Source: Squalus acanthias (Eukaryota). Taken from it: a stretch of DNA of 64,000 bases. The DNA lies in NCBI GenBank assembly GCA_030390025.1, contig CM059431.1, forward strand, positions 101,744,001 through 101,808,000, given 5' to 3'. Positions 1-64,000 of the stretch are shown one piece after another (the stretch's first letter is position 1; each line of letters starts with the position of its first letter). The translations under genes and the position numbers were made by a program. The notes beneath the pieces were generated by a model. It did not search any database. It saw only the letters and a list, made by a program, of their open reading frames with translations, and was not told the origin of the DNA.

Positions 1-1420
1 CTCGACCTGACATCTGTCATACGCCCTCTTTTTCTGCTTCTTCTTACTCTCTATCTCTTTCGTCATCCAGGGAGCTCTGACTTTAGTTGCCCTACCTTTC
101 CCCCTGGTGGGAATGTACCTCGACTGTACTCAAACCATCTCCTCGATTACAGTTTTGCCTGCCAATCTTTGATTACAATTTACCCGGGCCAGATCCGTTC
201 TCATCCCACTGAAATTGGCCTTCTTCCAATTAAGTATTTTTACTCTAGATTGCTCCCTGTCCTTTTCCATAGCTAATCTAAACCTTATGATACTATGATC
301 ACTGTTCCCTAAATGTTCCCCTACTGACACTTGCTCCACTTGACCCACCTCATTCCCCAGAACCAGATCCAGCAATGCCTCCTTCCTCGTTGGGCCGGAA
401 ACATACTGATTAAGAAAGTTCTTCTGAACATGCTTCAGAAATTCTTCCCCTTCTCTGCCCTTTACACTATTATGATCCTAGTCTATATTAGGATAGTTGA
501 AGTCCCCCATTATTGCTACTCTATAGTTCTTGCACCTCTCTGTAATTTCTCTGCAAATTTGCTCCTCCATATCTTTCCCACTATTTGGTGGTCTATAGAA
601 TACACCTGGTAGTGTAATGGCACCTCTATTATTTCTTAACTCTAGCCATATAGATTCTGTCCTTGACCCCTCCAGGACATCTTCTCTCTCCAGCACTGTA
701 ACATTCTCCTTAATCAGTACTCCCACACCACCTCCCATCTTTCCTTCCCTATCTTTCCTGAACACCTTATAACCAGGAATATTTCATACCCAATCCTGCC
801 CTTTTTTGAGCCAGGTCTCAGTTATTGTCACAACACCATATTCCCATGTGGCTATTTGTGCCTGCAGCTCACTTACCTTGTTTACTACGCTTCGTGCGTT
901 CACATACGTACACTGTAAACCCATCTTAGACCATCCTGTATTCTCTCTTAGTCTGACCCCATCTAAGACCTTACTATTTCTTGCTTTTGTGCTATCTGTC
1001 TCTCCCAATCCTTTGAACACTCTATTTCTCCTTTCTCATGTTACATCCTGGTGCCCATCCCTCTGCCAAATTAGTTTAAACCCTCCCCAACCACAGTAGC
1101 AAACTTCCCCACGAGGATATTGGTTTCGGCCCTGTTGAGGTTCAACCTGTCCGGCCTGAACAGATCCCACCTCCCCCAGAACCGGTCCCAGGAATCTGAA
1201 GCCTTCCCTTCTGCACCATCTCTCCAGTCACACATTCATCTGCTCTATCCTCCTATTTCTATACTCGCTCATGCGTGACACCGGGAGTAATCCGGAGATT
1301 ACTACCTTTGAAGTCCTGCTTTTTAATCTCTTTCCTAGGTCCCTGAAATCTCTCTGCAGGAGCTCATCCCTCTTTCTACCCTGTGTCGTTGGCACCGATA
1401 TGGACCACGACCTCTGGCTG
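1..1420 (-). mobile_element. CR1-type LINE fragment (ORF1 3' part and ORF2 APE endonuclease region), degenerate
   Basis: Broken - strand ORFs with APE motifs YVNARS, TETWL, GVFYRPP, GDFN, LDLVL, SDH; frameshifts and stops; runs off the window start. Confidence 0.85.
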
Positions 1421-1464
1421 TTCTATAGTTTCATTACAATTAATAATGCCGTTTTACATTACAG

Positions 1465-1551
1465 CACTCGGGCCCTGAAATCAAGTGGGTCGATGGAGCC
1501 AAACATATATTCAAAGTCGCAACGCACCTCGTGTCTACAATCTACACTCAG
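1465..1551 (+). CDS. DOCK9: DOCK9 exon (HSGPEIKWVDGAKHIFKVATHLVSTIYTQ), end of DHR1/C2 domain
   Basis: ttacag acceptor, gtcagt donor, 87 nt, phase 0/0; resembles the DOCK9 IKWVDG...THLVST.YTQ segment. Confidence 0.93.
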
Positions 1552-1750
1552 GTCAGTTGATATCGTCCTTCTAATTCTTCGCATGTTTTGAAAGTTAGCC
1601 CATATTTGATTCAGATTGTCTTCGGGTTGTACTTGTTCCACGTAATCGAAGTTGGCACATGATGTTTGTATTCTGATTAATGAATTAATATTCTTTTAAT
1701 GCTGCTTTAAAACATATAATATTCCTTTTTTAAAAAGTAATGCATCCTAT

Positions 1751-2220
1751 GAAAGACAGACTTGCATTTCTATAGCGCCTTTCACGACCACCTGACGTCC
1801 CAAATCGCTTTACAGCCAATGAAGTACTTTTGAAGTGTAGTCACTGTTGTAATGTGGGAAATGCGGCAGCCAATTTGCGCACAGCAAGCTCCCACAAACA
1901 GCAATGTGATAGTGACCAGATAATCTGTTTTTAGTGATGTTGGTTGAGGGATAAATATTGGCCAGGACACCGGGGAGAACTCCCCTGCTCTTCTTCGAAA
2001 TAGTGCCATGGGATCTTTTACATCCACCTGAGAGAGCAGACGGGGCCTCAGTTTAACGTCTCATCCGAAAGACGGCACCTCCGACAGTGTAGCACTCCCT
2101 CAGCACTGCACTGGAGTGGCAGCCTATCTATATGTGCTCAAGTCTCTGGAGTGGGACTTGAACCCACAACCTTCTGACTCAGAGGCGAGAATGCTACCCA
2201 CTGAGCCACGGCTGACACTG
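1751..2220 (-). mobile_element. tRNA-derived DeuSINE (SacSINE1-like), full length
   Basis: A/B boxes (gtggctcagtgg / ggttcaagtccc), Deu-like core (gagacgttaaac.gagg...gatcccatggcact), L2-like 3' tail; many copies in the window. Confidence 0.85.
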
Positions 2221-2347
2221 TGGGGAAACAATTAAGTTTTAAAAAAACAAACCACACGCCTGTTGTGGATAAAGTGTGTAAATCGGGTCGCTACATTGGT
2301 TGTTCTTGGAAGGACTTACAAGAGCACTTTCTTCTTGGTGTTTGTAG

Positions 2348-2437
2348 GACCAGCACCTGAACAATTTCTTCCAGTATTGCCAGCGGTGTGATTCTGGAGC
2401 TCAGGCCTCGGGAACAGAACTGGTCAAATTCCTCAAG
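2348..2437 (+). CDS. DOCK9: DOCK9 exon (DQHLNNFFQYCQRCDSGAQASGTELVKFLK)
   Basis: tgtag acceptor, gtaagt donor, 90 nt, phase 0/0. Confidence 0.95.
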
Positions 2438-3189
2438 GTAAGTTTTCGACTCCTCGCGGTCAGGGTGATTATACCCCACCTTGCGTCGTCGGATATTAAA
2501 CGCGGGCTATTTTATTTCACAATTCAGTGGAAGTGTGAAGCACGCAACCTCTGGCAAATACGAATAAAATGAGGGAGTGCAGACTGGTTAATTAGTCTTT
2601 GTAAGAAACCTGTTTAGATATGCATCAAGTCTCAGGATGTCAAATTTGGCCAATTCTCATCCCAATCATCATGCTTTTTAGTTCATATTTTTTATGTCTG
2701 CTCCATGTTGTGCGTATAACTTATTAAAAATGTAACGTTACGTCACTGATGGCACTTGTGATTCACGATTAAAATAATGCATGGGGTTTCTCTGTTTTAT
2801 GTTCAGTCACTTTCCTCATGTTAATGCAAGCAAACAAAAAATGTTCACTGTTCCTCGGTCCCTCACAAATCGGGAGTATATACAGCATAGAAAGAGGCCA
2901 TTCGGCCCATCGTGCCTGTGCCGGCTCTTTGAAAGAGCTCTCCAATTAGCCCCACTCCCCCCCTGCTCTTTCCCCATAGCCCTGCAAATTATTCCTTTTA
3001 AATAATAGGTATTTGTATGGTTCTTAAACACCGCGTTACAAGGCAAGGGTCTACTGTATTTCTTGTAGTAATTGTTGTTATGCCTATTTAAAATCCCTTC
3101 TCAATGATAGCTCATCTTTCTGGGTGGCAGTATGTATGAGCGCCGTTAGGTTTTGGCAGTGAGGGGTTTGGTTCTTTCAAGCTGCCGGG

Positions 3190-3303
3190 TTGCTGATCTA
3201 AGCCAGGCTGCTGATCTAAGCCAGGCTGCTGATCTAAGCCAGGCTGCTGATCTAAGCCAGGCTGCTGATCTAAGCCAGGCTGCTGATCTAAGCCAGGCTG
3301 CTG
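3190..3303. repeat. 18-bp tandem repeat (ctgatctaagccaggctg) x~6
   Basis: Direct reading; near-perfect copies. Confidence 0.95.
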
Positions 3304-3394
3304 TGTGGAAGTGCAGAGCTGTGGTCACGAACCAGTCCATTCAGAGAAGAGAACATCAGATGTCGCGTTGTCTTTGGGCCACATCTCCCTGTAA

Positions 3395-3795
3395 AAGAAA
3401 GACAGCACCTTTCACGACCTCGGGACTTCCCAAAGCACTTTTACAACGAATAGCGTACTTTTGAAGTGTTAGTAGGAAACGCGGCAGCCAATTTGCACAC
3501 AGCAAGCTCCCACAAACAGCAATGTGACAATGACCAGATAATGTTTTTTGTGATGTTGATTGAGAGCTAAATATTGGCCCCAGGACACTGTAGGAAACGC
3601 GGCAGCCAATTAGCGCACAGCAAGCTCCCGCAAACGGCAATGAAATGAATATCCAGCTCATCTGTTTTCGGTGTTGGTTGAGGGATAAATATTGGCCCAG
3701 GACACCGGGGAAAACTCCCCTTCTCTTCGAATAGGATCTTTAATGTCCACCTGAGAGGGCAGACGGGGCCTCGGTTTAACACTGTCATCTGAAAG
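3395..3795 (-). mobile_element. SacSINE1-like SINE, partial with internal duplication
   Basis: Matches the 3' half of the 1751-2220 copy; the segment taggaaacgcggcagccaat occurs twice. Confidence 0.8.
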
Positions 3796-4000
3796 GCATA
3801 GTGTACATATAGCAGCATTGCAGAGGTCTGAGGAGTTGGCCACCTCCTTTGCCTCTAATCGGATCGTGTTTGACCCAAGAAGAATGAGGGGTTTAACAGG
3901 GTGTTGGGTAATTGGAGTTCGGGGTTCTGAACGGATTTTATGTCGGGCGGGCAGAATTGTATTAACACATCCTGAATTCTGTAACCGGTTTTTCCTGTAG

Positions 4001-4116
4001 AGCTTGCATGCAATGGAAAGCCATGTGATGATCAATTTCCTGCCCACAATCCTGAACCAATTGTTTCGAGTGCTTGCAAGGGCCACACAAGAGGATGTTG
4101 CCGTTAATGTTACAAG
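4001..4116 (+). CDS. DOCK9: DOCK9 exon ([39 protein letters not shown])
   Basis: cctgtag acceptor, gtaaat donor, 116 nt, phase 0/2. Confidence 0.95.
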
Positions 4117-4581
4117 GTAAATCGAACATATGTGGCTATTGTTAATTTATTATGAGGAAAAATACCTTGTACTTTGAAAGAAAATCCTGCATTTCCTGAA
4201 ATCTTGCTGAATAAATGTTTCTTAACAATTAGGAGGACTACCAATAAAATATAATTGTCTCTGAGCTCCAGCTTTGGGATAAAAGCGCCAGCGACCGTAC
4301 TTCTTGAACAATTAATGTTTATTCAGTATCCAAAAATAAATAGATGGTTCCACAAAGGAACAAAACGCCCATGCAACATTTGCTGTGCAGATACAAGGAG
4401 TGATCTGCGTAGGCAGCTCAAAGAGACAACACAGATAATCAAAAATGGATATGAATTAAGGAGTGTCTCTTCATTGCTGGGACCTGGGTTCAAATCCAGT
4501 GCAGACAGCGGACACGAACCATCCATCGCTTTAGCTATAGATTGCAGCACAATTCTGAGTGGGTCTAAGTTTACAAACATG

Positions 4582-5170
4582 TCTCGCTCCCTGTCTGTTC
4601 CCCTCGCTCCCTGTCTGTTCCCCTCGCTCCCTGTCTGTTCCCCTCGCTCCCTGTCTGTCCCCCTCGCTCCCTGTCTGTCCCCTTGCTCCCTGTCTGTTCC
4701 CCTCGCTCCCTGTCTGTCCCCTCGCTCCCTGTCTGTTCCCCTCGCTCCCTGTCTGTCCCCTCGCTCCCTGTCCCCTCGCTCCCTGTCTGTTCCCCTCGCT
4801 CCCTGTCTGTCCCCTCGCTCCCTGTCTGTCCCCTCGCTCCCTGTCTGTCCCCCTCGCTCCCTGTCTGTTCCCCTCGCTCCCTGTCTGTCCCCTCGCTCCC
4901 TGTCTGTCCCCCTCGCTCCCTGTCTGTCCCCCTCGCTCCCTGTCTGTTCCCCTCGCTCCCTGTCTGTTCCCCTCGCTCCCTGTCTGTCCCCTCGCTCCCT
5001 GTCTGTCCCCTCGCTCCCTGTCTGTTCCCCTCGCTCCCTGTCTGTTCCCCTCGCTCCCTGTCTGTTCCCCTCGCTCCCTGTCTGTCCCCTCGCTCCCTGT
5101 CTGTTCCCCTCGCTCCCTGTCTGTTCCCCTCGCTCCCTGTCTGTTCCCCTCGCTCCCTGTCTGTTCCCCC
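4582..5170. repeat. 20-21-bp pyrimidine-rich minisatellite (cctcgctccctgtctgt[t]cc), roughly 28 copies
   Basis: Direct reading; explains the repetitive ORFs at 4255-5369. Confidence 0.95.
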
Positions 5171-5212
5171 ACTCTCTTTGGTTATGAGTTTACAAATATT
5201 CTTTCATTCATT

Positions 5213-5225
5213 TTCTCTTTCTCTT

Positions 5226-5267
<42 letters not shown>

Positions 5268-5356
5268 TCTCTCTCACCTTTTCACACTCCCACTTGCTAC
5301 CCCTCTCACTCACGTCCTCTCTCTCCCCCCCCCCCCCACACACACACACACACACA
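5213..5356. repeat. (CT)n / poly-C / (CA)n compound microsatellite
   Basis: Direct reading. Confidence 0.9.
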
Positions 5357-5462
5357 AAATAAAATCTAATGCATTCTAAAAGCTGTAACTTCTAGTTCAC
5401 AGGGCTTCTATCCAAGTCTGTTTACGTGCTAATGTTTGAATTTCATGAAATTCTCTCCCTAG

Positions 5463-5529
5463 AGTTCTTGTACACATCGTTTCCCAGTGTCACGAAGGAT
5501 TGGAACACTATCTACGGTCTTACATAAAG
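5463..5529 (+). CDS. DOCK9: DOCK9 exon (VLVHIVSQCHEGLEHYLRSYIK)
   Basis: ctccctag acceptor, gtactg donor, 67 nt, phase 2/0. Confidence 0.93.
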
Positions 5530-5655
5530 GTACTGCTGGCAACATAACCTCCCCATATTGAGAAATGTGAATGCAAAATTAGTTACTTTAACAAACCTAA
5601 GCAAGGAGCGCCAAATTGGACAATGTATCTTGTTAACCATTTGGACCTGCTTTTT

Positions 5656-5870
5656 AAAATAAAAACAGAAAATGCTGGAAATACTCAGCAGGTCAGGCAG
5701 CATCTGTGGAGAAACAGAGTTAACGTTTCAGGTCAGACGAAGGGTCATCGACCTGAAACGTTGACTCTGTTTCTCTCTCCACAGATGCTGCCTGACCTGC
5801 TGAGTATTTCCAGTATTTTCTGTTTTTATTTCAGATTTCCAGCATCCGCAGTATTTTGCTTTTGTATTGA
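5656..5870. mobile_element. Penelope-type palindromic (fold-back) repeat with disrupted hammerhead core
   Basis: Long inverted arms; flanked by direct repeat acctgcttttt (5645-5655 / 5871-5881). Confidence 0.75.
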
Positions 5871-6072
5871 ACCTGCTTTTTGTTCGTTCCTGGGAATTAA
5901 GATTGACTGAGCGAAGCTTTGCCCTCAGATCATTTAACCCTCCAAATTTAAACGGCTAGTTACTTTAGCGCAACTCATTTTTTCTTTCAGTTTGAATATT
6001 TTGAGTCTTGCTCCAGTCCCAAGTTAAGATGTTAACAGGATTAATTTTCCGCTGTCCCTTAATGAATAAGCT

Positions 6073-7202
6073 CATGGGCCCGGATTTTGGGGGCCGATGA
6101 CTGCGTGCGCACAGTGCACGGCGTCGTGAGATCCTCAGAATGGCCCCGCAAGTTCCGGGTTTCCGCATGCGCCCCAAAAACACTTTCGCCGGCGCAGAGT
6201 CGAGCTATTTGCCCAGCGAATGCTCACCAAACCTTTGTGCCTGGTAAAAGCAGGCGGAGGGTGTGCTTTCACCAGCGTAAGTGTTTAAATAAATGTTCAA
6301 GAGTGTGAGCCGTGGCTCAGTGGGCAGCACTCTCATCTCTGAGTCAGAAGTCTGTGGGTTCAAGTCCCACTCCAGAGACTCGAGCACAAAAATCCAGGCT
6401 GATACTCCCAGTGCAGTGCTGAGGGAGCGCTGCACTGTCGGAGGTGCCGTCTTTCGGATGAGACGTTAAACCGAGGCTCCGTCTGCCCTCTCAGGTGGAC
6501 GTAAAAGATCCCAGGGCACTATTTCGAAGAAGAGCAGGGGAGTTCTCCCCGGTGTCCTGGTCAATATTTATCCCTCAATCAACATCACGAAAACAGATTA
6601 TCTGTTCATTATCACATTGCTGTTTGTGGGAGCTTGCTGTGCTCAAATTGGCTGCCGCATTTCCTACATTACAACAGTGACCACACTTCAAAAGTACTTC
6701 ATTGGCTGTAAAACGCTTTGAGACGTCCGGTGGTCGTGAAAAGCGCTATATAAATACAAGTCTTTTTTTTAAATTAAAATTTTAAAATGAACAAGACGTA
6801 CAGAAACATTTAAAATTAGTTCATGTAAATTTTGGGCCAAATTAAAATGTTCTTGTTATTTTTTCAAAAAAATTAAATTTTTATTTTAAATGCTTAATCA
6901 AAGGGACTTTTAATTAATTTTGAACATGGGAATATTTATTTTTATCAGAGTTGTGTTAATTATTTATTTATTTATTCGGGGATTTTCCCATAAGCTTATG
7001 AGGAATCCTCCTTTCTGGTTGGTTGGCCTGGCCCACGTGATCCCAGGGACGTTTCCGACCCGCCTGGGGTCCGTGGGTCTTTCCACAGGCGTTGCCCGCA
7101 GGCCCGAGACCCGTAGCTCCGGAGCCACCAGGTACTGGCGGATTTTCTTCGGGTCAGAGGTGTGCTCCGGAGTTGCTCCTCCGACTGCAGACTTCGGCCC
7201 AT
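6073..7202. mobile_element. Probable non-autonomous DNA transposon (MITE-like), interrupted by a SINE
   Basis: Short inverted ends atgggcc / ggcccat, AT-rich centre; related copy at about 44140-44860. Confidence 0.55.
6303..6768 (+). mobile_element. SacSINE1-like SINE, full length
   Basis: Same sequence family as 1751-2220. Confidence 0.85.
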
Positions 7203-7264
7203 GATGTCTAACTAGCCTCATGTTCAACCTCATCCTTTTTTGGTTCCCCCAATAGTGTAGTGCT

Positions 7265-7684
7265 GCACAGACTGGGCGCCTATTCCCTCGAGTGTAGAAG
7301 ATTAAGGGGTGATCTAATCGAGGTGTTTCAGATGATTAAAGGATTTGACAGGGTAGATCGAGAGAAACTATTTCCTCTGGTGGGGGGAGTCCAGAACAAG
7401 GGGGCATCACCTTAAAATTAGAGCCAGGCCGTTCAGGGGTGATGTCAGGAAGCACTTCTTCACACAAAGGGTGGTGGAAATCTGGAACTCTCTCCCCCCA
7501 AAAAGCTGTTGAGGCTGGGGGTCAATTGAAAATATCAAAACTGCGATTGATAGATTTTTGTTGGGTAAGGGTATTAAGGGTTACGGAACCAAGGCGGGTA
7601 GATGGAGTTAAGATACAGATCAGCCGTGATCTAACTGAATGGCGGAACAGGCTCGAGGGGCTGAATGGCCTCCTCCTGTTCCTA
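7265..7684 (+). mobile_element. CR1 LINE 3' fragment
   Basis: RT C-terminal RRLRGDLIEVF-type sequence and CR1 3' UTR (gaatggcctcctcct). Confidence 0.8.
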
Positions 7685-8438
7685 GTGGGTAAATACATTG
7701 TCCTGAGCCTGAGTATTGCAGTCTACACAAGTGCTTTACTTTGCACATTTAAAATATGTGTAGCCAAGCCACTGGGGTTGATCCCAAGTCAAGCTCCCGG
7801 CTACAGTGTTGTATTGTACCTAGCAAGAAATAAATGAAGCAGTGCTGGTCAGATGGTTACAGTTTAGGAGACAGGTCACACTTTTCAACACACAACGTTA
7901 AAATGTACTTGAAATGCAAATCTTTGAGTCTGACTGAATTTTACACTGAATGGGTTTTGGCTGTTGCAGTGGGACATCTGGGATCTTTTTTAAACTTGCC
8001 TTGACACCAAATTGCAGCTCATAAGAACATAAGATAAAAGGAGCAGGAGTCGGCCATTTGGCCCCTCGAGCCTGCTCTGCCGTTCAATAAGATCATGGCT
8101 GATCTTCGACCGCAACTCCACTTTCCCGCACTATCCTCATAGCCCTTTGATTCCCTTAATATTCAGAAAGCTATCGATCTCTGTCTTGAATATACTCCTA
8201 GTTCCAGTGGCTATGAGGCGGAGCCTAAGCCTAGCTGAGTGCAGCCCTAACACCCGATCGCCGCCAGAGTTCAATTACCCGAATGATGTCGGTGCGCAGC
8301 ACACGTGGTTTTATAACTGGCGCTGAGGATTATTGTGCTTCGATTTGCTCGAGCTCCTGATAGACAAATCACTGATGGATCCTTTCCTTCCTCTCAACTC
8401 CTTGCTGTCTTTTCTCCCCCCCCCTCTTCCCCCCACAG

Positions 8439-8564
8439 TATGTTTTCAAGACTGAACCGTGCAGTTCCTCCAAATGCAAGACGGTGCACGAAGAGTTGAG
8501 CAAGTCCATGACTGTCCTCCTCAAAACAACCGCAGACTTTCTCACCTGCAACAAGCTGCTCAAG
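8439..8564 (+). CDS. DOCK9: DOCK9 exon (YVFKTEPCSSSKCKTVHEELSKSMTVLLKTTADFLTCNKLLK)
   Basis: Long pyrimidine tract + cacag acceptor, gtagat donor, 126 nt, phase 0/0. Confidence 0.95.
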
Positions 8565-9182
8565 GTAGATGAACCCTAAGCCTCTCCGAACTTATCTCAG
8601 CCTCTTGGCTCGTTGAGTATTTCTAAAGCCAACCGTGCTAATTGTTAGCGGATAGTTGATTAATCGGGGCCGTGTTTTGTGTTTTTGAAGTCGATTTTGC
8701 GAAACTGTTTTTTGTCTCGAAACATTTTCCTTTTTTCCAGATTGCCCTTTGCTGGTTCAGGCAATATTTCCATTCCTATCTCAATCTCTTCAACAGGGAC
8801 CCTTTCAAAGTCCCAATTTTAAACTCTCACGCATTTCCTGCCTCTCACTGCTGCTGAATTGTATGCTGATGGGGTGAGATGAAGTAGGGGCGGGAGGAGG
8901 CTCGTGTGGAGCACGGCCCAGGTGGGCCGAATGGCCTCTTTCTGTGCTGTGGAATTCCATGCAATTATTCATCATTGAGAAGCGACCTTTACATTGGGTC
9001 AGATTATCTACACATCAGAAAAATAACTTAAAGAATGCGTCTGACTCTGGAATTTCACCAGCACCGTTACCTACATAATAATTTCCTGATTTTATTACCT
9101 ATCTTGAATTTTGAGGGTATTTCAATAATTGTTATCCAATTCATTCCAAGGTCTACTTGCAGTATTTTAATTGCATTATTAA

Positions 9183-9705
9183 GTCACTAGTAAATCCAAT
9201 AGGGAATTCAGGAGAAACTTCTTTACCCAGAGAGTGGTGAGAATGTGGAACTCGCTCCCACAGGGAGTGGTTGAGGTGAAGAGCAGAGATACATTTAAGA
9301 GGAAACTAGTTTAAAAATAAGAAGAAACTGTTTCCACTGGCAGGAGGGTCAGAAACCAGAGGACACAGGTTGAAGATAATTGGCAGAAGAGCCAGAGGGG
9401 GAGATGAGGAGAAATTGTTTTTTTACATAACGAGTTGTTATGAATCGTTAGGGAATTCAGGAGAAACTTCTTTACCCAGAGAGTGGTGAGAATGTGGAAT
9501 TCGCTACCACAGGGAGTGGTTGAGGTGAATAGCATAGAGGTATTTACGGGGAAGCGAGATAAACACATGAGGGAGAAAGGAATAGAAGGCTATGCTGATA
9601 GGGTGAGATGAAGAGGGGTGGGAGGAGGCTCGTGTGGAGCATAAACACCGGCATTGACCAGATGGGCCGAATGGCCTGTTTCTGTGGTGTAAAATTCTAT
9701 ATAAA
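9183..9705 (+). mobile_element. Nested/tandem CR1 3' fragments
   Basis: Repeated gggaattcaggagaaacttctttacccagagagtggtg (EFRRNFFTQRVV) segments. Confidence 0.8.
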
Positions 9706-10051
9706 AGTAAGTCGGTGGCAGTGGTGCCCCACTGTGAACATGGCAGATGTGTGTGTACACCTGAAGTGAAAGTGGTAAGTGATTTGACGGGGATTTTCCA
9801 TGTTCATTGTGGATTTAAAAGTGCGGTACAAATCGTGACAACAGGAAGTGACGTTTGTGGACAGGAAGGCTTTACAGACACAAGATTTTTAATAGATACA
9901 GGAGTACTGAAGTCAGTGCAACGCATTGTGACCGCGCACTGCTGATGATTCAATTGTCCTACGAGGACGCTGACTTATTTTCCTCGGTTGTTTAAAGCAT
10001 ATTTCAAACTGGCATTCTTTCTACTAAAATAAAGGTTTTGTTTGCTTTCAG

Positions 10052-10123
10052 TATTCTTGGTTTTTCCTCGAGGCACTGATAAAATCAATGGCCCAGCACC
10101 TTATAGAAACCAGCAAGCTGAAG
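10052..10123 (+). CDS. DOCK9: DOCK9 exon (YSWFFLEALIKSMAQHLIETSKLK)
   Basis: tttcag acceptor, gtaagc donor, 72 nt, phase 0/0. Confidence 0.95.
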
Positions 10124-10234
10124 GTAAGCCTCCACATGTTAGTTACTGATGCGCCAGTGTGTTTTTTATAAATCATGTCGGTATTTCGGCTAGAATGAAG
10201 TTTATTGAATGATCTTCCACCCGCCGTATACATG

Positions 10235-10635
10235 AGCTCATCCAAAATTCCGCTGCCCGTATACTAATTCGCATCCTTGTGTCCAAATCCCTCCATGTCC
10301 TCGCACCTCCCTATCTCAGTAAACTCCTCCGGCCCAACCACCCTCCCAGATCTCTGCGTTCCTCCAATTCGGGCCTCTTGCGCATCCCTGATTTCCATTG
10401 GCGGCCGTGCCTTCAGCCGCCTAGGCCCTAAGCTCTGGAATTCCCTCCCCAAACCTCTCCACCTCTCTCCTCCTTTAAGACGCTCCTTAAAACCTACCTC
10501 TTCGACCAAGCTTTTGGTCACCTGTCCTAACATCTCCTTATGTGGCTCGGGGTCAAATTTTGTCTCAACACTCCTGTGAAGCTCCTTGGGACACTTTACT
10601 ATGTTAAAGGCGCTCTATAAATGCAAGTAGTTTTA
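10235..10635 (+). mobile_element. L2-type LINE 3' fragment
   Basis: GGRAFS..GPKLWNSLP motif and tail aaaggcgctctataaatgcaagt. Confidence 0.8.
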
Positions 10636-11244
10636 TGGTGATATTGACGGTCTTCTTTCTTGACTAGAATTTGGTAATTTTGCTGTTATATACCACCTTT
10701 TACACACTGCGCCTGTAGCCCACTTCATCATAATTCAGTATTTGTGAAGCAGCATTTCCCCCAACCTTCTCCGGACCAGACGGGGTTTTCAGTACTGTGT
10801 CCCACTTGGTCACTGAGACTCAAGTGAGAGAGTCCAGCTCGGGGGGGAAGTGTAGAGGCGAGTCACAAGGGTGATCCCGGACACCAGCGGGCTGAGTCAT
10901 GACCGGGCCTTCCGGCCTTAAAAGGAGGAGGAGACTCGGTGAGAACGTGTACAACACATAATGATGAATGTGAAACTACTTCTTCCAGCTGAATTCCGAT
11001 TGTAGGAGAGGAGAGCACAGACTCAAACTTGGGGCTGTTGGCCAGAGGTTCTAGCTGAGATTAAGTGATGGAGGGGCGGTGGAGGCAAAACCTTGGACTC
11101 ATTTAAGAAACAGTTGGACCATATCATGGTAGACTGTTTCTGGATGGAAGAATTAGGATATGCTAAATAGTTTTTCTTATCTATCCTGTGAGATCCTCTC
11201 TCAAATTCTCAATACGATTGTTGCTTAAAAGTAATTCTAAAGAA

Positions 11245-11570
11245 TTCAAACTGTTTTCGCTTGTTGGGGAATCCAAAACTAGGGGCCATCAATATAAGAT
11301 AGTCACCAGTAAATCCAATCGGGAATTCAGGAGAAACTTTACCCAGAGAGTGGTGAGAATGTGGAACTTGCTACCACAGGGAGTGGTTGAAGCAAATAGC
11401 AGAGATACATTTAAGGGGAAGCTGAATAAGCACATGAGGGAGAAAGGAATAGAAGGATATGTTGATAGGGTGAGATGAAGAGGGGTGGGAGGAGGCTCAT
11501 GTGGAGCATAAACACCGGCACGGACCAGTTGGGCCGAATGGCCTGTTTCTGTGCTGTACATTCTGTGATT
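11245..11570 (+). mobile_element. CR1 LINE 3' fragment
   Basis: TRGH...RRNFTQRVV.MWN.LP remnant. Confidence 0.8.
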
Positions 11571-11679
11571 TGTGGTGGGGTTTTTTCTGCCCAATCACGT
11601 TTGTTGGTTAATTATCACCAACTAACACCCACCTAATTCGATGTTTCAAAAACCATTTAAGCTGTGAAGCGGTATCCAC

Positions 11680-12360
11680 CAACATCCTGGGGGGTCACCA
11701 TTAACCAGAAACTTAACTGGACGAGCCTCATAAATACTGTGGCAACAAGAGCAGGTCAGAGGATAGGTATTCTGTGGCGAGTGTCTCACCTCCTGGCTCC
11801 CCAAAGCCTTTCCACCATCTACAAGGCACAAGTCAGGAGTGTGATGGAATACTCTCCACTTGCCTGGATGAGTGCAGCTCCAACAACACTCAAGAAACTC
11901 AACACCATCCAGGACAAAGCAGCCCGCTTGATTGGCACCCCATCCACCACCTTAAACATTCACTCCCTCCACCACCGGCACACTGTGGCTGCAGTGTGTA
12001 CCATCTACAAGATGCACTGCAGCAACTCGCCAAGGCTCCTTCGACAGCACCTCCCAAACCCGTGACCTCTTCCACCTAGAAGGACAAGGGCAGCAGGCGC
12101 ATTGGAACACCACCACCTCCAGGTTTCCCTCCAAGTCACACACCATCCTGACTTAGCAGTATATCGGCCGTTCCTTCATCGTCGCTGGGTCAAAATCCTG
12201 GAACTCCCTCCCTAACAGCACTGTGGGAGTACCTTCACCACACGGACTGCAGAGGTTCAAGAAGGCGGCTCATCACCACCTTCTCGAGGGCAATTTGGGA
12301 TGGGCAATAAATGCTGGCCTTGCCAGCGACGCCCACATCCCATAAACGAATAAAAAATGT
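11680..12360 (+). mobile_element. Non-LTR retrotransposon 3' fragment (clade uncertain; YKAQVRSVMEYSPLAW family)
   Basis: RT C-terminal remnant; tail gggatgggcaataaatgctggccttgccagcgacgcccacatccc + A-rich end; other copies at about 29405-29715, 30175-30820, 57925-58135, 61405-61695, 63485-63745. Confidence 0.8.
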
Positions 12361-12654
12361 TTTTGAACTCTTTCCTTTAATCTGGTGTTTGCACAGGCCG
12401 TTGCTTGTCGCCTGTTTCACGAATGTATTCTAAGTATCCAGAATGGTCAGTACAGCTGTTTTGTTGTACTTGTCACCTCGCAACTTGTTAGCCAACAGTC
12501 TGGCACAGCAAACCAAAAAAAGTGAATTATTGTGGTTCTCGGCATTACTACTGTGTTTGTGGTGGTTAAAGTGCCATTGTGTGTGAATGAATGAAGTGGC
12601 TTAAAATCGCAGAAGAGGAAATACGAAATATGACCACCAAAACCTCCCGAGTCA

Positions 12655-13058
12655 CAAAGTCCCACTCCAGAGCCTTGATCGCAAAATCTAGGCTGACGCT
12701 CCAGTGCAGTGCTGAGGGAGTGCTGCACTGTCGGAGGTGCCGTCTTTCGAAGGAGACGTTAAACCGAGGCCCCGTCTGCTCTCTCAGGTGGACGTAAAAG
12801 ATCCCGCGGGCACTATCTCGAAGAAGAGCAGGGGGTTTCTCCCCGGTGTCCTGGGGCCAATATTTATCCCTCAACCGACATCACTAAAAAATCAGATGAT
12901 CTGGTCATTATCACATTGCTGTTTGTGGGAGCTTGCTGTGCGCAAATTGGCTGCCGCGTTTCCTACATTACAACAGTGACTACACTTCAAAAGTACTTCA
13001 TTGGCTGTAAAGCACTATGAGGCATCCTGAGGTCATGAAAGGTGCTATATAAATGCAA
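12655..13058 (+). mobile_element. SacSINE1-like SINE, 5' truncated
   Basis: Family match within the window. Confidence 0.85.
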
Positions 13059-13064
13059 ATCACA

Positions 13065-13350
13065 GTTATAATGTAGGAAATGCGGCAGCCAATTTGCACA
13101 CAGCAAGATCCCACAAACAGCAATGAGATGATGTTCAGATAATCTGTTTTTTATTGATGTTGGTTGAGGAATAAACATTGGCCAGGACACCGGGGACAAC
13201 TCCCCTGCTCTTCTTCGAAATAGTGGCCATGGGATCTTTTAAGACCACATGAGAGAGCAGACGGGGCCTCGGTTTAACGTCTCATCCGACAGGCGGCCCC
13301 TCCGACAGTGCAGCACTCCCTCAACACTGCGCTGGGAGTGTACCAGCCTA
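13065..13350 (-). mobile_element. SacSINE1-like SINE, partial, tail-to-tail with the previous copy
   Basis: Family match within the window. Confidence 0.85.
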
Positions 13351-13707
13351 AGTAGACTTGGGGCTTTGTGTGACTGTTGGGACCCTGTCTTGCGTAAGTC
13401 ACAGCAATTGTACTTGGTGTTAAAGGTGTATGATAGTAGCTGTGATAAAACGGGTGCCAAATTTCTCGAGCAGTGAAAAAAAAAATCAGTAAAAAGCAAT
13501 TAATATTGTGCAGTAATTTTCTTCAACTTTTCAGTAATAATTGCTGGATACTGGGTCAGAGTGAAGTTCCCTCTCCTCTGCCCTGTCGTATCAATCAAAT
13601 CAGTCACAGAAGAGTGCATTCTCTTGCACCAACGTGAATTTTTGATTTTTCTATTCAAATATTTTCCTCGTAATTCCTGAGTGAGAACTCCAATTAAATC
13701 ACCCCGT

Positions 13708-14105
13708 ATAACAACAACAACTTGCATTTCTATAGCGCCTTTCATGTAATAAAACGTCCCGCAGCGCTTCACAGGAGCGATTATCAAACAAAGTCTGACA
13801 CCGAGCCATGTAAGGAGATATTCGGGCAGGTGACCAAAAACTTGGTCAAAGAGGTCGGTTTTAAGGAGCGTCTTAAAGGAGGACGGAGAGGCGGTGAGAT
13901 TTGGGGAGGGAATTCCAGAGTTTGGGGCCCAGGCAGCTGAAGGCACGGCCGCCAATGGTGGAGCGATGAAAATCGGGGGATGCGCAAGAGGCCAGAATTG
14001 GAGGAGCGCAGAGATCTCGGAGGGTTGTGGGGCTGGAGGAGGTTACAGAGAGAGGGAGGGAGCGAGGCCACGGAGGGATTTGAAAACAAGGATGAGAGTT
14101 TTAAG
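13708..14105 (-). mobile_element. L2-type LINE 3' fragment
   Basis: Reverse complement of the 17820-18530 family, (aac)n tail. Confidence 0.8.
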
Positions 14106-14175
14106 CTGTGCAATGCAGACAGTAGTTATTAATTTCATGTTCCGAAAGGTCTATGTCATTGTCTGGTTTATCTAG

Positions 14176-14322
14176 CTATTCCGGAACCAGCGATTCCCTG
14201 CCTCTTACCAGCACACAGTGGAGACCCTCGTTAACCTGTTGATGCCGCACATCACACAGAAGTATAAAGACAAGCCGGAAGAGGCTCGGAATGCAAACCA
14301 CAGCCTCGCCGTCTTCATTAAG
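14176..14322 (+). CDS. DOCK9: DOCK9 exon (LFRNQRFPASYQHTVETLVNLLMPHITQKYKDKPEEARNANHSLAVFIK)
   Basis: tctag acceptor, gtagga donor, 147 nt, phase 0/0. Confidence 0.95.
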
Positions 14323-14694
14323 GTAGGAATCGTCACAGCCCGCCCTTCCGTCAGTTTGCATGTTCATGTTTTTGGATATAAAATGTTCAAATGCCTTGAG
14401 GTTCCGAAAAGCAAAGCCAACTTTGCTTCTGATCGTTAGCGGGATCAATTGCTAATGTATCGGATTAATTTTCGATCTGTTTAGCAATTGCAGTGTGAAA
14501 TAGCCAGCTAACATTTTGCTGATTTAAAACTTTGACAAATTATTTTTCACAATGGCGGTCGTGGTGCAAGGATTTTTGGATTTTGCAATTTCTTCCCTGA
14601 TGCATCATTCAGAGTTGGTTACAACCGTCTGGTTTTCCAAGACACCCCCACTGAGATTTGTAGAATAGTGAAATTTACATCGGATATACGGCAC

Positions 14695-15250
14695 AGAGTA
14701 GATGCTGAGAGGATGTTTCCCCTCGTGGGGGAATCTAGAAATAGGGGGCATAATTTCAGAATAAGGGGGCACCCATTTAAATCGGAAATGAGGAGAAATT
14801 TCTTCTATCAGAATGGTCGTGAATCTTTGGAATTCTCTTCCCCAGAGAGCTGTGGAGTCATTGAATATATTTAAGGTGGAGATAGACAGATTTTTGAAAG
14901 GTAAGGGAGTCGAGGGTTATGGGGAGCAGGCAGGGAAGTGGAGTTGAGGCCAAGATCAGATCAGCCATGATCTTATTGAATGGCGGAGCAGGCTCGAGGG
15001 GCCGAATGGCCGACTCCTGCTCCTACATCTTATGTTCTTATGAAATAGGCCATTCGGCCCAACCAGTCCATGCCGGCGTTTATGCTCCACTCGAGACTCC
15101 TCCCGTCTTTCCTCATCTAAATCTATCAGTGTAACCCTCTATTCCCTTCTCCCTCAAATGCCTGTCTAGCCTCCCCTTAAATGCATCTATACTATTCGTT
15201 TCAACCACTCCCTGTGGTAGCGAGTTCCACATTCTCACCACACTCTGGAA
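14695..15250. mobile_element. Two CR1 3' fragments, tail-to-tail (+ then -)
   Basis: Family match to other CR1 tails. Confidence 0.75.
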
Positions 15251-15264
15251 ATACCGCTGTAATG

Positions 15265-15470
15265 CCAACAGACAATGCTGGAAACACTCAGTGGGTCAGG
15301 CTGTGTCTGTGGAGAGAGAGACAGAGTCAACGCTTCCGATTCTGACGAAGGGTCATCGACCTGGAACGTTGACTCTGTTTCTCTCTCCACAGATGCTGTC
15401 TGACTGGCTGAGTGTTTCCAGCAATGTCTGTTTATATTTCAGATTTCCAGCTTCAGATTTTTGCTTCTGT
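15265..15470. mobile_element. Penelope-type fold-back repeat, diverged; hammerhead GAAA mutated to GGAA
   Basis: ctgacgaagggtcatcgacctggaacgtt between inverted arms. Confidence 0.7.
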
Positions 15471-15738
15471 CTCGGTGAAATACCACTCTTGTGGTGAAGG
15501 GTGTGGCTTTAGGCACGACCTCAACTTTCGAGGGATATGTTTAGAAAAATGAGCAGCTAGAGTACATTTCTTTTAACCGCCAGTTCAGGTATTAATATAA
15601 ACTATTAGAGTTTATAAAGAGAGGAGAATAGGGGGGGGAACAAAAGTGCTGAAACTGTGACGACAACTGGATTGTTGTAGCGCGGGATAAAACACAGGCA
15701 GATGTTTTTGTGTCAAGTCTTGTGGCTGTGGTTGATTG

Positions 15739-15892
15739 CAATGTTCCCTTGAATTTTTTTTTGGGTGTGCTTACCCTTTAACAGGCTGCGCGGACCATTC
15801 AAATTCCCGCGCACGCGAGTTTTTTCCTGTTGTAAAGCCGGCAAGCGGCCCGCGCGGGAGCTGCACGGCCGCGCAGATTAAAGGGAGCATTG
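15739..15892. mobile_element. hAT-like MITE, 154 bp
   Basis: TIRs caatgttccct / agggagcattg; degenerate 8-bp TSD gttgattg / gctgactg. Confidence 0.7.
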
Positions 15893-16222
15893 GCTGACTG
15901 CCTCACGAATCTTACTCGCTAACGGTTCTGTCTCTTGATGCCCATTTGCTTGGACCTGGTGCTCGGTCTCCTTTCTCCTTTTTGTACAGTTGGCTCCTTT
16001 TTGTTTGGGTATCTGCAGATTAATAATAAATACGATAAGACCACATGCTCACCAGTAACCAAGTGGGTCGTCACGGCAGTGCGACTGGTTCATGACTGAG
16101 CTGTAACACAGCAACTGTTTCCACATCGGCAGCACCTTTAGCATCATAAAACATCATAGCTGTATAAAAAAAAACTGGATATCAAGTCGTGTTGGGAGAA
16201 AGGGTAGGTTAGTGACTGAAGA

Positions 16223-16750
16223 CATGTTCTCCTTGGAGCAGAGAAGGCTAAGAGGAGATTTGATAGAGGTGCTTAAAATCATGAAGGGTTTAGTTAGAGT
16301 AAATAAAGAGAAACTGTTTCCATTGGCTGAAGGGTCGAGAACCAGAGGACACAGATTTAAGGTGATTGGCAAAAGAACCAGAGGCGACATGAGGAAAAAC
16401 TCTTTTACGCAACGAGTGGTTTGGATTTGAAATGCAGTGCCTGATAGGGTGGTGAACAATGTTGCCTTTAAGATGCACGGCTGCACTGCGCTCCAGGGAA
16501 CCCACGCAGCCGGCTTTTCAATGCAGAAATGGCGCATGTGCGGTCTTTTGAATGGTCCACGCAGCCCTTTAAAGGTGCCGCCCGGCGCCAAGAAAATACA
16601 TGGAACATTGGCGGTGTGCACAGAGTAATAGTAGACTTCAAAGGAGAATTGGATAAATACTTGAAGGAGAAAATAATTGCTTTTCGACAGAGCCGGCGCA
16701 GACTCGATGGGCCAAATGGCCTCCTCCTGTGTTGCACTGTTCTACAATTC
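16223..16750 (+). mobile_element. CR1 3' fragment interrupted by a hAT-like MITE
   Basis: FSLEQRRLRGDLIE...TRGH remnant, which resumes after 16610. Confidence 0.75.
16457..16610. mobile_element. hAT-like MITE, 154 bp, related to 15739-15892
   Basis: Ends caatgttgcc / ggaacattg, same length, opposite orientation. Confidence 0.65.
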
Positions 16751-17819
16751 TAGACCAGCGTTTGGGTTTTACGGACACTTGTGAAGGAGCGGAGAGAGTT
16801 TCAGCAAGGACATTCCAGAGTTTGGGGCCGAGACTGCGGCCAAAGGTCAAGTGTGAAATCCTCTTGGCCGCGTAGCTTGCTGAAGCTCACAGTCCTGCCT
16901 CTCGGACCTTTGGGTCGCCTAGGTCGCTGCCGCCCTTAAGGAAAGGGTTGGAGAAAACTGGGGGATGGGGAATTTGATGCTGAGCACATTGCACTTGAGC
17001 TTTGACCTGCCCCCCCTCGTCTTGCGATCTGAGTTAATTAAACTGTTGGTAGATGCCAGCTCAATTAATAATTGTAAACCTGAGAGCGATAGATTGCTGC
17101 TCGCCAAGGGTATAAGAGGATATGGAGCCAAGGCAGGTGGATGGAGTCAGGTCACAGATCAGCCCATGATCTCATTAAACGGTGGAACAGGCTCGAGGGG
17201 AACTGAATGGCCTCCCCCTCTTCCTGCGTTCCCTGGAATATTAAGGAAGCGGGAAGTTCCAATTCAATGCAAGCAGATATTTTTAGGAGTTGTGGAAAAA
17301 AAATAGAATGTTTGCTCAAAACCCTTCTTGAGTTTTAAAAAAAACAGTAAAAAATCTAGACTTCAGAGCCTCACAAAGTTAGGAAAATGGGAATATTTTT
17401 GGCCTGTTCCTGAGTGGTTTTTCAACTGCTATGCAAGACGAGATGTACTGCGCCAATGAATTGTACATTTTCTCCTATTTCCTGTCCCATGTAAGGATTT
17501 CCATGTCAAAACATAAGAACTAGGGGCAGGAGCAGGCCATTCGGCCCTTCGAGCCTGCTCCGCCATTCAACAAGGTCATGACTGATCCTCTGCCTCAACT
17601 CCACCTTCCCGCCCGATCCCCGTGTTGTTGAGTAGGGAACGAGCTGCGGCATCTGCCAGGCCAGTGCTCTCAATCGTTGGTGGGTGAATGATCAGCAACG
17701 GCTTTCTCTTCAATGATTAGCTAACCGGGAAAGGATCTGAGTGAAGAAGGGGACAGGAGGAGGAGAGATGACACCGCCGGAACTAATGTCTGACCATCTG
17801 GTTGGGAGTGTGCCCACTA

Positions 17820-18530
17820 TCTGAAATGAGCTTCCGACCACTCATCCGCAGCATAACAAAGACCGCCTATTTCCACCTCCGTAACATCGCCCGTCTCCGC
17901 CCTTGCCTCAGCTCATCCGCTGCTGAAACCTTCATCCCTGCCTTTGTTACCTCCAGACTTGACTATTCCAACACACTCCTGGCCGGCCTCCCACATTCCA
18001 CCCTACGTAAACTTGATGTCATCCAAAATTCGGCTGCCCGTGTCCTAACTCGCACCAAGTCCTGTTCGCCCATCTCCCCTGTGCTCGCTGACCTACATTG
18101 GCTCCCGGTTAAGCAGCGCCTCGATTTTAAAATTCTCATCCTTGTTTTCAAACCCCTCCATGACCTTAACCCTCCCCATCCCTGTAATCTCCCCCAGCCC
18201 CACAACCCCCCCGAGATATCTGATCTCCTCTAATTCTGGCCTCTTGAGCATCCCTGATTATAATCGCTCAACCATTGGTGGCCGTGCCTTCTGTTGCCTC
18301 GGCCCTAAGCTCTGGAATTCCCTGCCTAAACCTCTCCGCCTCGCTACCTCTCTTTCCTCCTTTAAGACGCACCTTAAAACCTACCTCTTTGACCAAGCTT
18401 TTGGTCAGCTGCCCTAATTTATCCTTATGTGGCTCGGTGTCAAATTTTTTGTCTTAAAATACTCCTGTGAAGCGCCTTGGGACGTTTTACTATGTTAAAG
18501 GCGCTATACAAATACACGTTGTTGTTGTTG
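17820..18530 (+). mobile_element. L2-type LINE 3' fragment
   Basis: FHLRNIARLR...FVTSRLDY.N.LL.G...QNSAAR...LHWLPV..R.DFK; (ttg)n tail. Confidence 0.9.
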
Positions 18531-18674
18531 CTGTGCTGGATGTGTCACGCTGACGCCATGCATCTTGACGACCCTTGGGAGACGAGTTAAGGGAGGGAGG
18601 GGGGCGTGGGGAAGGGGCAAATCAGTCAGAACACATTTCCAACTGACTATTTTATTTTAATAATTTAATTACAG

Positions 18675-18758
18675 AGATGTTTCTCACTGATGGACAGAGG
18701 ATTTGTTTTCAAACAAATTAACAATTACATAAAGTGGTTCAGTCCCGGCAATCCAAAG
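18675..18758 (+). CDS. DOCK9: DOCK9 exon ([28 protein letters not shown])
   Basis: ttacag acceptor, gtagat donor, 84 nt, phase 0/0. Confidence 0.95.
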
Positions 18759-19130
18759 GTAGATCTCGTTTTATCTGCTATTTTTCTTGGCTCATTTTTA
18801 CAATAAATAGTTCTTGAAATTTCTGCAGTGTTGATTGTGACCTGTGACCTGTGGGGTGGCATTTATAAATGCATGCTGTATGTAATTGTAAAATAATTGT
18901 AATATGGGGATTGTGTTCAGTACCTTGGAAGAGTTTACGCTTCGTAGCTGGAATGACGTACGTATTTTGAAAAATAACTTTCCCTCAGTTTGCATTATTA
19001 TGTAGAAGTTAATTTAGTACAGTTTTATCGCAGCCCGGTAAAAGCATGTCCGTGAAATGCAGAACGCACGGCTTCAGAAAGCAACAAATCTCACTCCTGT
19101 CTCTCCTCCAACTGAAATGTTTTCTTTCAG

Positions 19131-19242
19131 ACACTCTTTGAGCTGAAGTTTGAATTTCTGCGGGTTATATGCAACCACGAGCACTTCATTCCCCTGAACT
19201 TACCCATGCCGTTTGGAAAGGGCAGAGTTCAAAGATACCAAG
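19131..19242 (+). CDS. DOCK9: DOCK9 exon ([37 protein letters not shown])
   Basis: tttcag acceptor, gtaatt donor, 112 nt, phase 0/1; NHEH.IPLNLP motif of DOCK-C/D proteins. Confidence 0.95.
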
Positions 19243-19423
19243 GTAATTTAATACACGTCACTGTGAGAGTTGCTGGTCGGTTACAAGACTGTGTAGAGTT
19301 TTGATTTTTAATTAAATTTTTATTTGACTTTTTTTTAATAAAAAAAAGTGCCTATTGCTAACGATTGCTTCATTCTTTTTGTGGTTTTTCTCCACTTTGT
19401 GTCTGTTTTTTTTTATTAATTAG

Positions 19424-19465
19424 CATTTCTTTCGCCAACTGTGGAGTCGTGTACTGCTCCTGTAG
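19424..19465 (+). CDS. DOCK9: Candidate alternatively spliced 42-nt DOCK9 cassette exon (AFLSPTVESCTAPV)
   Basis: Branch-like tgctaac at 19356-19362, long U tract, tag acceptor, AG|gtaggt donor, phase 1/1, open in frame. Confidence 0.7.
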   Translation, partial: HFFRQLWSRVLLL

Positions 19466-19889
19466 GTAGGTATGGGATATTGTGCTTGCTTATTACAGAG
19501 ACGCTACATTCAGCCAGGAAGCACTTTACACTCTCGAATCTCCCGTGTAAATGGGTTTGGCTTTTGTCAATATCTTGCACAATTTTATTTTACCTGACAC
19601 TGAGATGGTAAAATGTCAAAACTTTTAAGTACCACTTTAATTCTAAATTGCAGTCGTAATCGCTGATCTGTTGGGTGAAACATTAGTTCACAGTTCAACA
19701 AATCTGTATCCGAATTGATGGCGATTTTTTTTTGGTGTGGTCCCAGAATGTTAGCAGTTCCAAGCGGGCATTCGCCCAGCATTCTTTCGTTGAGTGTTTG
19801 CCTTCTCGCAATAGTTCATGTATTCAATTTTTTATTAAAGAAGCGTAGTATAATAATTATTTTTATTCTCAATTTACTTGGGAAATAAG

Positions 19890-20632
19890 AATCTAAATGG
19901 GGTGGGGTAGAGGAGCAAAAGGATCTGGGAGTACAAATACACAAATCACTAAATGTTGCGCCACAGGTTAACAAGGCCATAAAAAAAGCAAACCAAGTCC
20001 AAGGGTTTATTTCTAGAGGGATAGAATTGAAAAGTAGGGAAGTTATGCTAAACTTATATCGAACCCTGGTTAGACCACACTTGGAGTACTGCGTGCAATT
20101 CTGGTCAACATATTATAAAAAGGATATAGAGGCACTGGAGAGGGTGCAGAGAAGATTTACAAGGGTGATACCAGAACTGCGAGGTTATACCTATCAGGAA
20201 AGGATGAACAGGCTGGGGCTCTTTTCTCTTGAAAAGAGAAGGCTGAGGGGTGACCCAATAGAGGTCTTTAAAATTATGAAAGGTTTTGATAGAGTGGATA
20301 CAGAGCGAATGTTTCCACTTGTGGGGAAGAGCAAAACTAGAGGCCATCAATATAAGACAGTCACCAAGAAATCCAATCGGGAATTCAGAAGAAACTTCTT
20401 TACCCAGAGAGTGGTGAGAATGTGGAACTCGCTACCACAGGGAGTGGTTGAGGCGAATAGTATAGATGCATTTAAGGGGAGGCTGGACAAGCATATGAGG
20501 GAGAAGGGAATAGAGGGTTACGCTGATAGATTTAGATGAGGAAAGACGGGAGGAGGCTCGAGTGGAGCATAAACACCGACATGGACTGGTTGGGCCGAAT
20601 GGCTTGTTTCTGTGCCGTATATCCGATGTAAA
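19890..20632 (+). mobile_element. CR1 LINE 3' fragment
   Basis: LY.TLVRPHLEYCVQFWS...LERVQRRFTR open for 170 codons. Confidence 0.9.
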
Positions 20633-21134
20633 AATGGTCACTGTGTATTTTTAATCTGGAACTAGTAATTTTTGAGCTGGAACATTGTGGGAAGGCTAAA
20701 CAATGTTTGATAAAAGGATCTTTATTTGATTTGATAACATGATTCTCCTGGGATTTCAAATGGAAAACTACACCCAACGGTGGGGGGGAGGGGAGGAGGT
20801 GAAAGAGGCTTCCTGGTAGTTGGGTGAATGAACTGATCACTCATTCGATCTCATTGTAGTAAGTACAATTATTTGCGTTTGATGTGTGTTTTGTTTACCC
20901 TGTGTGTATAACCTTTTGAGTACTGAAAACAGTTTCAGCACAATTCCTTCTTAATTTAAAGAATATTGTAAATTGGGAACTGGTTCAGTATATTCCTCCA
21001 ATTATTTTGAGGAGCCGGGAAAGAAACTTCCCTTAAGATCTGAGGTCCAAGCCTTGAGTTTGCTGTGCCTGGGCCTACCTGCTTTCAAGGCCAGTGGCGT
21101 CAATGTTTCAGTCCCTGTGCCACGAGGAGCTTTT

Positions 21135-21565
21135 TAAAAATTGGTTCATGGGATGTGGGCGTCGCTGGCAAGGCCAGCATTTATTGCCCATCCCCTAATT
21201 GCCCTTGAGAAGGTGGTGGTGAGCCGCCGCCTTGAACCGCTGCAGTCTTTATTATTGTGTTTCGTAGTGGTTTGTTACAACTGAGTGGCCATTTCAGAGG
21301 GCAGTTAAGAGTCAACCACATTGTGGGTCTGGAGTCACATATAGGCCAGACCAGGTAAGGACATTAGTGAACCAGATGGGTTTTTATGACAATCTGGTAG
21401 TTTCATGGTCACCATCACTGATACGAGCTTTTTATTCCAGATTTATTTAATTAACTGAATTAAAATTCCCAGCTGCCGTGGTGGGATTTGAACTCACGTC
21501 TCTGGATCATTAGTCCAGGCCTCTGGATTACTAGCCCAGTGACATTACCACTATGCTACCGTTCC
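21135..21565 (-). mobile_element. Second tRNA-derived SINE family (tail shared with the YKAQVR LINE)
   Basis: Head tagcatagtgg...gagttcaaatccc; other copies at 22343-23085 (+) and 33875-34330 (-). Confidence 0.75.
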
Positions 21566-21734
21566 CTTGTCCATTAGTACTCTGCTTTGTCTTCGATCGT
21601 GTGGCAATTCAGCCGAATCCAGTGGGAGAAGTTTTTAAAATGACTCCTCAACTTCGCATTGGTCTTTCCCAGCCATTTGGGAAGCGAACCGTCTCTTCAC
21701 TCGCCCTGGAAGGTTGGCAGCTCTCGACCCACCT

Positions 21735-22065
21735 AGGGTGGCCGACTCTGCGTGGCGGTTTCATCACATGACCTCCAGCCGCCCCGCCCTCGCGCTCCCC
21801 CGCAGTTGGTGGCCCAACGTGTCCATCGTCACGCCGGCCAGCCTTCCTACGGCCAATTGGGAAGCCAATGGACTCTTCATTGCCCAATTGGATTGTCCTT
21901 GACCGTCAGTCAGACAGTCTTACCCCATTCTCCAACATTTTTATGACTATCAAAGAAAAGTTTTAACACCCCTATGGTTTTTCTCCCGGGTGTTTGCTGG
22001 CGGCAGTGTGTCCTGGAGATTAATCTTCAATTCCTGGAGACTCCAGGCCAGCCCTGGCAACTCGA
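21735..22065. mobile_element. Probable hAT-like non-autonomous element
   Basis: Ends tagggtggcc / ggcaactcga; partial second copy at about 39745-39900. Confidence 0.5.
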
Positions 22066-22342
22066 GGTCCACCTCAAACTTTAATCCGAGATTCATATAT
22101 ATTTGGACTCCTGGTCAGTGACCAAGCACACGGACTCCATATCCAAATCTTCACTGCGAGAAAAATTAAAGCCTCTGCACCATCAAAGGACGTTCCTCCC
22201 CCGCCCCCTCCCTCTCAAAGTAGCTGAGTTATTCTCATACACACAGGTTTCCTGAGGAAATCTCGATGTTTTTCGTTCAAGTCAAATCAGTTGATGCATA
22301 CTCAATATGTTGCTTTTATTTTCTGTTCAGGATTTTTTCTGC

Positions 22343-23085
22343 ATAGTGGTTATGTTACGGGACAAGTAATCCAGAGATCTGGAGACGTGAGTTCAGATCC
22401 CACCACGGCAGCTGGGGAATTTAAATTCAGTTCATTAAATAAATCTGGAATAAAAATCTCGTATCATATCTTAGATGCAGAAAAGATGTTTCCCCCTCAC
22501 GGGGGAATCTAATCTAGAACTAGGGGGCATAGTTTCAGGATAAGGGGTCGCCCCATTTAAAATTGAGATGAGGAGGAATTTCTTCTCTCAGAGGGTTGTA
22601 AATCTGTGGAATTCTCTGCCTCAGAGAGCTGTGGAGGCTGGGTCATTGAAGATATTTAAGGTGGAGATAGACAGATTTTTGAACAATAAGGGAATGATGG
22701 GCTATGGGGAGCGGGCAGGGAAATGGAGCTGAGCCCAAGATCAGATCAGCCACGATCTCATTAAATGGCAGAGCAGGCTCGAGGGGGCCAAATGGCCGAC
22801 TCCTGCTCCTATTTCTTATGTTCTTATGTTTTTATCAGTAAAGGTGACCATGAAACTACCAAATTTGTGTAAAAACCCATCTGGTTCACTAATGTCCTCT
22901 AGGGAAGGAAATCTGCCGCCCTTACCCGGTCTGGCCGATATGTGACTCCAGACCCACAGCACCGTGGTTGACTCTTAACTGCCCTCTGAAATGGCCCAGC
23001 GAGCAACTCAAGGGCAATTAGGGATGGGCAATAAATGCTGGTTTTGCCAGCGACGCCCACATCCCGTGAATTAATATTTAAAAAA
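22343..23085 (+). mobile_element. Second-family SINE interrupted by a CR1 3' fragment (about 22470-22830)
   Basis: SINE sequence stops at about 22465 and resumes at about 22833. Confidence 0.75.
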
Positions 23086-23813
23086 ATCTCCAAAGCTGGG
23101 GAAAGCGAGTTGAAGCGGCCTTTAGCGGCAGATATCCAGTGCCCCAGTACCGTAACCAAGTAGAATGTTGCAAAATGCCTGACGACCTCTGCACTTTATA
23201 CTTGAATCCTGAACCAGACAGCCCACTTAAAAAAAAATGATTGAGCAGTACAAAGCTTACACAACGCCATTTTTGCAGAGGTTGAATGGCCGAAGATGTC
23301 CTTACTTTGAAATCTGCCAAGGACATTCAGCACTGAAAGGATTTATACATGATGGTACGGTTGAATCATCATTAAACACGTCAATGTGGGAATGGTATAT
23401 TGAAACAGTGCTGGGATCAGCTGTGTGTTCATCCACACCCTACTGTGCCCTCCGTGCTCATGGCTACGCGGACTGATTTTCCCGCATGGCTGTTTGGCTG
23501 CTTCACATTATTTACAATTCCTTTGTCATGCGATCTAGACATTCCTCCTGAGCTTGTTGTAGTTGTGTGCACTTTTTTGGGGTTCTATTTGACATGGTTA
23601 TGCAGTGCTTATAACTACAGAGTGGTTTGATGTGCCTTAAAAATGTATTGCATTTATTTTTTGAAGAGTGCAAGTCTTTTCTTTCTGCATGTGTTTGAGT
23701 TGCCTGTGGTCTGGCGTTGAGAAGTATAACGGTGTGTGCGTCACTAGATTTAGTACGCACACCAGCTTCATCTCCACAATCACGTGGGAAGCTCGTTCCT
23801 CTGCAAATGTTTC

Positions 23814-24668
23814 TCATAGAATCATCGAATGGTTACAGCACAGAAGGAGGCCATTTGGCCCGTCGAGCCCGTGCCAGGCTCTCTGCAAGAGCACTTCAGC
23901 TAGTCCCACTCTGCCCGCCCTTTCCCCGTAGCCCTGTGAATTTCTTTCCTTCAGGTACTTATCCAATTCCCTTTTGAAAGCCTCAATTGAATCTGCCTCC
24001 ACCACCCTTTCAGGCAGTGCATTCCAGATCATAACCACTCGCTGCGTAAAAAAGGTTTTCCTCATGTCGCCTTTGGTTCTTCTGCCAATCACCTTAAATC
24101 TGTGTCCTCTGATTCTCGACTCTTCTGCCAATGGGAACAGTCTCTCTCTATCTACTCTGTCCAGACCCCTCATGATTTTGAACATCTCTATCAAATCTCC
24201 TCTCAACCTTCTCTGCTCTAAGGAGAACAACCCCATCTTCTCCAGTCTATCCACGTAACTGAAGTCCCTCATCCCTGGAATCATTCTTGTAAATCTTTTC
24301 TGCACCCTCTCTGAGGCCTTCACATCCTTCCTAAAGTGCGCTGCCCAGAATTGGACACAATACTCCAATTAGGGCCGAACCAGTGTTTTATATAAAGGTT
24401 CATCATAACTTCCTTGTTTTTGTACTCTATACCTCTATTTATGAAGCCCAGGATGCTTTTTTAACCACTTTCTCAACCTGCCCTGGCACCTTCAATGATT
24501 TGTGCACAAGTACCCCCTGGTCTCTCTGTTCATGCACCCCCTTTAGAATTGTACCCTTTAGTTTATATTGCCTCTCCTCGTTCTTCCTACCAAAATGCAT
24601 CACTTCGCACTTTTCTGCGTTAAATTTCATCTTACACGTGTCCGCCCATTCCACCAGCCTGTCTGTCC
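23814..24668 (-). mobile_element. CR1 LINE 3' fragment
   Basis: WADT.KMKFNAEKCEVMHFG and EYCVQFW...VQKRFTR remnants. Confidence 0.9.
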
Positions 24669-24918
24669 TCTTCACTGTTCAACCTCGTGGACAAAGAACC
24701 CTTGGAGATGAGAACTAAGATTTATCTTTTTTGTTACGGCAAAAAGACCCCTTTTTTGCTCAATTGACCTCTCTCCCTTCTTGCCATATCCCTCAATCTC
24801 TTTCACCAGAAACTCATCCAGTTTGCTTCTTGAACACATTTGTTCAGTTCACTGGCCTGGCTTTCTGTGGCGTGAAGTTTCTGTCCGATTCTTCCTCCTT
24901 GCTGATCGCTTCCTGATT

Positions 24919-25125
24919 TTAGCTCGTGTCCCCTTGCACCGCTAGCTCGTGTCCCCTTGCACCGTTAGCTCGTGTCCCCTTGCACCGTTAGCTCGTGTCC
25001 CCTTGCACCGTTAGCTCGTGTCCCCTTGCACCGTTAGCTCGTGTCCCCTTGCACCGTTAGCTCGTGTCCCCTTGCACCGTTAGCTCGTGTCCCCTTGCAC
25101 CGTTAGCTCGTGTCCCCTTGCACCG
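24919..25125. repeat. 23-bp tandem repeat (ttagctcgtgtccccttgcaccg) x9
   Basis: Direct reading; abuts an L2 3' fragment. Confidence 0.95.
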
Positions 25126-25356
25126 GGCCTTCAGCTGCCGAGGCCCTGAGCTCTGGAATTCCCTCCCTAAACCTCTCCGCCTCTCTACCTCTCTCTCCTC
25201 CTTGGAACCTACCTCTTTGACCGAGCTTTTGGCCACCTGTCCTAATATCTCCTTCTGTGGCTTCGGTGTCAAATTTTGTTTGATAATCGCTCTAGTGAAG
25301 CACCTTGGGACGTTTTACTACGTTAAAGGCGCCGTATAAATGCAAGTTGTTGTTGT
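25125..25356 (+). mobile_element. L2-type LINE 3' end
   Basis: RAFS..GPELWNSLP and (ttg)n tail. Confidence 0.8.
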
Positions 25357-26715
25357 ATTTAAACGGTGGTAATTTTTAATTCAGTTTTCTTGCTGTCTGG
25401 GAATGCCTCTCCTGATCTTGCCAATGTTATCTGTGGCCGTGCAGATGAGAACACGACCGCTCTGATGGCCACTTATGCAGAAGCTGCATTATAATTTAAG
25501 TTATGAGGACAGGTTGCACAGTCACTGCCAGTACTCCCTTGAGTATAAAAGATTATAGGGTAATATAATTCAACTGTTTAAGATGACTAAAGGATTAAAA
25601 AACGATTTCCTCGGCATGAACCTGTCGCTGCAAGCCCTATGTTGTGTCAGTTGGTTCTACTCTGAATGCGTTTCACCTCTTGTGCTTCAGGGATCGTCCT
25701 CTCTCCTTTCTTCCCCCGACCCTCGGCCCTGTCCTTGTTGCCTCTGCTCCACCATTGATGGCTGCACATTCAGCCACTTTGCGACTGAACACCTCCCACA
25801 CTGGGATGAGACGTTGAACCCAGGCCCCGTCTGCCCTCTCAGGTGGACGTAAAAGATCCCACTATTTCGAAGAAGAGCAGGCCAGTTCTTCCCCCCGGTG
25901 TCCTGGACAATTTTTATCCCTCAACTAACATCACGTTAAAATAAATAAATAAATAATTGTTGTTTTGAAACCCAAGGTTGTTCGTTCTTTTCTCAGCAAG
26001 ACCTGATTTTGTTTAGTTCAAACTAAACTCAATCATTGAGTTTTGCAGGACTAAAGCACTTGACTTTATTTTCACATTTGACGCTATGTTTAGCCAGCAA
26101 GCATCGCACGTTAATGGAGCTGTCCACTTTCTTTGCTCATGTCCTGGGGGCCAATATTTATCCCTCAATCAACATCACTAAAACAAAACAGATGATCTGG
26201 TCATTATCACATTGCTGTTTGTGGGAGCTTGCTGTGCGCAAATTGGTTGCCGCATTTCCTACATTACAACAGTGACTACACTCAAAAAGTACTTCATTGG
26301 CTGTGAAGCGCTTTGGGACATCTGTGAAAGGCGCTATAGAAATGCAAGTCTTTTTCTTTGCTTTTAAAAATTGCCGCAAGACTCTTCTCTCGAACTCTGC
26401 TTTCTGTTCTTTTCTCCTCCACCCCCCACTCTTTACTTTCCTCTTTCCCCTCCTGCTCGGCATGTCCTTCGAATGCTCAGTGAGACATCTTCCCACAGCG
26501 CGGCAGAAATGCAGGAAGTTCTTCGAGCCGAATCTGCCAGTGCCGTTCACCTCACGTCTAGAGTTCAGTATTTTTCCTGTTGATCAGGCCCATTTGATGT
26601 CATTAGTTACTGTCTGCACGAGTATTTTAATAATTCGATTATGGACTTCTAATTCTGAATATATATATTTTTTTACCTTAGATGAATTTCTCCTTCTTGC
26701 AGTTATCTCTAAATG

Positions 26716-27292
26716 CATAAGAACATTAGGAGCAGGAGTCGGCCATCCGGCCCCTCGAGCCCATCAATAAGATCATGGCTGATCTTTGACCTCAACTCCA
26801 CTTTCCCGCCCGATCTCCATATCCCTCGATTCCCCTAGAGTCCAAAAATCTATCGATCTCAGTCTAGACGACTGAGCCTCCACAGCCCTCTGGGGCAGAG
26901 AATTACAAAGATTCACAACCCTCTGAGTGAAGAAATTCCTCCTCATCTCAGTCCTAAATGGTCTACCCCTTATCCTGAGACTGTGACCCCCTAGTTCTAG
27001 ACTCTCCAGCCAGGGGAAACAACCTCTCAGCGTCTACCCTGTCAATCCCCTTCAGAATCTTGTCTGCTTCAATGAGATCACCTCTCATTCTTCTAAACTC
27101 CAGAGAGTATAGGCCCATTCTACTCAATCGCTCCTCATCGGACAACCCTCTCATCCCAGGAATCAATCTAGTGAACCTTCGTTGCACCGCCTCTAAGGCA
27201 TGTATGTCCTTTCTGAGAGACCAAAACTGTGCACAGTACTCCAGGTGTGGTCTCACCAAAGCCCTGTACAATTGTAGCAAGACTGCCTTACT
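26716..27292 (-). mobile_element. CR1 LINE 3' fragment
   Basis: LYRALVRPHLEYCAQFWS remnant. Confidence 0.9.
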
Positions 27293-28239
27293 CTTGAAGG
27301 CAAAACAGGGTTTGGAGTGCAAGTCCTGACATGTGCCAATGGGGCAATGTCAATTATCGCATTTCTAATATTGCACTCAACACATTACTAGATTCCAACA
27401 ACATTAAAATTCTTCTTTCCCTCACACTGGCGCAAACTATATTTTGTGCCTGATTTGCTGATCCTCTGTATTACTGCCCGGCCCTATTTCTACCTGTGGT
27501 TGAAGTGCATTGCCCGGTATTTTGGCAGGTGCTGGTTGTTCATTGAGAGACGCCAGGTTTCTTTTGAAAGGTCAGGATGAAAGAAGCCTTTCTTTTTTCT
27601 TCATGTAAATTTTTGACAAGTGATTTGCTTCCTTGTGTTGGGAGATGTGCCTTTGTAACAACTGGTTCCACTGGTAGATTAATGGAACTGGTTTCTTGCA
27701 CAACTCCAGATTGTTGGAACTCCGCGGTGAACGATCTTCCCGCCCACACGACAGCGAGGGGAATGTTTGTAAAGCTGGTGGTGAGCGTGCGTGCGTGCAG
27801 CAGGGAATAAAAATGCACGGTCGGAAATTGGAATTGCGAGTTGCGGAGTAAGATTGCGCTTCCTCGGTTCTGGTCTACCGCAGATACTGCAGAATGCGCT
27901 TCTGTTCTTCTCTACCTTCTGAGTACCTGGGGGGGGGGGGGGGGGCGGTTACTTGTTTATGTTGCGGAGACACTAAAGGAGGTGGCTCCGAGAGTTTCGC
28001 AGTTGTCCCCTTCTGCCTCATTCATGCTGCTGAGCCAAGTGACTAACAGCAGGGAGAAAGGTGTCAACGGCCGCTGGAAGTCGCTGCCCACCAGATTATG
28101 CCCCGAGTGCCTCAATCCCGGCTACAACTGAAAGTAATTTCAGCAGGCTTACTGCTCCTTGTTTGTATTGTTAAATGTATTTTTTTTTGTAAGTATGCAT
28201 GTGCCAAATTGCTGCATCAGGCATCTTGATACATCGAAT

Positions 28240-28605
28240 CGCACAGCACAGAGGAGACCATTCGGCCCATCGTGCCTGTGCTGGCTCTTTGAAAGAGCTC
28301 TCCAATTAGTCCCACTCCCTGCTCCCCTGCTCTTTCCCCACAGCCCTGCACATTTTTCCTTTTCAAGTATTTATCCAATTCCCTTTTGAAAGTCACTGTT
28401 GAATCTGTTTCCACCGCCCTTTCAGGCAGCGCATTCCAGATCACAACAACTCACTGCGTAAAAAAATAAAAAATCTTTCCTCATCTCTCCCCTCTGGATC
28501 TTTTGCCAATCACCTTCAATCTGTGTCCTCGGGTTACCGACCCTCCTGCCACTGGAAACAGTTTCTCCTCATTTACTCCATCAAAACCCCTCATGATTTT
28601 GAACG
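28240..28605 (-). mobile_element. CR1 LINE 3' fragment
   Basis: WNALPE.AVE...FKRELDKYL remnant. Confidence 0.8.
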
Positions 28606-29849
28606 CAAAGCAACTTCTGTTGCACAATATTTTATCGTTTTAATGTTTCAATCTTATCACAAGGAGACCTAAACGATTTACACCACGCGCTAGGTTCAAA
28701 TCCAAGGCTCCGAAGGTAAAAGAGCCATTTGAGATGAGTATTGTACCCGTATCACCTGCCCCAATTTTTACGTCATCCTGTATTTTTACGCAGCGAGTTG
28801 TTGTGATCTGGAATGCACTCTGACGATGGAAGCAGATTCAATAATAACTTTCAAAAGGGAATTGGATCAATACCTGAAATTTGCAGGGCTGTGGGGAAAG
28901 AGCAGGGGGAGTGGGACTAATTGGAGAGCTCTTTCAAAGAGCCGGCACAGGTCGATGGGCCGAATGGCCTCCTTCTGTGCTGTTTGATTGTAGCACTGGA
29001 GCTTTGGACTTGCACCTAGAAGGCCTAAATCTGAATTCCAGTTTCGCTCCTATTCCTGCTTGTTCTTCTCGGGAAGGAAGTGCCCAGCAGCTTTGATGAG
29101 TTTATGGTTGGATGGTCCGGGGTGGGGTGGATGCGGGGCAGGGGGACTGAGAGATGGACAGCTGCCCTGGCGAGATGCCGATTCACCCAGGTTATTTCCA
29201 GATGAATAAACTCGGGGTCAAGGCTGCCATTTTTACAGAGATTCTTGTTGAATCAAGCTGACCTGATGATAATGGTACCTTGAAGGAGAAAAAACAATCG
29301 CCGTGAAATGGTACGGCCCAGTATCTTGTGACTAAGGCTCCTGAAATCTGAAAGAAAGATTTAAAGGGTTTAATTACAGCTGTTCAGTGGCCAGAACAAT
29401 TTTTTGTTCCCAAACCCACGACCTCTACCACCCAGAAGGACAAGGGCAGCAGGCGCATGGGAACACCACCACCTCCAAGATCCCCTCCAAGTCACACACC
29501 ATCCTGACTTGGAAATATATCGGCCGTTCCTTCATCGTCGCTGGGTCAAAATCCTGGAACTCCCTCCCTAACAGCACTATGGGAGCATCTTCACCACACG
29601 GACTGCAGCGGTTCAAGAAGGAGGTTCACCACCACCTTCTCAAGAGGCAATTAGGGATGGGCAATAAATGCTGGCCTTGCCAGTGACGTCCACATCCCAT
29701 GAATGAATATAAAAAAGGATAGCACCTATAATCTGCACTGTATTTAAGCTTCCAATTTTCATTAATCGCTTTTTTTTGGAGAGCGGTCTGATTTCTAAGA
29801 TCATGCATTTTTAAAGTCAGCGTTTGTCTTTACCGTTTTAAATCTTCAG

Positions 29850-30028
29850 ACTTGCAGCTTGACTTCACGCTGACCGATGACTTCTGCAAGAACCATTTCT
29901 TGGTGGGGCTGCTGCTGAGGGAGGTTGGCAGTGCGTTGCAGGAGTACAGGGACGTGCGTCAGATTGCCATCAGCGTGCTGAAGAGTTTGATGATTAAGCA
30001 CACCTTCGATGACCGATACACAGCTAAG
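29850..30028 (+). CDS. DOCK9: DOCK9 exon (DLQLDFTLTDDFCKNHFLVGLLLREVGSALQEYRDVRQIAISVLKSLMIKHTFDDRYTAK)
   Basis: cttcag acceptor, gtatgc donor, 179 nt, phase 1/0. Confidence 0.95.
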
Positions 30029-30174
30029 GTATGCAGAGTTCCTTAAAATATCTCGAGGCAGGTGGAATAGGGAAGATGCTGTGGTGTTTTAGAAACGTGT
30101 GTTTCAGTGCAACTTGCTTATCTCTTCCCTTGTGATAGATTAAAAAAAAGATATTGTGCAATGCAACACTCGAG

Positions 30175-30820
30175 AAGCTAAACCAGCCACAAATACTGTG
30201 GCAACAAGAGCAGGTCAGAGGCTTGGTATTCTGTAGCAAGTGTCCCACCTCCTGACTCCCCAAAGCCTTTCCACCATCTACAAGGCACAAGTCAGGAGTG
30301 TGATGGAATACTCTCCACTTGCCTGGATGAGTGCAGCTCCAACAACACTCAAGAAGCTCGACACCATCCAGGACAAAGCAGCCCGCTTGATTGGCACCCC
30401 ATCCACCACCTTAAACATTCACTCCCTCCACCACCGGCGCACCGTGGCTGCAGTGTGTACCATCTACAAGATGCACTGCAGCAACTCGCCAAGGCTTCTT
30501 CGGCAGCAGCTCCCAAACCCGCGACCTCTTCCACCTAGAAGGACGAGGGCAGCAGGCGCATGGGAACACCACCACCTCCAAGTTCCCCTCCAAGTCACAC
30601 ACCATCCTGACTTGGAAATATATCGGCCGTTCCTTCATCGTCACTGGGTCAAAATCCTGGAACTCCGTCCCTAACAGCACTGTGGGAGTACCTTCACCAC
30701 ACGGACTGCAGCGGTTCAAGAAGGCGGCTCACCACCACCTTCTCAAGGGCAACTAGGGATGGGCAATAAATGCTGGCCTTGCCAGTGACACCCACATCCC
30801 GAGAGTGAATACATATTTAA
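30175..30820 (+). mobile_element. Non-LTR retrotransposon 3' fragment (YKAQVR family)
   Basis: Closely similar to 11680-12360. Confidence 0.85.
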
Positions 30821-31194
30821 AAAGCAGAAGTTGCTGAACGAGAATCGTAGAAAGAAAATAAGTTTTCGAAACTTTAAATATTCAGTGTGACAGTGTGAAG
30901 ATTTCCCTGTCTGTGTGTCAGTATTATTTGGAGCGGTGGAGTATTTAGTTGCCACATTTATTAAATAGAGTTTGAGATGCTGTGGTGCTTTCACTGTGTC
31001 AGACGGTGCGAGAGATTTAGGGGGACAAGGGTGGGATGTAATGGAGTGCAGTCACAGTCACACAGACTCGCAGTGCTGACTTTGCCCATGGTGGGCTCCG
31101 TGCTGCGAGCCAGAACTAAGGGACTCGGGAGTTTTGGGAGAGATGAGCTTGAGCACGGCGAGCAGATTAAAGGAACTTAGAGAAGAAAAGGAAA

Positions 31195-31630
31195 GAAGGA
31201 ACTTGCATTTCTACAGCGCCTTTCGTGATCTTAGGACATCCCAACATGCTTTACAGCCAGTGAAGTACTTTTGAAGTGTAATCACTGTCGTGATGTGGGA
31301 AACGCGGCAGTCAGTTTGCGCACAGCAAGCTCCCACAAGCAGCAATGTGATGATGACCAGATAATCTGGTGGAGGGATAAATATTGGCCCAGGACACCGG
31401 GGAGAACTCCCCTGCTCTTCTTCAACATAGCCCCATGGGATCTTTTACGTCCACCTGAGAGAGCAGACGGGGCCTCGGTTTAACGGCACCTCCGACAGTG
31501 CAGCACTCCCTCAGTATTGCACTGGCGTGTCAGCCTAGCTTTATGTGCTCAAGTTCCTGGAGTGGGACTCGTACCCACAGCCTTCTGATTCAGAGGCCAG
31601 AGCGCTACCCACTGAGCCACAGCTGACACC
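31195..31630 (-). mobile_element. SacSINE1-like SINE
   Basis: Family match within the window. Confidence 0.85.
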
Positions 31631-31759
31631 TGGAGTTCCCACTCCATAATGTAAGCCAGATGTGCAAAACAGCTGCTGAAACCATAGACTGTGTCAGTTG
31701 GCACTAAATACAAGTCACGGCATTGAGCAAACTGTGATCGTCTCAGCTGAATGATGGTA

Positions 31760-32365
31760 CCTCCGACAGCGCTGCGCTCCCTCAGTACTGCCCCTCCGAC
31801 AGTGCGGCGTTCCCTCAGTACTGCCCCTCCGACAGTGCGGCGCTCCCTCAGTACTGCCCCTCCCACAGTGCCGCACTCCCTCAGTATTGCCCCTCCGACA
31901 GTGCGGCACTCCCTCAGTACTGCCCCTCCGACAGTGCCGCGCTCCCTCAGTACTGCCCCTCCGATAGTGCGGCGCTCCCTCAGTACTGCCCCTCCGACAG
32001 TGCGGCGCTCCCTCAGTACTGCCCCTCCCACAGTGCCGCACTCCCTCAGTATTTCCCCTCCGACAGTGCGGCGCTCCCTCAGTACTGCCCCTCCGACAGT
32101 GCCGCGCTCCCTCAGTACTGCCCCTCCGATAGTGCGGCGCTCCCTCAGTACTGCCCCTCCGACAGTGCGGCGCTCCCTCAGTACCGCCCCTCCGACAGTG
32201 CGGCGCTCCCTCAGTACTGCCCCTCTGACAGTGCGGCGCTCCCTCAGTACCGCCCCTCCGACAGTGCGGCGCTCCCTCAGTACCGCCCCTCCGACAGTGT
32301 AGCACTCCCTCAGTACTGCCCCTCTGACAGTGCGGCACTCCCTCAGTACTGCCCCTCCGACTGTA
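31760..32365. repeat. 33-bp minisatellite (cctccgacagtgcggcgctccctcagtactgcc) x~18 inside a SINE (31740-32472, -)
   Basis: Direct reading; unit derives from SINE internal sequence. Confidence 0.95.
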
Positions 32366-33144
32366 CTGCAGTGGGAGTGCCGGCTTAGCTTTATGTGCTC
32401 AAGTGTCTGGAGTGGGGACTGTGAACCCACAACCTTCTGACTCAGGCGAGAGTGCGATACCCACTGAGCCACATTTGGCAGGAGGTTAGCGAACGAGCGA
32501 TTAATTGGAGAGGACAGATGGGTTGATGGTGGATTATTTGAGGAGTGAGGCGATGATGACGGCAGTTTTCAGAAGGATCTAATGGTGTTTGAGCAAAGCC
32601 GACACATTGTCGGTCAGCACAGGGCTCAGGAAGGCTGATCGGGTGGGGAGGGGATCAGGGGAGCTGGAGGTGAATCACATGGGAGGGATGGGGGGGAACG
32701 GCAGAGTGACGGGGGGGATTGGAGCTCGATCGGGTGGGAGACTCGGGGTCAGGTCATGTGGAGGGTTGGGAGGAGAGGAAGGTGAGGTAGCGTCAGAGAC
32801 CGGTGTGTGAATGGTCTCAGCCTTGGAGACACAAAATCCACAAGCTCTTGGCACTTTTTGAGGGACAGAGAAAGGGGTTTGAAGGACAGTTCGTCATGGA
32901 GTCAACTCATGGCTGAGGGAAGCAGAGAGATCCTCGATTTAATGTCGTATTTGAAATACAGCGCTTGCTCGGTACTGCACTGCAGGTGAGGTCTTTGGTT
33001 ACACTGTCATGGATTTATAAAAATGGTTTGTGGTATATTTTAAGCTGGAAGACATCACTTGCTCAGCACTTTGTGTCACATTTCCAGAGTTGTTACAATT
33101 AAAAGTTTGCCTTTCCTGCCGAGTGTCTTTTCATAGCTCGGTAT

Positions 33145-33175
33145 CGCCACTTGGTGGAAGCACGTAACATTGCAG
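33145..33175 (-). promoter_or_regulatory. Candidate CTCF site with upstream (U) motif
   Basis: - strand CTGCAATGTT-N5-CTT-CCACCAAGTGGCG. Confidence 0.5.
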
Positions 33176-33874
33176 TCATTTCAAAAATCCATCTTAAAAT
33201 ACTTGTAATGGCCACAAGCCTGCTTCAAGTTCAAAATTGGTGGAAGGTGAAATAGAGGGGCTTGCAGCCCACCAACCCCTCCCTACCTTAAACGTAAGCT
33301 TCCTCAGACATCCGTGTAAAACAGAAGCCAGCTTGACTCAGCTGCACTGGGAATCTGCCACGGTTTTTATGACGGAATTTTCTTTTTGAAGTCGAGCAAA
33401 AGTTGAATCAGCAAATGCTGCTCGTAACAAGATCCCGTCGGCAACATTGAGATCAGCGACCATTTAATCTGCTCTTGTGTGGTGCTGGGTGAGGTTGGAT
33501 TTTTGGCCGGGTCTGTTGGAGAACTCCTGACTCCACTTCATATTGTGCCCGAGGCTCTTTTACATCCATCAAGAACAGGCCACTGGGGCTGTCAGTTTAG
33601 TTTCGGATGTATTTCACTCAATGCAGCGCTCCCTCGCTCGTGCATCAGTCGGGGGCATCTTTGGACCATTTCGGAATCACAGAATAGAATCACACAGCAC
33701 AGAAGGGGGCCATTCGGCGTATCGTGCCGGCTCTTTTGAACGAGCTCTCCAATTAGTCCCATTCCCCCCTGCTCTTTCCCCAGAGCCCTGCAAATTTTCT
33801 CCAATTCAAGTATTTATTAGTTCCCTTTGGAAACTAACTATTGAATCTGCTTCCACCATTCCAGGCAGCGCATA

Positions 33875-34330
33875 TAAGTTTTTTATTAATTCATTCACAG
33901 GATGTGGGCGTCGCTGGCAAGGCCCAGCATTTATTGCCCATCCCTAGTTGCCCTCGAGAAGGTGGTGGTGAGCCACCTTCTTGAACCGCTGCAGCCCGCG
34001 TGGTGATACTTCTTTGTCGCAGTGTGGTACAACTCATTTAAGAGTCAACCACATTGCTGTGGGTCTGGAGTCACTTATCGGCCAGACCGGGGTAAGGGCG
34101 GCAGATTTCCTTCCCTAAAGGACATTAGTGAACCAGATGGGTTTTTGCGACAATCCGGTAGTTACATGGTCGCCATTATTAATACCAGCTTTTTATTCCA
34201 GATTTATTTAATTAACTGAATTTAAATTCCCCAGCTGCCGTGGTGGGATTTGAACTCACATCTACCGGATCACTAGTCCAGGCCTCTGGATTACTAGTCC
34301 AGTAACATAACCACTATGCTACCATTCCCA
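33875..34330 (-). mobile_element. Second-family tRNA-derived SINE
   Basis: Matches 21135-21565. Confidence 0.75.
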
Positions 34331-34599
34331 TGAGTGGGCGAAACTGGTGGCAGACGGAGTTTTTATATTTTGAATCGTGTTCCTTCTGCAGGAATTATTT
34401 TTTTCTATGAAGAAGTGCACTTCTGAATCCACAGAAAAATACTTCGGTCTACTCGCATTTCCATGGCTGTCTTGTTTCTAACACATAAATACACCTTGAT
34501 CCCCCCAAGGTTACACCTCAAAAGTACTTCATTGGCTGTAAAGCACTTTGAGACGTCCGGTGGTCGTGAAAGGCGCTATAGAAATGCAAGTCTGTATTT

Positions 34600-34740
34600 C
34601 TGTCCTTTCTTTCTTTCTCTCTCTCTCCCTCCCTCCTTCCCTCCCTCCTTCCTTCCCTCCCTCCTTCCCTCTCTTTCTCTCTCTCGTTCCCTCTTTTTCT
34701 CTCTCTCTTTTTCTCTCTCTCTCTGTCTCTCTTTCTCTCC

Positions 34741-34771
<31 letters not shown>

Positions 34772-35031
34772 CCTCTTTCTCTCTCTCTCCCTCTTTCTCT
34801 CTCCCTCTTTCTCTCTCTCTTTCCCTCTTTCTCTCTCCCTCTCTCGCTCTCTCTCTCTCTCTTTCCCTCTTTCTCTCTCTCTCTTTCCCTCTTTCTCTCT
34901 CCCTCTCTCGCTCTCTCTCTCTCTTTCCCTCTTTCTCTCTCTCTCTTTCCCTCTTTCTCTCTCCCTCTCTCGCTCTCTCTCTCTCTTTCCCTCTTTCTCT
35001 CTCTCTCTTTCCCTCTTTCTCTCTTTCTTTC
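34600..35031. repeat. Long (CT)n/polypyrimidine tract
   Basis: Direct reading; extends from a SINE tail (34515-34595). Confidence 0.95.
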
Positions 35032-35150
35032 TAACGAGGGTGTCATTGTTGGATTTTTCTTATTGCGTGTAGCAGTGATGTGGTGCAAATGTGGTCATTC
35101 CTGGCCTACAGTATAGATCGCTCACTGTGAAATTGGTTCTCTCCTCACAG

Positions 35151-35267
35151 AGCCAGCAGGCCAGAATTGCCACTCTGTACTTGCCGCTTTTTGGCCTCCT
35201 GCTGGAAAATGTGCAGCGCATTAACGTGAAGGATTGCTCGCCGTTCCCGATCAACCAGTCCAGCAAC
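35151..35267 (+). CDS. DOCK9: DOCK9 exon (SQQARIATLYLPLFGLLLENVQRINVKDCSPFPINQSSN)
   Basis: tcacag acceptor, gtgagt donor, 117 nt, phase 0/0. Confidence 0.95.
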
Positions 35268-35479
35268 GTGAGTACCGTTTATTTCCCCCGCTGGTCGCTC
35301 CTGGAGCCAGGAGGTTGCTTTTTCCGCTCCTGAGTGTTTGTCGATCGCCTGTTTGTGCTCCACCTGGTGGAGGATTGTCGGTGTTGCAGGTTGGTCGGTT
35401 GCGTCTCGTACGGCTTGGAACCTTATCAAAGCGCTCAATGGAATCGGTGCGCATTGAGTCAGGGAGTGGGCAGAACTGT

Positions 35480-36995
35480 GGCGGGTGGGGTTCAGTGTGG
35501 GGGAAAGCGCGAGGCCATCCACTTCGGGACACACAGATAGACCGAGCAGAGAGTATTTTCTCAATGGGGAGAAGTTGGAAACAGGAGCAGCGGAGAGATT
35601 TTGGGGTCCGTGTGCGGAGATCACTTGAAGCCAGCGGGCAGGTGCAGAAAATGGTCGAAATGGCGAATGGAATGTTGGCCTTTATCCCGAGGGGCTGGAA
35701 TACAGAGAGGGATGGAGGTGATGTTAGGTTTTGTAAAGCTCTGGTTAGACCCACATCTGGAGCGATTGCGTTGAGCTCTGGGCCCCGCACCTCAGGAAGG
35801 AGATATTGGCCTTGGTGGGTGGGGGGGGGGGGGAGCAGCGCAGATTCACCAGATTGATACCGGGGCTTAAAGGGTTAAATTCTGAGGACAGGTTGCACAG
35901 ACTGGGCTTGTATTCCCCTGAGTATAGAAGATTAGGGGATGATCCAAGAACACAAGAACGTCAGAATTAGGAGCAGGAGTCGGCCATTCGGCCCCTCGAG
36001 CCTGCTCCGCCATTCAACAAGATCATGGCTGATCTTTTACGTAACTCCACTTGCCCGTCCGATCCCCATAATCCCTTGGTGCCCAAGATTGAGGTGTTTT
36101 AAGATGATTGAAGGAGTTGATGGGGTAGATAGAGAGAAACTATTTCCTCTGGTGGGGGGAGTCCAGAACAACCTTAAAATTAGAGCCAGGCCGTTCAGAG
36201 GTGATATCAAGAAGCACTTCTTACTGCGTGCAGTTCTGGTCACCACATTACAGGAAAGATGTGATTGCATTAGAGGGAGTGCAGAGGAGATTTACGAGGA
36301 TGTTGCCAGGACTGGAGAATTTTAGCTGTGAGGAAAGATTGGATAGGCTGGGGTTGTTTTCTTTGGAACAGAGGAGGCTGAGGGAAGACCTTATTGAGGT
36401 GTATAAAATTATGAGGGGCCTAGATAGAGTGGATAGGAAGGACCTATTTCCCTGAGCAGTGAGGTCAATAACCAGGGGGCATAGATTTAAAGTAATTGGT
36501 AGAAGGTTTAGAGGGGAGTTGAGGAGAACTTTTTTCACCCAGAGGGTGGTGGGGGTCTGGAACTCACTGCCTGAAAGGGTGGTAGAGGCAGAAACCCTCA
36601 TCACATTTAAAAAGTACTTGGATATGCACCTGAAGTGCCGTAACCTACAGGGCTACGGACCAAGAGCTGGAAAGTGGGATTCGGCTGGATAGCTCTTTGT
36701 CGGCCGGCACGGACCAGATGGGCCGAATGGCCTCCTGTGCTGTAAATTACGATGATTCTATGATTCTTCGCACAAAGGGTGGTGGAAATCTGGAACTCTC
36801 TCCCCCAAAAAGCCATTGAGGCTGGGGGTCAACTGAAAATTTCAAAACTGAGAATTGCTGGATTTTTGTTGTTGTAAAGGGATTTTAAGGGTTACGGAAC
36901 CAAGGCGGGTAGATGGAGTTAAGATACAGATCAGCCGTGATCTCACTGAATGGCGGAACAGGCTCGAGGGGCTGAATGGCCTCCTCCTGTCCCTT
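35480..36995 (+). mobile_element. Compound CR1 cluster: older copy with nested insertions (about 35945-36085 on -, about 36220-36765 on +)
   Basis: Host sequence breaks at aagcacttct (about 36220) and resumes at ttcttcgcacaaaggg (about 36765). Confidence 0.8.
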
Positions 36996-37131
36996 TTTAG
37001 TCGATGTCTATATCCAGTGGGCTACTAAGATTTAGTATCAGTGTTACACCAGTTGTGGATTGATTTATTTTTATTCTAAAAACCGAATGGTTTAAAGCTT
37101 TGAGCTGCAGCGATACAGTGACCGTGTGTGT

Positions 37132-37144
37132 CCAGCAGAGGGCG
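37132..37144 (+). promoter_or_regulatory. Candidate CTCF site
   Basis: CCAGCAGAGGGCG, full match to the core consensus CCASYAGRKGGCR, in non-repetitive DNA. Confidence 0.55.
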
Positions 37145-37869
37145 ATGTGTTCGCCCACTCCCCCTCGAGTGCATTCTCGGATCCACCTGATTTATACTGA
37201 TGTGAAAATGAGCCGTTAAATCCAGCCTAGTGTGCTGGCGCCACCCTGTGGAAAGGTTCGTGTTTGCATCGTGTGTCGCTCGATACGACTGAAAAGTGTA
37301 ACAAAGGGATATTTAAAAAAAAATATGTAAGTGCAAAGTGAAGCAATATATTTCTACAGTTCCATCCTCGAAAGCTCATCCTTTGAATATTCTGCATAAA
37401 GTTCTTCAGCGGCTGGTGCAACTTTATTCCTCCCAAGGAATTGACTCTTGCCTAAACTTTTTATTTTAAACGCTTTCAGCGCGGATGGGACATTTCGCAA
37501 CAGCACCTTAAGGTTGGCTTTTGTTCAGAAGCTCAAGGAACTGACGGGTTGAATTTTCCGATCGCGCTCCTGCGAACCGCCTCGGAGAAGCTTCACTACG
37601 GTGCTGTATAAATGCAAGTTGTTGTTGTTGTCGATGGTGATTCATTGACTCGGCAGGAAGATGCGTGTTTGTGGCGGGTGAGGTGACCAAACGACTCTTG
37701 CAGCAGGGCTGCAGGTCATCACGTCGCTGTTGGTGGGGATCTTGCCGTGCGCAAACTGTCTGCCGCGTTTCCGACGTTACAGCGGTCTGCCATTGGCTGT
37801 AAAAAAAATCAGGTAAACACAGAAGCAAAATGCTGCGGATGCTGGAAATCTGAAATTAAAACGGAAAAT

Positions 37870-38190
37870 AGAAACATAGAAGATAGGAGCAGGAGTAGGC
37901 CATTCGGCCCCTCGAGCCTGCTCCGCCATTCAATGAGATCATGGCTGATCATCCAAATTCAGTACCCTGTCCCTGCCTTCTCCCCATAGCCCTTGATCCC
38001 TTTAGCTTTAAGAAATATATCTAACTCCTTCTTGAATATATTTAATGACTTGGCCTCAACTACCTTCTGTGGTAGAGAATTCCACAGGTTCACCACTCTC
38101 TGGGTGAAGAAATTCCTCCTCATTTCTGTCCTAAATGGCTTACCCCTTATCCTTAGACTGTGACCCCTGGTTCTGGACTCTCCGACCACT
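37870..38190 (-). mobile_element. CR1 3' fragment inserted into a Penelope-type repeat (about 37815-38275)
   Basis: Host repeat is interrupted after aaaacggaaaat and resumes at ctcggcaggtc. Confidence 0.8.
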
Positions 38191-38236
38191 CGGCAGGTCG
38201 GGCAGCCTCTGCGGAGAGAGAGAGAGAGAGAAACCG

Positions 38237-38275
38237 AGTTAACGTTTCAGGTCGATGACCCTTCGTCAGAGCTGG
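38237..38275 (-). ncRNA. Minimal type I hammerhead ribozyme motif
   Basis: - strand ccagct CTGACGA a-gggtc-atc-gacct GAAAC GTT aact. Confidence 0.6.
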
Positions 38276-38500
38276 TAATCACATGTTGGCTTTTGTACAG
38301 CAGTTATAGAGCAGTTCATTAATATAGTGTTTTTCGCAACAACAACTTGCCTTTATATAGCGACCCAGGGCGCTTCACAGGAGCGATTATCAGACAAAGT
38401 TTGACACCGAGCCACATCGGGAGATGTTAGGACAGGAGAGGCTGGTTTTAAGGAGGAGCGAGAGGCGCAGGTGATAAATAACGTTGTGTTTTTGATCCAG

Positions 38501-38624
38501 AGCGGAAAAGAGGAGCCGTCGTTCAGCTTGCAAGCGGGAAACACCATGGTGACTCCCCAGAGACCAGGAAGCACACTGGATAACAGCGTCCACAAGGATG
38601 TCTTTGGTGTTATTTCCGGTACAG
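38501..38624 (+). CDS. DOCK9: DOCK9 exon (SGKEEPSFSLQAGNTMVTPQRPGSTLDNSVHKDVFGVISGT)
   Basis: atccag acceptor, gtgagc donor, 124 nt, phase 0/1. Confidence 0.93.
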
Positions 38625-38769
38625 GTGAGCTTTCAGTCCGACCAAACTGTATTCACGGAGGCTTGCCTTCACAGTTCGTTTGTACACAGCAGAGGATGAT
38701 CTGTCAAGCAGATTAATCTTCAGCCTCTGACTATGGGTCTCATTAGTCACCTTTTAATGTTGCCACCGC

Positions 38770-39460
38770 CAGTCCTGTGGCTCAGTGGGTCGCACACTCG
38801 CCTCTGAGTCAGAAGGTTGTGGCCCCACTCCAGGGACTTGAGCAGAAAAATCTCAGCTGACGCTCCCAGTGCAGTGCTGACAGAGTGCTGCACTATCAGA
38901 GGTGCCGTCTTTCAGATGAGACGTTAAACCGAGGCCCCGTCTGCTCTCAGGTGGACATAAAAGATCCCTTGGCACTATTCTGAAGAAGAGCAGGGGAGTT
39001 CTCCCCGGTGTCCTGGGCCAATATTTATCCCTCAACCAACATCACTAAAACAGATTATCTGGTCATTATCACACTGCTGTTTGTGGGATAAAAACAGAAA
39101 ATGCTGGAGACACTCAGCAGGTCAGGCAGCATCTGTGAAGAGAGAAACAGAGTTAACGTTTCAGGTCGATGAACCCAGTTCTGACGAAGGGTAATCGACC
39201 TGAAACGTTGACTCTGTTTCTCTCTCCACGGATGCTGCCTGACCTGCTGAGTATTTCCAGCATTTTCTGTTTTTATTTCAGATTTCCAGCATCTGCAGTA
39301 TTTTCTTTTTGTATTTGCTGTTTGTGGGAGCTTGCTGTGCACAAATTGGCTGCCTCGTTTCCTACATTACAACAGTGACTGCACTTCAAAAAAAAAGTAC
39401 TTCATGGGCTGTAAAGTGCGTTGGGACGCCCTGGGATCGTGAAGGGCACTGTAAAGTCTT
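38770..39460 (+). mobile_element. SacSINE1-like SINE interrupted by a Penelope-type fold-back repeat
   Basis: SINE resumes after the insertion; 14-bp duplication. Confidence 0.85.
39089..39315 (+). mobile_element. Penelope-type fold-back repeat with hammerhead core (39175-39215)
   Basis: Inverted arms; CTGACGA 39181-39187, GAAAC-GTT 39202-39209; TSD tgctgtttgtggga at 39075-39088 / 39316-39329. Confidence 0.8.
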
Positions 39461-40056
39461 TCCCTTTTTCCCTCTCTCCTTTTTTCTCTTTCTCTTTCTC
39501 CCTCTTGTTCTTCTTTTTCTCTTTTGGACGAACTCGGGTTTACGGAGGGTGCAAGGTTTGGGAGGCTGGCCAGGCGAGCGTTGGAACGGTCGAGTCCAGA
39601 GGCGACAAGGGCCTGGGGTGGAGGGTCCCAGCAGCGGATGAGCGGAGTCGGGGGGGCGGAGACGGGCGATGTTACGGCGGTGGAATTGACGGTCTGGGTG
39701 ATGGAGCGGGTGTGGGGTCGGAAGCTCAGCTCGGGGTCAAATAATAAATGGAAAGTGTTCAAATCAAATGGAAAAAAGAGCACTTTTTGTTTTTAATGCC
39801 TCTATGATTTTTCTCCCGGGGTGTTGCTCCCAGCCGTGTCCTGGAGATTAATCTTCAATTCCTGGAGTCTCCAGAACAATCCCGGAGTGTGTACCCTTTA
39901 TCAGAACTATATACGTGTATAAATAAAAGTGACTTTGAAGTGATGTAATTTTGTTGCGTTGTAAGTTGCCCTTTTAAGTTTTTTAATTTATGTTGTCCAA
40001 TAACTTGAAACTTTCCACTTCAGGTTAAGCTCTTACGCTCGTTTTTCTGCTCATAG

Positions 40057-40190
40057 CTTCTCCTCATGGATCCTCCACTCCCACCATCAGTGCAGTGAGG
40101 CACGCCGACTCCAGAGGTTCCCTGATAAGCACGGACTCGGCCACTAGCCTGCCAGAAAGAAATGCTGAAAAGAGCAACTCCCTTGACAAG
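40057..40190 (+). CDS. DOCK9: DOCK9 exon (ASPHGSSTPTISAVRHADSRGSLISTDSATSLPERNAEKSNSLDK)
   Basis: tcatag acceptor, gtagaa donor, 134 nt, phase 1/0; DSRGSLISTDS..SLPERN.EKSNSLDK is DOCK9-like. Confidence 0.95.
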
Positions 40191-40299
40191 GTAGAACTTC
40201 ACCTTTGAGTAACTTTAAAGCTTTGATGCTTCGAATACAAATTAACCGTGAACTTTATGCTTCAAGACAAAATAACTTGGTTATATTTCGTACGCTGTC

Positions 40300-40945
40300 G
40301 GCCCGCAATTTGCTGGCGTGAGGCATCTCGCGCCGTTGCCCCGTTAGTTAGACTTCTTCCCTCCCCCTTCAGCGCAAATTTTTTTTTGGCCCTGTAACTC
40401 GCTGGCAGTGCGAGCTGATAACGGGGCGACGAGGGCAACAGGGCATCTGGGACCTCGGTGAACGACGGGACCAACAGTCTGTCTCCTTAACCCATGAGAT
40501 TTAAGGGTTGAGAAAGAAACAGAGGAACAACGGAGAAGGAAATCGGGTGAATTAGAGTCAAATCAGGTACAGAAAGAGAAATAAAGGGAGGGAAAGAAAG
40601 ATTGGATTAAGAGAGAGAGAGAGAGAAAGGAATGAGACGCCAAACTTTTAATTGTTCACTTTCTGGGCCGGAGAGGTTGATTGGCGGTCATCAACAATTA
40701 TCCCGTCGTTAAAAAGGGTCCTTACGCTATTAAGTACCAGCCCTAACTTTCTGCGGCGAGTTTAACGGGTAATTAATGCGCAAATGCAGCGGTTTCTTAA
40801 AACTCGCGGGGATGTCTCGGGCGAGCTGCCGTTTTTTTATTCCACGAGGCTCACAAATTGCTGGGGCGATTTACGCTGGCGAGCGCCAATAAACTCGCCG
40901 TTGTTTCTTTTTGTTCCCCCCCCTCCCGCCAGCAAATTCTGGGTC
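40300..40945. mobile_element. Non-autonomous DNA transposon (MITE-like) with about 19-bp imperfect TIRs
   Basis: ggcccgcaatttgctggcg / cgccagcaaattctgggtc; related partial copy at about 62065-62468 in opposite orientation. Confidence 0.7.
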
Positions 40946-41847
40946 AGTGCGTTTGTCTTGTGTGTCACACCGATTTTGTGAGCTTAAATGTGACCTTGTG
41001 ATCTTGCTTCCTTGTGCTCACAGAGGGAAAGGCTTATTAGGAGACACTCTGCTTTTGCAATGCTGACTAACCAGGTGGCTGAGGAAAGTTCAAGGTCTAC
41101 GCGAAGGAATTGTGTTACTATGGATTTTTCCATGTTAACTATCCCAGTCTTGCCAGCAAAGATCTTGCATGCCGCTTTGTCTCTTCAATTTCATGAAGTA
41201 CTTACCTCTGGCTTGTATATCTGAACTTCTAGCTGTATATGAGAATGGACTGGGCTATTAGTAGCAACTCCAACCACAGTTTGCAAATGAATTTTTATTT
41301 TAAAAGTCTATATTTAATTGCCTGTAGGCCCTATTATAAATTCCTAATTTCAAATACACCCCTTGTGAAATTTTTATTTTCTGAAAGAATTGGTGACGTA
41401 TTTGGAACGAGCCCATTTCATTCGGATGGTTTAAAGAAATGGTCTTTATAATGTTTGAATTGGTTTGGGGATCCAACATATTCCTGTCATTTTTTAAAAT
41501 ATAGATATTGTATTTTTAAATACACAACCAAGTTGACAGATTAAAAGAGACAGAGAGCGTTAACCAGTTCATTAAGCTGGACTGCCGTTGCACGCAGTTA
41601 GCGGTCTGTTCAGGTGGAGTTGCTATTAACGGCAGTTGTGTCATTCCAGGTTGTTTCGTTGCCGAGTGTGCGCAAGAGACGGTCAGGTGGAAATGTAATC
41701 GACTCCTGTTAAAGGCTCGTGTTCCCTTCGAGATCACATCACTGATGACATTTAACCCGCTGCCGTCATTTCATGCAGCTGTCTTGCAACCTCCACTGTG
41801 TTTCAGTACAGAGCCAGCTTTTAAAATCATTTTGAGGTGGGCAGATA

Positions 41848-43365
41848 AAGAAAGACAGACTTACATTTCTATAGCGCCGTTCACGACCACCGGACGTCCC
41901 GAAGCACTTTACAGTCAATGAAATACTTTTCAAAGTGTGGTCACTGTTGTAATGTGGGAAACACGGCAGCCAGTTTGCGCACAGCAAGCTCCCACAAACA
42001 GCAATGTGATAATCACCGGATAATCTGTTTTTGTGATGTTGATTGAGGGATAAATATTGGCCCCAGGACACCAGGGAGAACTCCCCTGCTCTTCTTCGAA
42101 ATAGTGCCAGGGGATCTTTTACATCCAGCTGAGAGGGCAGACGGGGCCTCGGTTTAACGTCTCATCTGAAAGACGGCACCTCCGACAGTGCGGCGCTCCC
42201 TCAGTACTGCCCCTCCGACAGTGCGGCACTCCCTCAGTACTGCCCCTCCGACAGTGCGGCGCTCCCTTAGTACTGTCCCTCCGACAGTGCGGCGCTCCCT
42301 CAGTACTGCCCCTCCGACAGTGCGGCGCTCCCTCAGTACCGCCCCTCCGACAGTGCGGCGCTCCCTCAGTACTGCCCCTCCGACAGTGCGGCGCTCCCTC
42401 AGTACTGCCCCTCCGACAGTGCGGCGCTCCCTCAGTACTGCCCCTCTGACAGTGCGGCGCTCCCTCAGTACTGCCCCTCCGACAGTGCGGCACTCCCTCA
42501 GTACTGCCCCTCCGACAGTGCGGCGCTCCCTCAGTACTGCCCCTCCGACAGTGCGGCGCTCCCTCAGTACTGCCCCTCTGACAGTGCGGCGCTCCCTCAG
42601 TACTGCCCCTCCGACAGTGCGGCACTCCCTCAGTACTGCCCCTCCGACAGTGCGGCGCTCCCTCAGTACTGCCCCTCCGACACTGCGGCACTCCCTCAGT
42701 ACTGCCCCTCCGACAGTGCGGCGCTCCCTCAGTACTGCCCCTCCGACACTGCGGCACTCCCTCAGTACTGCCCCTCTGACAGTGCACCACTCACTCAGTA
42801 CTGCCCCTCCGACACTGCGGCACTCCCTCAGTACTGCCCCTCCCACAGTGCGGCGCTCCCTCAGTACTGCCCCTCCGACACTGCGGCACTCCCTCAGTAC
42901 TGCCCCTCTGACAGTGCACCACTCACTCAGTACTGCCCCTGTGCAGCACTCCCTCAGTTACTGCCCCTCCGACAGTGCGGCGCTCCCTCAGTACTGCCCC
43001 TCCGACACTGCGGCACTCCCTCAGTACTGCCCCTCTGACAGTGCACCACTCACTCAGTACTGCCCCTGTGCAGCACTCCCTCAGTTACTGCCCCTCCGAC
43101 AGTGCGGCGCTCCCTCAGTACTGCCCCTCCGACACTGCGGCACTCCCTCAGTACTGCCCCTCCCACAGTGCAGCGCTCCCTCAGTACTGCCCCTCCGACA
43201 GTGCGGCGCTCCCTCAGTACTGCCCCTCCGACAGTGCAGCGCTCCCTCAGCACTGCACTGGAATGTCAGCCTAGCTTTATGTGCTCAAGTCTCTGGAGTG
43301 GGACTTGAACCCACAACCTTCTGACTCGGAGGCGAGAGTGCTGCCCACTGAGCCACGACTGACAC
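41848..43365 (-). mobile_element. SacSINE1-like SINE containing an expanded 33-bp minisatellite
   Basis: SINE tail and core 41848-42178, head 43255-43365. Confidence 0.85.
42179..43255. repeat. 33-bp minisatellite x~32 with higher-order variants at the right end
   Basis: Direct reading; explains the STAPPTVRRSL-repeat ORFs. Confidence 0.95.
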
Positions 43366-43659
43366 ACAATTAACCGTACCAGGAACATTCTGAAAGTTAC
43401 TATGTAATGTTTTTTCTCATCCAAGTGACCCAACACAGATAAAACGCACTGACAGAAGCCCTTTTCATGTTGATAGCTGGTTGGTAATAGGGACATGAAG
43501 TTGGGTAGGTACAGGAATTCAGTTATTGGTATAAATCTAAGCTCAAAAGGTTTAATCCACAAATTAAGAACACTTTTCCAGGCTATGATTATATACTTGA
43601 AAAGGAAAACATTTTAGGGCTGTGGGGAAAGAGCGGGGTGAGTGGAACTACTTTGATAA

Positions 43660-44120
43660 TCAGCTGTGGCTCAGTGGGCAGCACCCTCGCCTCTGAGTCA
43701 GAAGGTTGTGGGTTCAAGTCCCACTCCAGAAACTTGAGCACAAAAATCTAGGCTGACACTCCCAGTGCAGTGCTGAGGGAGTGCTGCACTGTTGGAGGTG
43801 CCGTCTTTCGGATGAGACGTTAAACCGAGGCCCCGTCTGCTCTCTCAGGTGGATGTAAAAGATCGCATGGCACTATTTCGAAGAAGAGCAGGGGAGTAGT
43901 GTCCTGGGCCAATATTTATCCCTCAACCAACATTGCAAAAACAGATTATCTGGTCATTATCACATTGCTGTTTGTGGGAGCTTGCTGTGCGCAAATTGGC
44001 TGCTGCGTTTCCCACATTACAACAGTGACTACACTTCAAAAAAGTACTTCATTGGCTGTAAAGCGCTTTGGGACGTCCGTTGGTCGTGAAAGGCGCGATA
44101 GAAATGCAAGTCTTTCTTTC
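43660..44120 (+). mobile_element. SacSINE1-like SINE, full length
   Basis: Family match within the window. Confidence 0.85.
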
Positions 44121-45322
44121 AAAGAGCCAGCACAGGCACGATGGCGTGCACGGCCGTGAGGGCCCCGCAGGTTCCCGGTCTCCGTGTGTGATGTGATGCG
44201 CGAAAACCCGGAACTTGCGCTATGTCACGTTTCAACTCGACACATCATCCGCATCCCCGGGAAATGGACAGTCGCGGGTGGAGAGTCGCGGCTATTTGCC
44301 CAGCAAATGCCCGTGAAACTCTTACGCCTGGTAAAAGCATGGGGTGGGGCGTTCTTTTATCAGCGTAAGAGTTTAAATAAATGTTAAAATAAAATTTTTT
44401 AATCATTTAAACATTCAAAAACCTTTAAAATTAGTTTTGGTTATTTTTGGCCCCTTTAAAAAAATGTTTAAATTTAATTTTCAAAAAATTAAATTTTTAT
44501 TTTAAATGTTTAATTAAATTGTATTTTAATTAATTTTAAACATGTGATGATTTATTTTTATTTAGTTTGTGTGAAAATGTATTTTTTAATGTGATTCCTG
44601 TTATGGTCACGGGGACTTTGTATATAAATGGAATCCCCGTAAGCACAATGGGAATCTCCCCTTTGTCATTGGTCGGGCCGGCCCACGTGACCCCAGGGAC
44701 GCTGGCGAACCGCGCCCGCCCCTGGGATCCGTGGGCCCCTTGCGCAGGCCCACGCCCGCAGGCCCAGGAGCGCGCGAGTCTTCGTAGGCCCGGGGCCATC
44801 AGGTAAGTACGGATTTTACTCGCGGTTCAGAGGCATCCGAACCGCAATTCCGGGTCCAATATGATTCTTTTTGGGGCCTGGGTGCTGCAGTGGGTTAACA
44901 CATGGGTCTCAAATCCAGCCCAGACCGGTTGAATTTAAGTTGGCAGCTCTGTCTGCGAGCTGTCCCAGCCCCATGTGAATTGTTCAGCACAAAGTTCCCC
45001 ATAATTTGGTTTAAAAATGGTAATCTCACTCGGGGGGGTGGGGGTGGGGGCCCTAACACAATCCGGTGAGAGTAGAAAGCTTCATATTAACGCTGTCCTG
45101 AAACACCGATTACTATGTATTGGTGGGACAGAATAAAGGGAACAGCCTGTGCTGAACTTGTCGTTCGAGTACTTCATACCACTGTTTGATGACAGAGTGA
45201 TGCATTCCTGAGCACTGACATAGGAAAAGGAGGCCATACAGCCCATCGGCTCTTTGAACGCGCTCTCCAATTAGTCCCGCTCCCCCTCCTCTTTCCCCGT
45301 AGCCCTGCAAGTTTCTCCCTTT

Positions 45323-45912
45323 CATAAGAACATAAGAAATAGAAGCAGGAGTCGACCATTCGGCCCCTCGAGCCTGCTCCGCCATTCAATAAGATCATGG
45401 CTGATCATCTACCTCATCTCCACTTTCCCGCACTATCCCCATATCCCTTGATTCCCTTAATATTCAAAAATCTATCGATCTCTGTCTTGAATATACTCAA
45501 TGACTGAGCCTCCAAAGCCCTCTGGGGTAGAGAATTCCAAAGATTCACCACCCTCTGAGTGAAGAAATTTCTCCTCATCTCAATCCTAAATGGCCGACCC
45601 CTTATTCTGAGACTATGACCCCTGGTTCTAGACTCCCCAGCCAGGGGAAACATCCTCCCTGCATCTACCCTGTCAAGCCCTGTAAGAATTTTGTATGTTT
45701 CAAGGAGATCACCTCTCATTTTTCTAAACTCGAGAGAATATAGGCCTAGTCTACTCAATCTCTCCTCATAGGACAATCCCCCCATCCCAGGAATCAGTCT
45801 GGTGAACCTTCGTTGCACTCCCTCTATGGCAAGTATATCCTTCCTTAGGTAAGGAGACCAAAACTGTACACAATACTCCAGGTGTGGTCTCACCAAGGCC
45901 CTGTATAATAGC
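45323..45912 (-). mobile_element. CR1 LINE 3' fragment
   Basis: VRPHLEYCVQFWSPY...VQRRFTR open for 160 codons. Confidence 0.9.
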
Positions 45913-47164
45913 AGATCGGGAGTTGGATGGGAATCAATGGCAGATCAGGAGTTGAGTATTTATCCAATTCCCTTTTTGAAAGTTAATATTGAATCTGCTT
46001 CCACCGCCCTTTGAGGCAGCGCATTCCAGATCACAACAACTCGCTGCGTAAATAAAATTCTCCTCACTTTCCAGTAAATTCACCCCATAAATGGAACCAA
46101 AATATTAGCAATCTACTCTATTTTAAAAAAGAAGTCCATCTCCTGTGGCAGTGCACCCAGGGAATCGAGACCAAAAACACTGTCCCCAAGACAAGGAAGG
46201 TTAGAGGGCGGGGAAATAGTTTAACCAAGGCAGGCGCAGGGAGATGAGGCAGATGGAGAGGAGTGTGGGGGTGGGGGGAGAGGAGGGGGGGAGATAACAT
46301 CTTCTGGGTGGGGGGGGGCGCGGCCACCATCTTGTTTCTTGGGGTCGTTCTGTATCCAGTTATTGTCTGGAGATGGGGGGGGGGGTGGGTGGGTGGGATG
46401 AGGGAGAAGGGAGTGGAGAAGAGAGAAAGGGGTAACAGGAGGAGTGGGGAGCACGGGGATGGAAAGAAGGTGGTGGAAGGTGAGGGGAGGAAATGGGTGA
46501 AGAGGCTGAGGAGGGAATAAAGGGAAGGGCCGGGGGGGAGTGATGGAGGGAGGAGAGCAGGGAGGGGATAAGGCGAGGGAGAGAGGTAAAGCAGGCGAGG
46601 AATGGAATGGAGGAGGAGGGGGAACCAGTGAAGGCAAAATTAGGAGAGGAGGAGTGGGAGGAAGGCGAAACAAAGGGAAGGGGAGTCGAAGATGCACGGG
46701 GGAGCTTGCCTCATCAGTGGCGGGGTGTCTGAGTGTAGCGGAGGGGAGTCGGTGGGTTCCTGCTCCCAATTCCTGTCTAGACTCCGGGGCCCGAGCTTGG
46801 GACTCCAACACTCACCGTTCTTGTAATCGGACATCTGTCTCTCTGGCTGCCCACATGCCGTGGTGTCCTGTACTAGATTGCTGGATACACTTCATCAGTA
46901 AGCAATGACATCATTCACCAGTCCTTTCTAACTTCAGTTTTTTTAGCTGGTCGAAGTGACTCTCTCTCTTTATATAAAAGCCTCCCAAGAGGTGTGCACT
47001 GAAATACGTGCACGCCTTAACCCCTCCCTCCTCTCCTCCCTTCTTCACTCCATCGGCCCATCCCGTCCCGTCCCTTCATTCGCTCCTCCCCTCCAGTTGG
47101 CTCCCAGTAGACATTAGTAATCAGTATAGACTCTGCCTCATTCTACCTAATATATTAGAGTAAG

Positions 47165-47357
47165 TGACGTAAGAAAACTACTAGGCACTTGGTCTAAGCG
47201 TTAAACAAAGCTTTAATCAACTGTTTTTCAACATGGAGGTCTAGTTGTGTCCTTCACTAGTTCCTGTTAAAGAATGTCCTGAGCAAGCTGGGCCCATGCC
47301 CGAGTATTTATACTCTCCCTGGAAAGCGCCACCAGCAGGCTGCCCAGTATTATTTCA
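47165..47357 (-). mobile_element. Solo LTR of a family related to the 50700-55124 element
   Basis: TG...CA, 193 bp, flanked by taag/taag; shares tg.cgtaaga, aagctttaatcaact and agtatttat with the full element's LTR. Confidence 0.75.
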
Positions 47358-48339
47358 TAAGTCATTTCCACATGAATGACAAGATTCATGTCATTAAGTA
47401 CACCAAGTATCAGCAGCCAGAAATGATGGCAGGTCATTTCTCAAATACAACAATGTGATGGGAAACAAAACCAGAAAATGCTGCTGTGTGGAGAGAAACT
47501 GAGCCAACGTTTCGGGTTCAGTGACCGGGGGGGAGTGCTTGAAAGCTGCTATGAAGACCTAGGCATTCAGCGGAGGTCATCTTATCGCTACTGTTTGTTC
47601 TGCTATTTCCAAATAAGAATATTGAGGATGTCTTTCAAGAGGTTTTTAAATATTGATTACCTTCAAGGAACAGTCAGGTCTGCGGGGAAGGTGCCTTTCT
47701 GCTCGGCTCACTTGGTTGTACGTCTTGCCCCTGAGGTCAGAGGTTGTGTGTTCAGAACCCTGCTCCGGGAATCGAACCCCCAACACCCAGGCTGACACTT
47801 TCAGGAGTGTTGTCTTTCAGATAAGATCTTTAACCGAGGCCCCGTCTGCCTGTTCAGGTGGATGTAAGAGATCCCATAACACGAGTTAAACAAGTGCAGG
47901 AGGTTTTCCTGGTGTCCTGGCCAATATTCTTCACTCAACCAATGTAACTTTAAAAAAAAAACAGATTAACTGGCCCTTGTTCTCATTTGCTGTGTGCAGA
48001 ATTGGGTCTCACATTTGCCAACAAAATCACTTGTGATTGCACTTCCAAAGCAATTCAGTGGTTGTGATTGGGACATCCTCTGGTGATTTATCAATGCAAG
48101 TTCTTTATTTTTTTCTTCTCCCAGTTTTATAACATACTAGTAGTCTACTTCCAAGAATTTAGTTTGGTGATTTTCTGAGTTGGGATTCTCTCTCCGCTAC
48201 ATTGCTCTGTGGCATAACCAACCAGGGGGTTGTGTGTCTCGCACCAGGCTTCATTGGAAACTCTGGCAAGGGGCTGAGACGCAATGGGGAGTTGTCCAAC
48301 GCCAGGATATTCTGAATTCCTCAGCGGGCAGAGTGGTTT

Positions 48340-48986
48340 GCTGGGTTGTTTCCATCTCCGCCTCCGCCCCCCTGCCTCAGCCCATCTGCTGCCTGAAACC
48401 TTCATCCAGGCTTTGGTTCCCTCCGGACTCGACTATTCCGACGCTCTCCTGGCCGGCCTCCCATCTTCCATCCTCTCCGTAAACTTCAGCTCATCCAAAA
48501 CTCTGCCGCCCCCGTGTCCTAACTCGCACCAAGTCCCGTTCACCCATCACCCCACCTGTGCTCGCTGACCTACAGTGGCTCCCGGTCCGGCAACGCCTCG
48601 ATTTTTAACAATTCTCATCCTTGTTTTCAAATCCCTCCATGGCCTCGCCCCTCCCTATCTCTGTAACCTCCTCCAGCCCTACGACCCTCCTAGATCTCTG
48701 CGCTCCTCCAATTCTGGCCTCTTGCGCATCCCCGATTTTCACCACTCCACCATTGGCGGCCGTGCCTTCAGCTGCCTGAGTCCTAAGCTCTGGAATTCCC
48801 TCCCTAAACCTCTCCGCCTCTCTCTCCTCCTTTTAAGATGCTCCTTAAAACCTCCTTCTTTGACCAAGCTGTCCTGATATCTCCTTATGTGGCTCAGTGT
48901 GAAATTTTGTTTGATGATCGCTCCTGTGAAGCACCGCGGGACGTTTTACTACGTTAACGGCGCTGTATAAATACAAGCTGTTGTTG
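48340..48986 (+). mobile_element. L2-type LINE 3' fragment
   Basis: Family match to 17820-18530. Confidence 0.85.
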
Positions 48987-49416
48987 AAGTTGCTGCAGGA
49001 TAGATAGAGACAGCCTGTCACTGATGTCACCGAGCAACCAGAGCAAGGAGCTCAGTGCAACCTCGTGTGATCCCTGACGGGAAATGGACTTTGAGCAGAA
49101 AGTACTCCCTCCCCAAGACTTTATTTCTCCTTTTAAGTTATCATACAACTGAAAGATGATTTTTGAGGTGCCTGTTTACATTTGCATGGTTTGGTGGTTC
49201 TTCTAAAGCTGTATGAAGAAGGTAATTGTTTGTTGGTTGTTACATAAACTTTCTTTTTTTTAAAAAGAATCTGTTTACAATTCAATAACCCTTCCACCCC
49301 CGTTGTAGAAAGACTCACTGGTGATTAAACTAAGCTTCATTCCCTTTTAATTGCTCTGTTTTTTTCTGATGTTTTCCAATTTGGAGATAATGTTCACCAG
49401 TCTACGTCTCTCTCAG

Positions 49417-49525
49417 AACCACGGCTGTGTCGGGAGCTCCATCATGCGATGTGACAAGCTGGAACAGTCCGAGATCCGGAGCCTCCTCATGTGTTTCCTG
49501 CACGTGCTGAAGAGCATGTCTGATG
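49417..49525 (+). CDS. DOCK9: DOCK9 exon (NHGCVGSSIMRCDKLEQSEIRSLLMCFLHVLKSMSD)
   Basis: tctctctcag acceptor, gtagga donor, 109 nt, phase 0/1. Confidence 0.93.
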
Positions 49526-49704
49526 GTAGGACCGTCATCTTCCGTTACCTTACATAACGCATTAACTTTCAAACAAAGTCGGCACTTGATGAGCAAATTG
49601 AACTCCAGTTCCCAAGCGCTATATTTCCATTGGAAATTTGGGAATCTACATAAGTTATAACCTCTCCGTCCTTAAATAAACTAATCAGGAGCCCCAACCT
49701 GATG

Positions 49705-50120
49705 AGTCCTTCTTTACTCCAGAAAAGAGAAGGCTGAGGGGCGACCTGATTGAGGTCTTTAAAATTATGAAGGGGTTTGATAGGGTAGGCGTAGAGAAGG
49801 TGTTTCCACTTGTGGGGGAGACCAGAACTAGGGGCCATCAATATAAGATAGTCACTAATAAATCCAATAGGGAATTCAGGAGAAACTTCTTTACCCAGAG
49901 AGTGGGGAGAATGTGGAACTCGCTCCCACAGGGAGTGGTTGAGGCGAATAGCAGAGATGCATTTAAGGGGAAGCTGGATAAACACATGAGGGAGAAAGGA
50001 ATAGAAGGATATGTTGACAGGGTGAGATGAAGTCGGGGTGGGAGGAGGCTCGTGTGGAGCATAAACACCGGCACGGACCAGTTGGGCCGAATGGCCTGTT
50101 TCTGTGCTGTAAATTCTAGG
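49705..50120 (+). mobile_element. CR1 LINE 3' fragment
   Basis: RRLRGDLIEVFKIMKGFDRV remnant. Confidence 0.85.
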
Positions 50121-50699
50121 TAAATGATTTTGCTTTCAAAAGCATTCATGTGTGGGTGTCAGATGGGGATGTGAAACGTATTTGTATTTCCCTTGATACG
50201 TCACACATGGATACATCTTCTCCCAGTCTGTAGTAACCGTGCATTCGAAGCTTAATGACTGTTTGATACGATACTGCAAGGTATGGCTCTGCCATCACAC
50301 GTACAGGGTTTTGATTCTGGATTGATGATGGTCAACTTTATTAATGTACAGCAGACTGATAATGTAACGTCATCCAGCTTAGAGTAGGTGGTCCATGCCT
50401 TAATGTCCAGACATGCTGTCCCGTGCAAGTGTCCAACATCAATCCTCCGCAGAGTCAGTTTACAGTGATTTTTTAAAATTTCTCTCTTTACTCTTTAGGG
50501 TAATCAGAGGTAAGATCAACCAGAGCTTTAAACTTTCCTAACTAATTGGTTTTTATTGACATTGAAGTGCAACAGGTTTTACAGCTAGAGGTTGATACAA
50601 CCTTTCAGTCAGAAATGTAACACGAAACTCCGAATGGCCAATTCTTTCTGCTTCGGGAGACTGAGGGGTTAATATTCCATCAACATTCTGCGTGGTGTT

Positions 50700-50877
50700 T
50701 GTCGTAAGAGTGAACTTAAAGTAAGCTTTAATCAACTAAAAAGGTGCTACATACAAAAGAGGTCTTACTCTATGCCTCTCCAGGATCCAACTGATCAGTC
50801 CAGTATTTATCCTGGACTAATCACAGGAAGTGATGCAATAAAGTTCGAGTCACAGGAAGCTGTATTGTGTTACCACA
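50700..50877 (-). repeat. 3' LTR, 178 bp
   Basis: Identical to 54931-55124 except for a 16-bp deletion. Confidence 0.95.
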
Positions 50878-50889
50878 TTCTCCCCCCCC
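50878..50889 (-). other. Polypurine tract
   Basis: - strand ggggggggagaa directly before the 3' LTR. Confidence 0.9.
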
Positions 50890-50895
50890 AAAAGA

Positions 50896-53800
50896 TTAGG
50901 AGGCCGGGATGCTCCCTCCATTTCGTAGCCGCTGGACGAGGGAGAGCCGCACCCGTTTGGGTTCTCGTAGCGGTAGAGGGTCCCTAGCCCGTTTACCCGT
51001 CGCGGGCCGTGGACCAGAGTCCGAGTGATCCAGCCCGCTCTGTGAGGGGTCAGGACGATCCTGACTGTGTACTGGTGCCCGAACGGGTGTCGGGCAGGGC
51101 TGTGGCAGATCCGTTTCCGAGCGTACGGTACGGGGTGGATCGTGGCTGCGCGTGCGAGCCCCGACGGGCTCATAGTCAGTCTGCCCCAGGTCGGCACGCT
51201 GGAGTGAGGTACCAGCCGGCGTCAGATCCAGATCGTGATGAGAGGCACCTGGCGAGCCCAGAGATGTACCTGGTACAATATCATCCCCTGGTGTCCCTCT
51301 ATGTTTTGGCGGGCAGGGAGCCAGATCCCGCAATGACACGGTAGATTCCCGACCGTCAGGATACCGAATATAGGCGTAGGTAGGTTTGACGTCAGTGAGC
51401 TCAACCTCATCTACCAGGGGGTCATTCTTAGACGCCCGGACATATCTTCGGAGTAGCACTGGTCCCGGTGCAGTCAGCCACGACGGGAGAGATATCCCAT
51501 AGGATGAGCGACGCTGAAATCGGAAGAACCGTTCATGAGGCGTCGTATTCATGGCGGTCGAAAGGAGGGACCGTGTGGAGTGTAATGCGTCTGGAAGTAC
51601 TGCTTCCCATTGCTGGTTGGGTAGGCCCCGAGATCTCAAAGCCAGACGTACCGCATTCCAGATGATGGCGTTAAAACGCTCGACTTGCCCATTCCCGACC
51701 GGATGATAAGGCGTTGTTTTGCTGGCAGCAATACCCCGTTCCGAGAGATAGGCCTTGAGTTCTCCTGACATAAAAGAAGGGCCCCGATCCGAATGAACAT
51801 AGGATGCTATGCCACAGAAAGCAAATACCTGCTCAAGGCAGCTGATAACCGTGGTCGTCAGCATATTGGGGCAGGGAAAGGCAAACGGAAAACAGGAATA
51901 CTCATCGACCATGGTCAATAGATAAGTGTTGCGAGTTGAAGAGGGCAACGGCCCCTTAAAATCGATGCTAAGCCGTTGCATTGGCTGGGTCGCATGTATG
52001 AGTATACCACCCGAGGGGCGGAAAAACCGAGGTTTCAATTCCGCACAGACTCTGCAGTCCGAGCACATCTTCTTTACATCCCCGGTAGAGAATGGGAGAT
52101 TTCGGGACCGCACGAAGTGTAGCATGCGAGTAACGCCCGGATGACACAACCCATCATGGATGTCTACGAGCGTAGAGGGTGCCATGGCGGAGCAGAATGC
52201 TCGTGTGAGGGTATCCGGAGCCACATTCTCCTTGCCAGGTCGATAGTGGATGGTGTAACCAAAAGAGGCCAATTCCAGCCGCCAAAGCTGGATTTTATTA
52301 TTTTTAATTTTGGTCCGTTTTCGATTATCGAGCATGAAGGCGACCGATCGCTGGTCCGTGATTAAGGTAAAGTGCTGGCGAGCTAGGAGATGACTCCACT
52401 TCCGTACTGCCTCTATGATGGCTGTAGCTTCTTTCTCGACTGGAGGATAATGTAGCTCGGCCCCTTGAAAAGTCCTGGACAAAAATGCCACCGGACGACC
52501 TTCCTGATTCAGAGTGGCCGAGATCGCCATCTCCGAGGCATCACACTCAACAACAAAAGGAAGACTCTCATCGATGGAGTGAAAAGCCGCTTTCTCCAAC
52601 TGTTTTTTCAGGAGGTTAAAGGCTGCAACAGCCGCTGTGTCTAGTGGGAATGTGCTGGCCTTCAGTAGAGGTTGGATTCGGTCCGAGAAGTTAGGAATCC
52701 ATTTAGCATAGTATGCAAACAGGCCGAGGGCCCGGCGCAAGGAGGCCGGATTCTTAGGTGGCGGGAGTTCTTGGAGTGGGCGAAGCCTTTCAGGGTCAGG
52801 TTTAATGATGCCATTGCCCACACAATAGCCAAGGATGTTGATGGTTGGTTGTGACTCAATGGATTTAGCCGCATTTAATGTCAAATTACGGTGCTGGAGT
52901 GCATCCCAAAATCGTTGGAGATTGGCGTCATGTTCCCGCTGATTGCGACCTGCGACAGTAATATTGTCCAGATAAGGAAACGTATCCTTCAAGTCTTCCT
53001 GTTTGACCAGGTCATCCATTGCTCGCTGGAAGACAGCCACTCCATTAGTGACCCCAAAGGGGAGGCGACGAAATTGATACAGCCGTCCATTGGCTTCAAA
53101 GGCCGTATACTGCTTGTCTGAGACCTTCAAGGGTACCTGATGATAGGCACTTTTCAGATCACATGTTGAGAACACCGTGTACTCAGCCAATTTATTAACC
53201 ATATCATCGATGCGCGGCAATGGGTATGCATCCAAGTCCGTATATTGATTGATGGTCTGTGAATAGTCAATGCACAGCCGTTTCTTGTGAGGTTGTAGAG
53301 GGTTCTTAACAATAACGACCTGGGCGCGCCATGGCGACGAACAAGGCTCGATGATATCCTCTGCTAAAAGCCGAGAAATCTCAGCCGCAATAAAAGACTG
53401 GTCTTCCTGACTGAAATGTCGTGACTTTGTTATAATCGGTTTGCATCGAGGAGGGATACTGGTAAACAGTGAGGGTTCATCCAGTGAAGCTGCTGACAAT
53501 GCACAGAACGGTAATCGAGGTAGTATATTAGAAATAGTGAGTTCAGGTTTGGATCCGCCGAACTCAATGGTGAGCTTCTTATGCTGCTTTTGAAAATCCA
53601 GCCCTAAGATAAGATCACTACATAAGTCCTTGAGCACCAAAAGCCGGGTGGAGGGATACCTGTGACCATTAAGTGTTATTTCAACCATACAAAAGCCAGA
53701 AATTCTGGTATTAAGTGATGACTGAGCCATCGCAATTGCCTGGTCCGATGGGAAAACATGCAGCTTTAACTCTGCAACAATCTGTTCCCTAATGAAACTA

Positions 53801-54852
53801 TCAGTGCTACCGGAGTCAATTAAGGCATCTAAAGTATGTCCATTAATTGATGCTTTTGTAGCTGCATGGAATAGGTTCTGAGGACAAGCAGCTGTAATTG
53901 GTGTCGTTGCACAAAGAGTGGCTGAAACTCTATGTGTGTTTCTTCGAGAGGAAACCCGAGAGGAAGCACGATAGATTTTAGCCGGAACATCTTGATAGGC
54001 CCTTACCGGGGCAGTTCGGTAGGACTTAGCTTGATAAGCCCTCGTAGAGGCTCTTGATAGGCAAACCTTTGCAAAATGACCCTTTTTGTTGCAATGACTG
54101 CAAAACGCATTGCGAGCAGGGCAGAATTTCCGAGGGTGAAACTCATCACCACAAAAGAAGCATTTCTTAGATTGCCAAGAGGCTGCCACAGTGGGGTCAT
54201 CATCCTCTTCATCAGTGAAGTCATCAGATTGATCGTCAGGGATAAAGTCCTCCCTAATAGAGTTCACCTGTGGCCTCTTAAATTGCCTGACTGTAGTTAA
54301 GGCAGCAGACCGAGGTCTGGGCACTGTATAAAGGTCTGCATTTCTTTTTGCCAGATCTAGAGAGCAAGCCATGTCATAAGCTCTCTGAAGCTCAAGTGTC
54401 TTACTTTCCAGTAGACGCTGGCATATAAATGGGGAGGCAAGCCCGCAGATGAAAGCATCACGGATCATTTCTTCACGGTACAGCTCAGCTGAGGCCGCCT
54501 GAAAGTTACAGTCCATACTAAGTCTGCGAAGCTCTTGGAGGAATTTATCAATGGATTCCTCCGGCCCTTGTTGGGCTGTAGCTAGTAGATGTCTGGCATA
54601 GACCTCATTCGGTGTCTTAGTATATAGTCTCTTAAGCGTCCGAATTGCCTCCTCGTAACTGCCCCATTCCTCCACATACTGAAATACATTCGGGGTGACA
54701 CAGTTGATGAGTATCCGCAACTTTGAGTCATCATCAGCCTTGCAATATTCAAGAAAATTGTCAAACGTGCGATACCAGTGTTTCCACACCTTACTGGCTG
54801 CTGGGGTGTTTGGTTCCAAGTCAAGACGCGATGGTTTAAGGATGTTTTCCAT
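50896..54852 (-). CDS. Gag-Pol polyprotein, 1318 aa
   Basis: Two CX2CX4HX4C knuckles (CFFCGDEFHPRKFC, CSHCNKKGHFAKVC), protease LIDSGS, RT (DLKSAYHQ, LPFG, YLDN), RNase H (CDAS, EKE, TDQ, PDTLTR), integrase HHCC + IDF/SDRG/VERFN. Confidence 0.95.
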   Translation of the reverse strand: MENILKPSRLDLEPNTPAASKVWKHWYRTFDNFLEYCKADDDSKLRILINCVTPNVFQYVEEWGSYEEAIRTLKRLYTKTPNEVYARHLLATAQQGPEESIDKFLQELRRLSMDCNFQAASAELYREEMIRDAFICGLASPFICQRLLESKTLELQRAYDMACSLDLAKRNADLYTVPRPRSAALTTVRQFKRPQVNSIREDFIPDDQSDDFTDEEDDDPTVAASWQSKKCFFCGDEFHPRKFCPARNAFCSHCNKKGHFAKVCLSRASTRAYQAKSYRTAPVRAYQDVPAKIYRASSRVSSRRNTHRVSATLCATTPITAACPQNLFHAATKASINGHTLDALIDSGSTDSFIREQIVAELKLHVFPSDQAIAMAQSSLNTRISGFCMVEITLNGHRYPSTRLLVLKDLCSDLILGLDFQKQHKKLTIEFGGSKPELTISNILPRLPFCALSAASLDEPSLFTSIPPRCKPIITKSRHFSQEDQSFIAAEISRLLAEDIIEPCSSPWRAQVVIVKNPLQPHKKRLCIDYSQTINQYTDLDAYPLPRIDDMVNKLAEYTVFSTCDLKSAYHQVPLKVSDKQYTAFEANGRLYQFRRLPFGVTNGVAVFQRAMDDLVKQEDLKDTFPYLDNITVAGRNQREHDANLQRFWDALQHRNLTLNAAKSIESQPTINILGYCVGNGIIKPDPERLRPLQELPPPKNPASLRRALGLFAYYAKWIPNFSDRIQPLLKASTFPLDTAAVAAFNLLKKQLEKAAFHSIDESLPFVVECDASEMAISATLNQEGRPVAFLSRTFQGAELHYPPVEKEATAIIEAVRKWSHLLARQHFTLITDQRSVAFMLDNRKRTKIKNNKIQLWRLELASFGYTIHYRPGKENVAPDTLTRAFCSAMAPSTLVDIHDGLCHPGVTRMLHFVRSRNLPFSTGDVKKMCSDCRVCAELKPRFFRPSGGILIHATQPMQRLSIDFKGPLPSSTRNTYLLTMVDEYSCFPFAFPCPNMLTTTVISCLEQVFAFCGIASYVHSDRGPSFMSGELKAYLSERGIAASKTTPYHPVGNGQVERFNAIIWNAVRLALRSRGLPNQQWEAVLPDALHSTRSLLSTAMNTTPHERFFRFQRRSSYGISLPSWLTAPGPVLLRRYVRASKNDPLVDEVELTDVKPTYAYIRYPDGRESTVSLRDLAPCPPKHRGTPGDDIVPGTSLGSPGASHHDLDLTPAGTSLQRADLGQTDYEPVGARTRSHDPPRTVRSETDLPQPCPTPVRAPVHSQDRPDPSQSGLDHSDSGPRPATGKRARDPLPLREPKRVRLSLVQRLRNGGSIPAS

Positions 54853-54930
54853 GATGGGTGATTCCCTGGATCCTTAGTTCCGAGTTCGTCCAAAAAGTTT
54901 GAGTGCGAAGTTTTCCAAAGTTGATTAAAT

Positions 54931-55124
54931 TGTCGTAAGAATGAGCCTTATGCGTGGTGAACTTAAAGTAAGCTTTAATCAACTAAAAAGGTGCTACATA
55001 CAAAAGAGGTCTTACTCTATGCCTCTCCAGGATCCAACTGATCAGTCCAGTATTTATCCTGGACTAATCACAGGAAGTGATGCAATAAAGTTCGAGTCAC
55101 AGGAAGCTGTATTGTGTTACCACA
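54931..55124 (-). repeat. 5' LTR, 194 bp
   Basis: - strand TGTGGTAAC...TTACGACA with GATAAATA (55051-55058) and ATTAAA (54974-54979). Confidence 0.95.
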
Positions 55125-55149
55125 GTGTTCATCTGGTCTGTCTCTGGAA

Positions 55150-55690
55150 TGTGTCCTCAAACTTACTCAAATTGCTGCGTTCAGTTCTGGACACCTCAGG
55201 AAGGTTATATTGGCCTTGGAGGGGGGGCAGCGCAGACTCACCAGATTGATACCGGAGCTAAAAGGGGCTAAATTATGAGGACATGCTGCCTAGACTAGGC
55301 TTGTATTCCCTTGAATACCGAAGATTAGGGGCGACCTAATTGAGGTGTTTAAGATAATTATGGTAGAGAGAAACTATTTCCTCTGGTGGGGGGAGTCCAG
55401 AACAAGGGGCACAACCTTAAAATTAGAGCCAGGCCGTTCAGGGGTGATGTCAGGAAGCACTTCTTCACACAAAGGGTAGTGGAAATCTGGAACTCTCTTC
55501 CCCAAAAAGCTGTTGAGGCTGGGGGTCAATTGAAAATGTCAAAACTGAGATTGATAGATTTTTTTTTAGTTAAGAGTATTAAGGGTTACGGAACCAAGGC
55601 GGGTAGATGGAGTTAAGATACAGATCAGCCGTGATCTCATTGAATGGCGGAACAGGCTCGAGGGGGCTGAACGGCCTCCTCCTGTTCCTG
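55150..55690 (+). mobile_element. CR1 LINE 3' fragment
   Basis: Family match to 7265-7684. Confidence 0.8.
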
Positions 55691-56124
55691 TGGCTGCCTC
55701 ACTTGTTCCCTCTGAGCAGAGGGCGTTGGGAAATTTGCAAGAAGGAATATTGGAGGATGAATTGACCCAGACCTTAAATGCTACCAGATTAATGGTGTCG
55801 TTGGTGGGAGGCCTGAGGGTTGATTAAAGGTCCAGCTTCTTGGCCAAAGAAATGAGTCATGTGAACTTTATCCAGGAGGTTTAAAGAAAGAGGCCATTTT
55901 ATAAAGGCTTGTGTTTCCGAGAACTGTTTGATCGGTGACAGTGGACTGTAAAAATAACTAGACTTGGTATTTCCGATGCACCTCAGCCCTCCTTGCCATT
56001 ATTTACAGCCCCTGTATTCAGGCTCCTCGAGACCTCATCTGTCTCAGGAGCTTTGTAACTCTGAGATAATGTTAAGAGAAATTCATTAAAATGTATACTT
56101 GAAAATCTGGGTTGAAGAGTGCTT

Positions 56125-57058
56125 ATAGGAACAGGAGGAGACCATTCAGCCCCTCGAGCCTGTTCCGCCATTCGATGAGATCATGGCTGATCTGCGACCT
56201 AACTCCATATACCCGCCTTTGCCCCGTATCCCTAAACCTAGAAACATAGAAGATAGGAGCAGGAATAGGCCATTCGGCCCCTCTAGCCTGCTCCGCCATT
56301 CAATGCAATCATGGCTGATCATCCAAATTCAGAACCCTGTCCCTGCTTTCCCCCCATATCCCTTGATCCCTTTAGCCTTAAGAAATATATCCAACTCCTT
56401 CTTGAATATATTTAATGCATTGGCCTCTACTGCCTTCTGTGGTAGAGAATTCCACAGGTTCACCACTCTCTGGGTGAAGAAATTCCTCCTAATTTCTGTC
56501 CTAAATGGCTTACCCCTTATCCTTAGACTGTGACCCCTGGTTCTGGACTCCCCGACCATCGGGAACATCCTTCCTGCATCTAGTCTGTCCAGTCCTGTCA
56601 GAATTTTATAAGTTTCAATGAGATACCCTCTAATTCTTCTAAACTCCAGTGAGTATAAGCCCAATCGACCCAATCTCTCCTCATACATCATTCCTGCCAT
56701 CCCAGGTATCAGCCTGGTGAATCTTCGCTGAACTCCTTCCATGGCAAGAACATCCTTCCTCAGATAAGGAGAACCTCCTTCCTCAGATAACACCTTTGGT
56801 TAACAGAAATCTATCAATCTCAGATTTAAAATTAACAATTGATCTAGCATCAACTGGCGTTTGCAGCAGAGAGTTCTAAACTTCTACCACCCTTTGTGTG
56901 TAGAAGTGTTTCCTAACTTCACTCCTGAAAGTTCTGGCTCTAATTTTTAGACTATGCCCCCTAGTCCTAGAATCCCCAACCAGCGGAAATAGTTTCTCTC
57001 TATCTACCCTATCTGTTCCCCTTAATATCCTGAAAACTTCGATCAGATCACCCCTTAA
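56125..57058 (-). mobile_element. CR1 fragment with a younger nested CR1 (about 56240-56772)
   Basis: SPYLRKDVLAMEGVQRRFTR ORF inside a second CR1 tail. Confidence 0.85.
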
Positions 57059-57613
57059 AGTCCGCTCTTAAAATCAACTTGCCCAATAAATCTTTTATCT
57101 GTTGTATTTCGAGTCTATAGAGGATAAATTAAAAGTTGCCAGTGATCCTAGAATGCAGCCTGGTCTCCTTGTGAATATGCGAAGAAAAGTGAGAAAACAA
57201 ATGATATAGCTGCTGAAAGGTGCCACTTAAACTTTCCCTGAATCGTTAGCTGTGGGTTTGATTCCGAGCGACCGTTGAATCTTTGCAGCGGAGAGCCGAC
57301 CGTATTTGGCCGTTCCTGACCATCCTATTGTGCGACAAATCTGGCTGCTTGGTTCCTCTCCAATTCAACTCGTTGAATCTTTCCAGTAGACGCTCTCCTG
57401 CCTGTGTTGTCAGTTCAGTGGTCCCCAGGAGGCATCGTGTTGGGAATAACCGCAGTGCACAAGTTCATGCCAATTAGTTGCAAGTCCCAAAGGGAATACA
57501 GTGAATTCTGAGGAAAATTGGATGTCAAGTCGGTGTGATTTTACAAGAGTAGAACTGTCTTTTCTTTTATTAAATTTGACAGAATAACATGAAACTACTT
57601 GTTTGTTTTGTAG

Positions 57614-57680
57614 ATGCGTTGATCACTTACTGGAACAAGGCTTCTACCTCTGAAATGATGGACTTTTTTACAATCTTAGA
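57614..57680 (+). CDS. DOCK9: DOCK9 exon (DALITYWNKASTSEMMDFFTIL-E)
   Basis: ttgtag acceptor, gtgagt donor, 67 nt, phase 1/2. Confidence 0.95.
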
Positions 57681-58416
57681 GTGAGTGTATATGAGCACTG
57701 AAACCTTGCTGATGTATCTTACAGTAACCCTACAGCGCCACAGGAGGCCATTTGGCCCATCATGCCTGTGCCGGCTCTTTGAACGAGCTGTCCAATTAGT
57801 CCCACTCCCCCCTGCTCTTTCCCCGTAGCCCCGTAATTTTTCCTTTTGAAGTATTTATCCAATTCCCCTTTTGAAAGTTACTATTGAATCTGTTTCCACC
57901 GCCCTTTCAGGCAGCGCATTCCAGACTTAGAAATATATCGGCCGATCCTTCATCGTCGCTGGGTCAAAATCCTGGAACTCCCTCCCTAACAGCACTGTGG
58001 GAGCACCTTCACCACACGGACTGCAGCGGTTCAAGAAGGCGGCTCACCACCACCTTCTCGAGGGCAATTAGGGATGGGCAATAAATGCCGGCCTTGCCAG
58101 CGACGCCCACATCCCATAAACGAATAAAATAAAGATCACAACAACTCGCTGCGTTTAACAAAAAAATTCTCCTCATCTCCCCTCTGGTTCTTTTAATAAA
58201 ACAAAATTGTTTAACCATTATATGTAGAGAATTATAGTACATTTATTGTTGGTGGCAATTTGTTTTTTCCTGTCTACAATTCTGTTTAACCAATTTAATT
58301 GTGAAAACGTAAACACCGGCACGGACCAGTTGGGCCGAATGGCCTGATTCTGTGCTGTAAATACAATGTAATTCTGTGTAATACTGCGCTGATTATTACA
58401 TTTCCCTTCTCCACAG

Positions 58417-58464
58417 AGTCTGTCTTCATCAGTTCAGATACATGGGGAAACGATACATAGCAAG
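58417..58464 (+). CDS. DOCK9: DOCK9 exon (VCLHQFRYMGKRYIA-R)
   Basis: ccacag acceptor, gtactg donor, 48 nt, phase 2/2. Confidence 0.95.
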
Positions 58465-60407
58465 GTACTGTTACTGATTCTGTCCGTTATTCAGAAATGT
58501 TAATCCACGTTTCTTTAAATTTGGAAAGAAAGACTTGCATTTCTATAGCACCTTTAACAATCTCAGGATGTCCCAAAGCGCTTTACAGCCAGTGAGGTAC
58601 TTAATGAAGTGTAGTCACCGTTGTAATGTAGGAAACGCGACAGCCAATTTGCGCACAGCAAGCTCCCACAAACGGCACTCCGGGTGAGATCTGACAAACC
58701 AGCGCCAAATAGCGGGCAATTTTAAACGTAAGTTACGCCCGGCGTAAATGGAGTTTCCGCCATCTTTGACGCTGGTTTAAAAATATCATTTTGCCCCATG
58801 CCGGCCCCGCCCACAAAACTTGTCCCCGGATCAAAACCAGGAGCGCGGTGAGATTCCGCCCGTTGCGCTGGCTTGGGAAGGCTCTTCAAATTGCGCTGGG
58901 TGTTTTTTTTTTAGAAGCATACGCATGAGTTGGCCCGTTTTAAAAGTTATTACATATTTAATTTACTGAGAAACTGACTAATGTCCCCAAATGAAACTAG
59001 TAAATGAGTCATTTTAAAATCAGGTTACTCACAGGTGGAGGACGGGACACCCTGATTAAAAATGCTTATTTTTTTTGGCGATAAACCCATTTTAAGCGGT
59101 ATTAATAAAACTGCACCAGGTTACCGCTCTTCGATATATTGAGGAATACTTTGTAATGCTAATAAAAGGGACGATTGCGCTATTTCGTGGGAGATTTCAC
59201 GTCTGTGATTATGCAAATTTATTTTAGCGGCCGCTTGAACTGTAACCTCACCGCTGCAATTTCAAGCGCAATTGGCGCCCAAGTTTCCCGTTGTACCGAG
59301 AGCGGAAACTCTGCCCCCGACAAACCCGAACGTATGTCGGGGGGTGGGGGGGGGGAACTCTCCGTTCGGTTCAGGAGTTTTATATCCATCCCGAGATGCG
59401 CAGGTTACGAGTTAAAGTGTGACGGTGAATTGTTTTTACTGGACACGCTCTCTCTTTGCTCAGAAAGCTGATTGCACTTTTTCCAACTACCAGTGTCGTT
59501 TAAAAACTGTGAAGCTTAATTTCTGATGGACTAACGAGAATTTGCGTTTTGTTAATTTTATGCAACTATTTTGATTTAACCTTTCTGTTTATTGGTTACG
59601 TTTTCCAGTTATCCTTCACGAACTAACCTGTTCTGGTTTCTGTAGTTGTTGAGAGCTCTGGTGGTGGTATGAAGCAGTGAACTCCTAACACAAGTTACCC
59701 TTTATTTTTCTGTTTCACACCCGTACGCTGACAAGTGCTAAAACAAAAAAAAAGTAAATGTGTATGGCTCCTCCCCTCTTGCTGGGTAAGATTTGCTTTG
59801 CATGAAAAGATTATTTTGTGTGCCTCCGTCTCCTTGAGTTTCGTGGTCCCGCCCCTGTTTGTTTTGCCGGCGATCTTTGAGAACTTCTGTACGCAGGTGG
59901 AGAAGTTCACTGAAAAGAAAGCCGTCTCTCTCTCTCTCACTTTTTTTAATGTTACTGCCGACTTGCTAACACTTACTAGAAAACATGCTTCCTTGCTTGT
60001 GCTTGCTTGCTTGCTTGCTGTGGCCATTATAGCTTCACATTTCTTCATTCGCCTTAATGGAGTTAAGCATTCGATGCGTATTGTGAACACCAACCCGTAA
60101 AGTTGTCCTTGTGGTCCTATTGGTTTTTTTTAATTGTAAGAAAATGCTGCTTCCAAAAGTTTTGTGCCTTTTTGGAAAGCTGACGAGCGCAGCCGTGGCC
60201 ATTTTTTTAAATGGTTGCTTTATTTATTTTTTTTGAATTCGTGTCTGTGGGCCTGAAGTAGTTAAAATTGGAAATGTAGTCAAGCTAACAGAGGTTTAGC
60301 CTCTGTACAACACGCAATAAAGTAGCAACTGCTTCACTAACACTTGGCTTTTTGCAAGCGTTGTGCTGACGTTAACCTTTGCTCTGTCCCATTTCCCCCA
60401 CTTGCAG

Positions 60408-60550
60408 GAACCAAGAGGGGTTGGGACCCGTCAGTATGGCCCATGAAAAGAAAGCTCAAACCTTGCCTGTTTCTCGCAGTAGAGCAGGAATGATGCATGC
60501 CAGACTGCAGCAGCTCAGCAGCTTGGATAACTCTTACACTTTTAACCACA
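60408..60550 (+). CDS. DOCK9: DOCK9 exon (NQEGLGPVSMAHEKKAQTLPVSRSRAGMMHARLQQLSSLDNSYTFNH)
   Basis: ttgcag acceptor, gtaagt donor, 143 nt, phase 2/1; possible internal acceptor before 60483. Confidence 0.95.
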
Positions 60551-61009
60551 GTAAGTCTCGGAGCATCAAGGGGCTCCCCCTTTATCAGTGACCTTAGGCT
60601 CACGGATAAAAAAAAACACAAATCCTCCCGACAGACTAATGCAGACCACCCCCAGAGCACAGTCACGGACTGTCACATTCCTGATTGGCTGAGACGATAT
60701 ATGCAGAAGGGAAATTGGGGAAAAGATTGGTTCGATGTCTTAAATGTTAAATGTCTGCGGTGGAACTTGATTATTTACAACATTTCGCAGATTCATATCA
60801 GAACCTTTGACAGCCCATAAAACGTCATTTATATTACCTGATAAATATGTATTAATGACGTTTGATTTCTTCCAGGAAGCAGATACTGCAGTTAAACATT
60901 GTAGTTAACATTGCTCAGCACTGCGAATTGCTTACTGGGCCTTTTATAACATGTTTTTGCAAAGCCGATCCGAAATGCTCATTTGCTGTTGTCAAAACGT
61001 CATGTTAGT

Positions 61010-61370
61010 CACAGAATGATACAGCACAGAAGGAGGCCTTTCGGCCCATTGTGCCTGTGCTGGCTCTTTGAAAGAGCTCTCCAATTAATCCCACTCCCCC
61101 TTGCTCTTTCCCCGTAGCCCTGTAAACTTTTCCTTTTCAAGTATTTATCCAATTCCCTGTTGAAAGTTACTATTGAATCTGCTTCCACCGCCCTTTCAAG
61201 CAGCGCGTTCCGGATCACAACAACTCGCTGCGTAAAAAACAAAAACTACTCCTCATCTCCCCCTCTGGTTCTTTTGCCAATTACCTTAAATCTGTGTCCT
61301 CTGGTTACCGACCCTCCAGCCACTGGAAACGGCTTGTCCCGATCCACTCTATCAAAACCCCTTCATAATT
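61010..61370 (-). mobile_element. CR1 LINE 3' fragment
   Basis: FFTQRVV..RNAL.ERAVEA remnant. Confidence 0.8.
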
Positions 61371-62469
61371 ATTGGGCTGAAGGTTTATGGGACTCGGGCA
61401 GGTTTTTTTTATTCGTTCATGGGATGTGGGCGTCGCTGGCAAGGCCAGCATTTATTACCCATCCCTAACTGCCTTCGAGAAGGTGGTGGTGAGCCGCCTT
61501 CTTGAACCGCTGCAGTCCGTGTGGTGAAGGTGCTCCCACAGTGCTGTTAGGGAGGGAGTTCCAGGATTTTGACCCAGCGACGATGAAGGATCGGCCGATA
61601 TATTTCCAAGTCAGGATGGTGTGTGATTTGGAGGGGAACTTGGAGATGGTGGTGTTCCCATGCACCTGCTGCCCTTGTCCTTCTAGGTGGTAGAGAGTTT
61701 GTGAAAAGTTGTGACTCCACCCCAGGAATAATTCTCTTTAACAGGCATCTATACCTTGAATCTACATTATTGGCTTGAAAACACAATTAGTTTTTAATAA
61801 TTTCAACAGTGTAGTGGAATCTTTCATGGTGCAATCTAACACGCGGTGACGTCACATGAATGTATCGGGTATTATTTTGCCTCGGCGGATGTGTACCCAA
61901 AACACACAGTTTCAATTTAAACCTACACCCATATGTATAGAGAAAAGTTTCTTTATGTAGCAGAAGTGCGAATATTTTTCAGAACGTTCTTTGTGTGTTT
62001 AAATACCCCGCAGTTGTCAGATTGATATAACTTGTAGATGCACCTTATGTACAAGGCAGAATTATGACCCACATCTTGCTGGACCAGTAACGCTGTGTTA
62101 ACGACGCACGCTGTTATTAGTGTGCCAATTGGCCAGCGAGTTCAGGGGATGAGATACGCCGTGAGTTGCGAATCTCCAGCACTTGCTGCTCGATTTACGT
62201 AGCTCCGCTGTTTACTTCGCACTAACGGCATCGCCGTTATTTTTAAGAACTTGCTGGATTTTCACTCATTCCTGCAGGTGGTAAATTGTTCTCAGAGATT
62301 TAAAAAAAATTAATTTTTCATTTTTTTCTAACTTTTCTGACTTTTTTCTCTCTCTCTCAATCCAGTCTTTCATTCCCTCTCTTTATTTCTCTTTCTGTAC
62401 CTGATTTGACACTAATTCACCCGATTTCCTTCTCCGTCGTTCCTCTGTTTCTTTCTCAATCCTCTCAAG

Positions 62470-62628
62470 ACCCTCCGACAGTGGAGCGCTCCCTCAGTAC
62501 TGCCCCTCCGACAGTGCACTGAAGTATCGGTCTAAATTTTGTGCTGAAGTGTCTGGAGTGGGACTTGAACAAATAACCTTCTGACTCGGAGGCGAGGGTG
62601 CTGCCCACTGAGCCACGGCTGACACTGT
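62470..62628 (-). mobile_element. SacSINE1-like SINE head with incipient 33-bp duplication
   Basis: ccctccgacagtg occurs twice, 33 bp apart, followed by the tRNA-like head. Confidence 0.75.
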
Positions 62629-62719
62629 AAATCTGATTGCTGTGGTTTTTTCATGCAAGAATAGAAGCATTGCCGGATTTAGTTCCGGGAAATGAAGCGG
62701 GACGAATAACTCGTAAAAA

Positions 62720-62985
62720 TTAGGAGTCATAGTCTCAGGATAAAAGGTCGGCCATTTGGGACTGAGGTGAGGAGGAATTTCTTCACTCAGAGGGTTGTGA
62801 ATCTTTGGAATTCTCTGCCCCAGAGGGCTGTGGAGGCTGATTTTTGGACTCTAGGGGAATTGAGGGATATGGAGATCGGGTGGGAAATGGAGTTGAGGTC
62901 GAAGATCAGCCATGATCTTACTGAATGGCGGAGCAGGCTCGAGGGGCCTTGTGGCCGACTCCTGCTCCTAATTCTTATGTTCTTA
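62720..62985 (+). mobile_element. CR1 LINE 3' fragment
   Basis: RRNFFTQRVVNLWNSLP remnant. Confidence 0.8.
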
Positions 62986-64000
62986 AAAATCGGGGAGGGA
63001 TTGGGAAAAATTAGCCACAGCATATTTAGGTTCAGTGTGAAAAAAGAAAAGGGTAATTCAGTTAAAGATAAAGCTGGTTAATTTTTTTTTAAAGGTGAAA
63101 TTCAATGTGATAAGAAAGGATTTGAATCAAATTAACTTGGCAGAACAGTTAGCAAAGGATGTGGGGAATCTTCAGATAGAGTACAAAATAGGTTTAGGGT
63201 TTTCAAAGAATAGAACCCCATTAATAAATAGAAAGATGGAAACTAAACGAGCTTAAACGGGAGGCAGATAACAAAACTGAGGGCTGATAATACCAGAGGA
63301 AATCGTGAGCATAGAAAATGGAGAGGGAAAGTGAAAACTGAGATGAGGGCTAAAGGATAATAGGAGAAAAAGGCTGGCAAGATTATACAGCAGGAAGTAG
63401 TTTGGGTTTATATAAGTATATAAAAAGAATAAGAGAGAGTTGGGGGGGAATCTCATGGAGGAGAATGAAGGTATGGTGGGGAGTTTTTTTTTAAATTCGT
63501 TCCTGTGATGTGGGCGTCGCTGGGAAGGCCAGCGTTTATTGCCCATCCCTAGTTGCCCTTGAGAAGGTGGTGGTGAGCCGCCTTCTTGAACCGCTGCAGT
63601 CCGTGTGGTGAAGGTGCTCCCACAGTGCTGTTAGGGAGGGAGTTCCAGGATTTTGACCCAGCGACGATGAAGGAACGGCCGATATATTTCCAAGTCAGGA
63701 TGGCGTGTGAGTGATCTGGAGGTGGTGGTGTTCCCACGCACCTGCCTGTATGTTAAATGAATAGTTGCCATCCGTTTTGGCAAATGATGGTGCAAGTGAG
63801 AAGGAGCGAGTTGTTGGAGCTCATAATGCTTGGTCACATTCCGCAGGGAACAGTTAAGGCAGAGACTTCTTGTATCTTCAGGGGAGAGCAGATAAACATT
63901 TGTAGCAGGGCGCTGGGGGTAAGTGGGATTAGATTCTGATTTCTCTGGCCAACCTCCGTCGTGGGCTGAATGTCCTTTTTCTGTGATGTAAATATCTAGG

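Follow-up and report, generated by a model that had tools for sequence, protein, structure and literature searches.

The reverse transcriptase (RT) of a prolific retrotransposon family in Squalus acanthias has Asn at the position of the second Asp of motif C. It is highly probable that this Asn is the normal motif C residue in the family and in most of the surrounding metazoan-wide lineage, and that it represents a functional variant. The YxDD box is the accepted RT signature, and copies with YxDN tend to be scored as dead by annotation pipelines and by readers. We analyzed a window of 64,000 nucleotides (assembly GCA_030390025.1, contig CM059431.1, positions 101,744,001 to 101,808,000); the element in it is an intact, recent insertion of a very abundant Ty3/gypsy-type family (Table 1).

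YLDN in an intact gypsy-type element

Read on the minus strand from window position 52974 to 52963, the codons TAT CTG GAC AAT (TATCTGGACAAT) encode YLDN, residues 627-630 of a 1318-aa open frame (54852..50896). The best matches among solved RTs were both Ty3 RT (4ol8_A, E 1.3e-38; 7q5b_A, E 9.6e-38). In HMMER alignments, FPYLDNITVAG was paired with NVYLDDILIFS of 4ol8_A and also with the YVDD box of the caulimovirus RT 8r0s_A, indicating that Asn630 occupies the position of the second Asp of motif C. A sequence-only reading of this DNA had located YLDN at 52963..52974, which the strand reading and the Ty3 RT alignment bore out. The same reading had described the remaining catalytic motifs as intact, and all named residues were indeed present, each invariant among 50 aligned family members: protease D346; RT motif A D565 and the first Asp of motif C, D629; RNase H D771, E808, D833, and D880; the integrase zinc site H899, H904, C933, and C936; and the integrase D,D,E residues D964, D1022, and E1058. 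The zinc-knuckle residues C231, C234, H239, C244, C251, C254, H259, and C264 were likewise invariant in this set.

Table 1. Features of the Squalus element, in window coordinates
Feature	Position	Strand	Remarks
Target-site duplication AACAC, upstream copy	55125..55129	(-)	
Whole LTR retrotransposon copy, 4,425 bp	50700..55124	(-)	LTR pair; ends from 20 other copies
5' LTR, 194 nt, TG...CA termini	54931..55124	(-)	
AGTTGATTAAA within LTR, 54 nt before LTR end	54974..54984	(-)	Exact reverse complement of primer-binding-like site
Primer-binding-like site TTTAATCAACT, one base past 5' LTR	54919..54929	(-)	
Single gag-pol open frame, 1318 aa (P0001)	50896..54852	(-)	
Two Gag CCHC zinc knuckles, residues 231-264	54061..54162	(-)	
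Aspartic protease domain, residues 333-420	53593..53856	(-)	Pfam; DSG Asp346 53815-53817
RT domain, residues 523-676	52825..53286	(-)	Pfam, HMMER; motif A Asp565 53158-53160
RT motif C, YLDN	52963..52974	(-)	Asp629 52966-52968; Asn630 (AAT) 52963-52965
RNase H domain, residues 762-864	52261..52569	(-)	Pfam
Integrase core, residues 955-1051	51700..51990	(-)	Pfam; contains D964, D1022
Integrase E1058	51679-51681	(-)	Beyond core domain
Polypurine tract GGGGGGGGAGAA, adjoins 3' LTR	50878..50889	(-)	
3' LTR, 178 nt	50700..50877	(-)	5' LTR minus 16 deleted nt
Target-site duplication AACAC, downstream copy	50695..50699	(-)	

Pfam domains followed the order protease, RVT_1, RT_RNaseH, Integrase_H2C2 (residues 894-942), and rve. 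The two LTRs of the window copy had no substitutions over the 178 nt common to both. The earlier description of LTRs without substitutions therefore holds for this shared part, but the 3' LTR has lost 16 nt; the earlier length of 168 nt was wrong, as other copies showed the true LTR to be 194 nt with TG...CA ends.

The element has the TG...CA LTRs, short target duplication, PR-RT-RNaseH-IN order, and Ty3-nearest RT of Ty3/gypsy elements (Metaviridae). The YxDD box was the only gypsy feature tested that differed, being replaced by YLDN with D629 and D565 retained. Ty3 of Saccharomyces cerevisiae (Metaviridae) shares the domain order, the kind of LTRs, the TG...CA ends, and the 5-bp target duplication, whereas its RT (4OL8) has YLDD. 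Ty3 also uses a tRNA primer, whereas the Squalus element has a self-complementary site. Membership in Belpaoviridae (BEL/Pao) was rejected, because Pfam found only gypsy/retroviral types (Asp_protease_2, RVP_2, RT_RNaseH, Integrase_H2C2, and rve). Troyka was also rejected, as it has CG...CG termini and a 3-bp target-site duplication (TSD) (PMC12440569; here and below, statements from cited articles refer to excerpts of their text), against TG...CA and 5 bp here. For Mag C / SURL, the published LTR ends are TGTNATRT ... AYANAACA and the LTRs are short, with a training length of 174 (PMC3601003). Compared by this published description only, the Squalus element resembles Mag C / SURL in its metazoan hosts, which include vertebrates, and in its short LTRs (194 nt), but its LTR ends, TGTGGTAA ... 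TTACGACA, fit only partly, agreeing with the published motifs at 6 of 8 positions each. The repeats of relatives, as detected, measured 85-255 nt. The excerpted text of Llorens 2009 (PMC2774666) contains no passage on the motif.

Asn is fixed in a young, abundant family

The sequence-only reading had weighed a single inactivating G>A mutation in this copy against a family-wide variant, and had leaned to the latter. A private mutation of a family that normally has YLDD would need little, since one transition turns GAT into AAT, and other gypsy lineages normally have YxDD: all 118 distant matched stretches spanning the site had Asp. In the Squalus genome, however, the exact 34-nt motif context occurred 2,159 times with AAY (Asn) and not once with GAY (Asp), and the reversed pattern, used as a control, gave 0 matches. 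TATCTGGACAAT was carried by 30 of 30 RT loci and by all 21 inspected copies, and most homologues elsewhere (97 of 120) also had Asn. As the earlier reading had favored, the family is fixed for Asn; the private mutation is refuted by the absence of Asp contexts, and we give it practically no chance of being correct. Two more related families in the same genome were also of the YLDN type (TAT TTA GAC AAT and TAT CTG GAT AAT).

These Asn-bearing elements carry marks of real, recent, integrase-mediated retrotransposition. All 20 copies for which both ends were found were flanked by identical 5-bp TSDs, whose sequence differed from copy to copy; their LTRs showed no substitutions in 12 cases and 1 to 4 in the remainder. 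Of the 21 inspected copies, 9 retained a frame of 1312 aa or more; comparison of these nine gave pN/pS values between 0.18 and 1.39, with 33 of the 36 pairs under 1.

Asn is shared with relatives across animal phyla

Among the 120 best homologues (55-89% identity across the aligned RT core), 97 had Asn (YxDN or FLDN), 23 had Asp (YxDD), and none had another residue, a ratio that may lean to Asn because candidates were chosen by words shared with the N-type query. In an index-free sample of cluster representatives, about half of the lineage was N and about half D. When the matched stretches of this search were binned by identity to the query, N and D numbered 6 and 1 at 60% or more, 23 and 16 at 50-60%, and 15 and 28 (with one Y) at 40-50%; below 40%, that is, in other gypsy lineages, the stretches covering the site gave 118 D and no N. 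The site thus accepts only Asn or Asp, rare degenerate copies aside.

Many homologues derive from metagenome assemblies with no host given; the named hosts of N-type elements were Xenia, Actinostola, Mytilus, Macrobrachium, Palaemon, Caligus, Oratosquilla, Scyliorhinus, and Narcine, which are cnidarians, a mollusc, crustaceans, sharks, and rays. Several N-type relatives (L035, L039, L037, L033, L059, and L060) combined LTRs of 99-100% identity with frames some 1190-1240 aa long. Codons were counted at loci found by patterns outside motif C; 58 of the 80 loci extend across the motif, and their 59 matched stretches gave AAT 25, AAC 14, GAC 10, GAT 9, and AAG 1. The sequence-only reading had proposed looking for YLDN across families with different Asn codons, and this is the pattern obtained: Asn has been kept in different families and phyla, encoded by either of its two codons.

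Repeated switching between Asn and Asp

We built trees with FastTree, leaving out the motif columns. A 121-row tree required 8 N/D changes, 7 of them forced by well-supported branches, and placed elements that differ at the site as sisters (P0075, N; P0062, D). A 205-row tree, for which 14 outgroup RTs served as the root, gave 13 changes; its basal side branches were D, and beyond them came a 166-row node comprising 127 N and 38 D. The state has therefore switched at least 7 to 13 times, with number and direction approximate, as several backbone nodes were weakly supported.

Columns were ranked by how strongly they were associated with the N/D state, and the top 8 (residues 480-760) and top 15 (residues 480-900) were compared in phylogenetically independent pairs. 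No column of RT and RNase H between residues 480 and 900 co-varied significantly with the state, in a comparison of 7 independent pairs that had little power. Thr at +2 (T632) was rejected as an obligate partner: it is typical of the N-containing crown, yet P0061, P0045, and P0063 have N without Thr. Because the state switched so often and no accompanying change could be detected in RT or RNase H, Asp and Asn appear close to interchangeable in the background of this lineage.

A-to-I editing can recode Asn to Asp. Editing of the first A of AAY in the mRNA would give a translated enzyme with YxDD, and the many N-to-D switches in the trees could then stem from edited templates that reverse transcription made permanent. 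However, the RNA of such an element is both message and template, so frequent editing should leave G copies, and there were 0 among the 2,159 contexts; in addition, AAT and AAC have both persisted over long times. Sequencing runs matching the stretch numbered 17, one of them recorded as RNA and holding a small share of it. Each of four runs yielded one contig across window 52600-53400 with 3-6 differences; none of these lay at 52963-52974, although contigs hide rare variants and the RNA status of the runs was guessed. We consider editing a very remote explanation, if less so than a private mutation.

A self-complementary site beside the 5' LTR

No tRNA-type TGG primer site was found next to the 5' LTR of the window copy. 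Instead, an 11-nt site just past this LTR has its exact complement within the LTR, 54 nt short of the LTR end. The same arrangement, with differing sequences, was present in 14 of 24 sources, and 0-2 of 200 shuffles gave a complementarity as long. Published self-priming LTR retrotransposons are listed in PMC6934838. As judged from sequence, the Squalus element would resemble the Tf1 type in having a post-LTR stretch complementary to the LTR interior and no tRNA-type site; on the other hand, Pfam found no chromodomain in it, and the hosts of its lineage are animals, whereas those of Tf1-type elements are fungi. The earlier suggestion that YLDN is linked to the unusual priming found no support, as the self-priming signature was also present in the YLDD-type L078, a single case and the only D-type member scored.

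Precedents for Asn at the catalytic position

An experimental counterpart is Ty1 D211N, in which the identical Asp-to-Asn replacement was made at this catalytic site. This mutant keeps polymerase activity in vitro, but its kpol is 223-fold lower, it prefers Mn2+, and its transposition is abolished, to be partly rescued by RNase H mutations (PMC2148107); the earlier account of a Ty1 second-Asp-to-Asn mutant agrees with these data. Since Ty1 D211N loses transposition, tolerance of Asn in the Squalus lineage needs some special context. The Ty1 change was engineered, whereas the Asn here is natural in families with thousands of young copies, and no RNase H column was found to co-vary with it.

That Ty1 D211N fails to support transposition (PMC2148107), and that YxDD gypsy lineages are present in animal genomes, would suit a scheme in which YxDN enzymes are dead or crippled and the families are copied in trans by the YxDD RT of another element. 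A dead site would be expected to drift, yet none of the 120 homologues had a residue other than N or D, the Asn codon shows synonymous turnover, and the whole frame is under constraint, as judged by pN/pS. Nor was a suitable helper apparent: the best Squalus matches to the nearest D-type relative, P0017, were only 64-69% identical, and the three readable ones of four fetched were themselves YLDN families. The lineage also persists across phyla, which is hardly possible for a dependent parasite of unrelated helpers. Copying in trans is thus improbable, though the least so of the three alternatives.

A search of the running text of openly available articles for YxDN in retroelements returned only the paper on the nematode Atlas virus and its preprint. 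In nematode belpaoviruses (BEL/Pao: Cer13, Atlas virus), YVDN is a group feature, and this case resembles ours in that intact elements with identical LTRs have naturally replaced Asp by Asn at the same RT box position (PMC9094657). By contrast, the Squalus element has gypsy-type Pfam domains (RT_RNaseH, Integrase_H2C2) and Ty3 as its nearest solved RT, and its lineage toggles between N and D. Because the families differ, the Asn change must have arisen separately. A further natural Asp-Asn pair in a right-hand polymerase is the conserved motif C GDNQ of Mononegavirales L polymerases, in which both residues are placed for the metal site (PMC4634563). These are RNA-dependent RNA polymerases, unrelated at the family level, and mutations of the GDNQ Asn abolish activity (PMC4634563), whereas N and D alternate in the lineage of the Squalus element.

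A probable functional Asn variant and its implications

The genomic marks of transposition suggest that the YxDN enzyme is itself the working polymerase. In such an enzyme, Asp565 of motif A and Asp629 of motif C would supply the two metal-bridging carboxylates, and the third position would still be occupied by the Asn side chain, isosteric with Asp, acting through a hydrogen bond or its carbonyl oxygen. If it resembles Ty1 D211N, the natural Asn enzyme may work more slowly, favor Mn2+, or differ in its handling of pyrophosphate.

More tentatively, and with the odds rather against it, this may be a metazoan-wide gypsy lineage whose RT works with two carboxylates and one amide, with catalysis unlike that of YxDD enzymes (in rate, use of Mg2+ versus Mn2+, and pyrophosphate release) and in a background that makes the third carboxylate dispensable. 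Candidate features of that background are possibly the self-priming initiation of the minus strand or the Thr two residues past the site. If the reading with two carboxylates is true, the natural N/D switches would provide ready matched pairs on the role of the third Asp. Sister elements differing at the site, such as P0075 and P0062, complement the Ty1 D211N experiments with a natural case; they could reveal the contribution of the third carboxylate and the conditions in which it can be spared. The Asn form must not be read as inactivation, because it characterizes a young family ranking among the most prolific of a 3.7-Gb vertebrate genome, as well as relatives in at least four animal phyla.

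YLDN at motif C of an intact Ty3/gypsy-type element

Its LTRs, its target duplication, the order of its domains and the kinship of its RT mark the LTR retrotransposon copy on the minus strand of the window as Ty3/gypsy-type; YxDD is the sole Ty3/gypsy feature from which it departs. Its short LTRs and its hosts fit the Mag C/SURL lineage as described in PMC3601003, a tentative placement. On the Gag side, two CCHC knuckles lie upstream of the Pfam domains in the gag-pol frame. Among solved structures, the RT matches that of Ty3 best (4ol8_A, E 1.3e-38). Because FPYLDNITVAG aligns onto NVYLDDILIFS of this enzyme, the Asn corresponds to the second Asp of motif C. All remaining catalytic residues are present, each invariant across a 50-member family alignment.

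LTRs of 168 nt were reported by a repeat finder and corrected to 194 nt, with TG...CA ends, by comparison with 20 other copies. Zero substitutions separate the two LTRs of the window copy across the shared 178 nt, but the 3′ LTR lacks 16 nt that are present in the 5′ LTR and in all 20 other copies. The sequence-only reading had described YLDN, intact catalytic motifs elsewhere and LTRs without substitutions; apart from this deletion, that description holds. Diverged interspersed repeats of several families (61–91% identity) lie around the element.

Features of the window copy and its surroundings (window coordinates)
Feature	Position	Strand	Details
Whole element	50700–55124	minus	flanked by 5-bp duplication AACAC
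5′ LTR	54931–55124	minus	194 nt
3′ LTR	50700–50877	minus	178 nt; adjoined by polypurine tract
Single open frame	54852–50896	minus	1318 aa; Pfam order: aspartic protease, RVT_1, RT_RNaseH, Integrase_H2C2, rve
YLDN	52974–52963	minus	TAT CTG GAC AAT; residues 627–630
Invariant catalytic residues			D346; D565; D629; D771, E808, D833, D880; H899, H904, C933, C936; D964, D1022, E1058
TTTAATCAACT	54919–54929	minus	one base past 5′ LTR
AGTTGATTAAA	54974–54984	minus	11 nt; 54 nt before LTR end
RT stretch matched in public runs	52600–53400		
Diverged repeats	45329–46055, 56115–57075, 57731–57950, 61020–61239		

YLDN is family-wide in Squalus acanthias

A 701-nt RT probe gave 709 candidates in the 3.7-Gb assembly, and the 40 scored were 99–100% identical. 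The same 12 nt of the motif were found in all 30 RT loci fetched, and the motif was present at all 21 full-length places inspected (the window and 20 others). Genome-wide, a 34-nt exact context with the Asn codon occurred 2,159 times (1,058 forward, 1,101 reverse), against no occurrence with an Asp codon; a reversed control pattern also gave none. These counts exclude a G>A mutation private to the window copy, one of two origins that had been proposed from the sequence, and bear out the other, a family-wide YLDN. A-to-I editing that recodes AAY to an Asp codon is chemically possible; it would be expected to leave many copies with G, and there are none among the 2,159 exact contexts.

Both ends could be located in 20 copies, each with a perfect 5-bp duplication of its own sequence; 12 of these have no LTR substitutions and 8 have one to four. 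Nine of the 21 inspected copies retain an open frame of 1312 aa or longer. Their pairwise pN/pS values run from 0.18 to 1.39 and fall below 1 in 33 of 36 comparisons; the other three all involve one copy, L120. These features mark the copies as products of many separate and recent insertions by integrase, descending from lineages whose protein is under selection.

Nine of the 20 two-ended copies (L113, L116, L117, L119, L121, L123, L125, L128 and L129) form a subfamily with about 71 nt of the LTR start duplicated directly before the 3′ LTR, a shorter tract ahead of that LTR (GGAGGGAGAA), and LTRs of 265–267 nt (3′) and 193–195 nt (5′). Since each has a perfect 5-bp duplication, the asymmetric structure is transmitted through transposition. 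The RT stretch was also found in contigs of four public runs with four coded organism labels (at least 99%, 3–6 differences), so the family or near-identical ones are present in several data sets.

Asn and Asp in related elements

Among the best 120 of 1,213 homologues (724–2307 aa; 55–89% identity over the aligned RT core), the motif was YLDN in 85, YVDN in 4, YIDN in 3, YMDN in 3, FLDN in 2, YLDD in 22 and YIDD in 1: 97 N-type against 23 D-type and no other residue, in a search whose selection through shared words may lean toward N. N-type hosts include cnidarians (Xenia, Actinostola), a mollusc (Mytilus), crustaceans (Macrobrachium, Palaemon, Caligus, Oratosquilla) and cartilaginous fishes (Scyliorhinus, Narcine); a Trichuris protein is D-type. 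An index-free search of cluster representatives, a fairer sample, was binned by identity of the matched stretch. It gave 6 N and 1 D at 60% or more, 23 N and 16 D at 50–60% (one stretch gapped), 15 N, 28 D and 1 Y at 40–50%, and 118 D and no N below 40%, in other gypsy lineages (one gapped); one protein did not extend over the motif.

The DNA of relatives was fetched by RNase H and integrase peptide patterns, which makes the sample independent of motif C. The motif is covered in 58 of 80 loci, and its fourth codon was AAT 25, AAC 14, GAC 10, GAT 9 and AAG 1, counts that are not all independent given near-duplicates among the loci. Rare degenerate copies aside, Asn and Asp are the sole residues admitted at the site, and both Asn codons are in use, as had been anticipated under selection. 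Young and whole elements also occur among N-type relatives: L035 and L039 (frames about 1190 aa, LTRs 100% identical), and L037, L033, L059 and L060 (frames of 1213–1238 aa, LTRs 99.0–99.6% identical).

Mobilisation of N-type elements in trans by a YxDD enzyme is at odds with a site confined to N or D, with synonymous turnover of the Asn codon and with the constraint on the frame (pN/pS). It is also at odds with the Squalus acanthias genome, which lacks a closer D-type family: P0017 is the nearest D-type protein, and its best matches there reach just 64–69% identity. Many of these have open frames of 1315 aa. The motif region was fetched for four: three were readable, all YLDN (TAT TTA GAC AAT twice, TAT CTG GAT AAT once), and the fourth had no open frame containing the motif. 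These results show that Asn is a selected, transmitted state and that elements bearing it transpose. At least two further related families in the genome (the places matched with P0017; L131–L133), with frames of about 1315 aa and many stop-free copies, are also YLDN, with codons differing from the window copy.

A FastTree phylogeny of 121 RT segments, motif columns left out, gave 8 N/D changes, 7 of them forced by well-supported branches; label shuffles averaged 21, and 0 of 500 were as low as 8. A second tree of 205 rows (the first plus 70 further representatives from within the lineage, rooted with 14 distant RTs) gave 13. The side branches that split off one after another at its base are D (5, 4, 3 of 4, 10 and 2 rows); N emerges at a node that holds 166 rows (127 N, 38 D), within which D reappears several times. 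The trees suggest a single old Asp-to-Asn change, then repeated switching both ways, the number and direction being approximate with several weak backbone nodes.

A possible self-priming signature

Past the 5′ LTR of the window copy, TTTAATCAACT is the exact reverse complement of AGTTGATTAAA, and there is no tRNA-type primer site. The same self-complementary arrangement occurs in 14 of 24 sources with an LTR pair (the window and 23 relatives' loci; listed are L033, L034, L036, L037, L055, L059, L060, L064, L078, L089, L094, L095, L103 and L105). The complement measures 10–17 nt and begins 43–70 nt short of the detected LTR end; 0–2 of 200 shuffles had one as long. Because the sequences differ among loci, the pairing co-varies. 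It looks like Tf1-type self-priming; PMC6934838 lists published self-priming elements. The sequence-only reading had suggested a possible link between the priming and YLDN. This link found no support: YLDD-type L078, the single D-type element scored, carries the signature, which is therefore not confined to N-type elements.

How a YxDN enzyme may work

The YxDN enzyme is probably itself an active polymerase, in which the carboxylates of Asp565 and Asp629 would bridge the metals; Asn630 may fill the third position, either with its carbonyl oxygen or by hydrogen bonding. Engineered Ty1 D211N polymerises 223-fold slower with a preference for Mn2+ and sustains transposition only when suppressor mutations in RNase H arise (PMC2148107), which agrees with the sequence-only reading's statement on this mutant. 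The lineage here must therefore supply a permissive context; in a weak test, no column of residues 480–900 tracked the N/D state across 7 independent contrasts. Asp-Asn at motif C works in other right-hand polymerases, as in the GDNQ of Mononegavirales L proteins (PMC4634563).

Nematode BEL/Pao elements have a natural YVDN, according to PMC9094657; theirs is a different family, and the Asn change therefore arose separately. No earlier account of YxDN in gypsy-type elements came up in a literature text search, with figures, alignments and most subscription journals outside its scope. YxDN is apparently a natural, functional form of the RT active site, borne by a widespread gypsy lineage that is very active in the Squalus acanthias genome. 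A precedent exists in another family, and the lineage offers a useful natural series of N/D pairs.

Follow-up and report, generated by a model that had tools for sequence, protein, structure and literature searches.

In Tf1 of fission yeast, self-priming has been shown experimentally. [quoted passage not shown] The self-primed groups named in the relevant part of PMC6317226 are Tf1/sushi, Tcn1 and copia TAR, and the self-primed elements named in PMC6934838 are fungal only. Plant Tcn1 chromoviruses and Ty1/copia TAR elements (Houba, Osr-1) resemble the element reported here in that they have no tRNA site and in that the sequence past the LTR is complementary to their own LTR (PMC6317226); however, they belong to other lineages or to another superfamily, occur in plants and not in animals, and their self-priming has only been predicted. 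A likeness also exists with the U5-IR and U5-leader stems of retroviruses, in which the LTR pairs with sequence just past it, near the start of reverse transcription (as outlined in PMC3601003), but the retroviral stems flank a tRNA-bound site, whereas here the paired 3' arm is the sole candidate primer site.

The element that we describe shares with Tf1 and Tf2 of S. pombe, Tj1 of S. japonicus and the Tf1/sushi elements an LTR-adjacent primer site that is complementary to the element's own LTR RNA and is not of the tRNA type, as well as, with the Tf1 group, a duplex of about 11 nt in the copy under study, a single gag-pol frame and an RNase H domain. In contrast to Tf1/sushi elements, it carries no integrase chromodomain and its Gag has two zinc knuckles; unlike the Tf1 group, its lineage has an arm that nearly always ends in TTAAA followed by RCC, and a loop of only 24-68 nt between the arms. 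Within the sources covered, self-priming is regarded as a hallmark of Tf1/sushi chromoviruses, and here the same signature extends throughout a chromodomain-less animal lineage. We found no description of self-priming in Mag, SURL or Jule, nor in any animal gypsy clade that lacks a chromodomain, in a literature whose older part was incompletely covered and may hold an earlier report.

An LTR retrotransposon and the inverted repeat at its proposed primer site

The window, by which we mean the whole 64-kb stretch of DNA that was analysed, carries on its minus strand a complete, apparently intact Ty3/gypsy LTR retrotransposon of 4,425 bp. Its 5' LTR (194 nt, TGTGG...ACGACA; 54931-55124, minus strand) forms a direct repeat with the 3' LTR (178 nt; 50700-50877, minus strand), which holds its own copy of the arm described below at 50737-50727. 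The pair is identical over 178 nt, the sole difference being one 16-nt indel, a segment of the 5' LTR (54941-54956, minus strand) that is absent from the 3' LTR; the long U5 form that includes this segment is the common form in contigs of other runs (records 16 and 32). The ends of the LTRs could be placed because the second LTR copy, a target-site duplication, a polypurine tract and an empty site are all available: the duplication AACAC was read directly at 55125-55129, with its second copy at 50695-50699; the polypurine tract GGGGGGGGAGAA (50878-50889, minus strand) abuts the 3' LTR; and one contig of run X1 represents the empty site, joining 50695 to 55126. Polypurine tracts in relatives read ...GAGAA/TG or ...GTAAA/TG, with the slash at the LTR border.

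A single gag-pol frame of 1318 aa (50899-54852, minus strand), recognised as an open reading frame and by Pfam, encodes two CCHC knuckles, protease, reverse transcriptase (RT), RNase H and integrase. The Pfam domain order between the LTRs, protease - RT - RNase H - integrase, is that of Ty3/gypsy elements (Metaviridae), and the closest solved protein is Ty3 Gag-Pol (E 6.7e-59). The two zinc knuckles of Gag, read directly, occupy residues 231-264 (231-244 and 251-264; 54061-54162, minus strand), and their ligands C231, C234, H239, C244, C251, C254, H259 and C264 are invariant across 34 aligned proteins. Pfam finds no chromodomain over the whole gag-pol protein, the last 234 residues match no Pfam family at E up to 10, and the chromodomain PF00385 is annotated in none of the 120 best relatives. 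A search of Rfam over the element at E up to 1 gave no matches.

On the minus strand, the 5' LTR ends ...TCTTACGACA and is followed by a lone A (54930) and then by TTTAATCAACT (54929-54919), which begins 2 nt past the LTR, at the position of a primer-binding site, and does not start with TGG. This 3' arm is the perfect reverse complement of a 5' arm within the LTR, AGTTGATTAAA (54974-54984, minus strand), the proposed self-primer, whose 3' end lies at 54974. The pairing covers exactly 11 nt, with both flanking positions mismatched, and 44 nt separate the arms. The 11-mer occurs four times in the window against 0.08 expected, a count reached by none of 100 shuffles: once in each of the two LTR copies, once at the site past the LTR and once in a related solo LTR (at 47212-47222). 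Within the 336 nt before gag, 11 nt is the longest perfect inverted repeat, and mononucleotide shuffles give at most 10 (0/100 reach 11). The stem appears in both the minimum-energy and the centroid structure of the predicted fold; it is AU-rich, and because the energy of the fold is ordinary (z 0.44) we do not count it as support.

The first-pass annotation had reported an 11-nt perfect complementarity between the LTR and the sequence past it, 44 nt apart, in a gypsy element without a TGG primer site, with a two-knuckle Gag and without a recognisable integrase chromodomain. On re-reading of the minus strand the complementarity proved exact; the absence of TGG was read directly and extends to all 19 families considered below; both CCHC motifs are present; and the Pfam searches of the whole protein and of its last part agree in finding no chromodomain. 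The description of the element as a non-chromovirus is likewise backed by the absence of this domain, and is an assignment based on domain searches.

We also compared the element with assembled contigs of four public runs (X1, X4, X18 and X14). Among the differences listed (40 of 96) there is no variant within either arm, and a variant of the LTR arm with one extra A, which makes up 13-44% of depth in X4, X18 and X14, takes the pairing to 12 nt. The contigs of the four runs show no transcript starts or ends, and three runs guessed to be RNA resemble DNA: contigs in them break off precisely at 54931, the edge of the LTR, and depth is greater in the flanking repeats, several-fold above that of the element in X4, X18 and X14. 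Approximately 0.5-0.7 of the sampled words of the element (50650-55180) are found in 19 runs (X1-X19) with eight organism labels; these runs span 12 of the 13 studies listed, and the summed contig depth is very high in X1. This sharing of words and the depth in X1 indicate that the family is high-copy, young and common to several species labels.

Conservation and covariation of the pairing

A protein search scored 8000 candidates, of which 1287 were relatives at E up to 0.001. Those with names are found in shrimp, nematode, copepod, tunicate, sea anemone, mussel and catshark/shark records, and the relatives are typically about 1200 aa long on contigs of about 4 kb; two scans of a viral contig collection, by protein and by alignment, found none. 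From an alignment of 34 relatives we fetched 80 related loci from metagenome contigs, with protein identities of 40-68%. In all loci for which both LTRs were found, the sequence directly past the 5' LTR is complementary to a stretch within the same LTR. Twenty-five loci were judgeable, in that the N-terminus of gag was present with at least 120 nt upstream. Under a lenient rule whose false-positive rate is uncalibrated (arms of at least 10 nt, not more than one mismatch between them, and a 3' arm no further than 65 nt before the gag start), 24 of these have an inverted repeat between the LTR and the sequence past it, and the sole exception is L066, at 40% identity. The strict figure, which is the one to rely on, is perfect pairing over 12-18 nt in 16 of the 25; the pairs in L004 (11 nt) and L034 (10 nt) are perfect and shorter, and those in L033, L069, L070, L062, L079 and the second copy in L048 have one mismatch.

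The closest relative, L010 (68% protein identity), pairs over 13 nt around a loop of just 24 nt; its site carries the change TTTAT, which matches the ATAAA at the end of its arm. In the same locus (L010:2960-3065), two copies of AGGAAGGAAGAA followed by TGAC lie before the LTR, 56 nt from each other; either the LTR start is ambiguous or the polypurine tract is duplicated. Two families, L062 (1372-1472) and L053 (1266-1373), have very small LTRs of about 85 and 91 nt, and L062 keeps a pairing of 11 nt with one mismatch in a quite different arm that lacks TTAAA. Where two LTR copies are at hand (L003, L006, L009, L048 and L049), the repeat ends in CA, then comes one A and then the arm; in the window, L002, L004 and L069 this A can be assigned to the LTR as well. 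The distance from the arm to the gag AUG is only 3-25 nt in most relatives, and in several invertebrate families the AUG adjoins or overlaps the 3' arm (L003:5986-6001, L006:5983-6001, L009:5986-6001), so that in these families the untranslated region past the LTR consists entirely of the primer site.

To score covariation, one hairpin per distinct arm pair was aligned for 19 families including that of the window, and the 13 inner pairs were counted. The 5' arm of the window aligns with the arms of the 18 other families and is then followed by GCTT, against RCC(T/A) in the others. Paired combinations fill 94.7% of the 247 cells, both sides have changed in 11 of the 13 pairs (46 cells), and 20 further pair types occur. 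A covariation score of 0.547 compares with 0.145 in shuffles, and none of five measures was reached in 500 shuffles, in a set of families related by descent whose 5' arm anchors were found through the pairing itself; sliding the partner by 1-3 columns reduces pairing to 18-49%. In a separate count, with the LTR end as anchor, 95% are paired; when partners are exchanged between families, this becomes 73% on average and 81% at most, and none of 2000 swaps reaches the observed value. In 9 of 11 families the site matches its own LTR over 11-15 nt, compared with a mean of 5.0 nt for the LTRs of other families.

The specificity extends to small scales. The L003 and L006 groups have different arm pairs within one assembly, and L003 and L009, members of one family, differ by a single compensated change that is carried in both LTRs and in the site. 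At the same time sequence conservation in the arms exceeds what pairing by itself demands: the 3' end of the arm is TTAAA in nearly all families, the exceptions being ATAAA (L010) and AAGA (L062), and position 10 of the arm is a G-C pair in 18 of the 19 families (19 of 19 in the covariation alignment). Because the core AGTTGATTAAA is common to the window, the L009 group (L003/L009), L049 and L032, families at about 50% protein identity, part of the contrast with shuffles reflects shared ancestry. The sequences identify the pairing between the LTR and the region past it as a clade-wide feature and not a product of chance. Complementarity in sister families and covariation between site and LTR had both been put forward as checks on the first reading; the former is kept, L066 apart, and the latter was found across the families, with compensatory changes on both sides. 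The suggestion made from one element, that a chromodomain-less gypsy element primes itself through a self-complementary site, thereby gains support and widens to a probable trait of a lineage, with the pairing present in about 19 related families.

Possible modes of priming

The end of the LTR is, by definition, the position of the 3' end of the minus-strand primer. Since the repeat ends in CA, followed by one A and then the arm, in the five families with two LTR copies, the primer must end in ...TTAAA-3' (ATAAA in L010, AAGA in L062), and this excludes the 3' end of a tRNA, CCA, as the primer. In agreement with this, a TGG start of the site is found in none of the 19 families or the window, where the sequence reads A plus TTTAA..., as in its relatives. 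The window does have a TGG 13 nt past the LTR, but it reads TGA in 437 of 452, 187 of 187 and 277 of 287 of contig depth in X4, X18 and X14 (in X1, in only 40 of 28,329), and is therefore not a conserved tRNA site. There are no tRNA genes in the 64-kb window, and the 36 loci searched gave one doubtful prediction. Half-tRNA and internal-tRNA primers do exist in copia-type elements, according to the section of PMC6317226 concerned, and a host tRNA fragment or another small RNA could be imagined in the same role, or the match could be fortuitous. We regard this as extremely improbable: the 11-mer shuffles, the inverted-repeat shuffles and the covariation exclude chance, and a host RNA would be unable to follow the family-specific changes of the LTR arm. 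That the site follows the changes in the LTR of its own family disfavours any shared host RNA.

The site thus lies where a primer must bind, carries nothing of the tRNA type, and pairs with the LTR lineage-wide with compensatory changes. From position and covariation, we consider it likely that priming resembles that of Tf1, in a lineage that is non-chromoviral and probably belongs to the Mag C-clade (SURL/Jule-like). In the genomic RNA, a stretch of 10-18 nt of the LTR, nearly always ending in TTAAA, would pair with the site 2 nt past the LTR, and the RNase H of the element would cleave the RNA at the 3' end of this stretch, after ...TTAAA and before RCC. The new 3'-OH would be extended through the short U5/R part, and the short strong-stop DNA would transfer to the 3' R. 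The plus strand would later copy the RNA primer, rewriting the primer site, and the arms would stay complementary in each new copy. We infer, as parts of this scheme, that the 5' copy of the arm is the one used, that it lies at or near the 5' end of the RNA, and that RNase H makes the cut. If the RNA primer is copied in each cycle, the perfect pairing in young copies and the propagated change between L003 and L009 would be explained. The conserved TTAAA/RCC junction may mark the RNase H cut, with a possible parallel in the polypurine tracts, which also end in AA before the LTR.

Where transcription starts bears on this scheme. TATA-like boxes precede the arm by 72 nt in the window, by 89 nt in the solo LTR and by 9 nt in L062, and lie at -24 to -38 from the arm in L005, L010, L013, L026, L034, L053 and L069; because these spacings are incoherent between families, the arm cannot be placed at a fixed distance from the start. 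At arm positions 11-10, where the 11-nt core has its 5' edge, a conserved AG comes after a T-rich run; the combination looks like an initiator, which is suggestive only, but pairing often runs 2-7 nt further. The solo LTR (47164-47372, minus strand) is a diverged member of a related family with the arm AGTTGATTAAAGCTT at 47222-47208; it retains the TATAAATA box, together with an AGACCTC block and the end TTCTTACG.CA, and lacks a preceding polypurine tract and a following primer site. Among the 80 loci, poly(A)-tailed contigs as a proxy for transcripts yielded none that was usable.

The same duplex could also act, as the first-pass annotation had suggested, with a geometry other than that of Tf1, the arm lying inside the 5' leader, tens of nucleotides past the start, or the copy in the 3' LTR of the same or a co-packaged RNA serving as the primer. 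A start about 40-60 nt upstream of the arm would follow from the strong TATAAATA box that stands 72 and 89 nt before it in the window LTR and the solo LTR, and the 3' LTR copy of the arm would be present in the RNA wherever the start lies, provided that the poly(A) site comes after the arm; L002, L005 and L069 indeed have AATAAA/ATTAAA hexamers in the loop, past the arm. We judge this geometry unlikely all the same. With an internal arm, the primer would have a 5' tail that the plus strand copies beyond the site, leaving an unpaired 3' flap, and a start far upstream means that the plus-strand step would need extra trimming that is unneeded in Tf1; a primer from the 3' copy would sever R from U3 and require a second RNA as acceptor. 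Furthermore, the arm starts only 34 nt (L053) and 42 nt (L062) from the first base of the LTR, which leaves little RNA to precede it, and the complementarity ends sharply after 10-18 nt, as expected for a primer with a defined 5' end. The stem might instead be a structural signal, akin to the retroviral U5-leader or U5-IR stems or acting in packaging, dimerisation or control of gag translation, while another RNA primes. Stems between the LTR and LTR-adjacent sequence are indeed known around retroviral primer sites, as PMC3601003 relates in the part concerned, and in L003, L006 and L009, where the gag AUG meets the 3' arm, the stem could gate translation. Yet the LTR boundary forces the 3' end of the primer onto the first bases of the 3' arm, the few nucleotides between arm and AUG in most relatives offer no alternative site and no LTR-adjacent TGG, and a host primer would hold the site constant whereas it varies with the LTR of each family. 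A structural role in place of priming is therefore quite improbable, and in those three families an effect of the stem on translation could exist in addition.

The stem could, finally, hide a poly(A) signal in the 5' LTR copy, so that only the 3' copy is used, the partner being present on the 5' side only. The arm contains an ATTAAA in four cases, namely the window, the L003/L009 group, L049 and L032, and an AATAAA in L010, but the hexamer is not kept: the arm has GTTAAA in L001, L002, L006, L007, L048 and L053, TTTAAA in L005 and CTTAAA in L069, and no hexamer in L062. The loops of L002, L005 and L069 contain better signals, and the exact position of the partner at LTR +2 is left unexplained. 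As a replacement for priming this is very improbable, and occlusion of a poly(A) signal could be an added role of the stem. Self-priming in the manner of Tf1 remains the reading that we prefer. A small hairpin (RCCTA...TAGGY) begins right after the arm in 8 of 19 families; over all 19, helices sought as counterparts of the side duplexes of the 'pretzel' average 4.37 bp against 4.19 bp in shuffles, which is no excess.

Lineage and surroundings of the element

The element probably forms part of a large metazoan group of compact Ty3/gypsy elements without a chromodomain, the Mag lineage's C-clade (SURL/Jule-like), an assignment based on its size, single frame, two knuckles, short LTRs, TGT.../...ACA termini and host range. 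It resembles the clade in its length of 4.4 kb, in LTRs of 178-194 nt (85-240 nt in relatives) and in its TGT.../...ACA ends. We take Jule of Xiphophorus to be a member of the Mag C-clade, and the likeness to Jule consists of the single frame and the two knuckles. The Mag C LTRs summarised in PMC3601003 average 174 nt in a training set and have the termini TGTNATRT ... AYANAACA; the same source places the clade in metazoans including vertebrates and counts SURL of sea urchins as a member. Set beside these consensus termini, the window LTR reads TGTGGTAA ... TTACGACA, and L002 (TGTTGTGC ... CTACAACA) and L006 (TGATGTGG ... TCATAACA) match them loosely. In molluscs and annelids the C-clade is reported among the most abundant gypsy clades in the surveys excerpted from PMC6238403 and PMC8220671.

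If self-priming in this lineage is real, annotation tools for LTR elements that rely on tRNA-based rules for the primer site miss or mis-delimit a major animal clade, and the elements would evade host defences that aim 3' tRNA fragments at tRNA primer sites, as discussed in a part of PMC7472051. A second, independent gypsy lineage would stand beside Tf1 for the question of ancestral hairpin priming raised in PMC3601003, and work on how RNase H cleaves an RNA duplex would have a defined substrate in the TTAAA/RCC junction. One might go further and propose that one of the most abundant animal gypsy lineages replicates without host tRNA, its hairpin having arisen independently of Tf1/sushi or being a relic of ancestral hairpin priming; we offer this as a speculation that is at present doubtful.

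Two further observations concern the insertion itself. The host target sequence (50685-50699 and 55125-55133) matches the LTR in CACCACGCA, with 12 of 14 bases, and the match sits exactly at the edge of the 16-nt segment (54941-54956 versus 50700-50710); this likeness may be due to chance or may be a trace of how the window copy arose. The surroundings of the element are other repeats, with three-copy direct repeat families flanking the site (45329-45736 and 56115-57075), and short open frames on either side (49680-50030 and 55353-55616, plus strand) have a common FFTQRV..WNSLP motif.

Follow-up and report, generated by a model that had tools for sequence, protein, structure and literature searches.

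A self-complementary primer-binding site that covaries with the LTR suggests Tf1-like self-priming in a young Ty3/gypsy element of Squalus acanthias

A complete LTR retrotransposon lies on the minus strand of the window, the 64,000-nucleotide stretch of Squalus acanthias DNA analysed here (contig CM059431.1, positions 101,744,001 to 101,808,000). This young, high-copy Ty3/gypsy element probably uses its own RNA to prime minus-strand DNA synthesis, as Tf1 does. Self-priming had been proposed in a sequence-only reading of this stretch, and it gains support, as far as sequence can carry it, from pairing between LTR and primer site that covaries in 19 relatives and from the lack of a tRNA-type site. 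Self-priming is established for Tf1 and Tf2 and has been proposed for Tj1. In Tf1, the RNA's initial 11 bases are described as pairing with the primer site, and RNase H as cutting between bases 11 and 12 (PMC7175516, PMC4600332).

Anatomy of the element and its LTR junction

The element spans 4,425 bp (55124..50700, read directly from the sequence); all of its features given below are on the minus strand. Its 5′ LTR (54931..55124; 194 nt, TGTGG...CGACA) and 3′ LTR (50700..50877; 178 nt) form a direct repeat, and a 5-bp target-site duplication, AACAC, flanks the element on both sides (55125..55129, that is, 55129-55125 as read, and 50695-50699). The LTR boundary was fixed in three ways: by the 3′ LTR (50877..50700), by the AACAC duplication, and by a polypurine tract (GGGGGGGGAGAA; TTTTGGGGGGGGAGAA at 50878..50893) that abuts the 3′ LTR. 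For the 5′ LTR, 27 other 3′ LTRs served together with the target duplication to set the boundaries. Tracts resembling GGGGAGAA precede the 3′ LTR in relatives, and 5-bp target duplications were also seen in two of these (L067 and L082). Beyond the primer site, the rest of the leader (54853..54918, read directly) extends to the ATG of a single gag-pol reading frame (50896..54852; ATG at 54852, stop at 50898-50896). Domain calls within this frame placed protease at 53593-53856, reverse transcriptase (RT) at 52825-53286, RNase H at 52261-52569, an integrase zinc domain at 52027-52173, and the integrase core at 51700-51990. The order protease, RT, RNase H, integrase, together with the TG...CA LTRs, the polypurine tract, and the short target duplication, is that of Ty3/gypsy (Metaviridae) elements.

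The 3′ LTR of the window copy lacks 16 nt of U5 (CACGCATAAGGCTCAT), which correspond to 54956-54941 of the 5′ LTR (deletion point 50710/50711). This deletion is private to the window copy, the bases being kept in 27 of 27 other 3′ LTRs compared. Apart from this gap, the LTRs match at all 178 nt, and the insertion is thus very recent. A DNA search of the 3.7-Gb host genome with the 5′ LTR and leader returned 1,413 first-look candidates, and 40 of the 40 that were scored showed 99-100% identity; the many candidates and the near-identity of the scored copies mark the family as young and abundant. In a subfamily of the same genome (loci L042-L060), the final 150 nt ahead of the polypurine tract contain ~39 additional bases and show 88% identity to the window copy; the LTR, the arm, and the end of the LTR do not differ from those of that copy. 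Sequencing runs found to carry the element numbered 14, from six studies, and none is on record as RNA. Contigs of four sequencing runs (X1-X4) cover the element but are interrupted at the LTR edges, where their loose ends vary, a DNA-like pattern.

At the end of the 5′ LTR, a single unpaired A (54930) separates the LTR from the candidate primer-binding site, TTTAATCAACT (54919..54929). This 11-mer is the exact reverse complement of AGTTGATTAAA (54974..54984; LTR positions 141-151), an arm within the LTR and the candidate self-primer; 44 nt separate the two. The sequence-only reading had described this layout of LTR end, A, and 11-mer, as well as the perfect complement 44 nt away, and direct reading confirmed both, coordinates included. 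The last six bases of the arm are ATTAAA, a poly(A)-signal-like hexamer, and a small stem-loop (GCUUACUUUAAGU, 54961..54973), seen in the centroid fold of the element, directly follows the arm. No TGG occurs within 13 nt of the 5′ LTR end. Both 11-mers are kept in 30 of 30 other 5′ copies of the same genome; since these genomic copies are 99-100% identical, they provide no within-family covariation signal.

Covariation of primer site and LTR arm among relatives

With the RT-to-integrase part as query, a protein search scored 8,000 candidates, of which 1,257 proteins reached E <= 0.001. The best 120 of these matches are 54-88% identical to the query, and the hosts named among them are shrimp, copepod, tunicate, mussel, sea anemone, and whipworm. 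At the polyprotein level, identity is 58-76% to shrimp, copepod, tunicate, mussel, and sea anemone proteins and 88% to one metagenome protein. Such identity is high for hosts so distant and brings to mind the transfer across phyla that has been reported for Steamer-like elements.

Scanning of metagenome contigs with an alignment of 16 homologue proteins gave 80 loci of 44-68% protein identity. A direct repeat surrounds the frame in 22 of the 80; four of these (L061, L066, L087, and L102) are terminal overlaps of permuted contigs, and 18 are true LTR pairs. In all 18, the 5′ LTR ends in CA and is followed by one A and then T(T/C)T..., with TGG in none. The absence of a TGG-type tRNA site after the LTR, to which the earlier reading had drawn attention, is thus confirmed in the window and in 18 of 18 relatives with a resolvable LTR pair. 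A tRNA-primed sister group was also sought, and 22 of 22 further loci had no resolvable LTR pair. A scan of viral contigs found no relative. Read as transcripts, none of the metagenome contigs has its start at the arm or a poly(A) end. Several contigs of ~4 kb (L061, L065, L066, L069, L081, and L102) are circularly permuted and contain a single LTR along with the internal part, their termini overlapping; either multicopy elements were collapsed in assembly or these contigs represent one-LTR circles.

We compared 22 elements anchored at the LTR end, 19 of them distinct, the relatives being mostly environmental contigs. In 19 of 19, the single unpaired A follows the LTR, and the site starts exactly one base after it and pairs over 11-17 nt with a word of the element's own LTR located 20-65 nt before the LTR end. 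Positions 1-13 of the duplex are paired in at least 16 of the 19, and two to four types of Watson-Crick pair occur at positions 4-9 and 11-13. Pairing fades between positions 14 and 17 and is at chance level by 17. The site differs between families (TCAACT, CTAGCT, ACGACT, TTCGACT, ACAAAC, TTCCACT, and others), and each variant is matched by its own LTR. Examples of such family-specific pairs of LTR arm and primer site are TTTAGCTAGTTAAA with TTTAACTAGCTAAA, TGAGTCGTTTAAA with TTTAAACGACTCA, TTTCTAGTCGAATAAA with TTTATTCGACTAGAAA, CTTTTGTTTGTTAAA with TTTAACAAACAAAAG, and TTTAGTGGAATAAA with TTTATTCCACTAAA. In 15 of 19 cases, the element's own LTR holds an exact complement of the 11-mer, whereas the LTR of another element does so in only 15 of 342 cross pairs. 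The four elements without it (L105, L118, L125, and L133) carry one G-U pair or one or two mismatches in the first 11 pairs, and the LTR pairs of at least L118 and L125 are merely 94-95% identical. Further exact cases were found in permuted contigs (L061, L066, L099, L106, and L140), plus L069 by eye.

Pair counts on alignment A2 revealed 90.8% of 304 cells as paired versus 72.7% in shuffled controls, a value that 0 of 500 shuffles reached. On the same alignment, 12 of 16 pairs have changes on both sides, the covariation score is 0.488 (against 0.151), and double-change cells number 54 against 17.3 expected; sliding the partner by 1-3 columns brings pairing down to 27-50%. The PBS/LTR covariation that the sequence-only reading had named as a check is thus found across 19 distinct relatives, and complementarity is kept, not lost, in sister families.

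Minimum-energy folding from the arm through the site yields the full duplex in 17 of the 19 elements, only part of it in L133, and no such duplex in L125. Fold energies lie 2.9 to 6.5 standard deviations below the shuffle mean in 16 of 19. The hairpin of the window element itself is the weakest (z = -1.56), with 13 of 200 shuffles folding as well. In most relatives, a short predicted helix, (G/A)CCU...AGG(U/C), has its first base immediately after the arm and would therefore stack on the duplex. A helix next to the duplex recalls the structured U5 that Tf1 is described as needing (PMC4600332, PMC7175516).

Proposed self-priming and competing readings of the duplex

In the proposed cycle, the transcript would begin in the LTR at AGTTGATTAAA or a few bases before it. 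This 5′ word would fold back over the short stem-loop and ~40 nt of U5 and pair with TTTAATCAACT, and the RNase H of the element would cut after ...UUAAA, at the junction between duplex and stem-loop. The resulting 11-nt RNA primer would be AGUUGAUUAAA, and its freed 3′ OH would be extended across the single A and 43 nt of U5/R. The short strong-stop DNA would then jump to the 3′ R, and the plus strand would later copy the RNA primer, rewriting the primer site in each cycle, so that arm and site would stay perfectly matched within each family. The arm should lie in R, because the strong-stop DNA would otherwise have no homology at the RNA 3′ end; this placement fits the AAUAAA-like hexamer at the end of the arm, by virtue of which the same word is probably also the poly(A) signal in the 3′ LTR. 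No unpaired 5′ overhang would be expected, since plus-strand synthesis would copy any such overhang and thereby prevent the second jump. The start site would then be marked by the loss of pairing and, in the window element, would be at or near 54984.

The strongest rival, in our view an unlikely one, is that the duplex is a regulatory RNA structure and that another primer is used. Such a structure could hide the 5′ AAUAAA-like hexamer by pairing it with sequence found only downstream of the 5′ LTR, or it could act in packaging or dimerisation. Of the 19 distinct elements, 12 have AATAAA or ATTAAA at the end of the arm and the rest have GTTAAA, TTTAAA, or near variants there; the hexamer lies inside the helix in predicted folds; and a poly(A)-masking helix would covary too. 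However, masking requires no fixed anchoring, whereas the 3′ arm stands one base after the LTR in every distinct element, which is the position of a minus-strand primer. Moreover, no other primer site is apparent. The LTR-to-ATG leader measures only 16-20 nt in L082, L067, and L084, where the paired site nearly fills it, leaving no room for a second primer site, and TGG, as noted above, is lacking in every resolvable relative. Poly(A) masking and self-priming may well coexist. Priming by a tRNA, priming from the 3′ R copy, and coincidence all rank far below a masking helix in likelihood.

Priming in trans or from the arm copy in the 3′ R is very improbable. The sequence-only reading had tentatively placed the start well upstream of the arm, with a geometry that may differ from that of Tf1 and the 3′ R copy as a conceivable primer; this earlier start derived from the location of a TATA-like GGATAAATAC ~65 nt upstream of the arm in the window element. 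A second copy of the arm does exist in the 3′ LTR (50737-50727), and should the hexamer act as the poly(A) signal, this copy would fall within R. Yet cleavage after ...UUAAA would be required for a 3′ copy as well, and a long 5′ stretch of it would be left unpaired. The decay of pairing 11-17 nt from the putative cut is what would be expected if the primer were the very 5′ end of the RNA, and it fits a start at the duplex edge, as in Tf1. The upstream start, a geometry unlike that of Tf1, and the 3′ R primer find no support in these data. A search by eye upstream of the arm in relatives revealed no TATA or initiator box conserved at a fixed distance, just a loose (T/C)(T/A)AGT near the edge of the duplex and, 10-25 nt upstream of the arm, a tract similar to TTTTGTNTGTG, neither of which carries weight in our reading. 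The window element has no clear TATA box ~30 nt before the arm. The T/G-rich tract of TTTTGTNTGTG type (54985-55010 in the window element, and in many relatives) might function in the core promoter or as an upstream poly(A) element; UGUA words occur in some elements.

Priming at the site by a host tRNA, tRNA half, or tRNA fragment, with the LTR match incidental, is scarcely credible. A tRNA 3′ end used as primer would need TGG at the LTR junction, which has it in 0 of 19 distinct elements. Furthermore, the family-specific changes in the site, each matched by its own LTR, cannot be explained by a single conserved host tRNA or other RNA. Such priming is nevertheless the rule in the closest described elements, with tRNA-Leu sites reported for Steamer, C9, and C10 (PMC8905726) and a tRNA-Asn site for MchSLE1 (PMC11046912), and half-tRNA primers are reported in copia lineages (PMC6317226). 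TGGTGTCAGAAG, the Steamer site, occurs neither at the window junction nor in any of the 168 loci examined. An Rfam tRNA search of the host genome gave 63 matches, and 20 short stretches were compared. These 20 host tRNA genes, a very partial sample of two isotypes only (Lys(UUU) and Cys(GCA)), have no complement longer than 7 nt in the leader or site. ARAGORN called 0 tRNAs in the whole window.

The likelihood of a chance inverted repeat is negligible: the word is AT rich and 238 of 127,578 window positions (0.19%) have an 11-mer with its exact reverse complement in the preceding 200 nt, but only 8 of 20,000 dinucleotide-preserving shuffles of the window LTR contain, for any 11-mer that begins 0-3 nt past the LTR, its exact complement, and the same anchored pairing with different letters in 19 distinct elements is refuted as coincidence by the A2 pair count.

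Lineage and relation to known self-primed elements

The sequence-only reading had noted a two-knuckle Gag without a recognisable integrase chromodomain and had labelled the element a non-chromovirus. Motif reading located two CCHC zinc knuckles at 54061..54162 (residues 238-251 and 258-271 of the stop-to-stop frame), and the C-terminal 267 residues after the integrase core (50899..51699) matched neither the chromodomain family PF00385 nor any other Pfam family, even at E <= 10. PF00385 was likewise found in 0 of the 120 listed homologues. Among 15 aligned homologues, seven have two CCHC arrays, three have one, and five have none; four of these five are shorter than 1,000 aa and presumably truncated. 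Chromovirus nucleocapsids are described as usually having one CCHC array and those of Mag and Micropia/Mdg3 as usually having two, and the same account, as of 2008, describes no chromoviruses in protostomes and tunicates (PMC2577118). The missing chromodomain, the two CCHC arrays, and the protostome and tunicate relatives therefore back the non-chromovirus label. Mean LTR lengths in published training sets are 572 nt for sushi and 174 nt for Mag C (PMC3601003), and the LTRs of our relatives measure ~150-250 nt. With two CCHC arrays instead of one, a single gag-pol frame, short LTRs, and no chromodomain, the element thus resembles the Mag/C-clade (SURL, Steamer) and not the Tf1/sushi lineage. 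The C-clade is the most abundant gypsy clade in metazoans. Membership of the window element in it is a reasoned guess, made by comparing features with published descriptions.

The accounts on which we draw place experimental proof of self-priming in fission-yeast elements only and treat it, within gypsy, as a mark of the Tf1/sushi chromovirus branch. Predictions of self-priming extend to the Tf1/sushi group, including its vertebrate members, to the Tcn1 clade, and to TAR copia elements (PMC6317226). Like Tf1 and Tf2 of Schizosaccharomyces pombe and Tj1 of S. japonicus, the window element has an LTR-adjacent site complementary to RNA derived from its own LTR instead of to a tRNA, an 11-nt core duplex, and a structured U5 between the arms; the single gag-pol frame is as in Tf1. 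It differs from them in lacking an integrase chromodomain, in its two CCHC arrays, in a duplex that varies from 11 to 17 nt between families, in an arm ending in an AAUAAA-like hexamer, and in the short LTRs and animal hosts, protostomes included, of its group; it is, besides, known here from sequence alone. Vertebrate elements of the sushi group were reportedly predicted to self-prime by Butler et al. in 2001. These share with the window element the predicted self-priming of a gypsy element in a vertebrate genome, but they are chromodomain-bearing chromoviruses with, as given above, much longer LTRs. The self-primed elements described from plant and fungal hosts also have a self-complementary site in place of a tRNA site and are likewise predicted from sequence, but they belong to other superfamilies or to the chromovirus branch (PMC6317226).

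Steamer and other C-clade (SURL) elements are similar in length (~4.4-5 kb), in their one gag-pol frame, two zinc fingers, and TGT..ACA LTRs of 150-220 nt (PMC11046912, PMC8905726, PMC2577118), and in being hosted by aquatic animals of several phyla (PMC11046912, PMC8905726). The published difference lies at the junction, where Steamer, C9, and C10 have the tRNA-Leu site directly after the LTR (PMC8905726) and MchSLE1 its tRNA-Asn site (PMC11046912), whereas the window element has its own complement. A full-text literature search, whose coverage leaves out older subscription papers (e.g., those on Jule and SURL) and database notes, found no paper linking self-priming with Mag, SURL, or the C-clade. 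The element would thus be a case, backed by covariation, of a known mechanism in a lineage where it is apparently unreported. If so, primer choice has switched within or next to the Mag/C-clade, whose best known members use tRNAs, and annotation pipelines that seek only tRNA primer sites would mislabel thousands of intact elements as site-less. A near-identical family of more than 1,000 candidate copies in one genome would also be natural material for mapping the transcription start, the cut, and strong-stop DNA.

It is possible, and we put it forward tentatively, that a large chromodomain-less gypsy clade of aquatic animals of several phyla, very active in this genome and bearing a Y-x-D-N motif, has abandoned tRNA priming. 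A single LTR word of 11-17 nt might then serve as transcript start, as poly(A) signal in the 3′ LTR, and as minus-strand primer cut right after the hexamer, with arm and site evolving in concert; independence from tRNAs may ease movement between phyla.

The motif in question is at the RT active site, which in the window element reads YLDN in place of the usual Y-x-D-D (52960-52971; residues 634-637 of the frame). Y-(L/I)-D-N, once F-L-D-N, is present in 14 of 15 aligned homologues covering the motif. Similarly, 30 of the 33 metagenome loci with the motif (within L061-L140) have Y(L/M/V)DN and three have YLDD. In the host genome, YLDD is also the motif of other gypsy families (L142, L143, and L147). 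The YLDD relatives L069 and L106 also have a self-complementary site, so YLDN and the self-site are not strictly linked. The full-text literature search found no mention of YLDN, YXDN, or YIDN together with reverse transcriptase.

Two further kinds of repeat were seen in the window. A tRNA-like repeat of SINE type is present in two copies of 89 nt, 91% identical to each other, at 43277-43365 and 62537-62625, without an ARAGORN tRNA call. A long tandem array with a 33-bp unit, unrelated to the element, lies upstream in the window, occupies 42041-43386, and appears in the repeat finder as ~28 overlapping 300-nt copies.

Follow-up and report, generated by a model that had tools for sequence, protein, structure and literature searches.

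LTR elements are usually primed by a tRNA, and to our knowledge self-priming has been firmly demonstrated solely for the Tf elements of fission yeast. In Tf1, according to the accessible sections of two papers, the first 11 bases pair with the primer-binding site (PBS), the RNase H cut falling between bases 11 and 12 (PMC7175516, PMC5341516), while for Tf2 the accessible text of the second describes a self-primer that lies in R and a cDNA that then transfers to the 3′ end of the RNA (PMC5341516). The available portions of PMC6317226 and PMC4600332 give self-priming as known for Tf1, Tf2 and Tj1, and as a proposal where Tcn1-like elements, certain copia lineages of plants and the Tf1/sushi group, from fungi to vertebrates, are concerned; both also cite Butler et al. 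2001 (J Mol Evol 52:260) as the source of the proposal that vertebrate Tf1/sushi elements are self-primed. The sections available of PMC3601003 and PMC6317226 attribute this type of priming to chromoviruses. With regard to polyadenylation, the HIV-1 polyA hairpin represses the use of the 5′ signal, as stated in the accessible part of PMC2645353, and foamy viruses use different RNA structures at their 5′ and 3′ ends, as stated in that of PMC3694450; the preliminary description of the DNA analysed here, in which HIV-1 is said to suppress its 5′ poly(A) signal partly by means of a hairpin, agrees with the former.

The window (the whole stretch of 64,000 nucleotides of Squalus acanthias that was analysed) carries on its minus strand a compact retrotransposon of 4425 nt (4.4 kb) with one ORF, which is a Ty3/gypsy (Metaviridae) LTR retrotransposon. 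Its Pfam domains follow the order PR-RT-RNase H-IN, the Ty3/gypsy arrangement, with two CCHC knuckles ahead of them in the minus-strand ORF, and the closest solved relatives are the Ty3 Gag-Pol (E = 7e-59) and the Ty3 RT (E = 3e-52). The single gag-pol ORF (50896..54852, minus strand), which contains the two CCHC knuckles, the protease, the RT, the RNase H and the integrase, lies within an open frame of 1325 codons (50896-54873). No Chromo match was obtained for the window element at E <= 0.01 in the Pfam domain search. The active-site motif of the RT is YLDN, not YLDD, so that the enzymology may differ from that of Tf1. The ORF is followed by a polypurine tract, GGGGGGGGAGAA (50878..50889, minus strand), which adjoins the 3′ LTR upstream, and the whole element is bounded by the target-site duplication AACAC, present on the minus strand at 55125..55129 on the 5′ side and as the same 5 bases after the 3′ LTR at 50695..50699.

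The exact direct repeat in the window is a perfect 168 nt (50710-50877 and 54957-55124), and the LTR length of 168 nt that it suggests was considered and rejected. In a comparison of 30 fetched copies, of which L001 is the window copy, the copies split on the left exactly at TGTGG... and on the right 26 nt past the 168-nt repeat, at ...TCTTACGACA, and the true 5′ LTR is accordingly 194 nt long, TG...CA (55124->54931; 54931..55124, minus strand). The 3′ LTR (50700..50877, minus strand) measures 178 nt and is without LTR positions 169-184, a 16-nt loss that is private to the window element, as the stretch is present in all 29 other copies examined. Given the true LTR end at 54931, the partner of the LTR 11-mer discussed below begins 2 nt downstream, exactly at the position of a PBS and after a spacer made of a single A (54930..54930, minus strand), the junction reading ...CAA|TTT... 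in nearly all relatives.

The family to which the window element belongs is young and abundant, and the ends of its transcripts should for that reason be easy to map. A protein search of the shark's own 3.7-Gb assembly, in which there were 26,490 first-look candidates for this family, gave 35 scored places, all 98-100% identical and 33 of them with an open frame, and the 5-bp target duplication is perfect in 29 of the 30 family copies, the window's included, with 4/5 bases matching in the remaining one. The LTR and the leader are near-identical across these 30 copies, so selection cannot be read from them; one copy (L019) has a G->T change in the word with the PBS unchanged. As a separate observation, three read sets of uncertain RNA label behave like DNA, with huge depth on the flanking repeats and with empty-site joints, and they yielded no transcript starts, ends or tails.

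The 11-mer AGTTGATTAAA exactly matches plus-strand positions 54919-54929, with its reverse complement occupying 54974-54984, as the preliminary description had reported for a self-pairing 11-mer covering the LTR hexamer. On the sense strand of the element, the LTR copy of AGTTGATTAAA (54974..54984, minus strand; LTR positions 141-151), which we propose as the self-primer and refer to as the word, runs 54984->54974; its complement and partner, TTTAATCAACT, the putative PBS (54919..54929, minus strand), runs 54929->54919. Further minus-strand copies of AGTTGATTAAA are present at 50727-50737, in the 3′ LTR, where no partner follows downstream, and at 47212-47222, in a solo LTR of a related family. 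Allowing for at most one mismatch, the window holds 11 matches to AGTTGATTAAA vs 1.87 expected, a number reached in 0/100 shuffles. Within the 4425-nt element, read on its sense strand, a single occurrence of the partner word is found, at position 196, which bears out the earlier statement that it exists only after the 5′ LTR. A perfect complement of at least 11 nt to a word starting 0-3 nt past the LTR was produced by 6 of 20000 mononucleotide shuffles of the LTR. The PBS lies directly after U5 and is complementary to the element's own LTR, the arrangement by which Tf1-type self-priming is recognized, and it does not start with TGG.

Several other features of the LTR surround the word. The TATA-like GATAAATA (55051..55058, minus strand) lies in the centre of a 7-bp inverted repeat (55044-55065), LTR positions 55-86 matching themselves in reverse, and it ends 66 nt upstream of the LTR 11-mer, of which the last six bases are ATTAAA (54974-54979, minus strand); the hexamer had indeed been placed downstream of a TATA-like motif. 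In the predicted centroid structure a small hairpin, GCTTA-CTT-TAAGT (54961..54973, minus strand), adjoins the 3′ side of the word. Closer to the LTR end, the predicted fold of copy L002 contains a U5 stem-loop, CGTAAG...CTTACG in other copies (54934..54952, minus strand), which is weakened in the window copy by a private G->A at 54951 (LTR position 174), a site that is A in the window copy and G in 27/27 other copies of equal length. A bacterial promoter and terminator scan returned nothing, the models being bacterial and not applicable to a eukaryotic LTR.

A second shark family, B, allows the non-coding parts to be compared at a greater distance. It is abundant, with 1756 first-look candidates and 40 places scored at 97-100% identity, and its LTR end followed by A and TTTAATCAAC is found at 211 genomic sites (reversed-pattern control, 0). 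In the window it is represented by a solo LTR of 229 nt (47165..47393, minus strand; flanks CTTAA and CTTAC), which shares with the window element both the word, here at 47212-47222, and the ...CTTACG.CA end. A full copy of family B (L039, target duplication AAGGT) is 73.5% identical to the window family (A) in pol and 56-60% in gag, and just two islands align in the non-coding 5′ part: the first consists of the word and the next 11 nt (22 nt, 91%), the second of the LTR end, the A and the PBS (23 nt, 96%), the leaders of A and B downstream of the PBS being unrelated. At the outer ends of both arms the conservation between A and B and the complementarity stop together, whereas at the inner ends the conservation extends further, over the GCTT that follows the word and over the end of the LTR that precedes the PBS. 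The TATA-like TATAAATA of family B lies 82 nt upstream of the word. A candidate third shark family, with the same LTR end and another PBS, was rejected: the pattern gave 1214 matches vs 592 for the control, and the 100 that were listed are essentially random flanks of solo or 3′ LTRs.

More distant relatives were found by a protein search, in which 1606 of the 8000 candidates scored had E <= 1e-20. The best 120 of these 1606 relatives are 54-88% identical over RT-RH-IN, the sources among the 120 listed include shrimp, copepod, tunicate, mussel, sea anemone, Trichuris, sharks and rays, and none of these 120 has the chromodomain PF00385 among its precomputed domains. An alignment of 25 relative proteins, used as the query, gave 80 metagenome loci at 42-68% identity, and LTR pairs were located in 20 of the 37 loci that were examined for them. 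Almost every relative with a leader shares one plan, namely an LTR word ending in ...AAA, then GCC or ACC, then a loop of 21-70 nt, then the LTR end ...CA, an A, and a PBS that opens with TTT and is complementary to the word. In a scan for this signature 22/80 loci were positive on the sense strand vs 1/80 on the antisense strand. The signature loci, the loci with one mismatch and families A and B form a set of 29 loci, 27 of them metagenome relatives of about 44-68% identity, over which there are 19 distinct 11-mer word/PBS pairs, each paired at 10 or 11 of the 11 positions. The words AGCTAGTTAAA, AGTCGAATAAA, AGCTGTTAAAA, AGTTGGTTAAA and AGTGGAATAAA are examples, each with its own matching PBS. 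Left out of the pair tables were L056, whose contig ends inside the word, L069, with a spurious 10-mer, L050, which has an 18-nt pair and a different spacer, its PBS being preceded by T, and L103, with a decayed pair of 7 nt; L118 and L120 (43% identity) have no pair at all.

The covariation table was built on 19 distinct 14-nt combinations. Of its cells at positions 1-11, 205/209 are paired, and seven of the 11 positions, 4-9 and 11, have compensatory double changes. Pairing is seen in 19/19 combinations at positions 1 and 3 and in 17/19 at position 2, the AAA at the word end and the TTT at the PBS start being invariant or nearly so. Position 10 is G in 19/19 pairs and position 11 is A in 18/19, which fits an 11-nt unit, yet most pairs extend to 12-13 (position 12 paired in 17/19, position 13 in 15/19 and position 14 in 10/19). 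When the register is shifted by 1-3, the mean number of pairs falls from 11.7 to 2.7-6.1 of 12. This covariation excludes chance and a common host primer, and the helix between the LTR word and the PBS is evidently under selection, because word and PBS differ among the relatives yet stay complementary. The priming half of the preliminary description thus finds strong support in the position of the PBS, in its being kept in family B and in the covariation over the 19 distinct pairs.

The two 11-mers are probably the arms of the priming helix in a Tf1-type self-priming Ty3/gypsy element without chromodomain. In the genomic RNA, the LTR word AGUUGAUUAAA would pair with the PBS that starts 2 nt after U5, and by analogy with Tf1 the element's RNase H would cut just past the word (AAA|GCU), leaving a freed 3′-OH to prime minus-strand DNA, the strong-stop portion of which would copy the 45 nt that separate the cut from the PBS. 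The ATTAAA most likely doubles as the poly(A) signal of the LTR, with a site expected 10-30 nt after the hexamer, a stretch in which CA dinucleotides are found at +16, +19 and +23 after the hexamer and are then followed by a U-rich stretch. With LTRs as short as these, the first strand transfer would rely on a repeat of 15-25 nt that extends from the cut to the poly(A) site, and, as the hexamer stands at the primer's end, a single hexamer would set where this repeat begins and where it ends. Hiding of the 5′ hexamer by the pairing would be a by-product. Taken at the level of sequence comparison, Tf1-like self-priming in a widespread animal gypsy clade that lacks a chromodomain, with a poly(A)-like hexamer within the putative primer, is well supported.

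The overlap of hexamer and primer is conserved across the clade rather than peculiar to the window copy, though its canonical form is not universal. ATTAAA had been described as the sole AATAAA/ATTAAA on the sense strand of the LTR, which holds for the full 194-nt LTR-A and equally for LTR-B. Over the 19 distinct pairs, the word ends in AATAAA in 5 cases and in ATTAAA in 4, that is 9/19 canonical (15/29 by locus), and all 9 of these carry the hexamer at exactly -6; 7/19 are one base off ATTAAA (GTTAAA four times, TTTAAA, ATTGAA and ATGAAA once each), and the other three words end in TTAAAA, TGAAAA and TTAATA. Only four other canonical hexamers are found between -150 and the LTR end, in L045 (+26), L047 (+5), L070 (-147) and L111 (-133). 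In the genome, a search for processed (LINE-made) copies with A-runs, as the LTR word followed by 0-30 nt and A12, gave 0 matches, and poly(A) tails were seen on 0/80 metagenome contigs.

The predicted RNA folds agree in placing the hexamer in a stem at the 5′ end. The window helix is in the minimum-energy structure in 4/4 contexts tried, with a mean pair probability of 0.92-0.94, and the 75-nt hairpin has a predicted energy of -10.4 kcal/mol (z = -1.31), 20/200 shuffles folding as well, so that the hairpin is predicted to be specific but not unusually stable. Among the distinct relatives, the helix is in the minimum-energy fold with a mean pair probability > 0.5 in 19/19, and a hairpin opening at most 4 nt past the word is part of the minimum-energy folds of 18/19.

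The preliminary description also saw in this helix a possible mask for the 5′ poly(A) signal, and this is the less likely half of that earlier reading, masking being possible, on the evidence of the predicted folds, and not required. In its strict form, in which the helix is required to suppress the 5′ signal, the partnerless 3′ copy stays free and one structure couples priming and the choice of poly(A) site, we consider it unlikely. The predictions do point in that direction, since the unpaired probability of the hexamer in copy L002 is 0-0.17 in the 5′ context vs 0.12-0.77 in the 3′ context, and in the nine relatives with both contexts the mean is 0.12 (5′) vs 0.57 (3′), with the 3′ value higher in 8/9; in L070, which departs from this, the contig is permuted and its "3′ context" includes a PBS. 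However, the contrast is there by construction, as the partner exists only at the 5′ end, and is not independent evidence. A masking function would also suit the finding of a hexamer-like motif inside the helix in 19/19 distinct pairs and the very short leaders of many relatives (PBS to ATG, 1-20 nt), in which premature polyadenylation would abolish expression, and the HIV-1 polyA hairpin and the 5′/3′ RNA structures of foamy viruses would be precedents, as far as the accessible text of PMC2645353 and PMC3694450 goes. Against it, the duplex of the two 11-mers is AU-rich and weak (-9.8 kcal/mol) and would form only once the PBS has been transcribed, at about the time when the downstream element emerges, and L045 and L047, whose words are non-canonical, bear their canonical hexamers outside the helix, in predicted loops.

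The start of transcription bears on the same point. If, as in Tf1, the RNA begins with the first base of the word, 5 nt would separate the hexamer from the cap and masking would be unnecessary, cap proximity explaining the silence of the 5′ copy as well. If the start is instead ~30 nt past the TATA-like motif, the hexamer would be ~45 nt from the cap, and structure, promoter proximity and U1 snRNP would all be candidate suppressors, whereas a start downstream of the hexamer would leave no 5′ copy at all. The TATA-like motifs, 66 nt (A) and 82 nt (B) upstream, fit no simple start at the first base of the word. A broader claim, that in a metazoan-wide clade without chromodomain one hexamer would do three jobs, as the 3′ half of the primer, the edge of the RNase H cut and the poly(A) signal, while pairing with the PBS would silence its 5′ copy and form a minimal switch coupling the choice of polyadenylation to priming, is one to which we give little credence.

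The A-rich end of the word (…WTAAA, then GCC/ACC) could alternatively be a requirement of RNase H cleavage or of RT initiation, the likeness to a poly(A) signal being incidental and other or variant signals being used. As 10/19 words are non-canonical, and two of these have a hexamer elsewhere, the A-rich end could serve priming or cleavage and not polyadenylation; in addition, AAA/TTT is invariant or nearly so, a stricter constraint than a poly(A) signal calls for, and the three bases that come next, GCC or ACC in 17/19 distinct pairs (GCC in 12), resemble the context of a cut site. We nevertheless find this explanation quite improbable, considering that LTR-A and LTR-B are without any other canonical hexamer and that 5/10 of the non-canonical relatives have no canonical or listed weak-variant hexamer between 20 nt before the word end and the LTR end. 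Furthermore, the loops are only 21-31 nt long in L107, L044 and L070, leaving little room for a poly(A) signal anywhere but in or next to the word, so that the signal for a cleavage past the word and within the LTR is forced into that place.

There is little likelihood that transcription starts past the hexamer, in which case the word would belong to U3 and be absent from the RNA except at its 3′ end, with the primer cut from that 3′ copy, over a long range or between two packaged RNAs, with no 5′ signal. Such a start would remove the 5′ polyadenylation problem altogether, but it departs from the only tested model, that of Tf1/Tf2, in which R, at the RNA's 5′ end, contains the self-primer according to the accessible text of PMC5341516. 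It would also imply an R shorter than about 25 nt that starts after an A, an atypical initiator, and the helix with its abutting stem-loop in 18/19 suggests folding in cis. Finally, although tRNA priming is the rule for LTR elements, it is hardly credible that a host RNA, whether a tRNA or a fragment of one, binds to the PBS and that the match to the LTR is a coincidence or a chance inverted repeat, in view of a PBS that lacks the TGG start and changes between families together with the LTR word (19 pairs), so that no single host RNA explains it, of the rarity of such a match among the shuffled LTRs, of a 64-kb window with 0 tRNA genes, and of 0 Rfam matches at E <= 1.

If Tf1-type self-priming does operate in these elements, the range of tRNA-independent priming in animals would be widened, and the elements concerned would evade host defences aimed at tRNA-type PBSs. 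They could be annotated by a simple signature, ...AAA|RCC ... CAA|TTT..., and the hexamer at the 3′ end of the primer offers a testable idea of how LTRs of < 200 nt fit a promoter, a repeat, a poly(A) signal and a primer.

In comparison with the described systems, the window element resembles Tf1 and Tf2 of Schizosaccharomyces pombe and Tj1 of S. japonicus in that a PBS next to U5 complements an 11-nt stretch of the element's own LTR or R, in that the helix adjoins a further stem-loop, which is predicted here, and in that there is no tRNA-type PBS, as far as the accessible sections describe those elements (PMC7175516, PMC4600332, PMC5341516). It differs from all three in its vertebrate host and animal relatives, in the lack of a detected chromodomain, in the YLDN motif of the RT and in a primer word that ends in a poly(A)-signal hexamer. 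With the vertebrate Tf1/sushi group it shares the condition of a vertebrate Ty3/gypsy element with a self-complementary PBS; the available portions of PMC6317226 and PMC4600332, however, describe that group as chromoviruses, and the window clade, having no chromodomain, fails its defining feature. The Mag C or SURL-like clade (Benachenhou et al. 2013, PMC3601003) is similar in its metazoan hosts, vertebrates among them, in its single ORF and in its short LTRs (training length 174), and its LTR ends, TGTNATRT...AYANAACA, resemble those of many of the relatives (...CTACAACA, ...CATAACA), a likeness of LTR ends only and not of a tree, while the window LTR (TGTGGTAA...CTTACGACA) fits these end motifs only in part (PMC3601003). 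A full-text literature search, with key subscription papers beyond its reach, found no report of self-priming in Mag-type elements and none of a self-primer overlapping a poly(A) signal. The element is also like HIV-1 and the foamy viruses in having a poly(A) signal within an RNA stem, a predicted one in the present case, and in those viruses the structure helps to choose the 3′ over the 5′ copy, according to the accessible parts of PMC2645353 and PMC3694450. The HIV-1 hairpin forms locally and occurs at both ends of the RNA, with the difference made by U3 enhancers and U1 snRNP, whereas in the window element the partner of the hexamer-bearing word is the PBS, which is present at the 5′ end only.

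The two LTRs of the window's copy of family A, a young Ty3/gypsy element on the (-) strand, are identical apart from a 16-nt deletion (LTR positions 169-184) in the 3' LTR (50700-50877, (-) strand; junction at 50709/50710). The missing bases, which are flanked by a TCA microhomology and begin 18 nt past the ATTAAA hexamer, are present in the 5' LTR of the same copy and in all 29 other family-A copies compared. With them the 3' LTR has lost the 5' arm and loop of a stem-loop predicted near the LTR end, the U5 stem (54934-54952, (-) strand, in the 5' LTR). The 5' LTR itself carries a private G to A substitution (CpG to CpA) at window position 54951 on the (-) strand, LTR position 174, where the 27 other family-A copies of equal length all have G, and this change disrupts one G-C pair of the predicted stem.

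Family B, a relative of family A, has a 229-nt solo LTR at 47165-47393 on the (-) strand, which lies between the flanks CTTAA and CTTAC (4/5 match) and shares with the family-A LTR only ATAAATACT, that is the 11-nt word complementary to the PBS followed by GCTT, and the ...TTCTTACG.CA end. In the family-A LTR a TATA-like motif is centred in a perfect 7-bp inverted repeat, AGTCCAG...CTGGACT (55044-55065, (-) strand), and in family B (copies L031-L038) the TATA-like TATAAATA is surrounded by GAGTAT-AA-ATACTC. Such an inverted repeat may be the site of a dimeric factor, in place of or in addition to a TATA box.

The relatives listed (P0002-P0121), whose source names include shrimp, copepod, tunicate, mussel, sea anemone, Trichuris, and sharks and rays, show 54-88% identity across 680 residues of RT-RH-IN. 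That elements in different phyla are so alike suggests that they are under strong constraint or were transferred horizontally. Among metagenome contigs of about 4 kb, five loci (L044, L050, L059, L066 and L070) contain a circularly permuted element with a head/tail overlap within gag or pol, the pattern expected when the templates assembled are tandem or multi-copy, or are one-LTR circles.

We know of no description of a YLDN variant of RT motif C. Aligned to the YLDD of Ty3 RT, motif C of the window's copy (52963-52974, (-) strand; ORF residues 634-637) reads YLDN rather than YxDD, and the Asn is found in 30/30 family-A copies and in family B. Of the 24 aligned sequences in which this position is occupied, the window's copy among them, 21 have Asn and three have D. 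Since the families bearing YLDN look recently active, Asn seems to be tolerated where Ty3 has the second Asp.
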